IMG/VR virus record: IMGVR_UViG_3300025782_000015
Location: 1-55,335 of that record
Length of the DNA stretch: 55,335 nucleotides
Strand: one strand, 5' to 3'
DNA from: a virus
Taxonomy: Duplodnaviria; Caudoviricetes
Positions within the stretch are counted from its first letter, which is position 1. The number at the start of each line of letters is the position of its first letter. The position numbers and the translations under genes were made by a program. The notes below the pieces were generated by a model. That model saw only the letters and a list, made by a program, of their open reading frames with translations. It ran no database searches and had not been told where the DNA came from. This document shows, one piece after another, positions 1 to 55,335 of the stretch.

Positions 1-189
1 GGAGATAAACATTTCCAAATACAAGATGTGTTTACTGTTGCTAATAGGGCAGGATTTGAGATTGATGCCAAGTGCCCACCGACATATCAAAATATTATTG
101 CCTTGTGTTATTCCAGAGGTTGGTTAAAGCCTATTGCAAATGTAACAGAACGTGAAATGATTTTTATGGGGTTAACAGATGGATCGTAA
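1..189 (+). CDS. 3' end of hypothetical protein (truncated by window edge)
   Basis: Frame 1 open from base 1 to TAA 187-189 (GDKHFQIQ...GLTDGS). Confidence 0.6.
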   Translation, partial: GDKHFQIQDVFTVANRAGFEIDAKCPPTYQNIIALCYSRGWLKPIANVTEREMIFMGLTDGS

Positions 190-343
190 AATTCGTAATA
201 AAATTTTAGAAGAATTAAGTTTAGAAGCATGGCATCATGCCATTGCTGGTCAAAAACTATTGTCACGTATTAGAGATTTTGAAACAATGTTCAAGGCACA
301 GGATGCCAGAGAGGATAAGCAGAATGAGCAAGGCAAAACATAA
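179..343 (+). CDS. small hypothetical protein (54 aa, MDRKIRNK...)
   Basis: ATG 179 overlaps previous gene end, TAA 341-343; below ORF-track cutoff. Confidence 0.55.
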   Translation: MDRKIRNKILEELSLEAWHHAIAGQKLLSRIRDFETMFKAQDAREDKQNEQGKT

Positions 344-578
344 ACCTTATCAATGGATTGATGGCGAAACTGCGGATCGTATTACTAGTCTCAACCTAAA
401 AGACTATCGTGCGTATCTTAAAAAAGAATTAAAGAATTGGAAGAAGAATCCAAAGACAGAATCTAACCCAGACGGCTATTGGCTACACCCTAGTGATGTA
501 GCACTTAACATACGCACTATTGATGCATTGGATTTAATTATTAGCCATTTTGCAGAAACATCGGATGAAATCAAATAA
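324..578 (+). CDS. hypothetical protein
   Basis: Likely start ATG 324 (MSKAKHK) after GAGGA, within ORF 237..578. Confidence 0.65.
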   Translation: MSKAKHKPYQWIDGETADRITSLNLKDYRAYLKKELKNWKKNPKTESNPDGYWLHPSDVALNIRTIDALDLIISHFAETSDEIK

Positions 579-799
579 TGTATAAAACAATTTACACAGA
601 AGTCGAAGTAGACGTTGACTTGTCAGAATTTGACACAGACGACCTAATTGAAGAATTAGAGTCACGCGGTTCGGGTGTGTTAGACTATGGAGATGGCAAG
701 GAAGTGTTAGAATCCATTTACCAGAAACGTAGACTTGGACAAGACTATCAACTAGAATTAGAAGCATTAATCTATTTAGGATTAGGAAAAATTATATGA
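578..799 (+). CDS. acidic hypothetical protein
   Basis: TAATG stop-start overlap; 73 aa. Confidence 0.7.
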   Translation: MYKTIYTEVEVDVDLSEFDTDDLIEELESRGSGVLDYGDGKEVLESIYQKRRLGQDYQLELEALIYLGLGKII

Positions 800-1386
800 A
801 GAAAGAACACGACGAATACCTATGTAAGGTATATCCAAAGATGATGGTTAATCGTAACCTACACATGACTGAAACTTGTATGTGTTGGGGATTTGAATGT
901 GGTGATGGTTGGTTCCAGATCCTTAATCAACTTATGGGTAATATTCAGCATCACATTGATTGGAAGATTAGACAGCGTGAAGTCGCTATCAAATTTAATA
1001 AGATGGCCGAACAACTCAAAGCCGGTGACTCTACATTATTCGACGAGGATATGAAAGACATGCTGAATCGAGATTACGTAGAAAAACGTAAGCAAGAACT
1101 TATCAAAGATCCCCTGCGTGAAATTCCCGCAGAAGTTCCGCAAGTAACTCTGGATCAAGTTAAAGAAAAGTTTGGCACCCTACGCTTCTACTACACAGGC
1201 GGTGACGAATATATTGCTGGGCTTGTTAGCATGGCAGAATCAATGTCAGGCGTAACTTGCGAAGAATGTGGTAAGCCCGGCACACGTACACGCGGTAGTT
1301 GGATTAAAACTGCTTGTAAAGAACATGGCGGCATTGACTTCGACGACAGTGAAGAAGACTATCTCAAACAAGGATACGAAGAATGA
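796..1386 (+). CDS. phage hypothetical protein with C-terminal Zn-finger-like motif
   Basis: QVKEKFGTLRFY block followed by CEECG...C..H. Confidence 0.7.
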   Translation: MKKEHDEYLCKVYPKMMVNRNLHMTETCMCWGFECGDGWFQILNQLMGNIQHHIDWKIRQREVAIKFNKMAEQLKAGDSTLFDEDMKDMLNRDYVEKRKQELIKDPLREIPAEVPQVTLDQVKEKFGTLRFYYTGGDEYIAGLVSMAESMSGVTCEECGKPGTRTRGSWIKTACKEHGGIDFDDSEEDYLKQGYEE

Positions 1387-1544
1387 TCACACAATTTGAA
1401 AAATGGTTTGGTATCGGACTCTTTGCTGTTATTGTACTGATGTTTGTTGGTGCAGGTTTATCATCACATCAGCGTGATAGTTGTAGATTAGAGTTAGCCA
1501 AAGCTGGTCGTAGTGCAGAAGATATTATTAAAATTTGTCCTTAA
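1383..1544 (+). CDS. small membrane protein (53 aa)
   Basis: ATGA overlap with previous stop; one hydrophobic helix (WFGIGLFAVIVLMFVGAGL). Confidence 0.6.
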   Translation: MITQFEKWFGIGLFAVIVLMFVGAGLSSHQRDSCRLELAKAGRSAEDIIKICP

Positions 1545-1553
1545 GGAATTAGT

Positions 1554-2123
1554 ATGATCTCAATGAAAGAATGGATGGAATTAGTAGACTATAAAATCAC
1601 CGAAGGTGCTGATTATGGTTGGACTTGTTACGGACCAAATGCTTACCAACTATCTAGTTGGAACGGACTTCACGATAAAGGCGGATGGAGTTTTAATATC
1701 GTGTTCAGCACTAAGACTCAAAAGGTCTACGAAGTAGAAGTATGCGACTATACCAATAGTCGAGCCTATCGTATGATTGTTGAAAACAAGCGTGAAAAGC
1801 ATCGTAAGGAAGCCTTATCTCGTAACATCAATCTAAACGAAGCATGGGACAATGTTGAGTATGTAGATTTGGAAGTTGATGACGACTTTATCCAAAAATG
1901 TTTAGCAATCAAAGAAGGTCGAGAATACAGTACAGATGTAAGCGTTCCGCTAGACTTGCCAGACGATTTGCTAATGTTTGCGTTCAAATGTGCCCATGCT
2001 GAGAACATGACATTTAACGATTGGATGAACAAGATGTTAAAAGCGTTCATTGATGAATGTAATCGCGATCCAGAAGGTGCAAAACAACGTGCTAAAGAAT
2101 GGAAGGAAAAGGAACAATGCTAG
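1554..2123 (+). CDS. hypothetical protein with possible C-terminal ribbon-helix-helix
   Basis: SD AAGGA; C-terminal VPLDLPDDL...AHAENMTFNDWM resembles an RHH/HicB-like tail. Confidence 0.65.
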   Translation: MISMKEWMELVDYKITEGADYGWTCYGPNAYQLSSWNGLHDKGGWSFNIVFSTKTQKVYEVEVCDYTNSRAYRMIVENKREKHRKEALSRNINLNEAWDNVEYVDLEVDDDFIQKCLAIKEGREYSTDVSVPLDLPDDLLMFAFKCAHAENMTFNDWMNKMLKAFIDECNRDPEGAKQRAKEWKEKEQC

Positions 2124-2515
2124 ACTGTTTGATAATAGGTGATAGTATCGCTGTAGGGACCCAAATGTTTAAAAAGGAATGTGCTATAATCGCCAAAGGC
2201 GGCATCAATAGCAAGCAGTGGCTAGATAAAAATGAAAGTAAAAGCCCCTACATAGCTAAGACAGTTATTATAAGTTTAGGCAGTAACGATCACAAGTATG
2301 TAAAAACTGAAGAAGAATTGCGTACTATTAGACAGCTTACCAAAGCTGATCGTGTATATTGGATACAGCCCGCTATCAAACCCGATATCCAAGAAATCGT
2401 TAAGAAGGTAGCCGCAGAATACGGTGATGTTGTATTGCCTATCAATCGTTTACAACCAGATGGAATCCACCCAAGTTGGGCTGGATATAAAGAAATAGCA
2501 AAGGAAACAGAATGA
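2117..2515 (+). CDS. SGNH/GDSL hydrolase
   Basis: IIGDSI, LGSND and DGIHP blocks; start ATG 2117. Confidence 0.8.
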
Positions 2516-3108
2516 GTCTAGTACCAATTGTAGTAGAAAAATCCAGCAATGGTGAACGTGCCTATGACATTTATAGTAGGCTGTTGCGTGATCGCATTGT
2601 GTTCTTAAATGGACCTGTAGATGATATTAGTGCCAATTTAATCGTGGCTCAGCTATTGTTTTTAGAGTCAGAAGATGCAGATAAAGACATTAATTTCTAT
2701 ATTAACAGCCCAGGTGGTGTTATTACCAGTGGTATGAGTATCTATGACACAATGCAGTTTATCAAGCCAGATGTACGTACCTATGTCATGGGTCAGGCCT
2801 GTTCAATGGGCAGTTTCCTAGCACAAGCGGGTACTGCGGGCAAACGTTATATGCTACCCTATGCACGTCACATGATTCATCAGCCATCGGGCGGTGCTAG
2901 AGGTATGCAAAGTGATATCGAGATTCAGTACAAAGAGATCACTAAAATGAAACAGATCCTTACAGAATTGTATGTTAAGCACAATACCGCAGGCAAAACT
3001 TATGAAGATTTTGAACGTGATATGGATCGAGATACCTTTATGAGTGCCCAAGAAGCACTGGATTACGGTCTAATCGATGTGATCGTAGACCAACGTCCAA
3101 CAGAATAA
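2512..3108 (+). CDS. clpP: Clp protease proteolytic subunit
   Basis: [14 protein letters not shown], catalytic QACSMG, MIHQP, DRD. Confidence 0.97.
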
Positions 3109-3115
3109 AAACTCT

Positions 3116-3165
3116 TGTTATTGCGCTAAATAGTAGGAATACAGCTACTATGGGGCGCAATAATG
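3116..3165 (+). promoter_or_regulatory. late-type promoter (TAAATA) inside an RBS/start-codon-masking hairpin
   Basis: TTATTGCGC(3118-3126)/GCGCAATAA(3155-3163) plus ATAGTAG/CTACTAT; TAAATA at 3127-3132. Confidence 0.7.
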
Positions 3166-4071
3166 ACAGATTTAACTACAGTTCTTCAGGTCGAAAACAA
3201 CACACTCGTTACTCGTAACGATGTAACTATCTACGGTGTACTAAACGTAGGCAAAATAAACACTAATCAATTGGTTGCAAATCAGCAATACGATAGCCAA
3301 TTTATTGAGTTTACTAATGATAATCCAACTGGTACAAATGTAGGAACAGGGTTGCTTTGGCCTCAAGCAGATATAAATGCTCAGTTTATCTACAATCAAA
3401 ATCCAGGATTTTGGTCTACAGAAAGCATCGATCTAGCAGAAGGTAAATCATACTTTATCAATGGCGCTAGCGTAATAAACTCTACTGGATTGGGCGGTAG
3501 CGTTCTAAACAGTAGTCTAACATCAGTGGGAATTTTAGAAAGCCTAACTGTACATGGACCTGTTAATTTTAACAACGTGGTCCATTTTGATGCGGCTAAT
3601 AATAAGCTAGGTATCAATATAGCAGAACCACATGGTATGCTAAGTGTCTATGATGCTATGAATGACGTTGAAGTTCTAGTTGGTGTAGACATTAATGCAA
3701 GGGGTCGCATTGGTACACACCATGCACGATCATTTGATATCATCACAGACGAGCTAGCTCGTATATCTGTAGAAGGCAACGGTGATATAACATTAGGTCA
3801 GCCAAATAATAGTAACACTAAGATTACAGCATTTGGTAACGTAGGTATCAATGTCAACAATCCTCGCGAACAATTAGAAGTAAGTGGCAACATTCGTTTT
3901 GCTAACAAACTAATGGCTACAGGAGATGCTCCTCCAACTAGCGGTGCATATACCATCGGCGATATAATCTATAACACCGAACCAAAACCAAATGGTTATG
4001 TAGGTTGGATCTGTACTGCAACAGGCAATCCAGGTACATGGTATCCATTCGGATTGATCGCTTCTGCTTAA
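3163..4071 (+). CDS. virion structural / tail fibre-like protein
   Basis: N/G/T-rich; SSLTSVG and GNVGI...P...L.V.G fibre-type repeats; C-terminal GWIC...G.PG.W..FG. Confidence 0.6.
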   Translation: MTDLTTVLQVENNTLVTRNDVTIYGVLNVGKINTNQLVANQQYDSQFIEFTNDNPTGTNVGTGLLWPQADINAQFIYNQNPGFWSTESIDLAEGKSYFINGASVINSTGLGGSVLNSSLTSVGILESLTVHGPVNFNNVVHFDAANNKLGINIAEPHGMLSVYDAMNDVEVLVGVDINARGRIGTHHARSFDIITDELARISVEGNGDITLGQPNNSNTKITAFGNVGINVNNPREQLEVSGNIRFANKLMATGDAPPTSGAYTIGDIIYNTEPKPNGYVGWICTATGNPGTWYPFGLIASA

Positions 4072-4095
4072 TCTACTAGTTAAATTCCCTCGATA

Positions 4096-4122
4096 CCCAA
4101 AGTAAATATGTTTACTTATGGG
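4096..4122 (+). promoter_or_regulatory. late-type promoter inside an SD-masking hairpin
   Basis: CCCA-AAGTAAA/TTTACTT-A-TGGG stem; TAAATA 4103-4108; SD GGGAG overlaps the 3' arm. Confidence 0.6.
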
Positions 4123-4131
4123 AGCAACATC

Positions 4132-4458
4132 ATGGATAAAACACTATCACACCACTTAACAGAACTTCAGGCAATCAACAAGCAAAGAAAATATTGGCTA
4201 GTATTGAGCATGTTCGTCTTGATCATCATTTCATACATCATATTCGATTGGACAAAAATAACTAAAGATCAATGGTACTTCTGGATTTTGATAAGTCTAG
4301 GTTTAACCATATCTGTTGTATGGTGGTACTGGACCATGCGAGTCGTTAGAATAATGTTACATCATAGATTAGAAGAAACCGAAATCCTACACGATTTGGT
4401 TTTGGATATCAAGGACATTAAGAAAAATGTCAAAGAGTACTTGACACCTAATAAATAA
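4132..4458 (+). CDS. two-TM membrane protein (possibly holin/antiholin-like)
   Basis: ATG 4132 after GGGAG; two hydrophobic helices. Confidence 0.6.
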   Translation: MDKTLSHHLTELQAINKQRKYWLVLSMFVLIIISYIIFDWTKITKDQWYFWILISLGLTISVVWWYWTMRVVRIMLHHRLEETEILHDLVLDIKDIKKNVKEYLTPNK

Positions 4459-4470
4459 CCATGTTATAAT
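4441..4470 (+). promoter_or_regulatory. sigma70-type promoter for queD
   Basis: TTGACA-N18-TATAAT with TGn extension. Confidence 0.8.
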
Positions 4471-4487
4471 ATCTATAACACACAGTT

Positions 4488-4532
4488 AGTCGTCTTACAT
4501 GGCATTCATCCGACTTTAAATATTCTGCATGT
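4488..4532 (+). ncRNA. candidate cis-regulatory pseudoknot (preQ1-I riboswitch-like) in queD leader
   Basis: AGTCG/CGACT stem interleaved with ACATGGCA/TGCATGT stem; CATCC just before the 3' strand of stem 1; about 90-nt leader. Confidence 0.5.
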
Positions 4533-4567
4533 CATCAAACTTGCTACTTTTTAAAAGGAGACTAGAG

Positions 4568-5098
4568 ATGGCAAAATTCTACTCAACAAAAACTTACGGC
4601 AACGACAGAGGTCTGTCTTGCTGTTTTAGACAATGGCGTGCCACGCACAGCCACTGCTCAACATTACATGGATACTCAATTGGTATCAAACTAATCTTTG
4701 AATGCGATACACTAGACGAAAAGAACTGGTGTATGGACTTTGGTGGACTTAAAGAATTCAAAGCGTGGGCCGACTATATGTTTGATCACACACTAGTTAT
4801 TGCAGAAGATGACCCACATTTGAAGTTCTTCCAACAAATGGCTAATATGGGAAATATCCCAAGTTCAGGTAGTGGCGACCAAGGTTTCGATAAACTAGAA
4901 CCATATCAACGTGGTGCTTTATGTGATTTACGTATTGTACCCGGTGTAGGCTGTGAAATGTTTGCCAAACTTGCATACGACAAGATGGCTGAACTATTAG
5001 TGTCTGGTAATATGCGTTATCCAATTAATCCAACCGTTAGGATCAAATCAGTTGAAGTATTTGAACATGGTGCTAATTCGGCTACGTACGAAGGATAG
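4568..5098 (+). CDS. queD: 6-carboxy-tetrahydropterin synthase (QueD/PTPS family)
   Basis: SHCSTLHGY (CxxxHG), DFGG, FDHT, GCE, VEVFE; SD AGGAG, ATG 4568. Confidence 0.88.
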   Translation: MAKFYSTKTYGNDRGLSCCFRQWRATHSHCSTLHGYSIGIKLIFECDTLDEKNWCMDFGGLKEFKAWADYMFDHTLVIAEDDPHLKFFQQMANMGNIPSSGSGDQGFDKLEPYQRGALCDLRIVPGVGCEMFAKLAYDKMAELLVSGNMRYPINPTVRIKSVEVFEHGANSATYEG

Positions 5099-5113
5099 AT
5101 TTTACCAAAATGA

Positions 5114-5142
5114 TTGACCTTTACCTGGCTGTATTGTATAAT
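5114..5142 (+). promoter_or_regulatory. sigma70-type promoter
   Basis: TTGACC-N17-TATAAT, flanked by TTTTACCA/TGGTAAAA inverted repeat. Confidence 0.7.
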
Positions 5143-5171
5143 GTAGTATATGGTAAAAAAGGAGGCCCATT

Positions 5172-5393
5172 GTGGCTAGTAGATATCATTGGATTAAAAC
5201 TATTGTAGAAGATGAAAACGGCGAGTTCGTTATAGATATTAAAGAAGCCTGTGACGAGCTTGGCTGGAAAGAGGGCGATGTTATCGAATGGATCGATAAC
5301 AACGATGGCACTTGGACTATCAAAAAGAAAGATGACACATGCTCAAAAGAATCGGATTCGCCTGCAAGTGGATTGACGGACCCAGCCAAATAA
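5172..5393 (+). CDS. AbrB/MazE/SpoVT-type DNA-binding protein
   Basis: LGWKEGDVIEW..N.DG.W.IKK swapped-hairpin pattern; strong SD GGAGG, GTG start. Confidence 0.75.
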   Translation: MASRYHWIKTIVEDENGEFVIDIKEACDELGWKEGDVIEWIDNNDGTWTIKKKDDTCSKESDSPASGLTDPAK

Positions 5394-6364
5394 ACGGCAT
5401 CAAACAAACCGATACTGCACGAAAATATAACACTGGTACAACTACAGTTCGTTGGTTAAATAATCAATCAAAGGACGTAGCGGAACAAAGATTATGGGAC
5501 CTAATGGTAGGCAATATCGAAGCAGTTTACAGGTTAGTAGAACGTGTCAGTGAACTTGAGCCTAGCCTTAGGATGGTTCGGATTAGTAGTGACATTCTGC
5601 CTGTTTATACTCACGCTGACTTTGCTTACTATTGGCGTCAACCTAGTGTTATTTCATACTGCGAAACCCACCTTAAGAGAGTGGGCGATCTTGCTAGGGA
5701 TCGCAATGTTCGGTTATCTATGCATCCAGGGCAGTTTACTGTCTTGGCAAGTGATAATCCAGGCATTGTCGAACGTTCAATTCAAGAGTTCGAATACCAC
5801 ACAGACCTCGCCCGCTGGATGGGATACGGACAAAAGTTCCAAGACTTCAAGATCAATGTTCACATCAGCGGAAGGCAAGGTCCGGAAGGTATTAGACGTG
5901 CCTTAACAAAATTGAGCCCAGAGGCTCGTAACTGTATTACTATCGAAAATGAAGAAAACTCATGGGGGTTAGATGACTGCCTTACTATTAGCGATATCGT
6001 TCCTATTGTGCTCGATATACACCATCATTGGATTCGCGAAGGGGAATATATCTCTCCGAGTGATGATCGCGTTAAGCGTGTTGTGGATAGCTGGCGCGGG
6101 GTGCGCCCTACTTGTCATTATTCAGTATCTCGTGAAGATATCCTTGTGGGGCATGACCAGTTTACCGCACCTATTTATGCCCAACTACTTTTAGAAGGTT
6201 ACAAAAAGCAAAAATTACGTGCCCATAGTAACTTCTATTGGAATCGAGCTGTCAACGATTGGGCATTGACATTCCTTGATCAATTTGATATTATGTGCGA
6301 ATCAAAAGGCAAAAACTTAGCCAGTCACGCATTATATAAATATCATACATGTACAGTTTCATAA
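5339..6364 (+). CDS. uvsE: UV damage endonuclease (UvdE/UvsE family)
   Basis: RIGFAC, RISSDILP, SMHPGQF, IENEE, LDIHHH, H(S) and CE.K motifs. Confidence 0.92.
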   Translation: MLKRIGFACKWIDGPSQINGIKQTDTARKYNTGTTTVRWLNNQSKDVAEQRLWDLMVGNIEAVYRLVERVSELEPSLRMVRISSDILPVYTHADFAYYWRQPSVISYCETHLKRVGDLARDRNVRLSMHPGQFTVLASDNPGIVERSIQEFEYHTDLARWMGYGQKFQDFKINVHISGRQGPEGIRRALTKLSPEARNCITIENEENSWGLDDCLTISDIVPIVLDIHHHWIREGEYISPSDDRVKRVVDSWRGVRPTCHYSVSREDILVGHDQFTAPIYAQLLLEGYKKQKLRAHSNFYWNRAVNDWALTFLDQFDIMCESKGKNLASHALYKYHTCTVS

Positions 6365-6894
6365 GACAAATTACCGAAGGCAGAGTAGGCAAAACACTAG
6401 AGCGTGTTAAGTTATCCTACGATTTAAAAGACCTAAATCCCAGCATTAGTGAAGATACCATGGATTATCACTATGGTAAGCTATACAAAGCCTACTGCGA
6501 TCGTTACAACAATGGTGAAGGTGATGCTGATTTCAATGAAGCAGGTGCATACCTTCATTCTATCTACTTTCCACAATTCCAATCTGCAACCGGTTCTAAC
6601 AAACCAGACGGTGCTGTGCTTTCGTTAATCGAAGAGAATTACAAATCCTGGGATAAGTTCCAAGAAGCATTTGAAAAAGCCGCAATGGCTATCCAAGGTA
6701 GCGGATGGGTTTATCTAGCTAAAGACGGAGAAATTAAGACCATAAAAAACCACCAAATCAAGAAGGACATTGTAATCCTTATTGACTGGTGGGAACACTC
6801 ATGGGCCCTTGATTATCAGGCAGACAAAAAAGCCTACCTAAAGAATCAATGGAAGATTATTGACTGGTCAATAATCAACGCAAGACTTACTTAG
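6349..6894 (+). CDS. sod: Fe/Mn superoxide dismutase (atypical second sphere)
   Basis: TMDYH, YLHSIYF, GSGW, DWWEH; TATAAATA at 6335-6342 upstream. Confidence 0.88.
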   Translation: MYSFIRQITEGRVGKTLERVKLSYDLKDLNPSISEDTMDYHYGKLYKAYCDRYNNGEGDADFNEAGAYLHSIYFPQFQSATGSNKPDGAVLSLIEENYKSWDKFQEAFEKAAMAIQGSGWVYLAKDGEIKTIKNHQIKKDIVILIDWWEHSWALDYQADKKAYLKNQWKIIDWSIINARLT

Positions 6895-7174
6895 CTTTTG
6901 GTTTACGAGTAGTAGTCTTCTTAGCAGGCGCTGTTTTAGATGGCGCTTTTTTTGCGGCTTCTGCTTTTGGCTTACGTGGGGCACGTGGCTTTTTAGCAGG
7001 AGCGATAGACTCTACCATCGCTTGAGAAGCTTCTTCAACAACTGGTGTTGGAGTAGGTTCTACAGTTTCAACTTTGTATGGTACTGGCTCAGCGACTTCA
7101 GCAACTTTTGGTTTTCTGCTAAAGAATACTAACGCAACAATAATCACAAAAATAATACCGATAATGATTTCCAT
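6887..7174 (-). CDS. membrane-anchored protein with K/A/P-rich basic tail
   Basis: N-terminal TM helix; SD AAGGAG; TAAATA on minus strand 7202-7207. Confidence 0.75.
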   Translation of the reverse strand: MEIIIGIIFVIIVALVFFSRKPKVAEVAEPVPYKVETVEPTPTPVVEEASQAMVESIAPAKKPRAPRKPKAEAAKKAPSKTAPAKKTTTRKPKAK

Positions 7175-7240
7175 TTGGGAATCTCCTTTATATACAGCTT
7201 TTATTTACTATCAATAAGATTACAGATGGAAATTCTGGTT

Positions 7241-7528
7241 TTACAATTTGCTGATGTCATCGCCCAGACTAGCGGGCTTATTCCATATTACTTTCTTATC
7301 AACACCTTTCTTTTGAGCAAATTTTTTTGGATCGCATTTTTCACAACAATGGAAGTAGGCATTGCTTAACCTCTTGGGCTCCATCTTAGCCGCAGGTCTT
7401 TCGAATATTTCATTGCAGTTATCACATCTGAAAACAGCAATAGTTTTTAACCTCTTATACGTATGAGAGTTGCCTAATTTGCTTTCTCGTATATAGGCTG
7501 TTAAAACCTTAATTGTTTCTATGAACAT
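7241..7528 (-). CDS. zinc-finger protein
   Basis: CDNC...CCEKC; likely start ATG 7528, 5 nt after minus-strand TAAATA. Confidence 0.7.
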   Translation of the reverse strand: MFIETIKVLTAYIRESKLGNSHTYKRLKTIAVFRCDNCNEIFERPAAKMEPKRLSNAYFHCCEKCDPKKFAQKKGVDKKVIWNKPASLGDDISKL

Positions 7529-7598
7529 AACTGTATTTACATTAGGATTATAAAAATAATTGGTAAATATTGGAAACACGCCTTAGAGGAAGATTTAG

Positions 7599-10500
7599 AT
7601 GACCAATATTATCAAGCAGGTTATTAACGTAGGTAGCCAATCAAATGACGGTACTGGAGACAGTATACGTGACGCATTTACCAAAGTAAACACAAATTTT
7701 GACACGTTATACGCAGTCGCAGGTATCGGCAATGGACTATTGTTTACCAGCTTACAAGACGCACCAACAACACTACAAGCTCAGTCGCTTCTTGTTACAG
7801 ATACTAGTGGATTAACTATCACACAAGTGGCCCTAGTTGGTTCAGACGGTATTCAACTTACTCTAAATTATTCAACTAGTCCGGCTACACTTACTGTTGC
7901 CAGTACTATAACTTCCCTAATAAGCGACCCTGCTCCAGAAATTCAATCAGGTGCTAACCTAAATGGTAACGGTACAGCTCGTGCTATAAATTTCGCAGAT
8001 CCACAGCGAGATACAGATTTAGTTACCAAAGAGTGGGTCGAACAGAACTTCTTAAACAGAGATGCACTATATTCGTATGATACAGGCATCCCCCCAAATC
8101 AATCAACTTCTACAATAGTAGAAGGTAGTACTCTAAGACATAATATTGTATTACAACCATCTGTTGTTCAAACATCCACTAACGTTGGAAAGGTTATCAG
8201 TGTTTTCAATTCTAGCGGAACAACTGCTACCATCGACCTGGCTTATCAGGCATGGAAAGAAACACATCTAACACGCAAAGATTATGTCGATACCAAGATA
8301 AGTTTACAGGGTATCAGTACTATAGATTCGAACACAGGACAAGTAAATCCTGGATTTGGTCAGATGACAGGCGCACTACAACTGTTCCGAGATCCTAACG
8401 AAACAGATAGTCCGCTAACTGCGGCCACAAAGAATTATGTAGATTCTACAGGATTCCCAAGTCAAAGCAACTTCTTCGTAGCGTTAAACGGTAATGACAA
8501 TAGAACAGATATTCCAATTTACAAACGCGGCCGTGCATGGGCATGGGCATTTAGATCTGTTAACAAGGCCGCACAAGCCGCCGAAGCATTCCAAAACACT
8601 AGTCAAATAGTTTTAGGACCTTATGTTAAAACTATCACTACAGATAACTTTACAAATCCTGTAAACATCATTCAGATAACATCTAGTAGTGTTCCTAATG
8701 GTGTTAAACTTGTAGTCAACTATGACGGCTCGGCTGGTACTGATCCATTTATCAATTCTAGTATCTATCCAGGTATATATTTAAAAGGTTGGGACACAGG
8801 TGCGACAGCAGAAATCGTAAACGTGGTCGATCAAGGTGGCGGTACAGAATACTATGAAGTTGTTCCAGTTGACTATGCATCGGGATTCAATACTTCGGTT
8901 AAGGCATTGGGCACTACAGGAACTGTAACTGTTAATCTATTGAATCAAAATCTAGTGTCTGTTCCGGACTTCTGGGTAGATTATACTTTTGTTCTTGACA
9001 ATTCAGTAGGCGGTGGTCAGGGTACTATTATCGGTAGCGACATTTATTACGATGCTAACGGCAATGTTTTTGACAATATTATAGTTGAAGTAACAGTACC
9101 ATTCGGACAATCTAACGTAGCTATTCCTAGCGGAAATTGGCACGTTTATGCAGGTGACTTTACTAATCCATCTAATAACTATGGTGGATTTGCAGTAGGG
9201 GAACAATTAAAATACGGTCAAGCATATAACAAGACCGAAGTTTCGATTCGTATTGAATCAGGCGAATATGATGAAGATTTGCCTATCAGATTATCAGATA
9301 ACATATCAATAGTAGGCGATGAATTCCGCCGTAGTATGGTACGTCCAGGTCGCTGGCCTGATACACAACGTCCATTGCGTACAACTAGCCCCTATGCTAA
9401 TTTGTATTTTAGACGTGATACGCAAGTTGACGGAATGATCATTGTCGAACTTAACACGTTGACTAACTATGCATCTGCGGCCGCAGTAACTCCAGATGGT
9501 GTTACTAATAATGCAAACACAGGTGTTGTTAACTTTACATTAAACACCGGTACTGCCCAAACAAGTTGGGTTAATAAAGTGTTCGTCGGAGCTGGTGGAC
9601 AGGGTACTATTACATCAGCTAATGGTTCTGTGTTTACCGTTAATGTAGCAGAAAATGCTAGCGGGGTACAAGCACTAAATTCATCAACGACTATTAGCAC
9701 CGGATCTTGGCAAATATATGCGCCTATCAACTTTGGATACCACTATCTAAAAGATCCAACCAAACCTATGAACTTGTTAGGATGGGAACCAGGTGGTGGT
9801 TTGAGCAACCCCGGTGGCTATAATAATGCAAGTGACATCTTATTAGCTAATAAACAATTCATTCAAGAAGAAACTATTCGATATCTAAATGCCAACGGTG
9901 GAGAGACACAATATGTTTATGATCAAGCAAAATGGAAACGTGATGTTACTTATTTTGTTGAAGGCCTAGCCTATGATTTACATGTAGGTGGAGTAAGCAG
10001 AACTATTAACCTGCCAGAATTTTACTTTACAGGTAATGATACCGGTGTACCTCAAAATGAACTTCAGTATTTAGAATCTGCAATTACATATATAGGTCAA
10101 TTAGCTTCTCAGGTAATGACTAATTCAACCGGAACTGTTGCTAGATATCAATCAACAGTAACGCAAGTATTTTCTACGCTACCTCTTGAAACAGGATCTA
10201 GTTCTACAGTCATAGCCCTGTGTTCAACTATCAATACTATATTAGCGGGTACAAACCCTGCATACAATCCAGGTAAGTTTAATAATCAGTTAGATGTGTT
10301 CTTAATGAATGACGCTACTATGATTCGTTACTTAGCAGGTCAGGGACATGGCGGATTCATGAAGGTACTTGACCCTTATGGACAGATTAAAGCCAAGTCG
10401 CCATATACACAAACAGCATCGTCATTCTCAGAAAGCATAGGACGTCATCGTTTTGCAGGTGGATTCTTTGTTGACGGATTTACTGGTAACATGCAGTTAA

Positions 10501-13500
10501 ATCCAACATCGTCTACTGCTGGTACCAATGCCAATGGAGATTATGTTTCTATTCCTGTACAAGGCTATGCACTTTCATTACGTAAACCATTAACTCCTTG
10601 TTTCTTTGTTTACAGTGGTATCCAGTATCAGATTGATTATATTTCTAATTGGAACCCATCAGCTGGTGTTAACAATGGTACCGCAGTACTTAATCTAGAT
10701 CCTAACAAGGCAGGAGGAATAGAAAGTGTTTCACTAAGCGGAACTTTAAATACCTTCCTTCCAAATGCCAATATCCCTGTTACTATCAGTAACCCTACAT
10801 CAGCAGGCGGTCTGCCAGCAACTGGATATGTAACTACCGATGGTAGTGGTACTATACAATCAATGACTATTACCTTTTCAGGTACTGGATATGTAAGATC
10901 AACTGATGTCGGTTATAATGCCAACACCATGTCCATTAACTATGTTATAGGACAAGCTACATTTAACGCAACAATCATCAGCGGATCTATCGTAGGATTA
11001 ACAGTTAGCAATCCGGGTTCAGGTTATACAACCAGCACTCCAATTAATATCGCGGCACCATCCGGTGGCGTTGCGGCACGTGCTACTATTACCAGCGTCA
11101 ACGGAACTGGCGGCATTACTGGAGTATCAATTATTTCTGGAGGTAGTGGATACCAAACAATTCCTGCTATTACATTCGGTAACAGTAATATTGTTTATTC
11201 TACAGTGATCAAGAAAGGTTTCATTGGCACATTACCGGCATTAATAGAAACTGTTACAGCTGGTAACAGAAGTATGTTGGCCAATGACTTTACACAGATC
11301 AACGATTATGCTTATGGTATTTTTGCTACCAACGGCGGATTTATTGAAAACGTTAGTATGTTCTCATACTATTGCTGGACTTCATACTATGCCCTAAACG
11401 GCGCTCAGTTAAGAACTATTACAGGTTCTAGTGCATATGGTACCTATGGATTGATCGCTGAAGGATCAGATCCAACAGAAATTCCATTAGCTGTTACAGA
11501 GCCAGACGAGTTCCAACAAATTGCTACGATTTATAACCAACCGCCGTATACAAATATCGCAGGCGGAGTTTTAGTTTACATACAATTACAAGGTGCAATT
11601 AGTTTTGTACCATACGATGAAAGCTTCATGGATGTTAACCTAAATGGTAACTTCCAAACTTATACTGTTAAGGGTGCTACATTTATTACTACAGCATCGG
11701 GTGGTTCGTATGTTTACTCACTGAATATCGATACCGCCGGTGGAGTGTCTGGCTTAACAACAGCGATTCCAGATCAAACTTCTGTGGTATTGCGTACAGG
11801 CCCGCAATTTAGAGTAAGCGGTATCAATGCGGCAACTATTACTCGTCCAAGTACTGTTTTAACTTTATTTGAAGATCCTACCAATGTGTATCGTGTTTTA
11901 GAATATACAGACTTAGGTAATGACGTTGCCCTAGCAGAAGCTGATCAAAATTACGATTACATAAATCTAAGCCCGTACACACAGGCCAACATCTATAGAC
12001 AGGGTATTGTAAATCCAATTATTTCTAGTTCTGGTACTAACTATACAGGTTCTATTTCAACATTAACATTTGCAACACCAAGTCCATTTACCGTAACTGC
12101 GGCAGTTAATGGAACTCAAGGCACGGCGTCTTCCCCTGTATCATCATTCTTAATTGGTGGTACTGTGGGTGGTGCTATAATCCATCCGGGTATGAGCGTA
12201 AGTGGTACTGGCATTGTGTCAGGAACTTATGTAACTTTCTATTCATCTACAAGCAACTATGTTGCATTTAATCAATCACAGTATCTAACAGGCGGAACAA
12301 CATTAACATTTACTGCTGTAACTGCTACAGGTTATGCAACTATCGCAAGCGGTCACGTAGCGGGTGTAGTTATTACAGATCCAGGTGTTGGTTATAATAC
12401 TGCTCCTGCTGTAACAGCACAAACTCCTGCAGGTGGTACAAGTGCTAGTATTACAGTTAGCCTAGCAGGTGTAGTAGGCAGTAACTATTTCAAAGTTGTT
12501 GACGTTGGTGCTAAGAATTATTCACGTTTCCAATTATCGCAAGATATTAATAATAACAGTTACTACTATAGATTTGGCTACGAAGGCAAGATCTATAACA
12601 TCACAGATTACGATCCACCAACTGCAACTACCCCATGGGGTGTGCTAACAGTACAAAGTTTCAGTACTGGTACAGGACTATTAACTGAGATCGATGCTCG
12701 TACAGCATTTGCTAGTGTGGGTGCTAATACCACAGGTAGCATTACTGTACGTATATCAACACTACGTGCTACATCACACGATATGGTTGACGTTGGTACA
12801 GGTGGTTATGCAACAACCAAGATTCCAAATGACTTGTACGGACCTCCACTAATTGCTCCTCAACAAAGTCACGAAGTTATTGAGAAATCAAGAGGTCGTG
12901 TTTACTATGTAACAACTGACCAAGATGGTAATTTCCGTGTTGGTAAGTATTTTGCCGTTGATCAAGGTCGAGGTACTGTTACCATTAATGCTCCAATCAG
13001 TTTAACTGGTGTTGCAGGTTTACAATTCAAGAAGGGTGTGTTAGTTAATGAGTTTTCTAGCGATGTTACAATGGCTGAAAACTCAAATCAAGCTGTTCCA
13101 ACACAACAGGCTATTATCGGTTACCTAGATAGAAGATTAGGTACACAAGTTAGTGGTGCGTTGTTTAACGGAAGTGGCGCAACACTAGGCCCAGGATTCC
13201 TACCATTAACAGGTTCTAACGCAGGAGGTGGTTTACCTCAGATGAGTGGTTCGATCAATATGAATCAAAACACTCTGTATAATCTTCCTGTTCCAACACA
13301 ACCAAGTTATGCTGTTAACAAATCATATGCCGATACTAAGATCAGTTTGTTAGGCATGAGTGAACAACAAAATAATGGTGGACAACTTGCAGGAGTTATG
13401 ACTGGACCGTTGGTATTAGTTGGTAATCCAACAACAGCTACTTCGGTTCTATCACAAACAGCCAATGCATCAGCAACTATTCTTTATCTAAATACCAGCA

Positions 13501-15341
13501 CACTATATCTAGGTATGCAATTGAATAGCACTTCTGTAGCCACTGGTACAGTTATCAGCTCTTTTGGACCAGGTTATATACAATTAAGTGCTCCATTGGT
13601 CAGCACTATAAATTCAGGTTCGACTCTAGTATTTGATCCTATACATCAAGCCGCAACTAAACAATATGTTGATGCAACTAGTCAGATTAGTCAACTACGT
13701 GACGTTACTTTAACATCACCAGCTAATCAAGACTTGTTGATGTTGACCACTGTACAGCAACCTGTTATACAGGCCAATGGTGGTCCATTATACAATACAT
13801 CTACGATCGTAGTTAACGTATCTAATAATACAGCCAATCCAACCAATACAAGCATTGCTAGTAGTGGTGGTAGTGATGTTTCATTCACAAGAAGCGGAAA
13901 CAGCTTGACTGTTAAACTTACTGGCGGTACTGTAGGTGGTGCTAATAATCCAATCACAGACTATCATGTAAACGGTTCTGCACAAATACAGCAAAGCAAG
14001 TTGTTAATGACTGTTGCCACTGCTAGTGCAAGTAGTCCTACAGGTACACAACAACAGATCCAGGCTAACTTAGGTCTAGCACAATTTAATAGTTCTCAGT
14101 TTGCATTAACAAATGGTTGGGTAACTCACGCCACTGCTTCGAGTATCAACAACGGTGTTCCATACAATGCATTACAATGGGTTCCAGGATCTACCACAGG
14201 CGGCTTGTTAGGTAGTGTTGCATTAGGTAATGCAGATGCGGCAGTAACAGCGTTAAGCTCATCAACTGTTCGTACATGGTTGAATGTGGGAAGTTTATCA
14301 GCAGGTGGTAACTTTACTGGTGCTGTAACATTCTCCGGAGGCGTTACAGTAAACACCAACAATATGGATGTACAATCTACGTTGTATACACATAACATTT
14401 ACCCAGATGCAAGTAACACATATAGCATCGGTAGTGGCAGTGATGTTTATGCAAGTATGTATGCTACAACATTCTATGGTGCGTTTAATGGTAGTGGTGC
14501 AAATTTAAACAGTATACCAAATAGTGCGTTAAACAACAATTCAGTAACTGTTACTGCCGGCACAGGTATGAGCGGCGGCGGTAGTGTTGCACTAGGTAGC
14601 TCTGTTACATTAAGTAACGCAGGTGTTACATCGATCGCAGGGTCAACAAACGTTAGTGTAAGTGCGGCAACTGGTGGTGTAACAGTAAGTTTACCAGGTA
14701 CCCTAAGCGTAAACATTTCGGGCAGTTCAGCATCTTGTTCAGGTAACGCGGCAACTGCAAGTGCTCCATCGGGTGGTGGATCATTTATTACAAGTAGCAA
14801 TATCGGTAGCCAATCAGTTAACTATGCCACTTCTGCGGGATCTGCGGGATCTGCGGGATCTGCAAGTTCAGTACCTTGGAGCGGCATTACCGCTGTACCT
14901 AGTCTAGTATACAATAATGGCGGAACTTATAGTATTAGTATTTCAGGTAACGCGGCTACAGCTAACTATGCTGACTTGGCAGAAAAATACTTACCAGATG
15001 TGCAATATGCTCCAGGAACTGTTGTCATATTTGGCGGAGATAACGAAATCACACAAAGTACTATTGCAAATGATAGAAGAATAGCAGGTGTGATATCGAC
15101 TCAACCAGGTCTGATGATGAACAGTCAATTAGAAAACGGACAATATGTAGCGTTACAAGGTCGTGTTCCGACACAGGTAGTAGGTACTATCAAGAAAGGT
15201 GACTTAATGGTAACCAGCGACATATCAGGAGTTGCAATGGCAAACAATGATCCTAAGATGGGAACTGTAATTGGTAAGGCCTTAGAAGATTACGATAGCA
15301 CCGAAGTTGGTGTGATTGAAGTTGTTGTAGGACGAGTATAA
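7599..15341 (+). CDS. giant tail fibre / receptor-binding protein with C-terminal autoproteolytic intramolecular chaperone (Peptidase G2-like)
   Basis: N-terminal NDGTGDSIRDAFTKVNTNF; repeated (A)TK.YVD and G.GY..P motifs; C-terminal YADLAEKY...GRVP...KGD...IGKALE. Confidence 0.85.
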   Translation: MTNIIKQVINVGSQSNDGTGDSIRDAFTKVNTNFDTLYAVAGIGNGLLFTSLQDAPTTLQAQSLLVTDTSGLTITQVALVGSDGIQLTLNYSTSPATLTVASTITSLISDPAPEIQSGANLNGNGTARAINFADPQRDTDLVTKEWVEQNFLNRDALYSYDTGIPPNQSTSTIVEGSTLRHNIVLQPSVVQTSTNVGKVISVFNSSGTTATIDLAYQAWKETHLTRKDYVDTKISLQGISTIDSNTGQVNPGFGQMTGALQLFRDPNETDSPLTAATKNYVDSTGFPSQSNFFVALNGNDNRTDIPIYKRGRAWAWAFRSVNKAAQAAEAFQNTSQIVLGPYVKTITTDNFTNPVNIIQITSSSVPNGVKLVVNYDGSAGTDPFINSSIYPGIYLKGWDTGATAEIVNVVDQGGGTEYYEVVPVDYASGFNTSVKALGTTGTVTVNLLNQNLVSVPDFWVDYTFVLDNSVGGGQGTIIGSDIYYDANGNVFDNIIVEVTVPFGQSNVAIPSGNWHVYAGDFTNPSNNYGGFAVGEQLKYGQAYNKTEVSIRIESGEYDEDLPIRLSDNISIVGDEFRRSMVRPGRWPDTQRPLRTTSPYANLYFRRDTQVDGMIIVELNTLTNYASAAAVTPDGVTNNANTGVVNFTLNTGTAQTSWVNKVFVGAGGQGTITSANGSVFTVNVAENASGVQALNSSTTISTGSWQIYAPINFGYHYLKDPTKPMNLLGWEPGGGLSNPGGYNNASDILLANKQFIQEETIRYLNANGGETQYVYDQAKWKRDVTYFVEGLAYDLHVGGVSRTINLPEFYFTGNDTGVPQNELQYLESAITYIGQLASQVMTNSTGTVARYQSTVTQVFSTLPLETGSSSTVIALCSTINTILAGTNPAYNPGKFNNQLDVFLMNDATMIRYLAGQGHGGFMKVLDPYGQIKAKSPYTQTASSFSESIGRHRFAGGFFVDGFTGNMQLNPTSSTAGTNANGDYVSIPVQGYALSLRKPLTPCFFVYSGIQYQIDYISNWNPSAGVNNGTAVLNLDPNKAGGIESVSLSGTLNTFLPNANIPVTISNPTSAGGLPATGYVTTDGSGTIQSMTITFSGTGYVRSTDVGYNANTMSINYVIGQATFNATIISGSIVGLTVSNPGSGYTTSTPINIAAPSGGVAARATITSVNGTGGITGVSIISGGSGYQTIPAITFGNSNIVYSTVIKKGFIGTLPALIETVTAGNRSMLANDFTQINDYAYGIFATNGGFIENVSMFSYYCWTSYYALNGAQLRTITGSSAYGTYGLIAEGSDPTEIPLAVTEPDEFQQIATIYNQPPYTNIAGGVLVYIQLQGAISFVPYDESFMDVNLNGNFQTYTVKGATFITTASGGSYVYSLNIDTAGGVSGLTTAIPDQTSVVLRTGPQFRVSGINAATITRPSTVLTLFEDPTNVYRVLEYTDLGNDVALAEADQNYDYINLSPYTQANIYRQGIVNPIISSSGTNYTGSISTLTFATPSPFTVTAAVNGTQGTASSPVSSFLIGGTVGGAIIHPGMSVSGTGIVSGTYVTFYSSTSNYVAFNQSQYLTGGTTLTFTAVTATGYATIASGHVAGVVITDPGVGYNTAPAVTAQTPAGGTSASITVSLAGVVGSNYFKVVDVGAKNYSRFQLSQDINNNSYYYRFGYEGKIYNITDYDPPTATTPWGVLTVQSFSTGTGLLTEIDARTAFASVGANTTGSITVRISTLRATSHDMVDVGTGGYATTKIPNDLYGPPLIAPQQSHEVIEKSRGRVYYVTTDQDGNFRVGKYFAVDQGRGTVTINAPISLTGVAGLQFKKGVLVNEFSSDVTMAENSNQAVPTQQAIIGYLDRRLGTQVSGALFNGSGATLGPGFLPLTGSNAGGGLPQMSGSINMNQNTLYNLPVPTQPSYAVNKSYADTKISLLGMSEQQNNGGQLAGVMTGPLVLVGNPTTATSVLSQTANASATILYLNTSTLYLGMQLNSTSVATGTVISSFGPGYIQLSAPLVSTINSGSTLVFDPIHQAATKQYVDATSQISQLRDVTLTSPANQDLLMLTTVQQPVIQANGGPLYNTSTIVVNVSNNTANPTNTSIASSGGSDVSFTRSGNSLTVKLTGGTVGGANNPITDYHVNGSAQIQQSKLLMTVATASASSPTGTQQQIQANLGLAQFNSSQFALTNGWVTHATASSINNGVPYNALQWVPGSTTGGLLGSVALGNADAAVTALSSSTVRTWLNVGSLSAGGNFTGAVTFSGGVTVNTNNMDVQSTLYTHNIYPDASNTYSIGSGSDVYASMYATTFYGAFNGSGANLNSIPNSALNNNSVTVTAGTGMSGGGSVALGSSVTLSNAGVTSIAGSTNVSVSAATGGVTVSLPGTLSVNISGSSASCSGNAATASAPSGGGSFITSSNIGSQSVNYATSAGSAGSAGSASSVPWSGITAVPSLVYNNGGTYSISISGNAATANYADLAEKYLPDVQYAPGTVVIFGGDNEITQSTIANDRRIAGVISTQPGLMMNSQLENGQYVALQGRVPTQVVGTIKKGDLMVTSDISGVAMANNDPKMGTVIGKALEDYDSTEVGVIEVVVGRV
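14832..14863 (+). repeat. 9-bp in-frame tandem repeat (TCTGCGGGA)x3.5 encoding SAG
   Basis: Three perfect copies plus TCTGC. Confidence 0.9.
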
Positions 15342-15342
15342 T

Positions 15343-18300
15343 ATGGCGGCACCAGTTTGGGCTACCCAGGCAGGATTCCTGGGTACATTCACACAAGAAA
15401 TTCAGTTCGTTGCAACTGGATCTACTATCACTTTGCAACTGCAAACTGTTTCGCCCGACGCTACATTCTCAATCATTAGCGGTTCTCTCCCTAGCGGTTT
15501 ACATGTCTACCCAGGCAACGGTATCATCTATGGTACTCCGTTTTACACCAATCAAGTTGTAACAAGCAATTTTGTAGTACGTGCAACTAATTCCGACGGT
15601 GTTGCTGATAGAACATTTAGTATGGATATTGCAGGACCTACAGACCCAGTCTGGGTTACTAATTCAGGCCTACTACCTGTTGGACCAAATGGAGAGTTAT
15701 ACGCATTGAATCTAAGTCGCGTATACATCCAGCTAAATGCTACGACTCCTAAATTGCCAAATGGTCACTTAATGCGTTACTATCTTAAGAGTAATGCAGG
15801 TCAATTACCGCCAGGACTAACAATAAATCAACAGGGATTGATATCTGGTGTAGTTGATGATGTTCTTAGTTTAGATTACCTGGCTAACATTGACGGCGGG
15901 TATGATGAAGAATTTTATGACTCTGCTCCTTACGATCACGTTGTAATATTAAGAACTGAAAAGCAAGGCCGACCAGAAGCAATAGCTAAAATTTATGAAT
16001 TTACTGTGGTCGCCACAGATGGTGTATCTAGCAGTCAACAACAATTTTTAATACGAGTAGAAGATCCAAACTCTCTTAGAGCAGATAACGTAGAGTTGAA
16101 TGACAAGAGTGTTACTGTCATAGGAACTCTAGGCTCTAACACTCTACAAGTAACCAGCAACACTAGTACTACGATGCCTAGTCTTGGTTCTGCTATATTT
16201 GGGCCGCAGGATTCTACAGGTGCTCCGTTAGTCGTACAAGAAAATCCAGCAAGCTATGTTGAATCTATAAACTTTACTAATAAGACATTTACTATTAATT
16301 CAACATTGATTAGTGACTACAATGGCAGTTTGTTCTATAGAGCTCCTTTACTCAATGAAGGTATAGGAGAAAACACAGCATTATCCGGTGATAGCTCTGT
16401 ATTCAAATCAGACATTGGATTCACTGTTGCCCCTGAATGGATTGATAGCAACGGTGTTGCATTACCGAAGGTTGCTAATTTAGGAACATTTAGATCTAAC
16501 AACTATCAAATAATCCAATTAGAAACATACGATCCTAATCCTTATGGAGGGTCAGTAACCTACGATTGGTTGTCTCGTGTTTACAATCCTGAAATACTAA
16601 TGGTCACAGATTCTGTGTTCAATGCCGCAGGTATACCAACAGCAAACCTATTTGGTCAATCTAATTTGTATGTCAAATCTGTATCTGCTGTACCTACTGT
16701 AGGTATGCAATTTAAATTAGATGGTTATGTAAATGGTGCCGACAATAAAATTTATACTATAGCAAGTGTAACAGCCTATGCTGGCGGTTATGCTCTCGGG
16801 CTAGGAGTTTATACAAAGTATATTGGTAATCTAGCAAACAACGCACAAACTCCTACTATAGGATACAATACTACATATAACTTACCTCCACAGATAACTG
16901 CAACCGCAAGCGGAGATGCAGGATCCACTGTATTATCTATTGTTAATATACTTGCCGTTACTGTAGGAATGACTGTAACTGGCCAAGGTATACAAAACTA
17001 TTCAAAGATACTGAACATCAATTCAGTAACACGTACTGCTACACTAAGCGAACCGTTATTGTCAGATCTTATTAATGTAAAATTAACTTTTGGCCCTGGT
17101 CTAGGAGATCTATATCAGTATAGAAATACTATAAGCAATAGCGTACATTATGTCGTATGGACTGACAACGGTTGGGTTGATTACGAAGAAGATCCGGGAT
17201 TAATTGCATCAGGTCCTGGTGTTATCAAACTTAGCACTAAAATTTTAGATACTACAAATATCTACACAGGTAGTAAAGCAATTCACCCTTCGGGATTGAA
17301 GTTAAATCCTGTGACAGCTGAATTGTACGGTGTACTACCATATCAACCTAGCTATAGCGAAACTTATAAATTTACCGTTCGTGTAACTAAACAAGACTAT
17401 TCAACAGGCGATATAGTATACAAAGATCAAATGTTCCTATTGACATTACAGGGGCAAGTACAAACTCAAATAGAATTTATTTCTACAGGATCAGTTGGAG
17501 TTCTAGTACCAGGTCAACCCTCTGAATTACAAGTAGTTGCACAGCATACTGACAACAGCAATTTAAGCATCAACTATATACAAACAGGTGGCAAGTTACC
17601 GCAGGGAATCACGCTACAGCGAGACGGAACTTTAGTTGGCACAGTACCTTATGGAAATCTTACATCTATCGATGTTAATTCTATTGGGTTCAATAAATTT
17701 AGTCTAGATCAAGGATCTACTACATTTGATAAAGAATTTTCATTCAATGTAACTGCCAATGACGTATATCTGTTGTCTAGTGTGACCAAGACATTTAATG
17801 TAAAGATCAACGAATATACTCCTGTACTATACACAGGAATATATTTCAAACCATTGATGGCAGTATCCAGTCGTCAATATTTTAGAGATCTAGTACAAAA
17901 TTATAATGTATTCAGTACAGACTTGTTGTATCGTCCAGAAGATCCTAACTTTGGTGTACAAAATTCTGTCAAGATGTATTTGGAATATGGGTTACAAGAA
18001 CTTAATCTAGACTACTATATGCCGGCGTTGGTTAACTATTTTAAACGTAAGCGTTTTTACTTTGGAGAAATAACCAGTGCCATAGCACAAGATTCTCTAG
18101 GCAACGATGTATACGAAGTTGTTTATGTAAATGTCATAGACGATCAGATGAACGGTAATATCAATCCCGGTGCTAGTTTCTCTGAAAAGGTAGGAGGAGT
18201 AGTAACTACATTCTATCCAGACTCAACTGGTAATATGCAAACAGCATTAGAAAATATTTCCGTGAGCACTAATGCTAGCGGTGTCATAAGTGTTGATTCG

Positions 18301-18669
18301 ACCTTTAGACCAAAATTCATGCAGTCTATACAAAGTTCAACAGGAACTCCGTTAGGCTTTGTTAAAGCAGTTATCCTGTGTTATGCACTTCCCGGTAAAG
18401 CATCAGAGATCATTTCACGAATTAATACTCTAAACTTTGACTTCAAACAACTAGATTTTGATGTTGATAGGATCTACATAGAGAAAAGTTTAACCACTAC
18501 TTCAACAGCATATTTGCTGTTTGGTACTGGTGCAAGTTCTTCTGGTTTCAACTTGCAAACAGAGGATGGTATTTTGGATCCTGCAAGCCCAGAATACAAT
18601 GCACAATACATACAATTTATCGCCGATCAGGACATCACTACAGAAGCAGGCGTAGTTATTACCATATAA
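15343..18669 (+). CDS. baseplate/virion protein with putative Ig-like (He_PIG) repeats
   Basis: Repeated G.LP.GL.....G.I.G motifs followed by F.V.ATD/N; adjacent to fibre gene. Confidence 0.75.
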   Translation: MAAPVWATQAGFLGTFTQEIQFVATGSTITLQLQTVSPDATFSIISGSLPSGLHVYPGNGIIYGTPFYTNQVVTSNFVVRATNSDGVADRTFSMDIAGPTDPVWVTNSGLLPVGPNGELYALNLSRVYIQLNATTPKLPNGHLMRYYLKSNAGQLPPGLTINQQGLISGVVDDVLSLDYLANIDGGYDEEFYDSAPYDHVVILRTEKQGRPEAIAKIYEFTVVATDGVSSSQQQFLIRVEDPNSLRADNVELNDKSVTVIGTLGSNTLQVTSNTSTTMPSLGSAIFGPQDSTGAPLVVQENPASYVESINFTNKTFTINSTLISDYNGSLFYRAPLLNEGIGENTALSGDSSVFKSDIGFTVAPEWIDSNGVALPKVANLGTFRSNNYQIIQLETYDPNPYGGSVTYDWLSRVYNPEILMVTDSVFNAAGIPTANLFGQSNLYVKSVSAVPTVGMQFKLDGYVNGADNKIYTIASVTAYAGGYALGLGVYTKYIGNLANNAQTPTIGYNTTYNLPPQITATASGDAGSTVLSIVNILAVTVGMTVTGQGIQNYSKILNINSVTRTATLSEPLLSDLINVKLTFGPGLGDLYQYRNTISNSVHYVVWTDNGWVDYEEDPGLIASGPGVIKLSTKILDTTNIYTGSKAIHPSGLKLNPVTAELYGVLPYQPSYSETYKFTVRVTKQDYSTGDIVYKDQMFLLTLQGQVQTQIEFISTGSVGVLVPGQPSELQVVAQHTDNSNLSINYIQTGGKLPQGITLQRDGTLVGTVPYGNLTSIDVNSIGFNKFSLDQGSTTFDKEFSFNVTANDVYLLSSVTKTFNVKINEYTPVLYTGIYFKPLMAVSSRQYFRDLVQNYNVFSTDLLYRPEDPNFGVQNSVKMYLEYGLQELNLDYYMPALVNYFKRKRFYFGEITSAIAQDSLGNDVYEVVYVNVIDDQMNGNINPGASFSEKVGGVVTTFYPDSTGNMQTALENISVSTNASGVISVDSTFRPKFMQSIQSSTGTPLGFVKAVILCYALPGKASEIISRINTLNFDFKQLDFDVDRIYIEKSLTTTSTAYLLFGTGASSSGFNLQTEDGILDPASPEYNAQYIQFIADQDITTEAGVVITI

Positions 18670-18688
18670 ATACTTCAAAGAGAATACG

Positions 18689-19297
18689 ATGAGCACTATT
18701 ACCAATTCAAGCAACTTAATTAATATAGCTTACCCTATAGCAGGTCAGGATAATGACTCGCAGGGTTTTAGAGACAATTTCAACAATATCCAAAGCGGTT
18801 TTCAAATCGCTTCAAATGAAATAGCAGATCTACAGGGAAAGGCGCTACTAATAAGTCCTTTGATCGGAACTACAGCAACAAATAACAATTACAATTATGG
18901 TGTGCTTGAAAATGTAGTATTGCAGGGCGAAGGGGTACAGAGTGTTAATAACACACTAACACCGGTAGGTGGTCACGTAACTATCGACTACACGAAAGGG
19001 TCATATCAGAAATATGCTTTAAGTTCTGCTACAATATTCTCAATTAGCTGGCCTAATAATAGCTTGAATGTCTTGAATCAAATGACATTAGCGTTATCTA
19101 ACGCAAGTACACAATCCAGCGTAAGTGCAACTTTTACTCCACCTAGTGGCGGAAGCGTTAAGGTTGATAGCAGTTATGGATTAACATTGCCCTTGACTGT
19201 ATCGCAGGCCGCACCTAGCGTAGTGATTTATGAAATACATACAACAGATGGCGGATTTACCAGCTACCTAAGATTTGTTGGAGGTCCATACCTATAA
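18689..19297 (+). CDS. virion structural protein
   Basis: YP.AGQDNDSQGFRDNF N-terminus; TATAAATA at 18665-18672. Confidence 0.65.
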   Translation: MSTITNSSNLINIAYPIAGQDNDSQGFRDNFNNIQSGFQIASNEIADLQGKALLISPLIGTTATNNNYNYGVLENVVLQGEGVQSVNNTLTPVGGHVTIDYTKGSYQKYALSSATIFSISWPNNSLNVLNQMTLALSNASTQSSVSATFTPPSGGSVKVDSSYGLTLPLTVSQAAPSVVIYEIHTTDGGFTSYLRFVGGPYL

Positions 19298-19536
19298 TGT
19301 TTCATCCATTACTTGAAGATCTAACAAAATTAAAAGATCAAGACTTAGAAAATAAAATAGCCGATCTCAATAAAAAATATCATGCGGCATTGAGATTTGG
19401 GCAAGGATCAGCCGCACATCAAATTACGTTGATACTAGATAGTATACAAGCAGAGAAACAGCGTAGACAATTTGAGGCCGCTCAAAAGAATAAAGAGCAG
19501 ACTCAACAATTCAACAACCTAATTAAAATAAGTTAA
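19297..19536 (+). CDS. small coiled-coil hypothetical protein
   Basis: TAATG coupling; 79 aa. Confidence 0.7.
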   Translation: MFHPLLEDLTKLKDQDLENKIADLNKKYHAALRFGQGSAAHQITLILDSIQAEKQRRQFEAAQKNKEQTQQFNNLIKIS

Positions 19537-19544
19537 ATAAAATC

Positions 19545-19916
19545 ATGTCATCAACCTTATCAAACTATCTTAGTACTAATCCAATCGATGTTAATTTTCC
19601 TGTATCAGGAGTTGATAACGATGTTCAAGGATTCAGAACCAACTACCAACATATCGTAGGTGGTCTAGATCTACTAAGCACTGAAATCACAAATTTGCAA
19701 AGCTCTGCGACAGTTTTCAACCAACAGCTATCTAGTGTGTTGTCATACAGAACAGTATTTCCACTTAGTCAACTTGGTTCTGTTGGGGATATGCAAGGCA
19801 CTATCGTATCTACTGTTACCAATAATATCGCTACAATCTATATTTGTACAGCAAATTATACAGATGGTACACAGCCAATTTGGATACAATTTACAGCCAC
19901 AAATATTGTATTCTAA
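19545..19916 (+). CDS. virion structural protein, N-terminal paralogue of 18689..19297
   Basis: FPVSGVDNDVQGFRTNY; TAAATA 5 nt upstream. Confidence 0.65.
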   Translation: MSSTLSNYLSTNPIDVNFPVSGVDNDVQGFRTNYQHIVGGLDLLSTEITNLQSSATVFNQQLSSVLSYRTVFPLSQLGSVGDMQGTIVSTVTNNIATIYICTANYTDGTQPIWIQFTATNIVF

Positions 19917-19940
19917 TACAAAACATAGTATAATGTGAGT

Positions 19941-20468
19941 ATGAAGCTCACAGAAAACAGCGAAGTAATTTTAAATGAACAGGATATATTCGAAGGTTTA
20001 TATTCTGGTAAAATTACGAGTTTGGAAAACCTAAATATAGACAATCCAGAACTGATCGCACAATTCAATCAAGCTCGTACAGCCAACGCAGATCCTATCC
20101 CAAATCTTCAACAATTTGTTCCTAGCACATTGTCTCAGGCCGAATTTGACAAGGCTAACCAAGATCAATGGTTTATGCCCAAAGAATACCAAACATATGA
20201 TATAGTAGATTACTTGTATTGTCAATGTCGCACAATAGAGCAAAAAGAACGAGTTAAGGACGAATTAAGGCTTTTTGCCCAGCATAATATGATCATGCTC
20301 TTGAAATACCTTAAATACTTGGTCGACACAATGCGTTCTAACGACATAGTGTGGGGAGTGGGCCGGGGATCTAGCGTAGCCAGTTATTGCTTGTATCTTT
20401 TAGGAGTCCACAAAATAGATAGTATTAAATACAATCTAGACATAAATGAATTTTTAAAGGAGTCCTAA
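19941..20468 (+). CDS. truncated DNA polymerase III alpha (DnaE)-like fragment
   Basis: WGVGRGSSVAS...LYLLG...D..KY.L palm motif; ends before catalytic PDID; likely leaderless ATG 19941. Confidence 0.8.
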   Translation: MKLTENSEVILNEQDIFEGLYSGKITSLENLNIDNPELIAQFNQARTANADPIPNLQQFVPSTLSQAEFDKANQDQWFMPKEYQTYDIVDYLYCQCRTIEQKERVKDELRLFAQHNMIMLLKYLKYLVDTMRSNDIVWGVGRGSSVASYCLYLLGVHKIDSIKYNLDINEFLKES

Positions 20469-20469
20469 A

Positions 20470-20661
20470 ATGGGCAAGTACAGAACAATGCAAGGCAAAG
20501 AAGTAGACATGGACAAGCTAATGCTTAAAAATGAAATGATGCCAGCAGTAGGAAATGTTAGAATGAATGCTCGCGGAGATGAACTAGGCCCAGGTGGCAA
20601 GGTAGTCAAGACCCGTGAAGAAATCATGGCAGAAAAATACAAAAATCAAAACAGAAATTAA
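20470..20661 (+). CDS. conserved-looking phage hypothetical protein
   Basis: SD AAGGAG; AVGN..MNARGD.LG.GG. Confidence 0.75.
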   Translation: MGKYRTMQGKEVDMDKLMLKNEMMPAVGNVRMNARGDELGPGGKVVKTREEIMAEKYKNQNRN

Positions 20662-20670
20662 GAGGTAATA

Positions 20671-21078
20671 GTGTTTAATAAATCAGGGTCTATCACAAAG
20701 ATAAGCGGAACTTTCAAACCGTTACACGATAAAGTATTTGTCACAGACATGGAGTTTGGTGATGAAGTTACTCAAAGCGGAATCGTACTGAGAAGCGATA
20801 ACGGCAAGAGCGAAGGTATCCATCCTCGCTGGGGTCGTGTTTGGGCAGTTGGTCCAAAACAGAAAGATGTCAAAGTAGGTGAATGGCTCTTGATCGAACA
20901 CAGTCGTTGGACCCGCACTATCAATTATGAAGAAGCAGATGGTACTATCGTTCCAATTCGAATGGTTGAGCTAAATGCTATCATCCTAGTATCGGATGAA
21001 AAGCCAGAGAATAGCGTAATGCGCAGTACTGTAGTTGGTGCTGGTTCAAACGTAAACTTTAACATCCCAGGCGCTTAA
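20671..21078 (+). CDS. groES: GroES/Cpn10-like co-chaperonin
   Basis: KPLHDKV, T.SGIV, G.V.AVGP, VKVG. Confidence 0.82.
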   Translation: MFNKSGSITKISGTFKPLHDKVFVTDMEFGDEVTQSGIVLRSDNGKSEGIHPRWGRVWAVGPKQKDVKVGEWLLIEHSRWTRTINYEEADGTIVPIRMVELNAIILVSDEKPENSVMRSTVVGAGSNVNFNIPGA

Positions 21079-21096
21079 CAAATCAGTTAACCCGAT

Positions 21097-21125
21097 AAAA
21101 AGATGCCTTTTTGGGCATCTTTTTT
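21097..21125. terminator. bidirectional intrinsic terminator
   Basis: AAAAAGATGCCT-TTTT-GGGCATCTTTTTT. Confidence 0.85.
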
Positions 21126-21126
21126 A

Positions 21127-21159
21127 TTGACTATTATAAGTATTATTGTTACAATAGTA
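21127..21159 (+). promoter_or_regulatory. sigma70-type promoter with palindrome over -10
   Basis: TTGACT-N17-TACAAT (TGn); TATTATTGT-T-ACAATAGTA near-palindrome 21141-21159. Confidence 0.7.
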
Positions 21160-21224
21160 ACACGCTTGTTAATCCTAGTCCATGGTGTGACCGGGTACAA
21201 GAACTTTAAACAAGGAGAACTCAA

Positions 21225-23189
21225 ATGAGCCATACAATCGGCGTAGACAATTCTGGTGTTATTACCAGCCTTTTAGTAAAAGATCATCCAGAATGGATGT
21301 GGTACAGAGAAGCCATACAAAACGCTCTCGAAGCAACCAAAACTTACATTTCCCAAAAAAACATAGAATCCGCAGACATAAAGGTGCGTAAACTTCACCT
21401 TAAAGGTCTAATTGAGCAGGATGGGTTTGATACCTTTAAGAATAAACTATCCGTTCTTAATCTTGGAGGCATGTCTGCCACTGAGTTAGTTAAAGCACTA
21501 AAACTTGGAGGTAGCGGTAAAACGGCCAGCCTCAACGCTAACTACGGGGTTGGTATTAAAACTTCAGTCCTTAACTGGAGTGATTTGCTAATCATCACCT
21601 ATAAAAGCGGTATCGGGCATTTTGCCTGGTTAGGCAAAGAATACACTAATGGAATTGATTTCAATATTGTAGCGTATTCTGATGACGGACAAGGATCGCC
21701 TATTGAAGAATGTACTGCCTGGGTTAAAACAAATGCCGAAGATCGCGGGTACAATCTAAATCAAGACTTTACCGAAGTTGTTATCCTTGGACAAGAAGTA
21801 AACCAAGATACTTACCTTAACACGTTTGGTTTTGGACCGGATGGCGAGGAGCGTAAAAAAGTTAACGCTAGTCACATTAAAGAAAATCTATGTAAGCGTT
21901 ATTTTAGGTTACCTGAAAACATCAGGATTAAAATAGACCCAAGTGCTAACAACGAAACAGGTGATAAGGGTTCTACGGTTAACTTTATGACCTTCTTAGA
22001 GGCATTCGAAAAAGCACAAGCAAATCCTAAAATTACAATGATGGGCGGCGAAGCCCCTCAGCATGAAACTGTAGAGACGGAAGAAGGTATTAAAATACAT
22101 TACTTTTGGGATGGCCCTTGCGGAGAAGCATACTCATCTCCTAAACTACCTTCAACCGAACAGTACCTTCAATCTTGGAGTTGGCCAGTAGCGTTTAGTG
22201 GATTTGTATGGCGTGATGAGATTTATGACCCCCAAGTTAATACTCACCGAAAGTGGAAAACAGTAGCCTTTAGACTTGGTATCCAAGACAACTTTAGTTA
22301 TTTTAGGATCTTTGTAGAAATGCCAGATCGTGCTGTGACCACAGACAAATATCGTGTCGACCTCCACAACGGCGTTTCTAAACTGGATTTCGACAGTGAC
22401 GAAAATCTCTATATGATTATGGCAAATATGCCAGAATGGTATAAGGAAAAAACTAAAGAAACAAAGAAGGATCTAAAAACAGATCTCGACGAGGCTCTGC
22501 GGGATATGTTTGCTAAGTACATGGATCTTGATCGACCATTAATTGGCAAGCCATCTCAAAATCAAGGACCAGTTGCTAAACGAAGCCAAGGGCAAACTCC
22601 AAGCCAACCGTCTAAGCCTAAAGGCGGAAAAGGTTCTGTACAGAAAAACTTTAAGAATCCGCAGTTCAATCAACCCGATGTTCCTGCTATTAGAGAAGCA
22701 ACTGACGAAGAAATTAAACAATGGCAGATTAAAGATAATTTTGGATATCTAATTGAAAAAGGTGGAGATAACGGTCGAGACCTTTTAATCTACAATCCAA
22801 ACTATAAGAGAATTGAAAAAATCGCAAGTTTGTCTGTTTCTAAAATGCCCGATCCGGAACTTTATTTTGAAGTGGCAAAAGAACAAGCTAAAGAACATCT
22901 AATCTTAAATTCTGCTCTTTGGGTTATGATTTGTCGTCATCAAATTGCCGCAGACAAAATGACACTAGATGAGTTTGGTGTTAGCACTAGTAGTGACTTT
23001 TTAGATACTTACATTTTTGCCCGCGAGCTTCAAGTATCTGAAGATGTTGGCAGAGAGATTAAATCTCAGTGGAAACGAGATCAAAAAATAATCGACGGTG
23101 ATACAGTTGATGTGACAAACATGTCGGCTTTAGAAAGAAGGTTAGTCACATCTGGTGGCAAACTTCCGTCTAATTTATTTACAGAATAA
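21225..23189 (+). CDS. GHKL (MORC/Hsp90-like) ATPase domain protein
   Basis: N-box REAIQNALEA, G1-like NLGGM, G2 box GGSGK...NYGVGIK. Confidence 0.72.
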   Translation: MSHTIGVDNSGVITSLLVKDHPEWMWYREAIQNALEATKTYISQKNIESADIKVRKLHLKGLIEQDGFDTFKNKLSVLNLGGMSATELVKALKLGGSGKTASLNANYGVGIKTSVLNWSDLLIITYKSGIGHFAWLGKEYTNGIDFNIVAYSDDGQGSPIEECTAWVKTNAEDRGYNLNQDFTEVVILGQEVNQDTYLNTFGFGPDGEERKKVNASHIKENLCKRYFRLPENIRIKIDPSANNETGDKGSTVNFMTFLEAFEKAQANPKITMMGGEAPQHETVETEEGIKIHYFWDGPCGEAYSSPKLPSTEQYLQSWSWPVAFSGFVWRDEIYDPQVNTHRKWKTVAFRLGIQDNFSYFRIFVEMPDRAVTTDKYRVDLHNGVSKLDFDSDENLYMIMANMPEWYKEKTKETKKDLKTDLDEALRDMFAKYMDLDRPLIGKPSQNQGPVAKRSQGQTPSQPSKPKGGKGSVQKNFKNPQFNQPDVPAIREATDEEIKQWQIKDNFGYLIEKGGDNGRDLLIYNPNYKRIEKIASLSVSKMPDPELYFEVAKEQAKEHLILNSALWVMICRHQIAADKMTLDEFGVSTSSDFLDTYIFARELQVSEDVGREIKSQWKRDQKIIDGDTVDVTNMSALERRLVTSGGKLPSNLFTE

Positions 23190-23214
23190 TTAGTGGGCAT
23201 TGCGCCCACTAATT
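23188..23214. terminator. 11-bp perfect intergenic hairpin (terminator or processing/stability element)
   Basis: AATTAGTGGGC-ATTGC-GCCCACTAATT; weak U tract. Confidence 0.55.
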
Positions 23215-23242
23215 TAAATCAAAGCCTACAAGGAAAACAACA

Positions 23243-23506
23243 ATGAATAAAAAAGAAAATCCCGGACGCAAACGCATATTAGATATCTTAAAAGATTTAA
23301 ACAAAGATCCAGCAGACAACACTCTACAAGTGTTTGGCAATGCACACGGTCTATATAATGAAATCATGCAATCTATTAAATTTGAAACAGATATCAATCA
23401 AGTAAAAGAAACAGTCGAGTACTATGTTGACATTATTTGTAATAATATGCCAGACGGTGCGGCTACCACAATATTAAAAGAAATTTACGGTATTGAAGAA
23501 AAATAA
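23243..23506 (+). CDS. small helical hypothetical protein
   Basis: SD AAGGA; 87 aa. Confidence 0.7.
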   Translation: MNKKENPGRKRILDILKDLNKDPADNTLQVFGNAHGLYNEIMQSIKFETDINQVKETVEYYVDIICNNMPDGAATTILKEIYGIEEK

Positions 23507-23544
23507 AATAGGGGCTTGACAGGCCCTATTTTATTCTGTATAAT
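23502..23544 (+). promoter_or_regulatory. terminator-like hairpin with -35 in its loop; sigma70 promoter giving a leaderless mRNA
   Basis: AATAAAATAGGG/CCCTATTTTATT stem; TTGACA 23516-23521, N17, TATAAT 23539-23544; ATG 7 nt after. Confidence 0.75.
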
Positions 23545-23550
23545 GTTAGC

Positions 23551-24027
23551 ATGATCTTCAACAAAATAAAACAATTAAAAGCAGAAGGTAAAAGAATTGG
23601 TATAACTTTTAGCCAATTTGATATGTTACATGCAGGCCATATAGCCATGCTAAGTGAAGTTAGAAACCATTGCGATTATTTGATTGCAGGATTGCAAAAT
23701 AATGCACAATGGGATCGCCCAGAAAAAAATGCACCTATTCAAAGTATTGTTGAACGACAGATACAATTAAGTGCTGTTCGATATGTGGACGAAATTGTTG
23801 TTTACAATACCGAAAAAGACTTAGAAGACATATTGCTAACTCTACCAATTGATGTTAGAATATTAGGTGTAGAGTATAAAGAAAAAGCGTTCACAGGTAA
23901 AGCTATCTGTGAACAGCGTGGAATTGAAATTATCTACAACGGACGTGACCACAGTTTTAGTTCAAGCAGTCTACGCAAACGTGTGGTGGAGGCCGAAAGG
24001 GAGAAAGAGAATAATGGAAAAATGTAA
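23551..24027 (+). CDS. cytidylyltransferase (TagD-like, HxGH family)
   Basis: FDMLHAGH, ER, VRYVDE, SSSSLR. Confidence 0.85.
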   Translation: MIFNKIKQLKAEGKRIGITFSQFDMLHAGHIAMLSEVRNHCDYLIAGLQNNAQWDRPEKNAPIQSIVERQIQLSAVRYVDEIVVYNTEKDLEDILLTLPIDVRILGVEYKEKAFTGKAICEQRGIEIIYNGRDHSFSSSSLRKRVVEAEREKENNGKM

Positions 24028-24169
24028 AACATGTGGAAACGAGATATCACCGGATTGCAACTGGCGTCAAGGTCGGTGTCCCCATCGTACACCGTTAATG
24101 AACGATATTATATTAGATGATTACAAGGCAAGATTTTATAATTTACTCAATTGGTTTAGGAGAAAATAA
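24014..24169 (+). CDS. small Cys-rich hypothetical protein
   Basis: CKTC...C.W.QGRCPH; start ATG 24014. Confidence 0.6.
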   Translation: MEKCKTCGNEISPDCNWRQGRCPHRTPLMNDIILDDYKARFYNLLNWFRRK

Positions 24170-24360
24170 TGGCAGGAAAAGGAAGTAGACGGAGACCAAC
24201 TAAGGTTCCTTTGGATGTAGTTGATAAGAATTTTGAAACCATCTTCGGAAAGAAAGAACCACGTAAACAATGGGTTCCTCCCCCATTAGTATTAAAACCA
24301 GAACCTAAAAAACAAGGCATTACATTTAACAAGGAAACAAAAGATGCAAGTGAGAGCTAA
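24169..24360 (+). CDS. basic hypothetical protein
   Basis: SD AGGAG; MAGKGSRRRP. Confidence 0.65.
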   Translation: MAGKGSRRRPTKVPLDVVDKNFETIFGKKEPRKQWVPPPLVLKPEPKKQGITFNKETKDASES

Positions 24361-24547
24361 TCCAGAAGGTAAAATTGGCACATGCGGTTGCGGTCGTTCA
24401 CCTACAGGTGACTGTATCGGCTGGCATGGACTTAACGAAACTCAATTAAAAGCCGCCCAGGACAAGTGGGATTTAGATCAATACGCAAAACAAGCACAAG
24501 ATATTTGGAGTGATAGTTGTACTACCCCAAGGACTAATAATGATTGA
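24344..24547 (+). CDS. CDGSH-like iron-sulfur/zinc-finger protein
   Basis: CGCGRSPTGDCIGWH resembles CxCxxS...CxGxH. Confidence 0.7.
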   Translation: MQVRANPEGKIGTCGCGRSPTGDCIGWHGLNETQLKAAQDKWDLDQYAKQAQDIWSDSCTTPRTNND

Positions 24548-25463
24548 ATTATGGACTGAAAAATATCGCCCTAAAACTGTAGACGGTTATGTGTTTGCGG
24601 ACGAGAATCAACGTAGACAAGTTAAAACTTGGATCAAAGACAAATCAATCCCGCATCTACTGTTAAGCGGAAGTCCGGGCATTGGCAAGACTACCCTTGC
24701 TAAAATCATCTTAAATGAAATTGGCATCGAAGCATACGACATTTTAGAAATCAATGCCAGTCGAGATAACGGTGTTGACTTCCTTAAGACTAAGATCCTT
24801 AGTTTTGCGCAGATGATTCCTTTCGGTCCATTTAAAGTCATCTTGTTAGATGAGGCAGACTACTTGTCAATAAACGCACAGGCAGTATTGCGGGGCGCTA
24901 TGGAAGAATACGCTGATACAGCACGTTTTATCCTAACCTGTAATCACAAACAAAAGATTATGGAAGCTATTCGTAGTCGTTGCCAGCACTTCCATATTGA
25001 AAAAACAGATCAAGTAGAATATACTGCACGTGTGGCTACTATTCTTGTTAATGAGAATGTTGAATTTGATCTTGATACATTAGATACCTTTGTTAAGATC
25101 GCTTATCCAGACCTGCGGAAGTGTATCAATCTAGTTTCACAGAACGTCTATGAAGGCAAATTAACATTGCCTAGCGCAAGTACCAGCACAGGTGACGGTG
25201 ACTATAAAGTAGAAATGGTTACTTTGTTCAAGAAAGGTGCTATCCAAGAAGCACGTAAATTGTTGTGTGCAAGAGCTCGTCCAGAAGAGATGGGAGAGAT
25301 CTATCGTTGGATGTATGATAACATCGAATTGTTTGGTAAGACAGATGAACAGAAAGATTCTGCTATTATCATTATCAAGCAAGGATTGTTAGATAATGAT
25401 CTTATCGCTGATCCAGAAATCAATTTGTCAGCAACAATGGTTAAACTTGCACGTTTGCAATGA
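24540..25463 (+). CDS. clamp loader AAA+ subunit (RFC small / T4 gp44-like)
   Basis: WTEKYRP, GSPGIGKT, EINAS, LDEAD, SRC, DLRK. Confidence 0.93.
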   Translation: MIELWTEKYRPKTVDGYVFADENQRRQVKTWIKDKSIPHLLLSGSPGIGKTTLAKIILNEIGIEAYDILEINASRDNGVDFLKTKILSFAQMIPFGPFKVILLDEADYLSINAQAVLRGAMEEYADTARFILTCNHKQKIMEAIRSRCQHFHIEKTDQVEYTARVATILVNENVEFDLDTLDTFVKIAYPDLRKCINLVSQNVYEGKLTLPSASTSTGDGDYKVEMVTLFKKGAIQEARKLLCARARPEEMGEIYRWMYDNIELFGKTDEQKDSAIIIIKQGLLDNDLIADPEINLSATMVKLARLQ

Positions 25464-26131
25464 TCAAGTATGTACCAGTTCCTATAACAGAGCATGATGC
25501 TTTGTTAGGAAAAGACTTTAGCAAGAACTTTGAACTTGAGATGAAGGAGTATTATGCTCCGTTTATCAAGAAAGGTCGCAAGATACAACTGGCTAAAGAA
25601 ACATGGGAGTATGGTGTTGCTGACAGTATACCGGGCGCAGATTGGTTAGGTAGTGGTAACAACGTAGTAGATGTTAAGGCCCCTGCATTGGATATGGATG
25701 TTAAGGGCCTTAGCTGTGCTAAACTAGGTAAAGAATCTACCGAAGCCAGTTTCTTACAGAATCTAGCCAAAGGCGCAGATGGCTATAGTACTGCTTGGGC
25801 AAATAAAGACTGGGCTACATTGAAAACTATTTTTGTAGATCCGTTAGAAGCCAAACACGTAGGTACAAACAATCTCCATCTGCTAGTTATTGTTCGAACT
25901 AAAAATGACCTGGGTGTGCATTATGGACTTCTAAAGGCTGTTCCTAATCCTCTAGATCAACCTAAATTCCTTGCAGAAATGAAGCAACATGCCGGCCGTT
26001 CTGTTAGTATCCCTATGATAGATGAAGAGTTTGGACGTACATATATTTGCATCAGCAAACGTAGATTAGAAATTAGAATCGATACAGCAGGAATGGCTCC
26101 ATTCCTAAAGTTTTCACATTATTCCAAATGA
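25460..26131 (+). CDS. putative PD-(D/E)xK nuclease / restriction endonuclease-like protein
   Basis: ETWE...VVDV......MDVK pattern. Confidence 0.45.
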   Translation: MIKYVPVPITEHDALLGKDFSKNFELEMKEYYAPFIKKGRKIQLAKETWEYGVADSIPGADWLGSGNNVVDVKAPALDMDVKGLSCAKLGKESTEASFLQNLAKGADGYSTAWANKDWATLKTIFVDPLEAKHVGTNNLHLLVIVRTKNDLGVHYGLLKAVPNPLDQPKFLAEMKQHAGRSVSIPMIDEEFGRTYICISKRRLEIRIDTAGMAPFLKFSHYSK

Positions 26132-26141
26132 TTTTGGATAA

Positions 26142-26178
26142 ATCAGTATTTGACATTACTAAATACTGATGCTATACT
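26142..26178 (+). promoter_or_regulatory. sigma70 promoter with 10-bp perfect inverted repeat over -35
   Basis: ATCAGTATTT-N9-AAATACTGAT; TTGACA 26150-26155, N17, TATACT 26173-26178. Confidence 0.8.
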
Positions 26179-26259
26179 ATTAGCACAGTAAGAGATTGAG
26201 CCTTTGGGCTCAATATAAAAACTCTTAATTATTGTTAGTAAACTTTTAAGGAGGTTGAA

Positions 26260-27159
26260 ATGACCACAGTACTTAGATCTATCTCTCGCGAATCTTCAAC
26301 AGATTTTGCCGACCCAGAAGCTTTATATCAAGCTGAACTTTTAAAACAAACAGAACACGTAGACCGTCTCAAATCTGAGATGGAAAATATCTACGATTTA
26401 ACTGCCAACTTTGCATCCGACCTTGATGGGTCAAAAGGACTTGCAGTATTCGGACCACCGGGTGTTGGTAAAACAAAAATGGTGACTCAAGCCCTTATCG
26501 ATGCTCATGCTAGTGTCGAATATCATAAAGGCGCTGATATGAGTGCGGCTGGCTTGTACGGACTCCTTTGGTTTAATCGAAAACCAAATCGTGTATTGGT
26601 ATTAGACGACGTAGACTTAAACAAAGGTGGACAAGATAGTAAGGCAATTATTGCATTACTTAAAAGTGCTACCGAAATGACGTTTAGACCCCGAGAAATA
26701 TCTTGGATCAAAGCGTCACCTAATGCGCAGATGCGTGAACACAATATTCCTTCAAAGTTTGAATACTGGGGTAATATTATTTGGATTACAAATGATCGTC
26801 CAGAAGATCTATTAAAAAAGCAATCCACAGCAAAACATTTTTCTGCACTTGTCGGTGAAGGCGGCCGATTTACTCCAGCAATACTTGATTGGAATAAAAA
26901 AGACAAATATCTTTGGACAAAATATCTAATCGAAGAACAAGATATGCTTGGCAAAAACTGCGAAAGTAGGAAAGACGGGTATGATGAAGAAATTATTAGA
27001 GACGTGTTAGGATTCTTTAAAAAATATTATCCTAACTTAGTCGGCATTACTCCCCGATATGCTACAAAAGTTGCTCATAATAGATATCGCTTCCCTGATA
27101 AATGGGAAAAAATGAGTTTACTTGCCAATTCTATTGAGGTAGAACATGTTCAAAAGTAA
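26260..27159 (+). CDS. AAA-like P-loop ATPase
   Basis: Walker A GPPGVGKT, Walker B LVLDDVD, sensor-like IIWITN. Confidence 0.8.
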   Translation: MTTVLRSISRESSTDFADPEALYQAELLKQTEHVDRLKSEMENIYDLTANFASDLDGSKGLAVFGPPGVGKTKMVTQALIDAHASVEYHKGADMSAAGLYGLLWFNRKPNRVLVLDDVDLNKGGQDSKAIIALLKSATEMTFRPREISWIKASPNAQMREHNIPSKFEYWGNIIWITNDRPEDLLKKQSTAKHFSALVGEGGRFTPAILDWNKKDKYLWTKYLIEEQDMLGKNCESRKDGYDEEIIRDVLGFFKKYYPNLVGITPRYATKVAHNRYRFPDKWEKMSLLANSIEVEHVQK

Positions 27160-27598
27160 TCTACCAGACTGGTTTGACCCTAGTCGACAACACTATCCTA
27201 TCCGCCCAGATAATGTTTCTCGAGGAAAAGAAAAAGCTCCACAAATAGCAGAGACAGTAAAGCAATTACACCAAGTCCCAGATGGTCCTTATTCTGAATG
27301 GAAAACTGGTCGTCCATCGATGGACAGAACTAATTTAGGGAACAATATTAAAGATATTGAAAAACATAGAACTATCTGTAGGGATGCAACTTTAAAATCT
27401 TTAACGGATCCTACTGTCCTAGAAAACCGTGCTAAGGGGTATGATAAAAAAGGTAATACATGTCAGGGGCCGGATGGCACTATATATTCAACTACAGCAA
27501 AAGCTAGAGATACTACTGGAATTAATGTCCATACGTTACGAAGCTGGTGTAAAAAAGAATTAAATGGATGGAAATATATTAAAAAGGAAAACAAATAA
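27146..27598 (+). CDS. protein with C-terminal NUMOD1-like HTH DNA-binding domain
   Basis: PDGTIYS...A....GI...TLRSWC....GW.Y; no nuclease motif seen. Confidence 0.55.
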   Translation: MFKSNLPDWFDPSRQHYPIRPDNVSRGKEKAPQIAETVKQLHQVPDGPYSEWKTGRPSMDRTNLGNNIKDIEKHRTICRDATLKSLTDPTVLENRAKGYDKKGNTCQGPDGTIYSTTAKARDTTGINVHTLRSWCKKELNGWKYIKKENK

Positions 27599-27792
27599 TG
27601 GATAATAACGAAGACATGTTTCCCGAAGTTCCAAAAGGTAGTCGTGTTAAAAAAATATTGGAAATATTAAATCAAGACACTACTGAGTTATACGAGCATC
27701 CTGTATATAAAGAAGGGTTTGTAGACGGACAGCGAGAAGCAGAAGAAAGATCTAAAGAAACAATAAAATATCTTACTAGTTTAATTAGATAA
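27598..27792 (+). CDS. small hypothetical protein
   Basis: TAATG coupling; SD AAGGA. Confidence 0.65.
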   Translation: MDNNEDMFPEVPKGSRVKKILEILNQDTTELYEHPVYKEGFVDGQREAEERSKETIKYLTSLIR

Positions 27793-27796
27793 TTAA

Positions 27797-27841
27797 AAAC
27801 CGCACATTCCACGATTGCAGGTCGGGTTGAATGTGCGGTTT
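27797..27841 (-). terminator. long hairpin between convergent genes (phoH terminator)
   Basis: AAACCGCACATTC/GAATGTGCGGTTT 13-bp stem; U tract on minus strand. Confidence 0.75.
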
Positions 27842-27865
27842 GGTGTTTGTTAGTGTATGGGTGAA

Positions 27866-28609
27866 TTACTCGTCGTCGAGCTCCTTATAGATTGATAATA
27901 CTTCTTTGACCACTGGGTGACGTTCAATGTCTTTAGTCTCAAACCTTACCATCGCAATCATACGATAATCACCTCCTTGGCCGTATAATTCGCAAAATTG
28001 TAGCAAGCCGTTCTCTCTAGGACGGTCCGCTTGAGCTAAGTCTCCAGTTACCACCATTCTGCTACCCTCGCCTAAACGAGTCAATAACATCTTCATCTGA
28101 CTAGGTGTAGCATTTTGCATTTCATCTGCAACGATAAAAGCGTTCTTAAATGTACGACCACGCATGTATGCAAGCGGTGATATTTCGATTACTCCTTCTT
28201 CTAGCATTTCTGCTATTTGTTTCGTGTGATAATACTCTTGAAAAACATCCATAATTGGCTTAGTCCAAGGTTCCATCTTCTGGTTTAGTGTACCAGGTAG
28301 AAATCCGTGTTCTTCGTCAACACTTACAGCTGGCCTTGTAATAACAATTTTATCAATCACCCCCTCTTTGAATAGTTTGATGGCCATTTGTACACCCAAC
28401 ATGGTTTTGCCCGTGCCCGCAGGCCCGATTGCAAAAGTAATGTATTTCTTGGGATTTTTTAGCAGTTCAATATACTTTTCCTGATTCAAAGACCTAGGAA
28501 TTATGTTTACCTGCTGATGCTTTTTAAAGTACTGCTTTAATTCGATTAAGTTATTTTGACTTTCGTCAGGGCGAGTGTTAGTTCGCTGTTTTTGCTTAAA
28601 TCTAGACAA
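27866..28609 (-). CDS. phoH: PhoH family ATPase
   Basis: GPAGTGKT, GFLPG, YMRGRTF, DEMQN, GD..Q.D, RH; SD GGAGG and TTG start. Confidence 0.95.
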   Translation of the reverse strand: MSRFKQKQRTNTRPDESQNNLIELKQYFKKHQQVNIIPRSLNQEKYIELLKNPKKYITFAIGPAGTGKTMLGVQMAIKLFKEGVIDKIVITRPAVSVDEEHGFLPGTLNQKMEPWTKPIMDVFQEYYHTKQIAEMLEEGVIEISPLAYMRGRTFKNAFIVADEMQNATPSQMKMLLTRLGEGSRMVVTGDLAQADRPRENGLLQFCELYGQGGDYRMIAMVRFETKDIERHPVVKEVLSIYKELDDE

Positions 28610-28723
28610 ATCTTACCTCCTGTGTAAGGACGACCTGCAACAATATTTACACCGATTCTTAAAAACAGTATTGAAACGGCTATTTTTAGAATCGCATAAA
28701 TATTATCATACAAGAGAACCCTT

Positions 28724-29296
28724 ATGCATGACATCGTCGATATAATCAAGAACATTGAAACTCTAACAGTAAATGACAGCTCATTTAAGATCCTTAAGGA
28801 TTTTGAACGTGTTATGGACGAGTTAGATATGTATGTTTACAAGAATTGGGAAGAAGGTGAACTATTGGCAGGTCCTATAGTTAGCCGTTATCATGTTGAA
28901 TGTAAATTCATGTGGCCCTATGAAGAAATGCCAGACCCAGTCGGCGGAGAACGCCTACTAGATTATGGATGCAAGATAACCTATGCTAAGGAAAAGATTC
29001 TAGTACCACGCAAGGTACGCAAGCCAGACGATTTCCGTCCTGGAACAAAGAAAGGCAAAATTGATGCGCACCCAATTTGGGTAGTTAGCATTAGTATGCC
29101 TAAAAAATTAATGCAAGACATATTCCAAGGATATGAACGCAATCTACATGATCAGATGGCTGATCATATGATGCCAACTGAGGATACAGGTTTATCAGCA
29201 GGCAATGCCGCTCAAGGTATGCCTAACCCGGCACCAGCAGAAGCAGATATGCCAGACGCAACAGCAGGAGCAGGAAATGCACCACCAGCCGCTTAA
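28724..29296 (+). CDS. late-expressed hypothetical protein
   Basis: TAAATA 28697-28702; 190-aa ORF. Confidence 0.7.
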   Translation: MHDIVDIIKNIETLTVNDSSFKILKDFERVMDELDMYVYKNWEEGELLAGPIVSRYHVECKFMWPYEEMPDPVGGERLLDYGCKITYAKEKILVPRKVRKPDDFRPGTKKGKIDAHPIWVVSISMPKKLMQDIFQGYERNLHDQMADHMMPTEDTGLSAGNAAQGMPNPAPAEADMPDATAGAGNAPPAA

Positions 29297-30038
29297 TGAA
29301 GGACTTCGCAGAGGCGATTTAAAGGATTCAATCGATCCAGTGTTTACTGTTGATCAGTTCAAGAGTAAAATGGGTGCGGATCAGGACATCATCGTTATGC
29401 GTTTCCGTTGTGCTGAAAAAATGCCAGCTACTGACTTGATGGAATTTATTGAGAAAGGTTATGCCTACGTACTAGATGCAGATATTAGCCAGGGTGAAGA
29501 AAAGGATGGCAAATATAGTGTATTTGTCGAACTAGAACGCACACAACATGCGGCTGGACAGATGAAAGAAATCTTAGAAGGCATTGGCCAGTTATGTGAT
29601 AACACCAATTGGAAGTTTCGCTATCATAGAGACTATCATAGCATAGATTTTAGCGAAGACGCTATCACCGAATCTGTTCCATTAACTCCCGAAGATTATC
29701 AAGTTCGTTTAACTGAGATACAAAGTCCAGATGTAAATGCAGAAGTTAACGAATTCTTTGATCAGGGAGCATTGGATAATGTCAGCGTTGATGAAAATAA
29801 CACTATTACATTTGACAAAGCCTACACAGGATCTATAACAGCACAGTTAGAAGAAATCGGCGATTACAATTCTTTAAAAGAAAGTCTGCAGGGCGGTATA
29901 GCATTAGATGATCAAAGTCGTAGCCAAACTGTATGGTTAAACAAATACTTAGGCAATTATGATATCAATAAAATTGCAGACAAATTCCTAATCAGAAAAG
30001 GTAACAAAGCAGTTATTCTATCAAAAGGATCTTGGTAA
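29277..30038 (+). CDS. hypothetical protein (possible prohead-processed; LNEG near N-terminus)
   Basis: Likely start ATG 29277 after AGGAG. Confidence 0.65.
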   Translation: MHHQPLNEGLRRGDLKDSIDPVFTVDQFKSKMGADQDIIVMRFRCAEKMPATDLMEFIEKGYAYVLDADISQGEEKDGKYSVFVELERTQHAAGQMKEILEGIGQLCDNTNWKFRYHRDYHSIDFSEDAITESVPLTPEDYQVRLTEIQSPDVNAEVNEFFDQGALDNVSVDENNTITFDKAYTGSITAQLEEIGDYNSLKESLQGGIALDDQSRSQTVWLNKYLGNYDINKIADKFLIRKGNKAVILSKGSW

Positions 30039-30514
30039 TGTGGTTTCTAAATTTTATTCCAGACGGCTGGTTACAAATTGTTGTCCATGCTACTGTAGCA
30101 TTAGGTATTGCACTATGGCTTATTAGTAAATTAGCTCGTCATATTCCCACGATGGGCGAATATTCGATAGCATTAAAAGTCGTAGGTACAGTTCTTTTCA
30201 TAGTTGGAATATATTTCGAAGGCGGTTACACAACAGATATGAGTTGGCGAGCTAAAGAATCAGCGTTGAAAGAACAGATTGCTATTCTAGAACAAAAAAG
30301 CGATAACGCAAATACAAAAATACAATATAAAGTAGTTACACAGATTAAAACAATTCACGATACCAAAATTGTAGTTCACGAAAAAATAAAAGAAGTATCA
30401 ACTAAAATTGATGCAGACTGCAAAGTAGATCCAGAAGCTATTCAGATCTTAAATCAGGCTTCTCAGAATCCAAATGCGCAGGTTGTAGTTACTGGGATAA
30501 AGGCTAACAAATGA
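30038..30514 (+). CDS. putative inner-membrane spanin (Rz-like)
   Basis: N-terminal TM helices, coiled coil, single Cys; directly upstream of a lipoprotein. Confidence 0.65.
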   Translation: MWFLNFIPDGWLQIVVHATVALGIALWLISKLARHIPTMGEYSIALKVVGTVLFIVGIYFEGGYTTDMSWRAKESALKEQIAILEQKSDNANTKIQYKVVTQIKTIHDTKIVVHEKIKEVSTKIDADCKVDPEAIQILNQASQNPNAQVVVTGIKANK

Positions 30515-30783
30515 AAAAAATATTAGTTCTATTATCGTTCGTGTTACTAGCAGGCTGTAACAGTCTGGCTCCGCTTACACAGAAGACATTTCCTAATGTG
30601 CCAGATGAGCTTAAAGTTGCATGTCCAGATCTAGGACAAATCAATCCAGACACTACAAAATTAAGTGAAGTAATTGGAGTTGTAACAGACAATTATAGTC
30701 AATATCACGAATGTCGAGTCAAAGTCGATGCGTGGATTGAATGGTATAACAATCAAGCTACGCTTTACAACAGCGTAAAATAA
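30511..30783 (+). CDS. putative outer-membrane spanin lipoprotein (Rz1-like)
   Basis: Lipobox LLAGC; FP.VP..L...CP; NY..Y..C. Confidence 0.75.
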   Translation: MKKILVLLSFVLLAGCNSLAPLTQKTFPNVPDELKVACPDLGQINPDTTKLSEVIGVVTDNYSQYHECRVKVDAWIEWYNNQATLYNSVK

Positions 30784-30802
30784 CACTATTAAAGGAGCGA
30801 AA

Positions 30803-31426
30803 ATGGCAGGAAAAAACGATAATTGGATGCAGACCTTATGGCGTCCGATGATGGGTTGGATGTATATGCTAATCTGTTTACTAGATATGGCTGTATTCCC
30901 AGTTCTATGGGCATTATGGCAAGGTTACAATCATGTACCTATTACACAATGGAATCCTTTAACACTACAAGGTGCTGGTTTATTCCACATCGCGATGGGT
31001 GCTGTATTAGGTATTAGTGCGTTTGGTCGTACACAAGAAAAATTAGCAGGCACAGCGGCTAACCCAACTGCAACAGAAAGCATTAGCGTCAATACACAAA
31101 ACATGACTGGTAACGTTGCTGGCGGTTTTGGTAGCAACCAAGGTGGTATGGGAGGCGGCATGGGCGGGGGCTTCGGTGGAAGCTCAAGCGGTTTTGGAGG
31201 AGCATCAAGTGGCGGATTCGGTTCATCATCAAGCGGGGCTTCAGCATTTGGCGCACCTGCGTCAGGAGGATTCGGTTCCTCAACCGGTGGTTTTGGTTCA
31301 ACAACACCATCTACAAGCGGCTTTGGAAGCACACCTAGTGCAACTCCAGCGGCAGGCGCATTTCCAACACCACCAGCACCAGGCGGTGGATCCAAAATAG
31401 CACCACCAGCATTTCCTCCAATCTAA
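30803..31426 (+). CDS. GTA-type holin-like protein with FG-repeat low-complexity tail
   Basis: WRPMMGW and hydrophobic helices, G...R..EK; G/S/F-rich C-terminus. Confidence 0.65.
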   Translation: MAGKNDNWMQTLWRPMMGWMYMLICLLDMAVFPVLWALWQGYNHVPITQWNPLTLQGAGLFHIAMGAVLGISAFGRTQEKLAGTAANPTATESISVNTQNMTGNVAGGFGSNQGGMGGGMGGGFGGSSSGFGGASSGGFGSSSSGASAFGAPASGGFGSSTGGFGSTTPSTSGFGSTPSATPAAGAFPTPPAPGGGSKIAPPAFPPI

Positions 31427-31436
31427 TAATCAAAGA

Positions 31437-31487
31437 TTGACACCCGTAGGCAACATGTAGTATAATTACTATATTACAGTTGCCTAT
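31437..31487 (+). promoter_or_regulatory. sigma70 promoter buried in a ~17-bp inverted repeat upstream of dnaJ
   Basis: TTGACA-N18-TATAAT; TAGGCAAC-a-TGTAGTATA / TATATTACA-GTTGCCTA. Confidence 0.7.
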
Positions 31488-31494
31488 TATTACG

Positions 31495-32316
31495 ATGGAC
31501 TATTACAAAACACTAGGCGTCCAAAGGGGCGCAACAGATTCAGAAATCAAAAAGGCTTATCGCAGTCTAGCGATGAAGCACCACCCTGACCGCGGTGGCG
31601 ATCCGAAAGTTTTCCAGGATATACAAGCCGCATACGATACACTAAGCGATCCGGGAAAGCGACAAGAGTACGATAATCCACAACCACAAATGCACGGCGA
31701 TCCGTTCGCAGGGGGAGGAGTTCCTCCGGGGTTCGAAGACGTATTTAGGTTCTTCGGAGGTGGTGGGGATTTTGGACCGTTCTTTAGAGCCAGCAGGCCC
31801 CAGAATAGAAGCGTACAACTACAGGCTTCTGTTACGCTCGAAGATGCGTTCCACGGTAAAGAACTAGTAGTCAATGTACGTTTGCCTAGCGGACGTGAAC
31901 AAATGATCAACGTTAAAATCCCCGCTGGCGTACATGACGGTGTTAATTTACGCCTAGCAGGAATGGGAGATGACAGTATGCAACATGCTCCCAGAGGAGA
32001 TGTTATCGTACATATAACTATAATTCCGCACACTAAGTTTACACGTCAGGGCGATGATCTTGTACAAGAAGTAACCATCGATGCCATTGAAGCTATGCTA
32101 GGCAAGGATATTACTATCGATACTATAGATGGAAAACAGTTTACAGGTAATATTCCAGCTGGAACACAGCCTGATTCGATTTTAGGCATCGGCGGTTTGG
32201 GCATGCCTAATATGAATAATACACGTGCTCGCGGACGTATGCTACTTAAAATTAAAGTAGAAGTTCCTGTCCTGAGTCCAAAACAACAAGAGATATTAAA
32301 ATCAATATGGATATAA
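31495..32316 (+). CDS. dnaJ: DnaJ-class (type II, CbpA-like) co-chaperone
   Basis: DYY..LGV, HPD, G/F-rich region, C-terminal domain; no Zn finger. Confidence 0.92.
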   Translation: MDYYKTLGVQRGATDSEIKKAYRSLAMKHHPDRGGDPKVFQDIQAAYDTLSDPGKRQEYDNPQPQMHGDPFAGGGVPPGFEDVFRFFGGGGDFGPFFRASRPQNRSVQLQASVTLEDAFHGKELVVNVRLPSGREQMINVKIPAGVHDGVNLRLAGMGDDSMQHAPRGDVIVHITIIPHTKFTRQGDDLVQEVTIDAIEAMLGKDITIDTIDGKQFTGNIPAGTQPDSILGIGGLGMPNMNNTRARGRMLLKIKVEVPVLSPKQQEILKSIWI

Positions 32317-32801
32317 TTAAATTTCCAGACACTATACTGCGAGAGCAGATGCCTGATTTCGACTTTGCCAATCCCCAACAAGACCCTGTACAATTAGAAC
32401 AAGAGATGTTACAATTTATGTATGCTAGAGATGGCATAGGGTTAGCGGCTAATCAAGTTGGGATACGTGCTAGGGTGTTTGTAATGGGACACAAAGACAA
32501 TCCAGACGAAGGTATGGCTTTCTTTAATCCTGTAGTACTAGCGAATACAGAGGAAATAGACGACCTAGAAGAAGGCTGTTTGAGTTTTCCAGGTATTTTT
32601 GTTAATATTAAAAGACCCAAAGCAATAAAAGCTCGTTGGCAAAATTCTAAAGGTGAATTTGTAGAAGGCGAGTTTAGAGGTTATGAATGTAAATGTTTTC
32701 TGCACGAATTAGACCATTTAGAGGGTGTTGTTTTTAAAGATAGAGTAAGTACTTTAAAGTGGGCAATGAGTGTTAAGAAATCCAAAAAGGAAAGGAAATG
32801 A
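32307..32801 (+). CDS. def: peptide deformylase
   Basis: GIGLAANQ, EGCLS, HELDH. Confidence 0.96.
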   Translation: MDIIKFPDTILREQMPDFDFANPQQDPVQLEQEMLQFMYARDGIGLAANQVGIRARVFVMGHKDNPDEGMAFFNPVVLANTEEIDDLEEGCLSFPGIFVNIKRPKAIKARWQNSKGEFVEGEFRGYECKCFLHELDHLEGVVFKDRVSTLKWAMSVKKSKKERK

Positions 32802-35083
32802 TGTTGGAACCAAGTCAAGACTTAGAAAAAATCTTCGAAAGAAGTGTTAAAATCGCGGCCAATCACAACCACGAGTATATAACCATTGAGCATTTCCTTT
32901 ACAGCGTCCTATTGGACGATAAAATTGAAAAAATGCTTACAGACTTTGGAACAGAAGTCGATGAGCTAAAAGCCAATGTTGTAAAATTCATAGATGAAGA
33001 ATTGAAAGACATTGCAGTTCCAGAACTCAAACATAAACCAAAGAAAACTAACTCAATGGAACGTATGCTTAATCGTGCGTTCACGCAGGTATTGTTTAAT
33101 GCTCGCACAGTTATTGAACCTTTAGATTGTTTGTTGGCCATATTCCAAGAAAAGAAAAGTCATGCGGCGTTTTTCTTAAAGCAGGCCAAGATCGATAAAG
33201 AAAAGTTTGTTGAGTTTATTAACAACGAGGCATTGTTGACTGAAGAAGATAGCACACCTGCAGATGCAAAAGCCGCTCACTTAGAGCGTGTATTAGTTCA
33301 ATTCTGTACCAATCTCAATAACAAAGTCAAACAAAAGAAAATCGATCCTGTTATCGGACGTGAATCCGAACTAGAAGAAATTCAATTGGTGCTTGCTCGC
33401 CGTACAAAAGCTAACGTAATGTTGATTGGTGATCCAGGTGTTGGTAAGACAGCGATCGCCGAAGGACTTGCACGTAATATTGTAGAAGGCAAAGTACCTA
33501 AATTTATTGCAGAATCTACTGTTTATAATCTAGATATTAGTGCTATGCTTGCTGGTAGCAAATATCGCGGTGACTTTGAAGAACGATTAAAAATGGTTCT
33601 TACTGCTTTAGAAAAGAAAAAGAATTCTATTCTGTTCATCGACGAAGCTCATATGATGAGTGGTGCCGGTGCAGTTAGTGGCGGTGCTAATGACATGAGC
33701 AATATGCTTAAACCCGCACTACAGCGTGGTACATTAAAAGTCATTGCGTCAACTACCTGGGAAGAATTCCGTAAGCACTTCGAAAAGGATCGTGCGTTAA
33801 TGCGCCGTTTCCAACGTGTTACAGTTGATGAGCCTTCAGAAGCAGTAGCTATCAAGATTATGAAGGGTCTTAAAAAGTATTACGAAAAACACCACGGTGT
33901 TAAGATCACTAACCAAGCTATCATCGATTCAGTTAAGTATTCTACAAAATATATTACTGATCGTAAACTGCCAGACAAAGCGATTGACTTAATTGATTGT
34001 GCATCAGCACGTTTTAAAGTCAGAGACGAAGAAGGTGGAGTTGTCGATCATGACGAAATCATGTTTGAAGTAGCTAAGATCGCCAACTTGCCAGTAGAAC
34101 AAGTGGCCGCAAAAGAAAACAAGAATCTAAAAGATCTCGATAAAAACATGCGAACCAAAGTATACGGTCAGGACAAAGCTATAGATATTCTATTAGATAA
34201 GATCTTTATAGCACAAGCAGGACTTAAAGCTATCAATAAACCAGTAGGTAGTTTCTTATTCGTAGGTCCAACAGGTTGTGGCAAGACTGAAACAGCCAAG
34301 GCCCTTGCATCTAGCCTAAGCGTAGAACTTATACGTTTTGATATGAGTGAATTCCAAGAGAAGCACTCTGTTGCCAAGTTTATCGGTGCTCCTCCGGGAT
34401 ATGTTGGGTTTGACGACAATGCAGGTCAGCTTATTACCAAGTTGCAAGAACATCCAAATGGTGTTTTATTGCTAGACGAGGTTGAAAAAGCACACCCTGA
34501 TGTTCTTACAGTACTGCTACAGTTAATGGATAACGGATTTGTTACAGGATCTAATGGTAAGAAAGCAGATGCACGTCAAGCTATCTTGATCATGACCAGT
34601 AACTTAGGGGCTAGCGATGCAGAAAAGAACGCTGTAGGATTTGGTGCATTAGAAAAGGATGGAGATCCTAAAGATGCAATTAACAGTTTCTTTGCTCCTG
34701 AGTTCCGCAATCGTTTAGATGGTATTATTAAATTTGGTAAACTTGAACATATTACTATGGTACGTATTATTAAGAAGTTTGTTGACGAACTTAATGCGTT
34801 ACTTAAAGATAAGAACGTGCATGTTAGACCCGATACAGATGCTGTTGAATGGTTGGTTAAGAAAGGATTTGATCGCAAGATGGGGGCCAGACCCTTACAG
34901 CGTATCATCGATGATTCTATTAAGAAGCCATTAAGTAAAGAAATACTGTTTGGTCGATTAGTAAATGGCGGAGTCGTAGAACTAACAATCAAAGATAATG
35001 CTATTGATTTTAACTATATCGACATACTACCAGTAACTCCTACTGTAGAAAATGACACAGAAAATCAAACTGAAGCCAACTGA
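32798..35083 (+). CDS. clpA: ATP-dependent Clp protease ATPase subunit ClpA
   Basis: Clp N domain, two AAA modules ([16 protein letters not shown]), KYRG and GYVG pore loops, VGF ClpP-docking loop, no M domain. Confidence 0.93.
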
Positions 35084-35741
35084 TCGGCTGTATCATAACA
35101 AATACCCCTACAAAATTGACTTCAATCTAGTAGGGGCATCATTAATAAGAAACAAAGGATTAGACTGGGCTAAAGAATTTACTGAAAATCAAAGTATTAA
35201 GTTACCTTTTTGGTTACAAAATAATGATAAAGTAGATCGACCTGCGCTTAAACTGTTCCTTAATGTTATGGAACCATACTTGTTAAAGGCAGAAGCGTTT
35301 CAAACTCGTACAGAAGGTGATTTTTTTACATATTATTCTAAAGATCTTACTGAAATTGAAACATTGGCCAATGAACTTGTATGGTGCTGTACAGATGCAT
35401 GGGGTCCACAGGATTCAGCAGAATTAGACTTTTTAATAGATAACAAGCGCAAACGCCTGTGTGACAACATCCCGTATAACAAGTACAAATTTAAGGTTAT
35501 CTTAAAATCTAATATCCCTATTACTACTAGAGAACAGTTTCTAGACTGGGCTGATAACTATACAGAAGATGATATTAAAATCAGCAAAGGTACTAGCAGA
35601 TGGTTATCTAGTCAGCGTAACTACTGTCAGTTGCCGTTTTTCTACATTGCAGATAGCAAAATGCTGACTTTTACTAGTATTTTCCTGTCAAATAGCATAA
35701 GTGTCATACACGAATACATTCCTCGACATACTGTTATTTGA
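35052..35741 (+). CDS. hypothetical protein
   Basis: 229-aa ORF overlapping clpA end. Confidence 0.7.
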   Translation: MTQKIKLKPTDRLYHNKYPYKIDFNLVGASLIRNKGLDWAKEFTENQSIKLPFWLQNNDKVDRPALKLFLNVMEPYLLKAEAFQTRTEGDFFTYYSKDLTEIETLANELVWCCTDAWGPQDSAELDFLIDNKRKRLCDNIPYNKYKFKVILKSNIPITTREQFLDWADNYTEDDIKISKGTSRWLSSQRNYCQLPFFYIADSKMLTFTSIFLSNSISVIHEYIPRHTVI

Positions 35742-35767
35742 ATAAATAACGGGTCAGAGGAATCTTT

Positions 35768-36226
35768 ATGCCTGCTATAAGTAAATCACTTCAATTTGAT
35801 CTAACCACACTTGGTGTTACAACACAGACCCAAGTGTCTATCACAATGCCCCAAATCTATCAGGGCAAACCTACGTTTAACCAAACGTTGACATTTACTA
35901 GTAATCCCGAACCAGGGGCGGGCTATTATGGAATTCCTGCAGGGTTGCATACTGTAACCTACACAATCGGTGGTGCTTTCCAAGGTGAATGTACTATACA
36001 GGCTACATTAGCAACTAGCCCCACAGATGGGGATTGGTTTGATGTTTATCAAACATCGGTATCATTTGATGGTACAGAAACAACCGGATCAACTGGGTTA
36101 GGAAGTACTAGTCGTACTGTGCCTACTGCTACACGATATGTAACATTCGTGGGTAATTTTACCTACGTTAGAGGCAAAGTCGACATCAATCAAGGTACTA
36201 TGCTCGGAATAAGGTATAATTTTTAA
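35768..36226 (+). CDS. putative virion beta-sandwich protein
   Basis: TAAATA 35743-35748; T/G-rich beta pattern. Confidence 0.6.
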   Translation: MPAISKSLQFDLTTLGVTTQTQVSITMPQIYQGKPTFNQTLTFTSNPEPGAGYYGIPAGLHTVTYTIGGAFQGECTIQATLATSPTDGDWFDVYQTSVSFDGTETTGSTGLGSTSRTVPTATRYVTFVGNFTYVRGKVDINQGTMLGIRYNF

Positions 36227-36227
36227 T

Positions 36228-36614
36228 ATGAAACTCTACGAATTTTTTGGTCATCAGAATTTAGACTTTTACAAAGGTAGCGATGTAGAAGAAGAAAAGA
36301 ACGAAAAGAAAAAAGAACACAATACTCACATGATCGACGATTTGTTTTGGTTCATAGTCGACCACGATAAACTACACAAAGAACATTTCTTTAAAAAAGC
36401 AGACCATATAAAGGAAAAGTTTGGAAAAGATGAAGGACACGATCCTAAGATTTGGGAAGAAATGGTTAAACAAGGTTGTGTAGAGTTTTTCCATCATCAC
36501 AAGATGAAGGGCGATATCAAAGAGCTATTCGACAAAGAAATGCGAGATGAACTATGCCAACGTCTAGTCGATCATTATCATAAAGATATAGTCGACAACA
36601 ATTATAAGTTGTAA
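36228..36614 (+). CDS. hypothetical protein with capsid-targeting-like N-terminus
   Basis: MKLYEFF start; H/K/E-rich. Confidence 0.65.
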   Translation: MKLYEFFGHQNLDFYKGSDVEEEKNEKKKEHNTHMIDDLFWFIVDHDKLHKEHFFKKADHIKEKFGKDEGHDPKIWEEMVKQGCVEFFHHHKMKGDIKELFDKEMRDELCQRLVDHYHKDIVDNNYKL

Positions 36615-36623
36615 GGATAGTCG

Positions 36624-39600
36624 ATGTTTCTAAACGAAATATTCAAACGCAAACTCACAGAAGGTGGTAACTTATCTAGCCACGACATTACAGGAAAGCC
36701 TACTGTTGGTTATACACAAGGTGTTCCCGGCACTCACGTTGCAGAAAAAATAGATGCAAAAAATCGTTCAGCAATGGTGCCTGTAGTTAAACAACTATTG
36801 GTTGACATTAACAATACATTTGCCAGACAATATGGTAGACACATTTGGAGCCCCGAGCTAATAGAAAAAGAAGTACACACATTTATTAGCGGTAGCAGTA
36901 AATGGTTCATGTTCTTGCGTCAACCAAATCCATCTTTTGATCCACGCCAACCAGAATCAGAAAATAATCCAAAAGAAATTGGCATCACAGATGAACAATT
37001 CAGACGTGTTAAAAAGAAAGTAGGCGATATTGATACTCAAATAGATCGCAGACTAGAACCACAACTAACTGAATTCATACAGAAGAACAATGGCAAGAAT
37101 ATAGGAAGTGCTACACTAATAGGATACAAAAAAGGATCTGACCAATGGCTAGCACATTGGAGAATACATGAGCCTCCTATTACTCTACAAGTTGATTTAG
37201 AATTCAGTGACTATACTACAGATGCTAGAGGTTTTGAAATTCCCACAGAATGGGCGCAAGTTAGCCACGGTAGTCAAATAGAAGATCTAGAAAATGAAAT
37301 TAAAGGTGTGTTCAGACAATGGTTATATCGTTCTTTAGCAAAGGTTCCTCCATCGACTAAAGAAAAGGATGATGGAACTACTAACACACAGGAAAAATAT
37401 ATTGCCAAGGTAACAGGAGCAGGAAAAAATAAAGCCATGCGAGTGTTCGGCGGCGATGACGGTAAAGAACAAGTTACAGATTTTGATAATCCTCCTCCGC
37501 CATACCATGATGCTAATTTTAGTTTTGCGGTAGCAAGCGTAGGTGGTGGTGGCGTTCGTGCAAAATATCGCGAACCTAACGAAGATGAAAATGTCCCTAA
37601 AGAGATTAATGGTGTACCTGTTTTAGTTCCTCTAAAGCCAGACGAAAGCGAATATATTAAAGACATGAGTCAGCAGTTCGAACAGTTCTTTGGAGTTCTT
37701 CCAACTGGCAACGAACAAAGAATGATGCATAGTCTAGTTGGTACTGTGTCTCTAATGCAAGATCACATGGATGAAGCACAGCATCAAGTTGCTGTTAAAG
37801 AGTTTATTAATCTATGCTTTGGCAAGGCCGCACAAATGATCGAAGCAGACGATCCTACTTCTGATTTTAAAATTAAAATCATTGCCATTGATTATCTATT
37901 AGATAACTTAGGCATGAAGCAAATGCGTCCTCAGGTCTTAGAAATGGCCAAACAGTATGAGCAAGCATATCACGCCAAGAAGGGCGGCGATCAATTAAAT
38001 GAAGCAGAAGAACCAGCAGTTAAAGCACAGTTACGCAAAGGTATGCCACATCTGCATGATCTTAAATCAGCAGACTTCTTAGATCTTTTAGACGAGATAC
38101 ATGATGGCAATGGCAATTTTAAACTACAGAACATTCCTTTAAACGTCAAGGTAGACGGCTTTGGTGGTCGTTTTGGTAAGAATGCCGAAGGCAAGCCTTT
38201 CATGGGTACCAGTCGTACTGAGCCAAGATATGAACCAGGATTCGTAGCGTATCATGAAAAGAAAGGTACAACTGATCCGGAGATATTAGGTCGCGCTAAA
38301 ACTTTTGATGATCTGTTTGAAGAAATGATGAAGGCTATCAAATTAGTCGATAGTAAATTAGGTCCTGACTTTTTAGTTGACAAACAGGTTACATGCGAAG
38401 TACTATTCCTGCCATTTGCTACAGAAACTCCAGAAGGCAAATTAAAGTTTGTAGGCATACACTACGACAAATTACCTAAGGGTGTACAGTTAGCCCTAGT
38501 ACCATTCCATATTGTACAGGCCAAGACAGGCGAACCCCTACCAGATGGCGACAAGTATATTGACAAATTGTTAAGTGTAGGACAATCTGGTAGCGTCATG
38601 TTTATTAATAACAGGCTTACACAAAATGAAGCACTGGATGTAACCGCATTAGTTCCTCCGCTAGAAAACATAGAACAAATGAAGGCTATGCTAGCCAGCA
38701 AGAAACGTGACCAGGCCGCTGAGGTTAAAGCCGCACTTGAACCAGTTAAAATAGCATTAGAAAAAGCAATCATCGAAGATCCTAATATTGTTGGCAAAGA
38801 AATGTTAGGTAAGGACTACGAAGGTATTGTCATCAATAGTCGACTAGGTCCTATCAAAGTAACTAGCCAAGAGCAACGCGATGTTATCTCGGCTAAAAAT
38901 GCGGCCAAGGCATCGGCTAGAACAGAACGTCCAAGAGGCGAAAATAAGACAGCAGTTGTTGCCATCGGATCATTTGTCGGACATATAGGTCACGAACAAC
39001 TATTCGATTACACAATAAAGAAAGCACAACAAGTAGGTGGTGATCCTTATTTGTTTATCGGCAATGCAGAGGGTAAGAAGGATCCTATTCCTGTAGCCGA
39101 CAAAGTTAAAACTTGGCATATGATGTATCCGCAATATGCTAATAACATTAGTACTGTTACTCACGAAGGTGGTACACTATTACAAAAGATTAAACACGAA
39201 CTAATCAACCCACTGCCTGGTAAACCTCCACGTTATGATAATATCATTATCATGGTAGGCGAAGATCAAGCAGGGCTTACTATGCCGCAGGCCTTAATGA
39301 AGGCTGTGAATAAGTTCCCAGGTTACGAACATGTTAAAGTACATTTAGAAGTTACGCCCCGCGGAACTGGTATGAGCTTTACAAAATTGCGCGACATCCT
39401 AAAGGATCCAAACGCAACTCCAGAACAACAATTAAAAGTTTGGTGCCAGGGATTTGATGTTAAAAAGTTAGGTGTTAAATGGATCGCACATCTAATGGCA
39501 TTAACAAAACATGGTATGGGCATAGCAGACAAACAACCAGAACCGGTAGGAGAACGTATGTTACCTAAAAAGGCATTTGCAGGATCAAATAAAAATAAAC

Positions 39601-39857
39601 TCGGTACAGCAGGGCAAGCACGTGGAGAACCTGGAAAGAGTCAAAAGGCTCCTTTGAAAGGTCTAATGGTAGGTGAAGAGAATGTTGAAGAAGAAAAAAT
39701 TAAAGGTGTAGATGGTAAGGCATGCTGGAAGGGTAAACGCTATGCAGGCCGAGTGAAAAAAGCAGATGGTACTTATAAGGATAAATGCATTCCTATAAGT
39801 GAAGAAGTTGAAAGCATAATGAGCAGTTTGATCAGCTTGTTAGAACATAAGAAATGA
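36624..39857 (+). CDS. multidomain nucleotidyltransferase polyprotein (Pol-beta-like + ligase-like + HIGH-family)
   Basis: GSS...GDID...QVD; KVDG...EGIVI...IK; GSF.GHIGH...IMVGED...SFTKLR. Confidence 0.7.
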   Translation: MFLNEIFKRKLTEGGNLSSHDITGKPTVGYTQGVPGTHVAEKIDAKNRSAMVPVVKQLLVDINNTFARQYGRHIWSPELIEKEVHTFISGSSKWFMFLRQPNPSFDPRQPESENNPKEIGITDEQFRRVKKKVGDIDTQIDRRLEPQLTEFIQKNNGKNIGSATLIGYKKGSDQWLAHWRIHEPPITLQVDLEFSDYTTDARGFEIPTEWAQVSHGSQIEDLENEIKGVFRQWLYRSLAKVPPSTKEKDDGTTNTQEKYIAKVTGAGKNKAMRVFGGDDGKEQVTDFDNPPPPYHDANFSFAVASVGGGGVRAKYREPNEDENVPKEINGVPVLVPLKPDESEYIKDMSQQFEQFFGVLPTGNEQRMMHSLVGTVSLMQDHMDEAQHQVAVKEFINLCFGKAAQMIEADDPTSDFKIKIIAIDYLLDNLGMKQMRPQVLEMAKQYEQAYHAKKGGDQLNEAEEPAVKAQLRKGMPHLHDLKSADFLDLLDEIHDGNGNFKLQNIPLNVKVDGFGGRFGKNAEGKPFMGTSRTEPRYEPGFVAYHEKKGTTDPEILGRAKTFDDLFEEMMKAIKLVDSKLGPDFLVDKQVTCEVLFLPFATETPEGKLKFVGIHYDKLPKGVQLALVPFHIVQAKTGEPLPDGDKYIDKLLSVGQSGSVMFINNRLTQNEALDVTALVPPLENIEQMKAMLASKKRDQAAEVKAALEPVKIALEKAIIEDPNIVGKEMLGKDYEGIVINSRLGPIKVTSQEQRDVISAKNAAKASARTERPRGENKTAVVAIGSFVGHIGHEQLFDYTIKKAQQVGGDPYLFIGNAEGKKDPIPVADKVKTWHMMYPQYANNISTVTHEGGTLLQKIKHELINPLPGKPPRYDNIIIMVGEDQAGLTMPQALMKAVNKFPGYEHVKVHLEVTPRGTGMSFTKLRDILKDPNATPEQQLKVWCQGFDVKKLGVKWIAHLMALTKHGMGIADKQPEPVGERMLPKKAFAGSNKNKLGTAGQARGEPGKSQKAPLKGLMVGEENVEEEKIKGVDGKACWKGKRYAGRVKKADGTYKDKCIPISEEVESIMSSLISLLEHKK

Positions 39858-40156
39858 AACAGTTTAAAATCACTTCAGAACACTTAAATACAGATAGCGC
39901 AGATGATTGCTATCTAGATCCCAAAGATCCTGTGAATGAATTAAAAGTTGTACAGTATCTAGCAGGACTAGGATCAGAAGCCAGACTGCAAGAATACAGA
40001 GTAAAAACAGCAGAAGATACAGGCGGCAGTAATATAACAAAAACTGCCAACGAAAATGCCCGTATTATGCGTGAACAAAATATTAAACCAGGCACACCAG
40101 AATGGTTTAAACTATGGTTTAGTAGACCATTTATGACAGGTGAGACAAAAGAGTGA
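39854..40156 (+). CDS. hypothetical protein
   Basis: ATGA overlap; IKPGTPEWFKLWF. Confidence 0.7.
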   Translation: MKQFKITSEHLNTDSADDCYLDPKDPVNELKVVQYLAGLGSEARLQEYRVKTAEDTGGSNITKTANENARIMREQNIKPGTPEWFKLWFSRPFMTGETKE

Positions 40157-40512
40157 AGATTAGAGATTTATTAATCGAACGAAAGCAAGAGGTACACCGC
40201 GATCAACAGAGTACTATTCCTAGTATGAGTAGTGTTGGTGTTCCTCCGTTACCTATGGGTCCTACTAATTTCTATCACAAATATCGCCTGGGTGTTATGA
40301 TGGCAGGGTCCCCAGATGACGTATTTGATTACCCGACCACTGGACAATTTGTTGATGATATGGTTATGGTAGGTTATAGCGAAGCAGATCGAGAAATCAT
40401 TGCAAAATCTATTACAAAATTTGGATATGATCCAAAAAAACTAAGCCCGGATGGTAGTGCAGAACCAGAAGGTACAAATACAGTTAGTCCGGTGAGTAAC
40501 TGGAACAAATAA
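40153..40512 (+). CDS. putative internal head protein, paralogue A
   Basis: MKIRDLLIE; YHKYRLGVMMAGSPD; SPVSNW. Confidence 0.7.
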   Translation: MKIRDLLIERKQEVHRDQQSTIPSMSSVGVPPLPMGPTNFYHKYRLGVMMAGSPDDVFDYPTTGQFVDDMVMVGYSEADREIIAKSITKFGYDPKKLSPDGSAEPEGTNTVSPVSNWNK

Positions 40513-40521
40513 GAGAGAGTT

Positions 40522-40899
40522 ATGAGAGCAAAAGAATTTATACACGAGGCCGCAAATAAAATGCAACAAGATGCGATCAACAGTCTTCCTAGTTCCCAAC
40601 GTTGGGATGCTTTGGACAACTCTAGTCCATATCACGCATATCGCTTTGGTGTTGCTCTTGCAGGCATGCCAGACTATCCAATGAACTTAGAAGGACCAGT
40701 TGGACAAAAAACTATAACAGTTGGTTACACAGAAGCTGATGATGAAATCATTTCCGCAACAGGTAAACATTTGGGATTCCAAGGTATTGTATTAACACCA
40801 CGTGGTAGCAAAGAATTAGCCGATACCCAAATAAAAAGCCCTGTAGCAAATTGGCAACAGAACGATGCCGAAAAAGCTAAAGTTGCAAAAAAGAAATAA
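40522..40899 (+). CDS. putative internal head protein, paralogue B
   Basis: MRAKEFIHE; YHAYRFGVALAGMPD; SPVANW. Confidence 0.7.
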   Translation: MRAKEFIHEAANKMQQDAINSLPSSQRWDALDNSSPYHAYRFGVALAGMPDYPMNLEGPVGQKTITVGYTEADDEIISATGKHLGFQGIVLTPRGSKELADTQIKSPVANWQQNDAEKAKVAKKK

Positions 40900-40917
40900 A
40901 GATGTTATAATGACATT

Positions 40918-41697
40918 ATGAAAAAGATACCAAAAATTTATTTAGATATGGACGGAGTACTAGCAGACTTTTTTACAGAGTATGCTAAACTTGCCGGTAT
41001 TACTAGCGGCAACTATAGAGATATTCCTCCCGCCAAAACAGATCCTACCCTAAACAAAATGGTAGGTACAGATTTCTTTGCGCGATTACCAGAATGCCGT
41101 AATGCTCAACAAGTAGTCGAGATGGCATTAGAGTTTGCCAAGTCCCATGGTGCTAGCGGTTACTGTATTTGTTCTAGTCCACTTCGTGGAGATCATAAGA
41201 ATTCCGAAGTCCAAAAGAAGATATGGATTAAGAAGCATTTAAGACCTCAACCAGTTGAAATAGTTATTGCGTCTGATAAGTCAAAGTATGCAAGACAAGC
41301 AGATGGCACACCTAACATCTTAATCGATGACAGAGGTAGCAACATCAGCGGATGGGAAGCGGCTGGCGGTATTGGAATCAAATATCAAGCAGATGAGGAT
41401 AGTCTAAAAACTATCGTCAAAGGTCTTAGCCGTGCTAACAAAATACTAAGTGGCGGCGAGAGAGAACCTGAAGATCAAGCAGACGACACACCGGCACCTA
41501 AAAAATCTCCATACTATGATTTAACAGGTATTGCACCCGGTCATCCAACTAGTGCGGCAGATGTTGCTGAAAATATCGGTGGTGCTACGACTGGCTCGGG
41601 CGCAGTAGGTAGTGGAGGAGGACCTGCTGTAGTTGTAGGTGGAAAAGGTAAGGGCAAAAGAGCCAAGGTAATTAGACGAGCTAGTCTAGTAGTTTAA
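40918..41697 (+). CDS. HAD-family 5'(3')-deoxyribonucleotidase-like protein with C-terminal extension
   Basis: YLDMDGVLADF, K..W, ILIDD; upstream TTGCAA-N17-TATAAT with ATG 7 nt after. Confidence 0.85.
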   Translation: MKKIPKIYLDMDGVLADFFTEYAKLAGITSGNYRDIPPAKTDPTLNKMVGTDFFARLPECRNAQQVVEMALEFAKSHGASGYCICSSPLRGDHKNSEVQKKIWIKKHLRPQPVEIVIASDKSKYARQADGTPNILIDDRGSNISGWEAAGGIGIKYQADEDSLKTIVKGLSRANKILSGGEREPEDQADDTPAPKKSPYYDLTGIAPGHPTSAADVAENIGGATTGSGAVGSGGGPAVVVGGKGKGKRAKVIRRASLVV

Positions 41698-41706
41698 GGA
41701 AAGAAT

Positions 41707-42810
41707 ATGATTAATGAACACAAAAAAGGCGTTAAAGCTATGAAGTACACTACAAAGCCACGCAACTTTGTCGCTAAGAATATGACAACTAGCGGTGCAG
41801 GTGCTCATAAAGATAAAAAGAAAGCCGCTAAACAAGGTGAAACAAAGCATAAGAAAAAAGAAGTTGTAGAAACTACTGATCGCAAATTAGCTCTTATGCT
41901 AGAACTATCATTAATGGAAGCAAAGATTAGCGAATTAAAACAGTCAACAAAAGATTCATATAAAGAAAAAGCCACTGCACAAGTAAAAGAATTAGAACCA
42001 CATGCCAAGAAAGGTGAGTATAAAGATATCGCCCAACGTGCTATTGATAGGCGTAAGAAAGGCCTAAAGCGTGTAGAGGAAGTCACAGGTGACCCCAAGT
42101 TTGACAAAATGCTTAAAGGTGTAACTGGTAAAAAAGCAGTAGCTAAACAACGAAAAGCAGATTCTCAACAACAAGCACGTCACGCTATAGACAGTATGTT
42201 TGGCGGAGGTAATCCTGCTGATAAACTCAGTATACGAAAGAAAGGTGTGGCGGAAGTAGCAAGTGCGGCCGCTGTACGTGGCGCTATAGCTATCAGTAAA
42301 CGAGAGTCTGGAAAATATACCAAAGATGGTAAGAGAAAGAAAAATGAAGGATGGACGCATGATAGTCTAGCCGCAGAATTATTTGAAACACCATCCTATG
42401 AAAACCGTCTACGTGAAATGCTAGAAGGTAAAATAGAATTCATGGAAGGTGGCACAGAAGAACGTGTTACTATGGCATCCAAAAAGCCAGGCAGTCATCA
42501 GCATTTAAATGATTCCGATCAAGGCAATATCGATGATATGGGATTAGCATCAGTACACCCAAGTGAAAAAGGTGACGAAGATGAATACGGTATGGAAGGC
42601 GAATATCTAAGAAATGAACTACATACCATTATGCGAGTATGTAAGCATCTAGAACACGCATTAGATGATGATGAGGATTTACCAACTTGGGTTATTGACA
42701 AAATGAGCCAGGCCAAGGGCATGATCGTTTCCGTAATGGATTATCTCATTAGCGAAAAAGAAGAAACTTTGGACAAAAAAAGCGGCAAAGAAGATCACAT
42801 GATGAAGTAA
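41707..42810 (+). CDS. charged, modular putative internal head polyprotein
   Basis: Repeated (V/L/I/M)xE or xE-G junctions separating basic and acidic blocks. Confidence 0.55.
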   Translation: MINEHKKGVKAMKYTTKPRNFVAKNMTTSGAGAHKDKKKAAKQGETKHKKKEVVETTDRKLALMLELSLMEAKISELKQSTKDSYKEKATAQVKELEPHAKKGEYKDIAQRAIDRRKKGLKRVEEVTGDPKFDKMLKGVTGKKAVAKQRKADSQQQARHAIDSMFGGGNPADKLSIRKKGVAEVASAAAVRGAIAISKRESGKYTKDGKRKKNEGWTHDSLAAELFETPSYENRLREMLEGKIEFMEGGTEERVTMASKKPGSHQHLNDSDQGNIDDMGLASVHPSEKGDEDEYGMEGEYLRNELHTIMRVCKHLEHALDDDEDLPTWVIDKMSQAKGMIVSVMDYLISEKEETLDKKSGKEDHMMK

Positions 42811-42817
42811 TCAATAC

Positions 42818-42869
42818 TTGACTTTGCTATCCGGTCTCCTGTATAATTAACAATACAGGAGATTTTTTT
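42818..42869 (+). promoter_or_regulatory. combined terminator / SD-masking hairpin with embedded sigma70 promoter
   Basis: TCTCCTGTAT/ATACAGGAGA 10-bp stem plus T7; TTGACT-N18-TATAAT. Confidence 0.8.
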
Positions 42870-43178
42870 ATGAGCAAAGTATTCGGAGCACCAGAGCAGG
42901 CAAAAATCAAGCAACTAATTTCAGAAGGTGTAACAGTACTTCAAGAAATTGAAGATTTGAATGAAGGCTTGAGCGATACAATTAAAGCTGTCGCAGAAGA
43001 ACTAGAAGTAAAACCTAGTATTATTAAAAAAGCGATCAAGATCGCACAAAAGGGCGATTGGGAACGTGTATTCACAGAGTTTGACGACTTAGAAACAATC
43101 GTCGATATCAGTGGACATGCTATTCGACAAAGCGATTATGATTCAGAAAATCCAAACCGCAGTACCGATAATGGTTGA
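42870..43178 (+). CDS. T4 DsbA-like double-stranded DNA-binding protein
   Basis: Helical pattern KIKQLI.E...I......D.I..VAEEL.VK.....KAI; SD AGGAG. Confidence 0.6.
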   Translation: MSKVFGAPEQAKIKQLISEGVTVLQEIEDLNEGLSDTIKAVAEELEVKPSIIKKAIKIAQKGDWERVFTEFDDLETIVDISGHAIRQSDYDSENPNRSTDNG

Positions 43179-43464
43179 CAATTTTTTAAAACCCACATTT
43201 GATTGGATCCGAGATGATTACTCTAGTAATAAGTTTCGTTTTTGTATTGAGTTGCTGGCTTGGGCTATCAGCATTGGCTGTAGCATTACAATGGCGTTCA
43301 CTGTACCCAACCCTCCGCTTCTTGTTTTGTATCCCGTTTGGATTTCTGGTTGCGCTATGTACGCTTGGGCTTCTTATACTAGGAAATCATTTGGGATGCT
43401 GGCTAACTACATCTTGCTTGTAAGCATTGATAGTGTAGGCCTAATTAGAATGCTGTTGAAATAA
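43171..43464 (+). CDS. three-TM membrane protein
   Basis: Hydrophobic segments; start ATG 43171. Confidence 0.65.
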   Translation: MVDNFLKPTFDWIRDDYSSNKFRFCIELLAWAISIGCSITMAFTVPNPPLLVLYPVWISGCAMYAWASYTRKSFGMLANYILLVSIDSVGLIRMLLK

Positions 43465-43472
43465 GGAAACTT

Positions 43473-44087
43473 GTGTTTAAATATTTTAATGGTCCTGGGG
43501 TTTTTATTGATAAACTAACAGACGAACAACTGTTGCCTATAGAGCAAGAAATATGTTCTATACAAAATGATTTTTCTAAAGCAACACCGTTTAACAAAAA
43601 TCTAGCAGGTAACATTAAAAAAGAATATCAGTTGTTTAGTAGTTTTAAATATTTAGAATCTTTAGTATCGCCGTATTGTATCGAATACCAAAAAGAATTT
43701 AATTATCCTGGGGCAGAAATACCATTGTTTTTAAACGGAGCATGGGTTAATTTTCAAACAGCAGGAGAATTTAATCCTATACACGACCACGTAGGTGTTT
43801 TTAGTTTTGTAATATGGCACAAGATTCCGTATTTAATAAAAGACGAAATAGACAACAGTCCAGGAAAAGATTCTAACTATAACGTAAGTGGCAATTTTAC
43901 TTTTTATTACACAGATACATTGGGCGATATAAAAGCATATAATATTCCGGCCGATCAATCGATGGAAAATAGTATAATGGTATTTCCATCTAAACTGAAG
44001 CACAGCGTTCATCCTTTTTATAGTTCAGATGAATATAGAATCAGTGTCGCTGGAAATTTTAGTGTCAAATTACCTAGTATAAAATAA
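43473..44087 (+). CDS. 2OG-Fe(II) oxygenase-like protein
   Basis: WVNFQ, NPIHDH, FPS.L.H.V.P, RISVAGN. Confidence 0.8.
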   Translation: MFKYFNGPGVFIDKLTDEQLLPIEQEICSIQNDFSKATPFNKNLAGNIKKEYQLFSSFKYLESLVSPYCIEYQKEFNYPGAEIPLFLNGAWVNFQTAGEFNPIHDHVGVFSFVIWHKIPYLIKDEIDNSPGKDSNYNVSGNFTFYYTDTLGDIKAYNIPADQSMENSIMVFPSKLKHSVHPFYSSDEYRISVAGNFSVKLPSIK

Positions 44088-44088
44088 A

Positions 44089-44718
44089 ATGCAATACGGT
44101 GTACAGTTATTCGATAATGTTGGTGCTATAAACGCACAACTGACTCCCCAACAACTTGAACCTGTTTGGGATGAAATAAAAGAAATACAATCGGATTGGA
44201 GTACTGCTAGTCCTGCAAATAAAGTGTTAGCAGGCAATATAGAACATGAATATAATTTAACCAAGTGCCATAAACACGTAGAAGAATTATTATTGCCTTT
44301 GGTATATGAATACGATCAAAAGTTTAAATTACTAGATGATTTTCATATAACAAGAACACAACCGGATATAGCACTTGCTAGTCTATGGGTTAATTTTCAA
44401 AAGAAACATGAATTTAATCCATTGCACTATCATGATGGCTTATTAAGTTTCGTAATATGGATGGATAGTCCGTTTGATATTCGAGATGAAATGTCCAGAC
44501 CTAGCAGTCTTAAGTCTAACGCTAACATACCGGGTCATTTTAGTTTAACCTATATTAATTCCGTAGGTAAATTAGGAATAGTAAATCTTCCAGTTGATCG
44601 ATCATGGAATGGCAGGATGTTGTTGTTTCAATCTAAGATGCATCATTGTGTATATCCATTTTATACCAGCGACGAGTATCGAATATCTGTCAGTGGCAAT
44701 TTTATATTTGACATTTGA
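44089..44718 (+). CDS. 2OG-Fe(II) oxygenase-like protein (paralogue)
   Basis: WVNFQ, NPLHYH, H.VYPF, RISVSGN. Confidence 0.8.
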   Translation: MQYGVQLFDNVGAINAQLTPQQLEPVWDEIKEIQSDWSTASPANKVLAGNIEHEYNLTKCHKHVEELLLPLVYEYDQKFKLLDDFHITRTQPDIALASLWVNFQKKHEFNPLHYHDGLLSFVIWMDSPFDIRDEMSRPSSLKSNANIPGHFSLTYINSVGKLGIVNLPVDRSWNGRMLLFQSKMHHCVYPFYTSDEYRISVSGNFIFDI

Positions 44719-44750
44719 TCAGTTAGAGTAAATAATAGTGAGTAAGGCAA

Positions 44751-44802
44751 AGCGAGCCATAAGTCGCTAAGAAGAAGGTTAGCCGGCCATAAGCGGTAGG
44801 AG
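44751..44802 (+). promoter_or_regulatory. tandem RNA hairpin operator upstream of DNA polymerase
   Basis: AGCGA-GCCATAAG-TCGCT and GCCG-GCCATAAG-CGGT, 30 nt apart, abutting SD AGGAG. Confidence 0.75.
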
Positions 44803-44808
44803 AAAACA

Positions 44809-47481
44809 ATGAGTTATGTAGATGCGATCTGGGATCGCGACAAAGATATCGTACGTGTTGTAGAACGAGATCCAAAAAAGGGCAGAATCTTTATCGATTA
44901 TCCCGCCCGTTATCAATTTTATTATCCAGACCATAAAGGAAAGTACACATCCATTTATGGCGAATCTTTAAGCAAGGTAACAACCAAAAGCTTCAAAGAC
45001 TTTATCAAAGAACAAAAAATCCACAGCAGTCGCAAACTTTATGAAAGCGATATCAACGCTGTATTCCGTGTACTAGAAGAAAAATACTTAGGTGTTGATG
45101 CACCTAAACTACATACTGCCTTTTTCGATATTGAGGTAGACTTCGATCCAGAACGTGGCTATGCAAGTCCAGAGGACGCATTCATGCCAATTACTGCGAT
45201 TGCTGTTTACCTGCAATGGATGGAAACAATGGTCTGTTTGGCTATACCTCCAAAGACATTGACTATGGCACAAGCACAAGAACAAGTCAAAGAATTTCCT
45301 AATACGCACTTGTTTGAAACAGAAGCAGAAATGTTAGATACATTTTTAAACTTGATCGAAGATGCAGACATATTAAGTGGTTGGAACTCGGAAGGTTTTG
45401 ATATTCCTTATACAGTTAACCGTGTTACTAAAGTGCTCAGCAAAGAAGATACAAGACGCTTCTGTCTATGGGATCAATTCCCAAAGAAGAGAGAATATGA
45501 AAAATACGGAAAGAGTGCAGTCACTTATGATCTTGTGGGCAGAGTACACCTCGACTCATTGGAACTATATAGAAAATACACATATGAAGAACGCCACACA
45601 TACAGACTTGATGCTATTGGCGAAATGGAAATCGGAGAGAACAAAACAGTTTATGAAGGAACTCTCGACCAGCTCTACAATAACGATTTCAGAAAGTTTA
45701 TAGAATATAACAGACAAGACTGTGCATTGTTGGACAAACTAGATAAGAAATTAAAATTCTTAGATCTAGCAAACACACTTGCCCATGAAAATACAGTATT
45801 ACTACAAACAACAATGGGTGCTGTAGCTGTAACTGAGCAGGCTATTATCAATGAAGCTCATCATAGAGGACTCATTGTTCCTAGTCGCCCAAAACGTGAT
45901 GACACAGAAAACAATCAGGCCGCAGGTGCTTATGTTGCATTTCCTAAAAAAGGATTACATGATTGGATTGGATCAATGGACATTAACTCACTGTATCCAT
46001 CTGTGATTCGAGCATTAAACATGGGTCCAGAAACTATCATAGGACAGCTACGCCCAACTAAAACTGACGAATATATCGAAGAACAAATGACCTTAAACAA
46101 AAAGTCGTTTGCCGCGGCATGGGAAGATAAGTTTGGTACGTTTGAATATGAAGCAGTAATGTCCCAAGATCGTGCGTTTGAAATCACTGTTGATTGGGAA
46201 AGTGGCGGTAGCGATACTATGAGTGCCGCTGAAGTTTATAGGATCATCTATGAAAGTAATCAACCATGGATGTTAAGTGCAAATGGTACAATCTTTACGC
46301 ATGAGTCAGATGGTGTTATCCCTGGCTTGTTAGCCCGTTGGTACAAAGAGCGTAAAGACATGCAAAAGAAACTAAAGGAAGCCATCGATGCTGGTAACAA
46401 AATTGAAGAAGAGTATTGGGATAAGCGGCAACTTGTTAAAAAGATTAACCTCAACAGTCTCTATGGTGCTATTCTTAATGCTGGTTGCCGTTTCTTTGAT
46501 AAGCGTATTGGTCAATCAACCACTCTTACTGGACGTCAAATCGCCCGTCATATGGCTAGTAAGATAAATGAAGTAATTACAGGCGAGTATGACTATAAAG
46601 GTAAGAGCATTATCTATGGTGATACAGACTCTGCTTACTTTAGCGCATACAATACCTTAAAGACTGAGATCGCCAAAGGACAAATTCCTTGGGATAAAGA
46701 TACTGTCGTTCAACTGTATGACACTATTTCAGATACTGTCAACGCAACATTCCCAGACTTTATGCTAAATGCTTTCCACTGTCCTAAATCACGTGGAGAT
46801 GTTATCAAAGCAGGTCGTGAAATCGTTGCTATCAAAGGCTTATTCATTACCAAGAAGCGTTATGCGGTTCTGTATTATGATAAGGACGGTAAGAGACAAG
46901 ACGTTGGCGATAAGCCAGGTAAGATTAAAGCTATGGGTTTAGACTTGAAGCGTTCAGATACTCCAGAATTTATGCAAAAGTTCTTGGAAGAAATTCTAAC
47001 AAACGTGCTTAATGGTGCAGAAGAAAAAGATATCCTAGACCGCATTATGGAATTCCGCACCGAGTTTAAAGCCAGGCCGGGTTGGGAGAAAGGTAGTCCA
47101 AAACGTGCTAACAATATTACCGACTATCAAGAACGTGAAAGAAAGACTGGAAAGATTACCATTCCAGGACATGTACGTGCTAGTATGAATTGGAATACCT
47201 TAAAGACCATGCACGGTGACAAATACAGCCAACAGATTGTTGACGGTATGAAAGTTATTGTTTGTAAGGTAAAAGATAATCCATTAGGGTACACAAGTAT
47301 TGCGTATCCAGTTGATGAATTGCGGTTGCCCAAATGGTTCCAAGAACTACCATTTGATCATGCAGAAATGGAAACTACTATTATCAATAACAAGTTAGAA
47401 AATCTCATTGGTGTGTTGGAGTGGGATTTGGCATCAACAGTACAAAACAACACATTTGGCAAATTGTTCTCATTTGATTGA
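44809..47481 (+). CDS. family B DNA polymerase (T4 gp43-like)
   Basis: Exo DIEVD; DINSLYPS, KINLNSLYG, YGDTDS, KKRY. Confidence 0.97.
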   Translation: MSYVDAIWDRDKDIVRVVERDPKKGRIFIDYPARYQFYYPDHKGKYTSIYGESLSKVTTKSFKDFIKEQKIHSSRKLYESDINAVFRVLEEKYLGVDAPKLHTAFFDIEVDFDPERGYASPEDAFMPITAIAVYLQWMETMVCLAIPPKTLTMAQAQEQVKEFPNTHLFETEAEMLDTFLNLIEDADILSGWNSEGFDIPYTVNRVTKVLSKEDTRRFCLWDQFPKKREYEKYGKSAVTYDLVGRVHLDSLELYRKYTYEERHTYRLDAIGEMEIGENKTVYEGTLDQLYNNDFRKFIEYNRQDCALLDKLDKKLKFLDLANTLAHENTVLLQTTMGAVAVTEQAIINEAHHRGLIVPSRPKRDDTENNQAAGAYVAFPKKGLHDWIGSMDINSLYPSVIRALNMGPETIIGQLRPTKTDEYIEEQMTLNKKSFAAAWEDKFGTFEYEAVMSQDRAFEITVDWESGGSDTMSAAEVYRIIYESNQPWMLSANGTIFTHESDGVIPGLLARWYKERKDMQKKLKEAIDAGNKIEEEYWDKRQLVKKINLNSLYGAILNAGCRFFDKRIGQSTTLTGRQIARHMASKINEVITGEYDYKGKSIIYGDTDSAYFSAYNTLKTEIAKGQIPWDKDTVVQLYDTISDTVNATFPDFMLNAFHCPKSRGDVIKAGREIVAIKGLFITKKRYAVLYYDKDGKRQDVGDKPGKIKAMGLDLKRSDTPEFMQKFLEEILTNVLNGAEEKDILDRIMEFRTEFKARPGWEKGSPKRANNITDYQERERKTGKITIPGHVRASMNWNTLKTMHGDKYSQQIVDGMKVIVCKVKDNPLGYTSIAYPVDELRLPKWFQELPFDHAEMETTIINNKLENLIGVLEWDLASTVQNNTFGKLFSFD

Positions 47482-47510
47482 TTGACAAATCTTCAAAATC
47501 TAAATATAAT
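47482..47510 (+). promoter_or_regulatory. overlapping sigma70 and late promoter
   Basis: TTGACA-N17-TATAAT with TAAATA at 47501-47506. Confidence 0.8.
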
Positions 47511-47528
47511 ATAAGAAAGGAATTTAAC

Positions 47529-48263
47529 ATGAAAGCTATACTACAAGACATCGTTTCACATACACACAATCTAGGATTTTTAGAGATTGTGAAAATCACT
47601 GGTGACGAAAAAACAGTTAAGATTAACTCAATGGCAGATGACCGTACAGTCATTATGTCGGCTGAAACTGCCGGACCTTATCCAGATATCCAAGGTATAT
47701 TTGGTATGCCACAGTTAAACAAATTAAAGATTCATTTAGACTGCCCAGAATACAAAGAAGATGCAAAGATTGAAGTTGTTAAGGGTCAACGTAACGGAGT
47801 AGATATTCCAGTAGGTTTACATTTTGAAAACAAAGCAGGTGACTTTAAAAACGACTATCGCTTTATGAATATGGATGTTATTAACGCCAAGTTAACTATT
47901 CCAAAGTTTAACGGTGCTACATGGGGTGTTACTATTAGCCCAACAGTATCAGCAATACAGCGTTTCAACTTTCAAGCAACTGCTAATAATGAGCATACAG
48001 AATTCACAGTCAAACTAGACGGTGATAAATTGAAATTCTCGTTTGGTGACTTGTCAACACACGCTGGCGAATTTGTTTTTGCAGATGGTGTTACTGGAAA
48101 ACTTAGAACACAATTAAGCTGGCCTGTTGCACAGTTACAAAGCATCTTAAAGATTGCCGATGTAAACAACACAACTATAAGTTTTAGTGATGACGGTGCT
48201 CTAAAAGTTACATTAGACAGCGGCTTGGCAACATACGAATATATTTTACCAGCACGAAACTAA
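47529..48263 (+). CDS. DNA sliding clamp (gp45/PCNA-like)
   Basis: About 244 aa, two-domain alpha/beta pattern, C-terminal YEYILP; directly after PolB. Confidence 0.7.
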   Translation: MKAILQDIVSHTHNLGFLEIVKITGDEKTVKINSMADDRTVIMSAETAGPYPDIQGIFGMPQLNKLKIHLDCPEYKEDAKIEVVKGQRNGVDIPVGLHFENKAGDFKNDYRFMNMDVINAKLTIPKFNGATWGVTISPTVSAIQRFNFQATANNEHTEFTVKLDGDKLKFSFGDLSTHAGEFVFADGVTGKLRTQLSWPVAQLQSILKIADVNNTTISFSDDGALKVTLDSGLATYEYILPARN

Positions 48264-48264
48264 T

Positions 48265-48681
48265 ATGATAAAAGGTTTACAGGGATCCCAAGGTGTTATA
48301 GTTGATGGCGGTAACATGTCGTTGCCGTACATCAATCCGAACGATAGTAATAGCTTTCAAGGTCTGATGAGAATCAGAGGTACCGATATCCAATATTATG
48401 ACAATGGTGTTTGGAACCTGTTACCTTCAAGCTATGCAACCATAAGGCTTGACGGATCGGCTGATAATCTGTTACAATGGGTAAGACAAAAGCAACAGGA
48501 AGAAGCCGAGTTTAAAACTATTCTCAGTAATCATGATCATCCTGCTATACAGATTGCACGTGAAAACCTAAATAAAGCTATTGCCGCAGTAAAACAAGCA
48601 GAATTACAATTAAAAATAACAACTAAACTTGCCGAAGATACTTATGTAGGCAATGAAGCAGAGGAATTACAGGCACCATGA
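48265..48681 (+). CDS. hypothetical protein
   Basis: 138-aa ORF inside the operon. Confidence 0.65.
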   Translation: MIKGLQGSQGVIVDGGNMSLPYINPNDSNSFQGLMRIRGTDIQYYDNGVWNLLPSSYATIRLDGSADNLLQWVRQKQQEEAEFKTILSNHDHPAIQIARENLNKAIAAVKQAELQLKITTKLAEDTYVGNEAEELQAP

Positions 48682-50192
48682 ATCCACCAGTAAATTTAAC
48701 ACCACTACAGAAAGACTATGCTGTCTATTTGCCAGCTATCAGTACTTTCTTTTCAACATACATTAGTAAACAGCGGTTTGATAAGTTTGTTCCGGACAAC
48801 CGCATTCCGGCAGGCTTTGATAGAGGTATCGAAGGAATGAACTTCCTTAATCCAGAACAAGGATACTTTACTTACAAGTATGGTTTGTATTCAGCAGGAC
48901 ACGCACAGTTGGATCTAGAAAAAACTATGATTCAAGATGCTATGATACAGGATCGCGATCGTGCAAACACAGTTATTGTAGGTGACTCAGGCGGATATCA
49001 GATCGGTAAAGGTGTTCTTAAATTTGATTGGCAAAACTTTTCTGGTCCTAGTGCTAACAAGACCCGTGATAATATTTTAAATTGGCTAGAGCTTACAGCT
49101 GATTGGTCTATGTTATTAGACGTGCCAACATGGGCATGTGATCATATCCATGGTCCAAAGACTGGTTTGAAAGACTTCAATGACTGTCTACAGAAAACTC
49201 TGCACAACAATGACTACTTCATTCGCAATCGCCTTGGCCAGACCAAGTTCTTGAATGTGTTGCAGGGCAGTGATTGGGAAACTGCCCAGGCCTGGTATGA
49301 AGCAGTTAAACACCTGCCTACAGAAGGTTGGGCAATGGGCGGTAAGAATATGTGTGACATGGAAGTTGCTCTTAAGCGTTTGATTATCTTACGTGATGAG
49401 AAACTGTTAGACGATCGTAACTGGATGCACTTCTTAGGTACTGCTCAATTAGATTGGTCATGTTATCTAACTGCTATCCAACGTGAAATCCGTTCGAGCG
49501 TAAATGAAAACTTTACTATCAGCTTTGACTGTGCAAGTCCGTTTATTGCTACAGCACACGGTCTTGTTTATACAAATGCACAACATACCAACAAGCGTTG
49601 GTCAGTTATTATGGACAAGGCTCCAGATAACAAAGCACTTGCATCTACAGATATTCCATTCCCGTTTGAAAGTGAAATCGGCAATCGTTTAACTATGCAA
49701 GACATTTGCCACTATAAGCCAGGCATGTTAAACAAGATTGGCAAAGAAGGTAAGACAAGTTGGGATAGTTTTGGTTATGCACTAATGATGGCACATAATA
49801 CATACTGTCATATCAAGGCTGTACAACGTGCCAACGTACTTGCAGATATTGAAAGTCACAAAGTACAACCAGACTATCGTTTCTGGAAGAAAGTAAAAGA
49901 ACGTGATATGAGTGATGAGTACTCAGAATGGGTACCACGTAATATCCTTTATTTTAATGCCTTTGTTAAAGACTTGTTTAAATCACAAACTCCTATGCAA
50001 ATGATCGAAGATGCAAAACCAATGCTTAATTCAATGATGGGCATGAGATTGCGTGGTGGTACTGCTAGTAACACATTTAAGAATCTATTTACGGAAGAAG
50101 AAACTATCAATATTGCAGGTGTTGAAGATCTTAACGATCCAGATGACCAAAAATTGTTAGAGCTTGAGCACGAGTTTATGGAGTCTCAATGA
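48678..50192 (+). CDS. tRNA-guanine transglycosylase-like (TGT/DpdA-like) base-exchange enzyme
   Basis: GDSGGYQ, LDVP, VLQG, HFLG, SFD.ASP, HN motifs of the TGT fold. Confidence 0.8.
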   Translation: MNPPVNLTPLQKDYAVYLPAISTFFSTYISKQRFDKFVPDNRIPAGFDRGIEGMNFLNPEQGYFTYKYGLYSAGHAQLDLEKTMIQDAMIQDRDRANTVIVGDSGGYQIGKGVLKFDWQNFSGPSANKTRDNILNWLELTADWSMLLDVPTWACDHIHGPKTGLKDFNDCLQKTLHNNDYFIRNRLGQTKFLNVLQGSDWETAQAWYEAVKHLPTEGWAMGGKNMCDMEVALKRLIILRDEKLLDDRNWMHFLGTAQLDWSCYLTAIQREIRSSVNENFTISFDCASPFIATAHGLVYTNAQHTNKRWSVIMDKAPDNKALASTDIPFPFESEIGNRLTMQDICHYKPGMLNKIGKEGKTSWDSFGYALMMAHNTYCHIKAVQRANVLADIESHKVQPDYRFWKKVKERDMSDEYSEWVPRNILYFNAFVKDLFKSQTPMQMIEDAKPMLNSMMGMRLRGGTASNTFKNLFTEEETINIAGVEDLNDPDDQKLLELEHEFMESQ

Positions 50193-50716
50193 AAAGAGAA
50201 TATACTACAGGAACAAGCGAAGACGTAACGTTTTTTATCGGTACAGAAATTGAACGTACTCCTGCTTATGGTATGAAAACTTTATTTGTAGTAGGTGTAC
50301 AGGATGAGCAAGTTATTGCTAATCTAGCATCTAGTAACGATTGCACACATATCTATTTTGGTGCTAATCAGAGTTTTCATACTAATGGTGTTAATGATGT
50401 TCCAGGTTGGCGTCCATGGGAAGACATGATCCAACAATGTTTAGATTTAGGTTTTTGGTGTACCTTAGACTTTGATGTAAGCGAACACGAAGGTGTCCTA
50501 GAAAGTGGGCTAACTGAATATCGTAGATTTATTCCTCAGATTTCGGTGAAATTGCCCTATTTACAACAGCTAGGATATAATGCTACAATTAAAATAGACG
50601 ATAAGAATTTCGACGCTACAAATCCCGGCGTTTGGTGTGTGCCTATTGGTGCTATTACCCAAAGGAAATATTTTACTAATTGGGATGAATATACGAAAGA
50701 TGAAATTATCAAATGA
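50189..50716 (+). CDS. uncharacterised protein within deazaguanine cluster
   Basis: ATGA-coupled on both sides; G.E.E.T...G..TLFV, HIYFGAN. Confidence 0.7.
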   Translation: MKREYTTGTSEDVTFFIGTEIERTPAYGMKTLFVVGVQDEQVIANLASSNDCTHIYFGANQSFHTNGVNDVPGWRPWEDMIQQCLDLGFWCTLDFDVSEHEGVLESGLTEYRRFIPQISVKLPYLQQLGYNATIKIDDKNFDATNPGVWCVPIGAITQRKYFTNWDEYTKDEIIK

Positions 50717-51138
50717 GTATAGATACAGTTAAAGATGCCGCCCAAAGACAAATTTGGGTTACATTCCGCAAAGAAGGCATCCATCGCTATCCGGCCGCAG
50801 GAACAGATCCTAATCTGTGTACTGCTGGAGAGTATGACGTTAGCTTCTTAGCAAACTCGCATAGACACATTTTCCATTTTAAAGTGGCTATCGATGTTTT
50901 TCATAACGACCGCGATATTGAGTTTATTCAATTCAAACGCTGGATCGAAGGTCTTTATAGCAAAGACATATTAGATCTAGACTTCAAATCATGCGAGATG
51001 ATTGCAGATGATTTGTATGACCAGATTGCGTCACGATATCCCAATCGTAACGTAGTAATTGATGTATCCGAGGACGGCGAGAACGGATGCGTCATTTCTT
51101 ATAATCTTACTCGCCCGTCTCAATCCATAGTAATCTAA
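50713..51138 (+). CDS. dpdL: QueD paralogue, DpdL-type T-fold enzyme
   Basis: LANSHRHIF matches the LxxxHRHxF signature recalled for DpdL; SCE, VSEDGENG. Confidence 0.6.
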   Translation: MSIDTVKDAAQRQIWVTFRKEGIHRYPAAGTDPNLCTAGEYDVSFLANSHRHIFHFKVAIDVFHNDRDIEFIQFKRWIEGLYSKDILDLDFKSCEMIADDLYDQIASRYPNRNVVIDVSEDGENGCVISYNLTRPSQSIVI

Positions 51139-51149
51139 AGGAAAGAAAA

Positions 51150-51407
51150 ATGTCACAACCTAAGTGGCTTGACAAATATCTGGTAATGAAGCCAGAAGTC
51201 AACAAAATCTTCGATGACCTCGAAGCTTGGCACGATCAATGTCGTTTTGAAATGATCGATTTTAACCCATCAGATCTTTATAGATCTAAAGCCTATAAAG
51301 ACTGGCAGTATTACAAGTCTAAAGGCAAGCGTCCATGGAATGGAGAACGCAAACCTTATCAAGGCAAGAATCCACGTCCGTACAATAATGAACGTTTTTC
51401 TAATTGA
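51150..51407 (+). CDS. hypothetical protein
   Basis: SD AAGGA; 85 aa. Confidence 0.65.
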   Translation: MSQPKWLDKYLVMKPEVNKIFDDLEAWHDQCRFEMIDFNPSDLYRSKAYKDWQYYKSKGKRPWNGERKPYQGKNPRPYNNERFSN

Positions 51408-52488
51408 TTTAGAAGCAGTTGAGACAAGGTACACGGGTCAATGGAAGACTCATGTACCCGCTCTCTTACGAAAGGCAGGACACAATGTTCAAATTATCTC
51501 TGGCCCTACGGATATTCCTTCAGCCACTACTCCTGGTGCTTTCCTTAATTTTGGTGGTACCAATATATACAAGTCTAGTCAAGTGGAACAAATGGGGCGT
51601 TTATTTTGCTCCGGAGCAGTTAAGTCTGGCGATCACTTCCTGTTTACCGATGCTTGGCATCCTGGCATCATAAACTTAAAGTACATGAGTGAACTGTTAC
51701 AGATTCCTGTAACGACACACGGCTTGTGGCATGCTGGATCATATGATCCTCAAGATTTCTTAGGTCGGCTAGTTGGTGCTAAACCTTGGGTCAGACATGC
51801 CGAGCAAAGTTTCTATCATGCGTTTGATCATAATTACTTTGCTACTAAATTTCATATGGAACTATTCTTTAGAGAATTACTTAACGGAGGATTCCAAAAT
51901 GAAAATCCTTGGTATGAAGAAGATTTAGCCGAAGTACTAAACAGTAAATTTCCCAAGATGCAACAAACAGGTTGGCCCATGGAGTATATGGATAATACTC
52001 TAACAACATATAAGAACATGCCCAAGCGTGATCTTATTTTGTTCCCTCATCGAATTGCTCCAGAAAAGCAAGTTGAAATCTTTAGAGATCTAAAAGAACA
52101 CTTGCCACAATACGAATTTGTAGTGTGTCAGGATCAACATCTAACCAAGAATGAATATCATAACTTGTTAGGTGAAGCTAAATTAGTGTTCAGTGCTAAT
52201 CTGCAAGAAACACTAGGAATTAGTTGTTATGAAGGTGCAATAGTAGATGCTATTCCTATGGTTCCGGACAGACTGAGCTATACTGAGATGTATTTTGATA
52301 CATTCAAATATCCAAGCGAATGGACTGAAAGTTTTGATGCCTATACTGTGTATCGTCCAGATTTGTGTGGTAAGATAATTGAACATATGGACAATTACAA
52401 AACTAGGTTGCCAAGAATAAAACAACAAGCAGACAATTTAACCCAGCACTTCTTTAGTGCTACAGAATTATTGAAAAGGTTTAACTAA
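51388..52488 (+). CDS. GT-B (GT4-like) glycosyltransferase resembling QTMAN/GTDC1
   Basis: FPHRIAPEK, QETLGIS..EG, PDRLSY.E, FAT.FH. Confidence 0.8.
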   Translation: MNVFLIDLEAVETRYTGQWKTHVPALLRKAGHNVQIISGPTDIPSATTPGAFLNFGGTNIYKSSQVEQMGRLFCSGAVKSGDHFLFTDAWHPGIINLKYMSELLQIPVTTHGLWHAGSYDPQDFLGRLVGAKPWVRHAEQSFYHAFDHNYFATKFHMELFFRELLNGGFQNENPWYEEDLAEVLNSKFPKMQQTGWPMEYMDNTLTTYKNMPKRDLILFPHRIAPEKQVEIFRDLKEHLPQYEFVVCQDQHLTKNEYHNLLGEAKLVFSANLQETLGISCYEGAIVDAIPMVPDRLSYTEMYFDTFKYPSEWTESFDAYTVYRPDLCGKIIEHMDNYKTRLPRIKQQADNLTQHFFSATELLKRFN

Positions 52489-53285
52489 TGAGTAAAATAG
52501 GAATTGTAGGATTAGGATTTGTAGGCGGGGCTATTGCCGCATCTTTCTGGGATGTTGGTCAGTTGGTTCGAGTAGACTCAGACAAAAAGCGTGGTCCAGA
52601 TCCTTTTCAAGATCTAGCTATGTGCGATGGTGTGTTTGTTTGTGTGCCAACACCACAAGATGATGACGGAACATGTGATACAAGCATCTTAGAAGACATT
52701 CTGGCAAAACTAAAAAGGATGGATTATCAAGGTGTTATTATCAGCAAGTGTACTGCTCCTCCCCATACTTACACCCGGTTAAATGCAGAGTTTCCTAATC
52801 TAGTTCATGCTCCAGAATTTTTAACTGCGGCCAATGCAGTTAAAGATTATGCTAATGGTACATTTGCTATCATTGGTGGTCGTGTTAAAGCATACCGTGA
52901 TCTAGCAGAAACTATTATCCGCGGCACACAACCCGATTTACAATCAGTTGCGCATTGTACTATCGGTGAAGCAAGTTTGGCAAAATATACTATCAATTGT
53001 TTTATGAGCACCAAAGTTATATTCATGAATGAATTGTATAATTTGGCACAAGCAAGCGATTGCGATTATGGAACCATTGCAAATATGGTTAAGATGGATC
53101 CTCGCATCGGTAACAGTCATATGCAGGTTCCAGGACCAGATGGTTCGTTTGGATTTGGTGGCGCATGTTTTCCAAAAGATACAAGTGCATTACTCAAATA
53201 CGCAGAAGAAATGGGCGTTCAATTAAACATATTAGATTCAGTCGTAAAGAAGAATTTGGTATTACGCTTGACAGAACCTAAATAA
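52488..53285 (+). CDS. ugd: UDP-glucose/GDP-mannose dehydrogenase family protein (no C-terminal domain)
   Basis: GLGFVG, CVPTP, PEFL, KY..N, D.RIG, GFGGACFPKD. Confidence 0.9.
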   Translation: MSKIGIVGLGFVGGAIAASFWDVGQLVRVDSDKKRGPDPFQDLAMCDGVFVCVPTPQDDDGTCDTSILEDILAKLKRMDYQGVIISKCTAPPHTYTRLNAEFPNLVHAPEFLTAANAVKDYANGTFAIIGGRVKAYRDLAETIIRGTQPDLQSVAHCTIGEASLAKYTINCFMSTKVIFMNELYNLAQASDCDYGTIANMVKMDPRIGNSHMQVPGPDGSFGFGGACFPKDTSALLKYAEEMGVQLNILDSVVKKNLVLRLTEPK

Positions 53286-53329
53286 TCAAGTAAAATAACT
53301 TATAGACATCCACGTCATTAACTCGGAGA
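53268..53329 (+). promoter_or_regulatory. folE promoter and SD-sequestering mini-pseudoknot
   Basis: TTGACA-N17-TAAAAT; GAC-ATCCAC-GTC hairpin (53305-53316) whose loop TCC can pair with GGA of the SD. Confidence 0.55.
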
Positions 53330-53335
53330 AATTAA

Positions 53336-54103
53336 TTGACAACATTTACATCAGAAGATTTACAGAACGTCTTAGCTGGCGCTGATCAGCAAGGCGATGA
53401 CAACAAAGAATACAAAGAAGCTAATCTAGCAGACTATATTCGTTTCAACATGAAACGAAACAACAAACGTTTCTGGGCTGGAGACAACATCAGTGAATAT
53501 GTAGTCGGACATAAAGATGAACTGATTGCTAATGCTACTAAGGCATTTGAAGATGTATTAGATGCACTTCTAATCGATCGTGAAAACGATCCTAACTCAA
53601 AAGGCACAGCCAAACGTATGGCTAAAATGTATTTTAACGAGATAATGGCAGGTAGATATGAACCAGCACCAGATGCAACAAGTTTTCCAAATGAAGTTGA
53701 AGATGGTTATAAAGGCATGCTTGTTGTACGTTCTGAGTTACGAAGCATGTGCAGTCATCACCATCAGCCTGTTAATGGTGTTGCTTATATTGGCATCATC
53801 GCCGCTGACAGACTTATCGGTCTATCTAAGTATACTAGGATCGCTCAGTGGTGTGCTCGCCGCGGAACACTACAAGAAGAACTCTGCAACGACATCGCAA
53901 GAGAAATCAGTGCGGCAACAGGTTCAAAGAACGTAGCAGTTTACATTCAAGCTACACACGGTTGCTGTGAGAATCGTGGTATTATGGCAAAGAGTTCATT
54001 AACTCAGACTACCGTATTAACAGGTGCTTTCAAAGACGATGTTGATACTAAAAAAGAGTTTTTTGACAACATTAAACTACAACAAGAGTACGCAACTAAA
54101 TGA
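53336..54103 (+). CDS. folE: GTP cyclohydrolase I
   Basis: T..R.AK, SMCSHH, GLSK..R, QE.L, H.C...RG; TTG start. Confidence 0.95.
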   Translation: MTTFTSEDLQNVLAGADQQGDDNKEYKEANLADYIRFNMKRNNKRFWAGDNISEYVVGHKDELIANATKAFEDVLDALLIDRENDPNSKGTAKRMAKMYFNEIMAGRYEPAPDATSFPNEVEDGYKGMLVVRSELRSMCSHHHQPVNGVAYIGIIAADRLIGLSKYTRIAQWCARRGTLQEELCNDIAREISAATGSKNVAVYIQATHGCCENRGIMAKSSLTQTTVLTGAFKDDVDTKKEFFDNIKLQQEYATK

Positions 54104-54327
54104 TGAGCGATATAATCCTTCTTTTAGTTGTAATGGGACTTGGCATTCTTGTTGGCCATAATTGGCATTGGGAGAGCGAGCGCAAATATAAGCAGAGATT
54201 ACTAAAAGAAATCGAAAGTGATCTTAAAGAAGAATTGACAGTAGCAAAAAACCTAAATGAAAGTCTCACACAAGACGTAGCAGAATTAAAATCTAAGTTA
54301 CGTAAACTGCAACTAGAAAGGAAATAG
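54100..54327 (+). CDS. membrane-anchored coiled-coil protein
   Basis: N-terminal TM helix followed by heptads. Confidence 0.65.
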   Translation: MMSDIILLLVVMGLGILVGHNWHWESERKYKQRLLKEIESDLKEELTVAKNLNESLTQDVAELKSKLRKLQLERK

Positions 54328-54328
54328 C

Positions 54329-55243
54329 ATGGCAACGCTTGAAGAAAAAGAACAGCTGATGAAGATACTGGCATTTACGCCACGTACCTATAAAATTACC
54401 ATGTGGGGATATGGCGGTGAGAAAGTAATGGGTACTGTAGATCGTAAAATCTACGATTACTTCAAACATCGCAGACTTGATCTAAGTGATTATGCTTGGA
54501 ACAGTGAGTATGCAGAAGAAAACAATATCCCTGAAGATATGCAACCATTTCCATCGGGCAGTTGGTATGAATGCGATAGTATGTGCCATACTAATGGAGT
54601 TAGTCGAGATGCTGGTACTTTGCAAATCGAAGATGAGAACGGCGAAACTGTAGTTGAAATGCCATTAGGAGATTGCGATGGGTGCGATGGCAGTCCGGAA
54701 TTGGATGGTGGGGAAGAATACTATATCGGTTCTAAGGCACCTGGGGAAGTTGTATTCTACGGATCTTCAAACGAAAAGGGTACCTTCTTTGAAGGTGAGA
54801 TAGAACTTACTCAACCATTCGATATTGAAAAACTTACACTATGTTTCGACGAAGTGGACGGGGAAGACATTGTACACGGTGTACGCTATGACGGTGAAGA
54901 TATCGATAACTGGGGCGGTAGCACAGATGGTAAGAGTAGCGACTTTGGTTTCTACCTAGTCAAAGATTCTAACACTTGGGAAAAGTATTCAAATATGGAT
55001 GACATTGAATACGCTATGACCGAATGGTTCCCAAAGAAGATTAGTCCAGCTCGTGAAGGCATATATATGGTCAAGACTGCTGGTAAGAACAGTTATACGT
55101 ATCAGGCCAAATGGACTGGCGCTAAATGGGTCAGCGGCTGGACTGAGCCAGAAGATTATAACGATCCAACCAGAGAAATTAAAATCAAAGAATGGCAAGG
55201 TCTTGCTCAAGATCCGGATGCATCAAAAGAAGAGAATATCTAA
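54329..55243 (+). CDS. acidic hypothetical protein
   Basis: 304-aa ORF; SD AAGGA. Confidence 0.7.
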   Translation: MATLEEKEQLMKILAFTPRTYKITMWGYGGEKVMGTVDRKIYDYFKHRRLDLSDYAWNSEYAEENNIPEDMQPFPSGSWYECDSMCHTNGVSRDAGTLQIEDENGETVVEMPLGDCDGCDGSPELDGGEEYYIGSKAPGEVVFYGSSNEKGTFFEGEIELTQPFDIEKLTLCFDEVDGEDIVHGVRYDGEDIDNWGGSTDGKSSDFGFYLVKDSNTWEKYSNMDDIEYAMTEWFPKKISPAREGIYMVKTAGKNSYTYQAKWTGAKWVSGWTEPEDYNDPTREIKIKEWQGLAQDPDASKEENI

Positions 55244-55335
55244 TGGGCTGGCTAAAAAATAAAGTTCGCTATTGGTTAAACAATGACGAGTATGCTATAG
55301 CATCAGTTGCTCGTGGTCGTAATTCTATTACATTA
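55243..55335 (+). CDS. 5' end of hypothetical protein (truncated)
   Basis: TAATG coupling; MGWLKNKV... open to window end. Confidence 0.55.
   Translation, partial: MGWLKNKVRYWLNNDEYAIASVARGRNSITL

Follow-up and report, generated by a model that had tools for sequence, protein, structure and literature searches.

The window analysed here, that is, the whole stretch of DNA of 55,335 nucleotides, comes from the record of an uncultured lake phage; this 55-kb fragment is estimated to be 15% complete. It carries phage-type and host-like genes, including those for ClpP, a ClpB-like ATPase, DnaJ, PhoH, a family B DNA polymerase, UvdE and superoxide dismutase, and a gene for GTP cyclohydrolase I is found at 53336-54103. 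Two of its ORFs are very large (7599-15341, 2580 aa, and 15343-18669, 1108 aa), and the 1108-aa ORF carries an Ig-like He_PIG domain. The 177-aa ORF at 19935-20468 matches no more than a short segment of the NTPase domain of DNA polymerase III alpha, and the gene may be split or incomplete.

The stretch flagged by the first-pass annotation is preceded by a small membrane-protein ORF (4108-4458) and followed by a 176-aa gene of the T-fold/PTPS family; it is bordered by the following features.

4441..4470 (+): sigma-70-type promoter agreeing with the consensus at 12 of 12 positions (TTGACA 4441-46, 18-nt spacer, TATAAT 4465-70)
4568..5098 (+): queD-like gene, a T-fold/PTPS member of 176 aa (PF01242, E = 3.6e-15)

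The consensus promoter named by that annotation is confirmed at all 12 positions, and is of the extended -10 type, with a TG upstream of TATAAT (TGtTATAAT, 4462-70). Transcription probably starts near 4477. The leader from there to the ATG at 4568 measures about 91 nt, in agreement with the length given by that annotation. The actual start of the queD-like gene is this ATG, preceded by the Shine-Dalgarno (SD) sequence AAGGAG at 4555-60; the ATG at 4529 merely opens the longest ORF. Directly past queD there is a second near-consensus promoter (5114-5142; TTGACC, 17 nt, TATAAT), and the 73-aa ORF downstream of it has a weak AbrB/MazE-type match.

The product of the queD-like gene scores 33.8 bits against TIGR03367, the QueD equivalog model, below the cut-off of 89.25, and is thus placed at the level of the PF01242 family alone. 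The canonical QueD zinc motif combines a Cys with His-Gly-His (HGH); the protein encoded here reads HC..LHGY. A search by sequence gave no relative of it in the PDB.

The leader pseudoknot and its covariation

Two alignments were used: A1, a MAFFT alignment of the upstream regions of protein-found loci (53 rows, 48 of them distinct), and A2, a model-guided alignment of 99 distinct copies. The region 4488-4535 (~48 nt) forms an H-type pseudoknot with a P1 of 5 bp and a P2 of 5-7 bp, composed as follows.

4488..4492 (+): P1 5' strand, AGUCG, pairing with 4511-15; 99.2% paired, four of the five pairs changed on both sides
4493..4498 (+): L1, UCUUAC; C4494 is invariant in A1 and in 99 of 99 A2 rows
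4499..4505 (+): P2 5' strand, AUGGCAU, covarying with 4529-35; the letters AUGGCA are those of 4568-73, the start-codon region
4506..4510 (+): L2, UCAUC; C4510, directly 5' of the P1 3' strand, is invariant (99 of 99 rows in A2)
4511..4515 (+): P1 3' strand, CGACU, covarying with 4488-92
4516..4528 (+): L3, 13 nt, UUAAAUAUUCUGC; A4518, A4520, A4522, U4524, C4525, G4527 and C4528 are invariant
4529..4535 (+): P2 3' strand, AUGUCAU, covarying with 4499-4505; 4530-35 are common to the sequestor hairpin described below

The first helix had been proposed exactly as we find it, AGTCG at 4488-92 with CGACT at 4511-15, and its pairing and double changes (four of five pairs) hold over 48 distinct relatives. 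Its closing G-C pair is present in 47 of 48 A1 rows and in 99 of 99 A2 rows, and P1 as a whole is 99.2-100% paired, the A2 sources having been pre-filtered for a perfect P1 (loci L045 and L079, with one P1 mismatch each, were thereby excluded from A2, yet are in A1). An unbiased test of P1 is offered by the search pattern, which contains the 3' half of this helix only: a perfect 5-bp Watson-Crick partner lies upstream in 102 of 112 distinct segments, against 1.7% when the 3' strands are swapped between loci.

For the second helix the register had to be changed. The bulged pairing suggested earlier, ACATGGCA (4497-4504) with TGCATGT (4526-32), is 60.6% paired and has two of seven pairs changed on both sides, whereas ATGGCAT (4499-4505) with ATGTCAT (4529-35) is 77.7% paired in A1 and has seven of seven pairs changed on both sides. 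The former was rejected on covariation and the latter kept. In A2 pairing is preserved at about 85-93% for the five inner pairs of P2, each being unpaired in 7-15 of the 99 rows; many copies are closely related, so that such cell counts overstate the number of independent events. The covariation score of A1 is 0.504, compared with 0.164 after shuffling (a value of this size was reached in 0 of 500 shuffles) and at most 0.128 with the partners slid; that of A2 is 0.492, compared with 0.151. Covariation in homologous queD leaders, which had been asked for with the original fold, is present for the pseudoknot in its changed register, both helices covarying at about 0.5 against 0.15-0.16 for shuffled alignments.

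Ten positions never vary in A1, a set that was not selected by RNA features: G4492, C4494, C4510, A4518, A4520, A4522, U4524, C4525, G4527 and C4528. A2 carries a caveat in this respect, in that the search pattern already prescribed most letters of L2, the first letters of the P1 3' strand and some of those in L3. Clustered at the P1/P2 junction are the invariant C4494 and C4510 together with the alternate A's and the UCUGC of L3. The CATCC noticed previously at the loop-stem junction is real and conserved, L2 reading UCAUC with an invariant final C, and the base 5' of this C is U in 76, C in 16 and A in 7 of the 99 A2 rows. L1 varies in length among relatives. L3 is constant at 13 nt in the protein-found set and its 3' end, UCUGC, is invariant; the fixed A's of this loop occupy alternate positions only (3, 5 and 7), and its fourth position may be A, C or T.

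The letters TAAATA at 4517-22, which the first-pass annotation read as a late promoter able to bypass the structure, are present, but they fall within L3, where the alternate A's alone are conserved. The word TATAAATA, which we take to be the T4-type late-promoter consensus, occurs twice in the window against 6.15 occurrences expected by chance. On these two grounds a late promoter inside L3 was rejected.

Nested minimum free energy (MFE) folding detected no unusual stability (z = -0.71 for the window fold and -0.03, -0.25 and -0.92 for further folds), a measure that is uninformative here because the element is a pseudoknot. The upstream regions of 159 distinct relatives contain a sigma-70-like promoter in 49 cases, with the end of the -10 box 6-9 nt ahead of P1 in 39 of these, and ATAAATA alone, 5-23 nt ahead of P1, in 32. 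Since the promoters differ in this way, it is the RNA that is kept.

Phage distribution and the associated genes

Relatives of the queD-like protein are encoded by 379 viral stretches. The pseudoknot is found upstream in 74 of the 80 protein-found loci that were kept; in the other six (L023-L027 and L055) it is absent because the gene abuts its upstream neighbour. A motif pattern that combines L2 and L3 with the first letters of the P1 3' strand between them occurs in at least 116 viral stretches, and R1, a covariance model built from A1 that models the P2 pairs only, gives full-length matches at E <= 0.01 in 77 of 80 scored pattern stretches. Exactly one copy is present in each of 10 relatives' contigs (10-316 kb). 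In the window R1 likewise finds a single copy, at 51.2 bits, the next best match scoring 11.3; this match (38898-38967) and another of 9.9 bits (52824-52872) are both internal to ORFs, and we attribute them to chance.

A collection of prokaryotic genomes, one for each of 185,579 species, was searched with a more specific pattern and yielded seven places, all of them true copies. All seven are on MAG contigs of 4-32 kb and all precede a QueD-like frame (two of these are cut by the contig end); the upstream coding sequence is of the phage-locus kind in two. We read these contigs as putative binned phage DNA. A blastn search of 50,697 GenBank phage records with two aptamers returned chance matches only, and a match in Pantoea phage MED16 was discarded as lying inside a CDS on the other strand. 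The regions upstream of queD in the cultured phages Motura, BUCT-ZZ01, PhiXhv-15 and Pan1 (four of 107 homolog records) contain no copy, the best score being 9.2 bits. The six loci and four cultured phages that do without the element indicate that it is dispensable.

The link to phage QueD-like genes is exclusive. A QueD-like N-terminus lies directly downstream in 176 of 181 loci; among the five exceptions, three have the QueD-like gene further within the operon, one (L008) has an in-frame stop and one (L216) is truncated where its contig ends. A small operon lies behind the element in L223 (G008), L225 (G006) and L222 (G007), the operon types being a canonical QueD (HGH) with the QueD-like gene, a cupin with the QueD-like gene and a KdsA-like gene (presumably so, as it was named by eye), and an ORF of no known kind with the QueD-like gene and QueE. 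The proteins encoded behind the element belong to at least four or five diverged subfamilies, with many different flanking genes. The stop in L008, at codon 6 (MAKFY*TKTYGNDRG...), interrupts a gene that is otherwise intact behind an intact aptamer, and could be a sequencing error, the mark of a pseudogene or a case of recoding. Some QueD-like genes (L015, L033, L046 and relatives) seem to start with TTG (AAAUUGGCA), in the same register as the ATG.

Homologs from cultured phages are annotated as QueD-like and often adjoin QueC-like genes. The gene set of the phages considered here comprises FolE, the QueD-like protein, a QueE-like protein and a purine phosphoribosyltransferase-like protein. 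A divergent QueE-like radical SAM gene is present in four of five large relatives, and in two of them (G004 and G001) it stands beside or near a xanthine/guanine phosphoribosyltransferase-like gene. The QueE-like and phosphoribosyltransferase observations come from these places:

L227, 1348-2705 (-)
L230, 35-2391 (+)
L226, gene about 724 nt past the CUGC of the aptamer
BUCT-ZZ01 (L233)

In a lake cyanophage the genes for the phosphoribosyltransferase, QueD and FolE are consecutive. The contigs G001-G004 (228-316 kb) have 9 to 16 radical SAM matches each, most of them above the family cut-off and some clustered, and one 207-aa ORF on these contigs is closest to prokaryotic viperin-like proteins.

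No QueC was detected in the five relatives searched: the PF06508 'QueC' matches of G001 and G004 are NAD+ synthase and that of G005 fits no NCBIfam family. TGT (PF01702) was found in none of the five, which is no proof of absence, DpdA being divergent. A set of FolE, QueD-like and QueE-like proteins in which neither QueC nor TGT was detected points to a 7-deazapurine-like pathway and not to the textbook preQ0/DpdA set. By analogy with tubercidin biosynthesis, the set may serve to make a 7-deazapurine nucleotide ahead of replication.

Taken with the covariation of both helices, this distribution makes it as good as certain that the leader contains a structured, phage-specific cis-regulatory RNA. 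It belongs to none of the families catalogued in Rfam. Nothing in the window reaches a gathering score, and a set of 22 copies, consisting of window positions 4380-4680, L020 and 20 further diverse copies, was examined down to E <= 10. The matches at this level (fstAT, miRNAs and others) were set aside as chance, and none of the 22 copies matched any family; this holds at E <= 10 for the Rfam preQ1 models too, to which the original annotation had looked. As no catalogued family matches, no ligand can be borrowed from one. A full-text search of the literature found no paper describing this element; in the part of PMC4342423 available, the word riboswitch is mentioned in a reference title only.

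Alternative pairing with the start site and the proposed switch

The P2 3' strand can also pair with the start-codon region, and this pairing and that of the pseudoknot are mutually exclusive.

4530..4573 (+): sequestor hairpin competing with the pseudoknot; UGUCAUC (4530-36) pairs with GAUGGCA (4567-73), so that AUG 4568-70 is covered

Its inner pairs, 4540-50 with 4555-65, cover the SD AAGGAG (4555-60). The MFE of the sequestor fold (4529-4585) is -9.1 kcal/mol; the P2 duplex reaches -5.3 and P1 -3.0 kcal/mol. These predicted energies could represent a balance for a ligand to tip. When the ON state of the window is modelled, the remainder of the leader can still fold into a weaker hairpin near the AUG that extends into the start region (-9.7 kcal/mol in total), and in this model the release of the AUG may be partial.

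In the MFE folds of 122 of 134 distinct platforms, four or more of the first seven nucleotides past CUGC are paired to the SD/AUG window, compared with a high background of 53 of 134 in the shuffled-strand control. The P2 3' strand is reused in at least five platform designs, where it masks either the AUG or the SD or else pairs further into the coding sequence: GUCAUC...GAUGGC, GCCAUUG...CAAUGGC, CCUAUG...CAUAGGAG, GUCUUC...GGAGAC, CCUUAUU...AAUAAGG, or a partner within the coding region. The three strands change together. A P2 3' strand AAGUC is accompanied by the P2 5' strand GACUU and the start AUGACU in seven of eight cases, and AUGYC or GUGUC goes with GGCAU or GACGC and the start AUGGCA. 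As the P2 5' strand AUGGCAU has the letters of the start region, AUGGCA, it amounts to a decoy copy of that region. P2 is 20-40 nt ahead of the SD in most copies; the SD is only 4 nt past P2 in a few, such as L215, L218 and L163, and in L215 and L163 the P2 3' strand still folds into a hairpin around the start region.

A covarying, structured aptamer in the 5' leader and variable platforms overlapping one helix of that aptamer, both seen here, are generic features of riboswitches, and a conserved aptamer combined with variable overlapping platforms is a hallmark of these RNAs. We propose that 4488-4535 would serve as the aptamer in a translational riboswitch that acts in cis from the 5' terminus of the queD-like mRNA. 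The P2 3' strand would have two exclusive partners, the P2 5' strand in the pseudoknot and the start-codon/SD region in the sequestor. Without ligand the sequestor (4530-4573) would be the more stable form and initiation would be blocked; a small ligand at the P1/P2 junction would stabilise the pseudoknot and withdraw the shared strand from the sequestor, and with AUG and SD freed, translation would be turned ON. The direction depends on which form is bound: the invariant unpaired bases around the P1/P2 junction lead us to take the pseudoknot as the ligand-bound form, in which case binding releases the start site. We infer, then, that a metabolite binds, that the pseudoknot is its bound form and that the switch acts in the ON direction. 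On balance we think it probable that the element is a new, phage-only translational ON riboswitch of preQ1-I-like architecture.

The structure and the alternative pairing are silent on what stabilises the pseudoknot, and a phage protein or the QueD-like enzyme could bind it as a translational operator and shift the same two-state equilibrium. T4 proteins act on their own mRNAs in this manner (the gene 32 leader pseudoknot, RegA, gp43), and phages, to which the element is confined, could carry a dedicated binding protein. Such an operator nevertheless seems unlikely to us: the element follows the QueD-like gene over at least four to five subfamilies and many flanking genes with no co-occurring binding protein seen, its invariant single bases at the helix junction resemble a small-molecule pocket, and, as stabilisation of the pseudoknot frees the start, binding by the gene's own product would be positive autoregulation, which is unusual. 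If the ligand is a small molecule, the RNA might still be a preQ1-I relative, though a very divergent one, which has preQ1 or preQ0 as its ligand and works as an OFF switch, for example with the bound pseudoknot blocking the ribosome near the SD and the sequestor serving as a folding intermediate. The 5-bp P1 with its invariant closing G-C, the invariant C with U or A before it and an L3 rich in A would fit this, as would the SD 4 nt past P2 in L215, L218 and L163. We find it quite unlikely all the same, given the lack of an Rfam preQ1 match in 22 of 22 copies, the 20-40 nt by which P2 mostly precedes the SD, the fold of the P2 3' strand around the start region in L215 and L163 too, and a three-way covariation which shows selection on the alternative helix itself.

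We give equally little credence to an RNA that needs no ligand, be it a kinetic or temperature switch or a 5'-terminal structure setting mRNA stability or a fixed level of translation. The position of the element at the extreme 5' end of the transcript, with the -10 box ending 6-9 nt before P1 in 39 of 49 cases, would suit such a role, but ten invariant unpaired or junction positions exceed the needs of a plain stability element, and conserved competition with the start site implies regulation. A signal at the level of DNA, such as the TAAATA/TATAAA letters serving as a late promoter, or a fold arisen by chance, is close to negligible: L3 is A/T-rich and does read TATAAA in some relatives, yet only its alternate A's are fixed, TATAAATA is under-represented in the window and the compensating changes in two helices are the signature of RNA.

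Candidate ligands and comparison with known systems

Under the ON riboswitch that we favour, the invariant C suggests a ligand with a guanine-like face. We infer that it is probably a flat heterocycle whose guanine-like Watson-Crick face is read by this C, and our guess at candidates includes a 7-deazaguanine (preQ0, preQ1 or CDG), a pathway pterin, perhaps dihydroneopterin triphosphate or carboxy-tetrahydropterin, and guanine. In the examples described in the available passages of PMC11625349 class I preQ1 riboswitches follow a gene-off logic, so that a biosynthetic gene under ON control calls for another one, such as the sensing of a substrate or signal. An end product would fit the ON logic less well than a purine signal or than a substrate or precursor (the FolE product, a pterin).

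A natural variant, with an identical aptamer on three contigs (L271, L294 and L313), has U in place of the invariant C before the P1 3' strand. It retains an intact P1 (4 bp), P2, promoter and sequestor and precedes a further T-fold subfamily (MAIEIKSTKRFKYLPCGH...). The U version of the pattern occurs in 86 stretches; three true copies among the 80 scored calibrate the chance background of such patterns.

Riboswitches are called rare in phages in the accessible part of PMC9004378, which gives as examples a glutamine riboswitch and one putatively controlling psbA in a cyanophage. We see as evenly balanced the question whether the element is the first virus-confined riboswitch class, a preQ1-I-like ON pseudoknot with which large aquatic phages would turn on their own 7-deazapurine/pterin enzyme in response to a pathway intermediate or purine signal of the infected cell, the rare U variant hinting at a second ligand. 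If it is a new class, well over a hundred distinct copies, found in phage DNA only and outside Rfam, would mean that phages evolve metabolite sensors of their own. It would also provide the RNA tool kit with a very small (~48 nt) ON-acting pseudoknot aptamer and structural biologists with a natural counterpart to preQ1-I of opposite logic, and the identity of the ligand would point to the product of the pathway and its timing.

Several known systems invite comparison. The T4 gene 32 leader contains an H-type pseudoknot that nucleates binding of the gene's own protein and represses translation. Our element similarly places an H-type pseudoknot in a 5' leader, that of a T4-like phage mRNA, and would control translation, but it competes with a start-site sequestor and is tied to an enzyme gene. 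THF-II (the folE motif) and purine-type riboswitches control pterin and purine genes and read a guanine-like face by conserved pyrimidines; they adopt hairpin or three-way-junction folds, unlike the phage pseudoknot, which gave no Rfam match to them. Classes preQ1-II and preQ1-III (RF01054, RF02680) are also pseudoknotted sensors tied to queuosine genes, and in class III the expression platform lies away from the pocket, as far as the available text of PMC11625349 describes them; they are, however, much larger and of different folds, and neither was matched here.

The closest likeness is to preQ1-I (RF00522). The accessible passages of PMC11625349 describe preQ1-I as an H-type pseudoknot that has a conserved G-C pair at the top of its canonical P1, a specificity C directly 5' of the P1 3' strand with U or A before it, an A-rich L3 in the P1 minor groove and, in types I and III, a UU above the P1 5' strand; in its class I examples either a short P2 buries SD bases or a terminator is favoured, and the gene is off. 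The phage element shares the small H-type pseudoknot and the 5-bp P1 closed by a conserved G-C, as well as the conserved C 5' of the P1 3' strand with mostly U or A before it, a base whose role in binding would here be by analogy. It shares in part the A-rich L3 after P1, with A invariant at L3 positions 3, 5 and 7, and it too sits ahead of a gene of the 7-deazaguanine pathway. In place of the UU its L1 has N (U 38, A 32, C 29), an invariant C, and U with extra bases; unlike the preQ1-I of the text cited, its L3 is 13 nt long with an invariant 3' UCUGC. Its P2 of 5-7 bp is without the SD and remote from it, the 3' strand of this helix doubles as anti-start/anti-SD strand, which would wire the switch ON, and the element is found in phage DNA only. 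What the first-pass annotation described as a preQ1-I-like pseudoknot in a queD leader thus stands as regards the H-type fold, the 5-bp P1, the C and the A-rich L3; membership of the Rfam preQ1 families is not supported. We do not file the element under preQ1-I, though its pocket might, by analogy, work in a preQ1-I-like manner.

Follow-up and report, generated by a model that had tools for sequence, protein, structure and literature searches.

Two conserved, predicted RNA pseudoknots in the leader of a phage DNA polymerase gene, possibly a translational operator

The DNA analysed here is a stretch of 55,335 nucleotides (the window) from a virus of the Caudoviricetes, a giant uncultured lake phage, positions 1 to 55,335 of the IMG/VR record IMGVR_UViG_3300025782_000015. 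The features of its DNA polymerase gene, polB, and of the leader that precedes the gene are listed in Table 1. The encoded protein, PolB, is 50% identical to the DNA polymerase of Sinorhizobium phage Phosso and 43-45% identical to those of other giant phages, and its best solved relatives are DNA polymerases of ~900 aa (E 3e-59). The promoter-like site is one of the two best such sites within positions 43000-48500. In two relatives, L169 and L226, the equivalent position carries TTGACA-17-TATAAT or TATACT, and an AAATA box occurs at the place of the promoter in 84 of 107 distinct leaders, where 0.16 would be expected per 55 nt. The polB transcript is predicted to start near 44743, 3 nt ahead of the first pseudoknot strand.

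Table 1. Features of the polB leader and gene, in window positions.
Feature	Position	Strand	Remarks
Sigma-70-like promoter, TTGACA-17 nt-AATAAT	44708..44736	+	11 of 12 consensus positions; consensus match only
Pseudoknot helix 1, 5' strand GGC (predicted)	44746..44748	+	pairs with loop GCC 44756-44758
Unit 1 hairpin, AGCGA[GCCATAAG]TCGCT	44751..44768	+	5-bp stem, 8-nt loop; loop bases 1-3 in predicted pseudoknot
Purine-rich linker between the units	44769..44776	+	sequence variable; length offsets changes elsewhere (alignment)
Pseudoknot helix 2, 5' strand GGT (predicted)	44777..44779	+	pairs with loop GCC 44786-44788
Unit 2 hairpin, GCCG[GCCATAAG]CGGT	44782..44797	+	4 bp including one G.U (outer pair), 8-nt loop; SD-proximal
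Shine-Dalgarno (SD) sequence, AGGAG	44798..44802	+	begins 1 nt past the 3' arm of unit 2
polB, 890-aa family B DNA polymerase, T4/RB69 gp43 type	44809..47481	+	AUG 44809-44811

The initial annotation of this locus had described two hairpins with identical loops, 30 nt apart, the second of them abutting the SD. The coordinates confirm both statements: the loops start at 44756 and 44786, an offset of exactly 30 nt, each reads GCCATAAG, and the SD follows directly on unit 2. The loop 8-mer alone is not significant, with three matches in the window against 1.76 expected, a number that 30 of 100 shuffles reach. Only one pair of identical-loop hairpins (at least 4 bp, 8-nt loop, 16-60 nt apart) is present in the window, and it is the pair in the polB leader; by the same definition, shuffled windows searched on both strands yield 13 pairs per 200, or ~0.07 per window. 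Judged from the window alone, the pair is only suggestive of a real structure. The minimum-energy fold from the putative start at 44743 to the AUG consists of exactly the two hairpins, and they are absent from that of 44740-44830, which includes coding sequence (z +0.95). The hairpin of unit 1 folds at -6.4 kcal/mol, which 1 of 200 shuffles equals, and that of unit 2 at a predicted -5.4 kcal/mol.

The annotation had also taken the compensatory differences between the two stems as evidence of RNA structure. The structure stands, but a difference within one genome is not itself covariation, and the evidence comes instead from comparison between phages. Among PolB relatives, 594 encoding stretches were found and 116 tandem leaders were examined. 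An automated parse recognizes both hairpins in the window itself and likewise in 79 of 80 related viral loci. In the remaining locus, L079, a U.U closes hairpin 2, and this leader is tandem by eye. In an alignment of 61 distinct leaders, 95.8% of the cells are paired, as compared with 75.7% after shuffling (0 of 500 shuffles reach the observed value) and 19.6-45.1% when the partners are slid by 1-3 columns. The covariation score for these leaders is 0.654 versus 0.025-0.132 for slid partners, and there are changes on both sides at 10 of the 13 pairs. RNAalifold independently returned the same two hairpins, with compensatory changes in nine of nine predicted pairs; both sides change at all five pairs of the unit 1 stem, and all four pairs of the unit 2 stem have compensatory changes. 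In addition, G.U pairs are common on the + strand (GU in 25 of the 61 leaders at one stem pair, UG in 48 of the 61 at a pseudoknot pair), so the structure is strand-specific, that is, formed by RNA of the sense strand. The stems of polB leaders from related phages covary and their loops are kept, as the annotation would predict, and this gives strong support to the two hairpins being real, conserved RNA structures.

The spacing and the loops are conserved as well. In 91 of 93 distinct leaders the two loops lie 28-30 nt apart, and this spacing is maintained whatever the distance from GGY to loop 2 (5, 6, 8 or 9), with the length of the linker compensating. Such a fixed spacing fits a two-site architecture acting as one unit. 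The unit 1 loop has A at position 4 in 90 of 91 leaders and AA at positions 6-7 in 91 of 91; the unit 2 loop has AA in 82 of 82, and its positions 4-5 vary freely. The core bases are invariant across PolB identities of 62-100%.

A further helix is indicated by an RGY triplet upstream of each stem, which is complementary to loop bases 1-3. By a rule that uses sequence only and takes the nearest RGY as the unit 1 triplet, all of the 113 loci have a triplet complementary to the loop: GGT/GCC in 79, GGC/GCC in 18, AGT/GCT in 12 and GGT/ACC in four. The three pairs of this helix in the 61 leaders are GC 53 and AU 7, GC 59, and UG 48, CG 9 and UA 4, respectively, and 98.4% of its cells are paired in the distinct-leader alignment. 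The switch from G-C to A-U corresponds to six changes on the PolB tree, and six of six independent contrasts agree (sign test p 0.031). The GGY and GCC of unit 2 are invariant within the tandem clade. Unit 2 of a sister clade (L094, L095, L115 and L150) has AGT with GCT at unchanged spacing, and unit 2 of the clade L131-L164 has GGC with GCC.

Because the RGY triplet pairs with loop bases 1-3, each unit is an H-type pseudoknot of ~23 nt, which is a new finding here. The features of such pseudoknots are present, namely two helices, a loop paired to its flank, and covariation of both helices. Loop 1 has 2 nt to cross the 5-bp helix and loop 3 has 5 nt to cross the 3-bp helix; by the rules of Pleij, these lengths are presumably able to span the grooves here. 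The two loops are not paired to each other, because in the 12 loci where the unit 1 triplet is AGT and its own loop GCT, the unit 2 loop is still GCC. The hairpins of the initial annotation are therefore correct but incomplete, as each unit is also pseudoknotted through the upstream triplet.

The element is specific for polB. In the window, a tandem model scores 73.8 bits at 44742-44812 and 11.3 bits at its next match, and a single-unit covariance model (R2) gives 29.3 and 24.9 bits for the two units and 12.8 for the next match. The contigs of five relatives (119-331 kb) contain no match at E <0.002 other than the two units of the polB leader, and there is one extra match of 13.5 bits (E 0.5). 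The scan for further copies that the annotation had proposed thus finds the element to be single-copy at polB, both in the window and in the five relatives' contigs. A simple hairpin scan of the window produced six matches against ~2 expected; four of them are weak 4-6-bp stems in coding sequence that score <13 bits with R2, and these were dismissed as chance. A DNA pattern search that was blind to polB listed 80 loci, 36 of which match the tandem model (E up to 0.01), and all 36 directly precede the N-terminus of PolB. The coupling to the SD is also tight: in 112 of the 116 tandem leaders, the first base of an SD-like tetramer falls between -2 and +3 nt relative to the 3' end of stem 2, and in the clade that includes L131 and L143 the SD is within the stem of unit 2, whose 3' arm (CGG or TGG) overlaps GGAG. 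In L163 and L165, the leader precedes an inserted 341-aa ORF whose stop overlaps the TTG start of polB (TTGA), and the leader still heads the polB translation unit.

The PolB tree, from which three of 201 rows, each shorter than 500 aa, were excluded, has 113 tandem rows and 17 rows with unit 2 only. L096 and L098 have unit 2 with a 9-nt loop. A regular expression had placed eight loci in the classes 'unit 2 only' or 'unit 1 only', and these were reassigned as tandem: L172, L178, L191, L203, L219, L221 and L243 on a tandem-model match of 45-49 bits, and L079 by eye. The annotation had proposed a tandem architecture, and twin units at a fixed spacing of 28-30 nt are indeed found, but identical twins are characteristic of the clade to which the window belongs (PolB at least 67% identical). 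In sister clades, the SD-proximal unit is retained and the upstream hairpin is a different one, at a similar spacing. Unit 2 is more widely conserved than unit 1.

A nested clade of 51 loci lacks any leader, and its polB abuts the upstream gene; control by the leader would therefore be dispensable. This clade represents a single loss event, the supposed second loss (L163 and L165) being the displaced leader described above, and only two PolB columns, N165D and V341T, distinguish the leaderless clade from the leader-bearing viruses, so that the residue test is uninformative. Given a single loss and only two columns, PolB gives no indication of a surface dedicated to RNA binding. Such a surface would not be expected if the RNA were bound in the DNA cleft.

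The polB leaders of the cultured relatives Phosso, Atu_ph07, Vibrio phage 2.275.O, GAP32 and SCTP-2 contain no unit (best score 10.2 bits), and a search for near-identical DNA in cultured phages found none. Rfam 15 has no match in the whole window at gathering thresholds and none in 44690-44840 at E up to 10. A full-text literature search found a review on T4 (PMC3014915) and nothing on the motif. Four loci from prokaryotic genome assemblies are short contigs with the same phage polB.

These leaders invite comparison with the gene 43 operators of T4 and its relatives. In the T4 record, TATAAT is followed by AGCCU[AAUAACUC]GGGCU, 18 nt that include the SD, and the AUG; the RB49 record, as read here, has CUUUC[GUAAAU]GAAGG with the SD within the 3' arm. 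The annotation's comparison with the geometry of the T4 hairpin is borne out by this record and by the fold energies: the T4 operator has a 5-bp stem and an 8-nt loop and folds at -6.3 kcal/mol, versus -6.4 and -5.4 kcal/mol here. The placement is also alike. The gene 43 operators occupy the leader of a gp43-family polymerase gene, directly downstream of a promoter and either ahead of the SD or overlapping it, and control a single gene, and here the promoter-like site, unit 2, AGGAG and a gp43-family polB are found together. Likewise, the 3' part of the loop is A-rich in both, with AA invariant in the two loops here. The T4 review (PMC3014915) indicates that the 3' AC/AA bases of the loop matter for gp43 binding, the sequence being -UAAC- in T4 and RB69 and -UAAA- in RB49. 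Many loops in the polB leaders contain AUAAA or AUAAG; however, the overall consensus, RCC-NN-AA-N, differs.

Other differences are larger. The polB leader has two units where gene 43 has one, and each unit has a covarying 3-bp pseudoknot; the review reports no evidence of a pseudoknot in the gene 43 operator, and it adds that some T4-related gp43 proteins do not autoregulate (PMC3014915). T4 gp43 is only 26% identical to the PolB of this phage (over 707 aa). Model R2, searched without filters at E up to 10, has no match in the T4 and RB49 gene 43 leaders. The annotation had claimed a new loop sequence, and the consensus is indeed unlike that of T4 and RB49; the element does not appear to be a sequence or structure relative of their operators. 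Of the annotation's reading as an operator, conserved polB-specific RNA structures of T4-operator size before the SD survive the analysis, but a relation to the T4 and RB49 operators does not.

Our leading, still tentative, reading is that the ~65-nt polB leader is a cis-acting translational operator made of two compact H-type pseudoknots, with PolB as its most likely effector. The conserved fold is restricted to polB and lies at its ribosome-binding site, and we infer both the direction of control (repression) and the identity of the effector. In each unit, a 5'-RGY is followed by ~2 nt, a stem arm of ~5 nt, an 8-nt loop (RCY-N-N-A-A-N) and the other arm. The RGY triplet and loop bases 1-3 would form a helix stacked on the stem, and the remaining five loop bases, the two invariant adenines among them, would cross the minor groove of this 3-bp helix. 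Unit 2 ends at the SD or overlaps it. Unit 1 keeps a constant distance of 29 +/- 1 nt upstream of unit 2, which would put it at the extreme 5' terminus of the transcript. A factor that binds and stabilizes the folded units would block 30S loading, and polymerase synthesis would be capped. Most likely, this factor would be polymerase that is not engaged on DNA, giving autogenous repression like that of gene 43 in T4, RB69 and RB49, and the two sites may make the response steeper. Every conserved base (GG, CC and AA) can be explained by the fold itself, so there is little that points to any particular ligand.

To our knowledge, only T4 and a few of its close relatives have been found to control the translation of their replicative DNA polymerase autogenously, and we know of no RNA-protein structure for such control. 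If PolB does autoregulate, the principle would also hold for the uncultured giant freshwater phages of this large clade. The ~65-nt leader is a defined target for binding, probing and structure work, and natural compensatory mutants are in hand. If the effector is PolB, the leader would be a natural pseudoknot aptamer for a family B polymerase, and if it is a small molecule, a new and unusually small class of riboswitch. Whichever applies, the element can serve as a marker for this clade of phages and as a compact regulatory part.

A somewhat unlikely explanation is that the element has no effector and is either a 5' stabilizer of the polB message against RNase or a fixed ribosome-loading structure (a standby site, enhancer or damper). 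The element does begin a few nt from the predicted transcript start, the fold alone accounts for all of the conserved bases, and the different upstream hairpin in the sister clades suggests that structure is needed rather than a specific sequence. A weak hint in the same direction comes from one lake metatranscriptome run, in which the regions of the stretch without cover are uninformative. Its single piece on 43900-46000 is a 135-nt insert covering 44676-44810, leader included, which may be DNA carry-over or PCR copies and cannot show the transcript start. However, this insert begins 32 nt upstream of the -35 box, and if it is RNA, the leader would not always be 5'-terminal. A general stabilizer would also be expected at several early genes, whereas the element occurs at a single gene in genomes of ~330 kb. 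Moreover, the 28-30-nt spacing and the invariant loop adenines of both units exceed the needs of a protective hairpin, and the tight coupling to the SD indicates control of initiation. The structural and positional evidence for a PolB operator applies equally to an operator for some other trans-acting factor, for example a phage RNA-binding regulator, host S1 or an RNase adaptor. According to the T4 review, T4 uses RegA and RegB on the messages of replication genes (PMC3014915), and many ORFs near polB have no known family. Such a factor is improbable, as a regulator devoted to one target among ~330 kb of genome would be less economical than autoregulation, and the analysis brought up no candidate partner. 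In relatives, the gene that lies upstream of the leader (43111-43464 in the window) has no Pfam or PHROG match at the thresholds used, hence no RegA-like family, and it was rejected as a RegA-like gene.

Small, SD-adjacent riboswitches offer another comparison. The preQ1-I riboswitch folds at the SD into an H-type pseudoknot of ~34 nt, and guanidine-II (mini-ykkC) consists of two tandem hairpins with conserved loops, the second of which holds the SD. The polB leader shares with them very small size, a position next to the SD, A-rich loops suited to the minor groove, tandem hairpins, and variable stems with fixed loops. It is thus conceivable, if distinctly improbable, that the two units are cooperative mini-pseudoknot aptamers for a small molecule or ion, with the ligand stabilizing unit 2 and masking the SD. 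The likeness to these minimal riboswitches favours such a reading, as do the fixed spacing of the units, core bases that are invariant over PolB identities of 62-100%, and the fact that no correlated PolB change was seen. On the other hand, it is the 5' flank and not a 3' tail that would pair with the loop, there is no loop-loop pairing, and no riboswitch class is known to control a replicative polymerase. The helices would be stacked with no nucleotide between stem and pseudoknot helix, leaving no obvious pocket, and positions 4-5 of the unit 2 loop are freely variable. The absence of any Rfam family match even at E up to 10 and the narrow range (one gene in one clade of uncultured phages, absent from the cultured relatives) also count weakly against a riboswitch. 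It is highly improbable that the inverted repeats act in the DNA, whether as a replication origin, as a palindrome bound by protein or as a promoter element, or that they are a chance duplication. In favour of such a reading, the element is single-copy, adjoins replication genes and lies just downstream of the promoter-like site. However, its sense-strand G.U pairs would be A.C mismatches on the opposite strand, free covariation of stems around fixed loops is the opposite of a sequence-specific palindromic operator, covariation of a pseudoknot would be meaningless in a DNA duplex, and the distance to the SD and AUG is constrained. Conservation in 113 loci excludes a chance duplication. A replication origin was rejected, the cumulative GC skew being monotonic with no turn at 44.7 kb.

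Several other operators resemble parts of the putative PolB operator. The gene 32 operator of T4 is also an H-type pseudoknot in the message leader of a replication protein and, according to the T4 review, serves autogenous translational repression (PMC3014915). Unlike the units here, the gene 32 pseudoknot lies ~40-70 nt upstream and nucleates the cooperative coating of an unstructured A/U-rich stretch by the single-stranded-DNA-binding protein, whereas here two pseudoknots occupy the leader as far as the SD, and the message encodes a polymerase. The rpsO/S15 operator can be grouped with gene 32 as a pseudoknot operator, the sequences of both having been compared through Rfam only. The E. coli thrS operator contains two hairpins that resemble anticodon arms and are bound by the dimeric threonyl-tRNA synthetase, giving autogenous repression. 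It likewise has two similar hairpins with the same loop per leader, the proximal one near the SD, and an enzyme with a nucleic-acid substrate; unlike thrS, there is no tRNA mimicry in the polB leader, and its loops are of 8 nt and would be pseudoknotted.

Finally, small H-type pseudoknots reportedly were the preferred high-affinity ligands of the HIV-1 reverse transcriptase cleft in the SELEX experiments of Tuerk, MacDougal and Gold in 1992. A small pseudoknot set against the primer-template cleft of a polymerase fits the annotation's idea of a natural polymerase aptamer, although those RNAs are artificial and their polymerase belongs to an unrelated family. It is also conceivable, though distinctly improbable, that the units, at ~23 nt each, are the smallest natural aptamers so far described, either as a tandem cooperative riboswitch that couples production of the phage's replicative polymerase to a small molecule of the infected cell or as pseudoknot aptamers for the PolB cleft. 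The ligand of such a riboswitch could be, for example, a nucleotide-pool or modified-base metabolite. In the polymerase variant, the units would occupy the primer-template cleft of a family B enzyme, and one polymerase would read both sites.

The window comprises all 55,335 bases of its record. The leader that precedes polB in it contains two hairpins with the same 8-nt loop, the starts of which (44756 and 44786) are exactly 30 nt apart, followed by a Shine-Dalgarno (SD) sequence and a gene encoding a family B DNA polymerase of the T4/RB69 gp43 type. The polymerase is 50% identical to that of Sinorhizobium phage Phosso, 43-45% identical to those of other giant phages and 26% identical to T4 gp43 over 707 amino acids; among solved structures, the best relatives are polymerases some 900 amino acids long (E 3e-59). 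Near-identical DNA is present in freshwater and lake metagenome runs. The predicted hairpin energies are modest (-6.4 and -5.4 kcal/mol), and the minimum-energy fold from 44743 to the AUG consists of exactly these two hairpins.

Features of the window, with the polB leader first
Feature	Position	Strand	Basis
Unit 1 hairpin, AGCGA[GCCATAAG]TCGCT	44751-44768	+	read in sequence
Unit 2 hairpin, GCCG[GCCATAAG]CGGT	44782-44797	+	read in sequence
SD, AGGAG	44798-44802	+	read in sequence
polB, 890 aa, ATG start	44809-47481	+	ORF
Sigma-70-like site, TTGACA-17-AATAAT	44708-44736	+	11/12 consensus positions
Gene directly before the leader in most relatives	43111-43464		
2OG-Fe(II) oxygenase gene	43473-44087		PF13759, E 1.7e-8
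2OG-Fe(II) oxygenase gene	44089-44718		PF13759, E 2.7e-7
Sigma-70 site, TTGACA-17-TATAAT	47482-47510		12/12 consensus positions
ORF after polB	47478-48263		phrog_12062
5'-3' deoxyribonucleotidase ORF	40918-41697		PHROG 2643, E 2.7e-21
Long ORF, 2580 aa	7599-15341	+	ORF
Long ORF, 1108 aa	15343-18669	+	ORF

By itself, the window supports more than a chance arrangement weakly: the loop 8-mer occurs three times versus 1.76 expected, and there is one case of two hairpins that share an identical 8-nt loop at a distance of 16-60 nt, versus 13 such cases in 200 shuffled windows. The decisive evidence is comparative. A PolB search of viral contigs found 594 stretches encoding relatives, and all of the best 80 of these 594, which were fetched (80-97% identity), have the two-hairpin leader. 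In an alignment of 61 distinct leaders (A1), standard pairs occupy 95.8% of the cells, versus 75.7% in column shuffles (0 of 500 as high) and 19.6-45.1% with slid partners; the covariation score is 0.654 versus 0.025-0.132 for slid partners, and both sides have changed at 10 of the 13 pairs. In one locus, L079, the pair that closes hairpin 2 is a U.U. RNAalifold, given no structure, predicted the same two hairpins, with compensatory changes at 9 of 9 pairs. These results confirm the two hairpins that the initial annotation had placed before the DNA polymerase. G.U pairs are frequent on the + strand, which indicates an RNA structure of the sense strand; we consider a function at the DNA level, or chance, to be very improbable.

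The element is restricted to polB. A tandem covariance model built from the polB leaders of relatives (R1) matches the window at 44742-44812 with 73.8 bits, and a single-unit model (R2) finds the two units with 29.3 and 24.9 bits. A genome scan for other copies, which the initial annotation had proposed together with such a model, gave nothing in the window outside the leader above 11.3 bits (R1) or 12.8 bits (R2). Whole contigs of five relatives (331,570, 200,604, 141,321, 128,309 and 119,428 bases, the first rated 93% complete) were also scanned, and the matches in each are the two adjoining polB-leader units only, with a single extra match of 13.5 bits (E 0.5) across the five contigs. A DNA pattern blind to polB matched at least 119 stretches; 36 of the 80 loci listed have R1 matches at E up to 0.01, and all 36 are directly before the PolB N-terminus. 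A polB of this type is also present on four short contigs from prokaryotic genome assemblies, one of which has a tandem leader (64.9 bits). Another of the four, L288, binned with a bacterial MAG and encoding a PolB with 68% identity, has one unit at 1163-1208, GGUUG[GCCACAAA]CAACC followed directly by AGGAG (27.4 bits); this leader is a single-unit form. The MAGs in which L286-L289 were binned are labeled Crocinitomicaceae, Thermoplasmata (an archaeon), Halobacteroidaceae and Bacteroidia. Because these labels are mutually incompatible, they are probably binning artefacts and provide no reliable host clue.

The operator interpretation in the initial annotation is supported in part. The leader is a conserved cis-regulatory RNA at polB, but its units are not plain hairpins, as each one is a pseudoknot. 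Upstream of each stem, by 2 nt in unit 1 and by 0-4 nt in unit 2, there is an RGY triplet with complementarity to loop bases 1-3. In A1 the three pairs of this helix are GC 53 and AU 7; GC 59; and UG 48, CG 9 and UA 4, and two rows with a shifted alignment account for the few non-pairs. With the triplet re-defined by sequence alone, as the nearest RGY, triplet and loop are complementary in 113 of the 113 tandem loci of a PolB tree (FastTree; 198 of the 201 fetched loci with PolB): GGT/GCC in 79, GGC/GCC in 18, AGT/GCT in 12 and GGT/ACC in 4. The G-C to A-U switch represents six changes on this tree, with six of six independent pairs in the same direction (sign test p 0.031), although six may be an overcount because the leader may recombine independently of polB. 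For the third pair the tree requires 16 changes, none of which gives a mismatch. The AGT/GCT state is present in at least four different contexts of stem and unit 2, as well as in the SD-proximal unit of four sister-clade loci (L094, L095, L115 and L150).

Each unit consists of a 3-bp helix, a 2-nt loop, a 5-bp helix with 0 nt between the helices, and a 5-nt A-rich loop. This is the arrangement of a classical, coaxially stacked H-type pseudoknot, which these lengths should fit by the general rules for such folds. The pseudoknot fold explains all of the invariant loop bases.

Bases at the positions of the 8-nt loop (91 distinct unit 1 loops and 82 distinct unit 2 loops)
Loop position	Unit 1	Unit 2
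1	G 86, A 5	G 82
2	C 91	C 82
3	C 85, T 6	C 82
4	A 90, G 1	free
5	T 74, C 17	free
6-7	AA 91	AA 82
8	any	any

The geometry at the ribosome-binding site is also constrained. The 3' end of stem 2 is 8-19 nt from the start codon, and 112 of 116 tandem leaders have an SD-like tetramer whose first base is -2 to +3 nt from the stem end; in L131, L143 and the other members of their clade, GGAG includes the 3' arm (CGG or TGG). Of 93 distinct leaders, 91 have their two loops 28-30 nt apart, even though the distance from GGY to loop 2 can be 5, 6, 8 or 9, which implies that the linker compensates. The best reading of this arrangement is that the leader serves as a translational operator, in which the folded units, once stabilized at the ribosome-binding site, would block 30S loading.

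The closest known system is the gene 43 operator of phages T4, RB69 and RB49. T4 has the same order of promoter, hairpin (5 bp and 8 nt; -6.3 kcal/mol), SD and AUG, and in RB49 the SD is within the 3' arm of the hairpin. A review of post-transcriptional control in T4 (PMC3014915) gives the gene 43 loops as -UAAC- and -UAAA- and describes their 3' AC/AA bases as critical to the binding of gp43; in the window-clade loops AA is invariant. Control at a single gene, a polymerase of the gp43 family, the T4-like layout, the RB49 placement of the SD and the AA loop bases make PolB the candidate effector most consistent with the data, and we tentatively suggest that it may well autoregulate. Counting against PolB, the model built here matches neither the T4 nor the RB49 operator, and each unit here is a pseudoknot whereas the review sees none in the gene 43 operator (PMC3014915); it also reports that some gp43 proteins do not autoregulate. 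In addition, no PolB residue pattern tracks the loss of the leader, an uninformative comparison that involves one leaderless lineage. We regard a leader acting as an effector-independent stabilizer or fixed translation element as rather unlikely. An operator for another protein appears improbable, and a tandem riboswitch for a small molecule a shade more so.

Rfam 15 has no match to the leader, either at gathering thresholds or at E up to 10, and the main texts of the full-text literature searched contain no description of the motif. The leader is a real, uncatalogued cis-regulatory RNA. New here are the number of independent compensatory events as counted on the tree, the finding that the linker compensates to keep the spacing, the displacement of the leader in L163 and L165, the leader of one unit in L288 and the lack of a model match in T4 and RB49.

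The tandem leader defines one clade in the PolB tree (113 rows, support 99), with polymerases 67-100% identical to that of the window. In the sister clade of 72 rows, 17 have the SD-proximal unit plus another upstream hairpin, either GTTGG[CTATA]CCAAC or GCTC[ACGTCAC]GAGC, and the latter is covarying. For example, in L131, L132, L142-L144, L151, L154 and L164 a conserved GAGTCG is followed by GCTC[ACGTYAC]GAGC, or by a variant with GCCC/GGGC or GTTC/GAAC arms, some 60-40 nt before polB. As counted on the L143 sequence, the distance from the loop start of this hairpin to loop 2 is 29 nt. Two other members, L096 and L098, have a unit with a 9-nt loop. In 51 sister-clade rows there is no leader and polB abuts the upstream gene. 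The element is absent from the loci of more distant polymerases, including those of five cultured giant phages. This distribution implies that the SD-proximal unit is older; the identical upstream twin belongs to the window's clade, and the leader was lost in one lineage.

L163 and L165, sister-clade loci at first scored as 'none', have a full leader (upstream hairpin, unit and GGAG) about 1 kb upstream of polB, before an inserted 341-aa ORF. This arrangement is at 424-1504 in L165 and from 424 onwards in L163. The ORF has no Pfam or PHROG family, and its stop overlaps the TTG start of polB (TTGA) in both loci. The leader still heads the polB translation unit, and polB is probably coupled translationally to the gene that took over the operator. 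A TTG polB start instead of ATG is also found in a tandem-leader subclade (L192, L232, L243, L172, L178, L191, L203, L219, L221 and L211).

In the window, two adjacent paralogous oxygenase genes separate the leader from the gene that usually precedes it, which ends ...SIDSVGLIRMLLK. The pair has the appearance of an insertion carrying a sigma-70-like promoter of its own, from which a transcript would begin near 44743. An AAATA box (CTAAATATTT, TTAAATAATA and similar forms) is upstream of the leader in 84 of 107 distinct relatives' leaders, with GAG 5 nt after it in 42 of the 84; in the remainder its place is taken by ATAAGTA, ATAATTAA or, in L169 and L226, a TTGACA-17-TATAAT site. The polB transcript probably has its -10 element and start here, within the final part of the upstream gene. 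As a weak hint of transcription, a lake metatranscriptome run contains a single 167-nt contig (depth 3.5) that consists of adapter, window 44676-44810 (100% identity) and adapter. It places the leader in an RNA library, although it gives no transcript start, end or strand and may represent DNA or copies made by PCR. Should it be RNA, its beginning upstream of the predicted promoter would point to a degree of read-through transcription.

The perfect sigma-70 site listed in the table is situated at the stop codon of polB, where it overlaps the beginning of the following ORF, whose PHROG family has no assigned function. The deoxyribonucleotidase gene, about 3 kb upstream of polB, is one of the nucleotide pool and lies close to the replication module, and elsewhere in the window the two very long ORFs adjoin each other.
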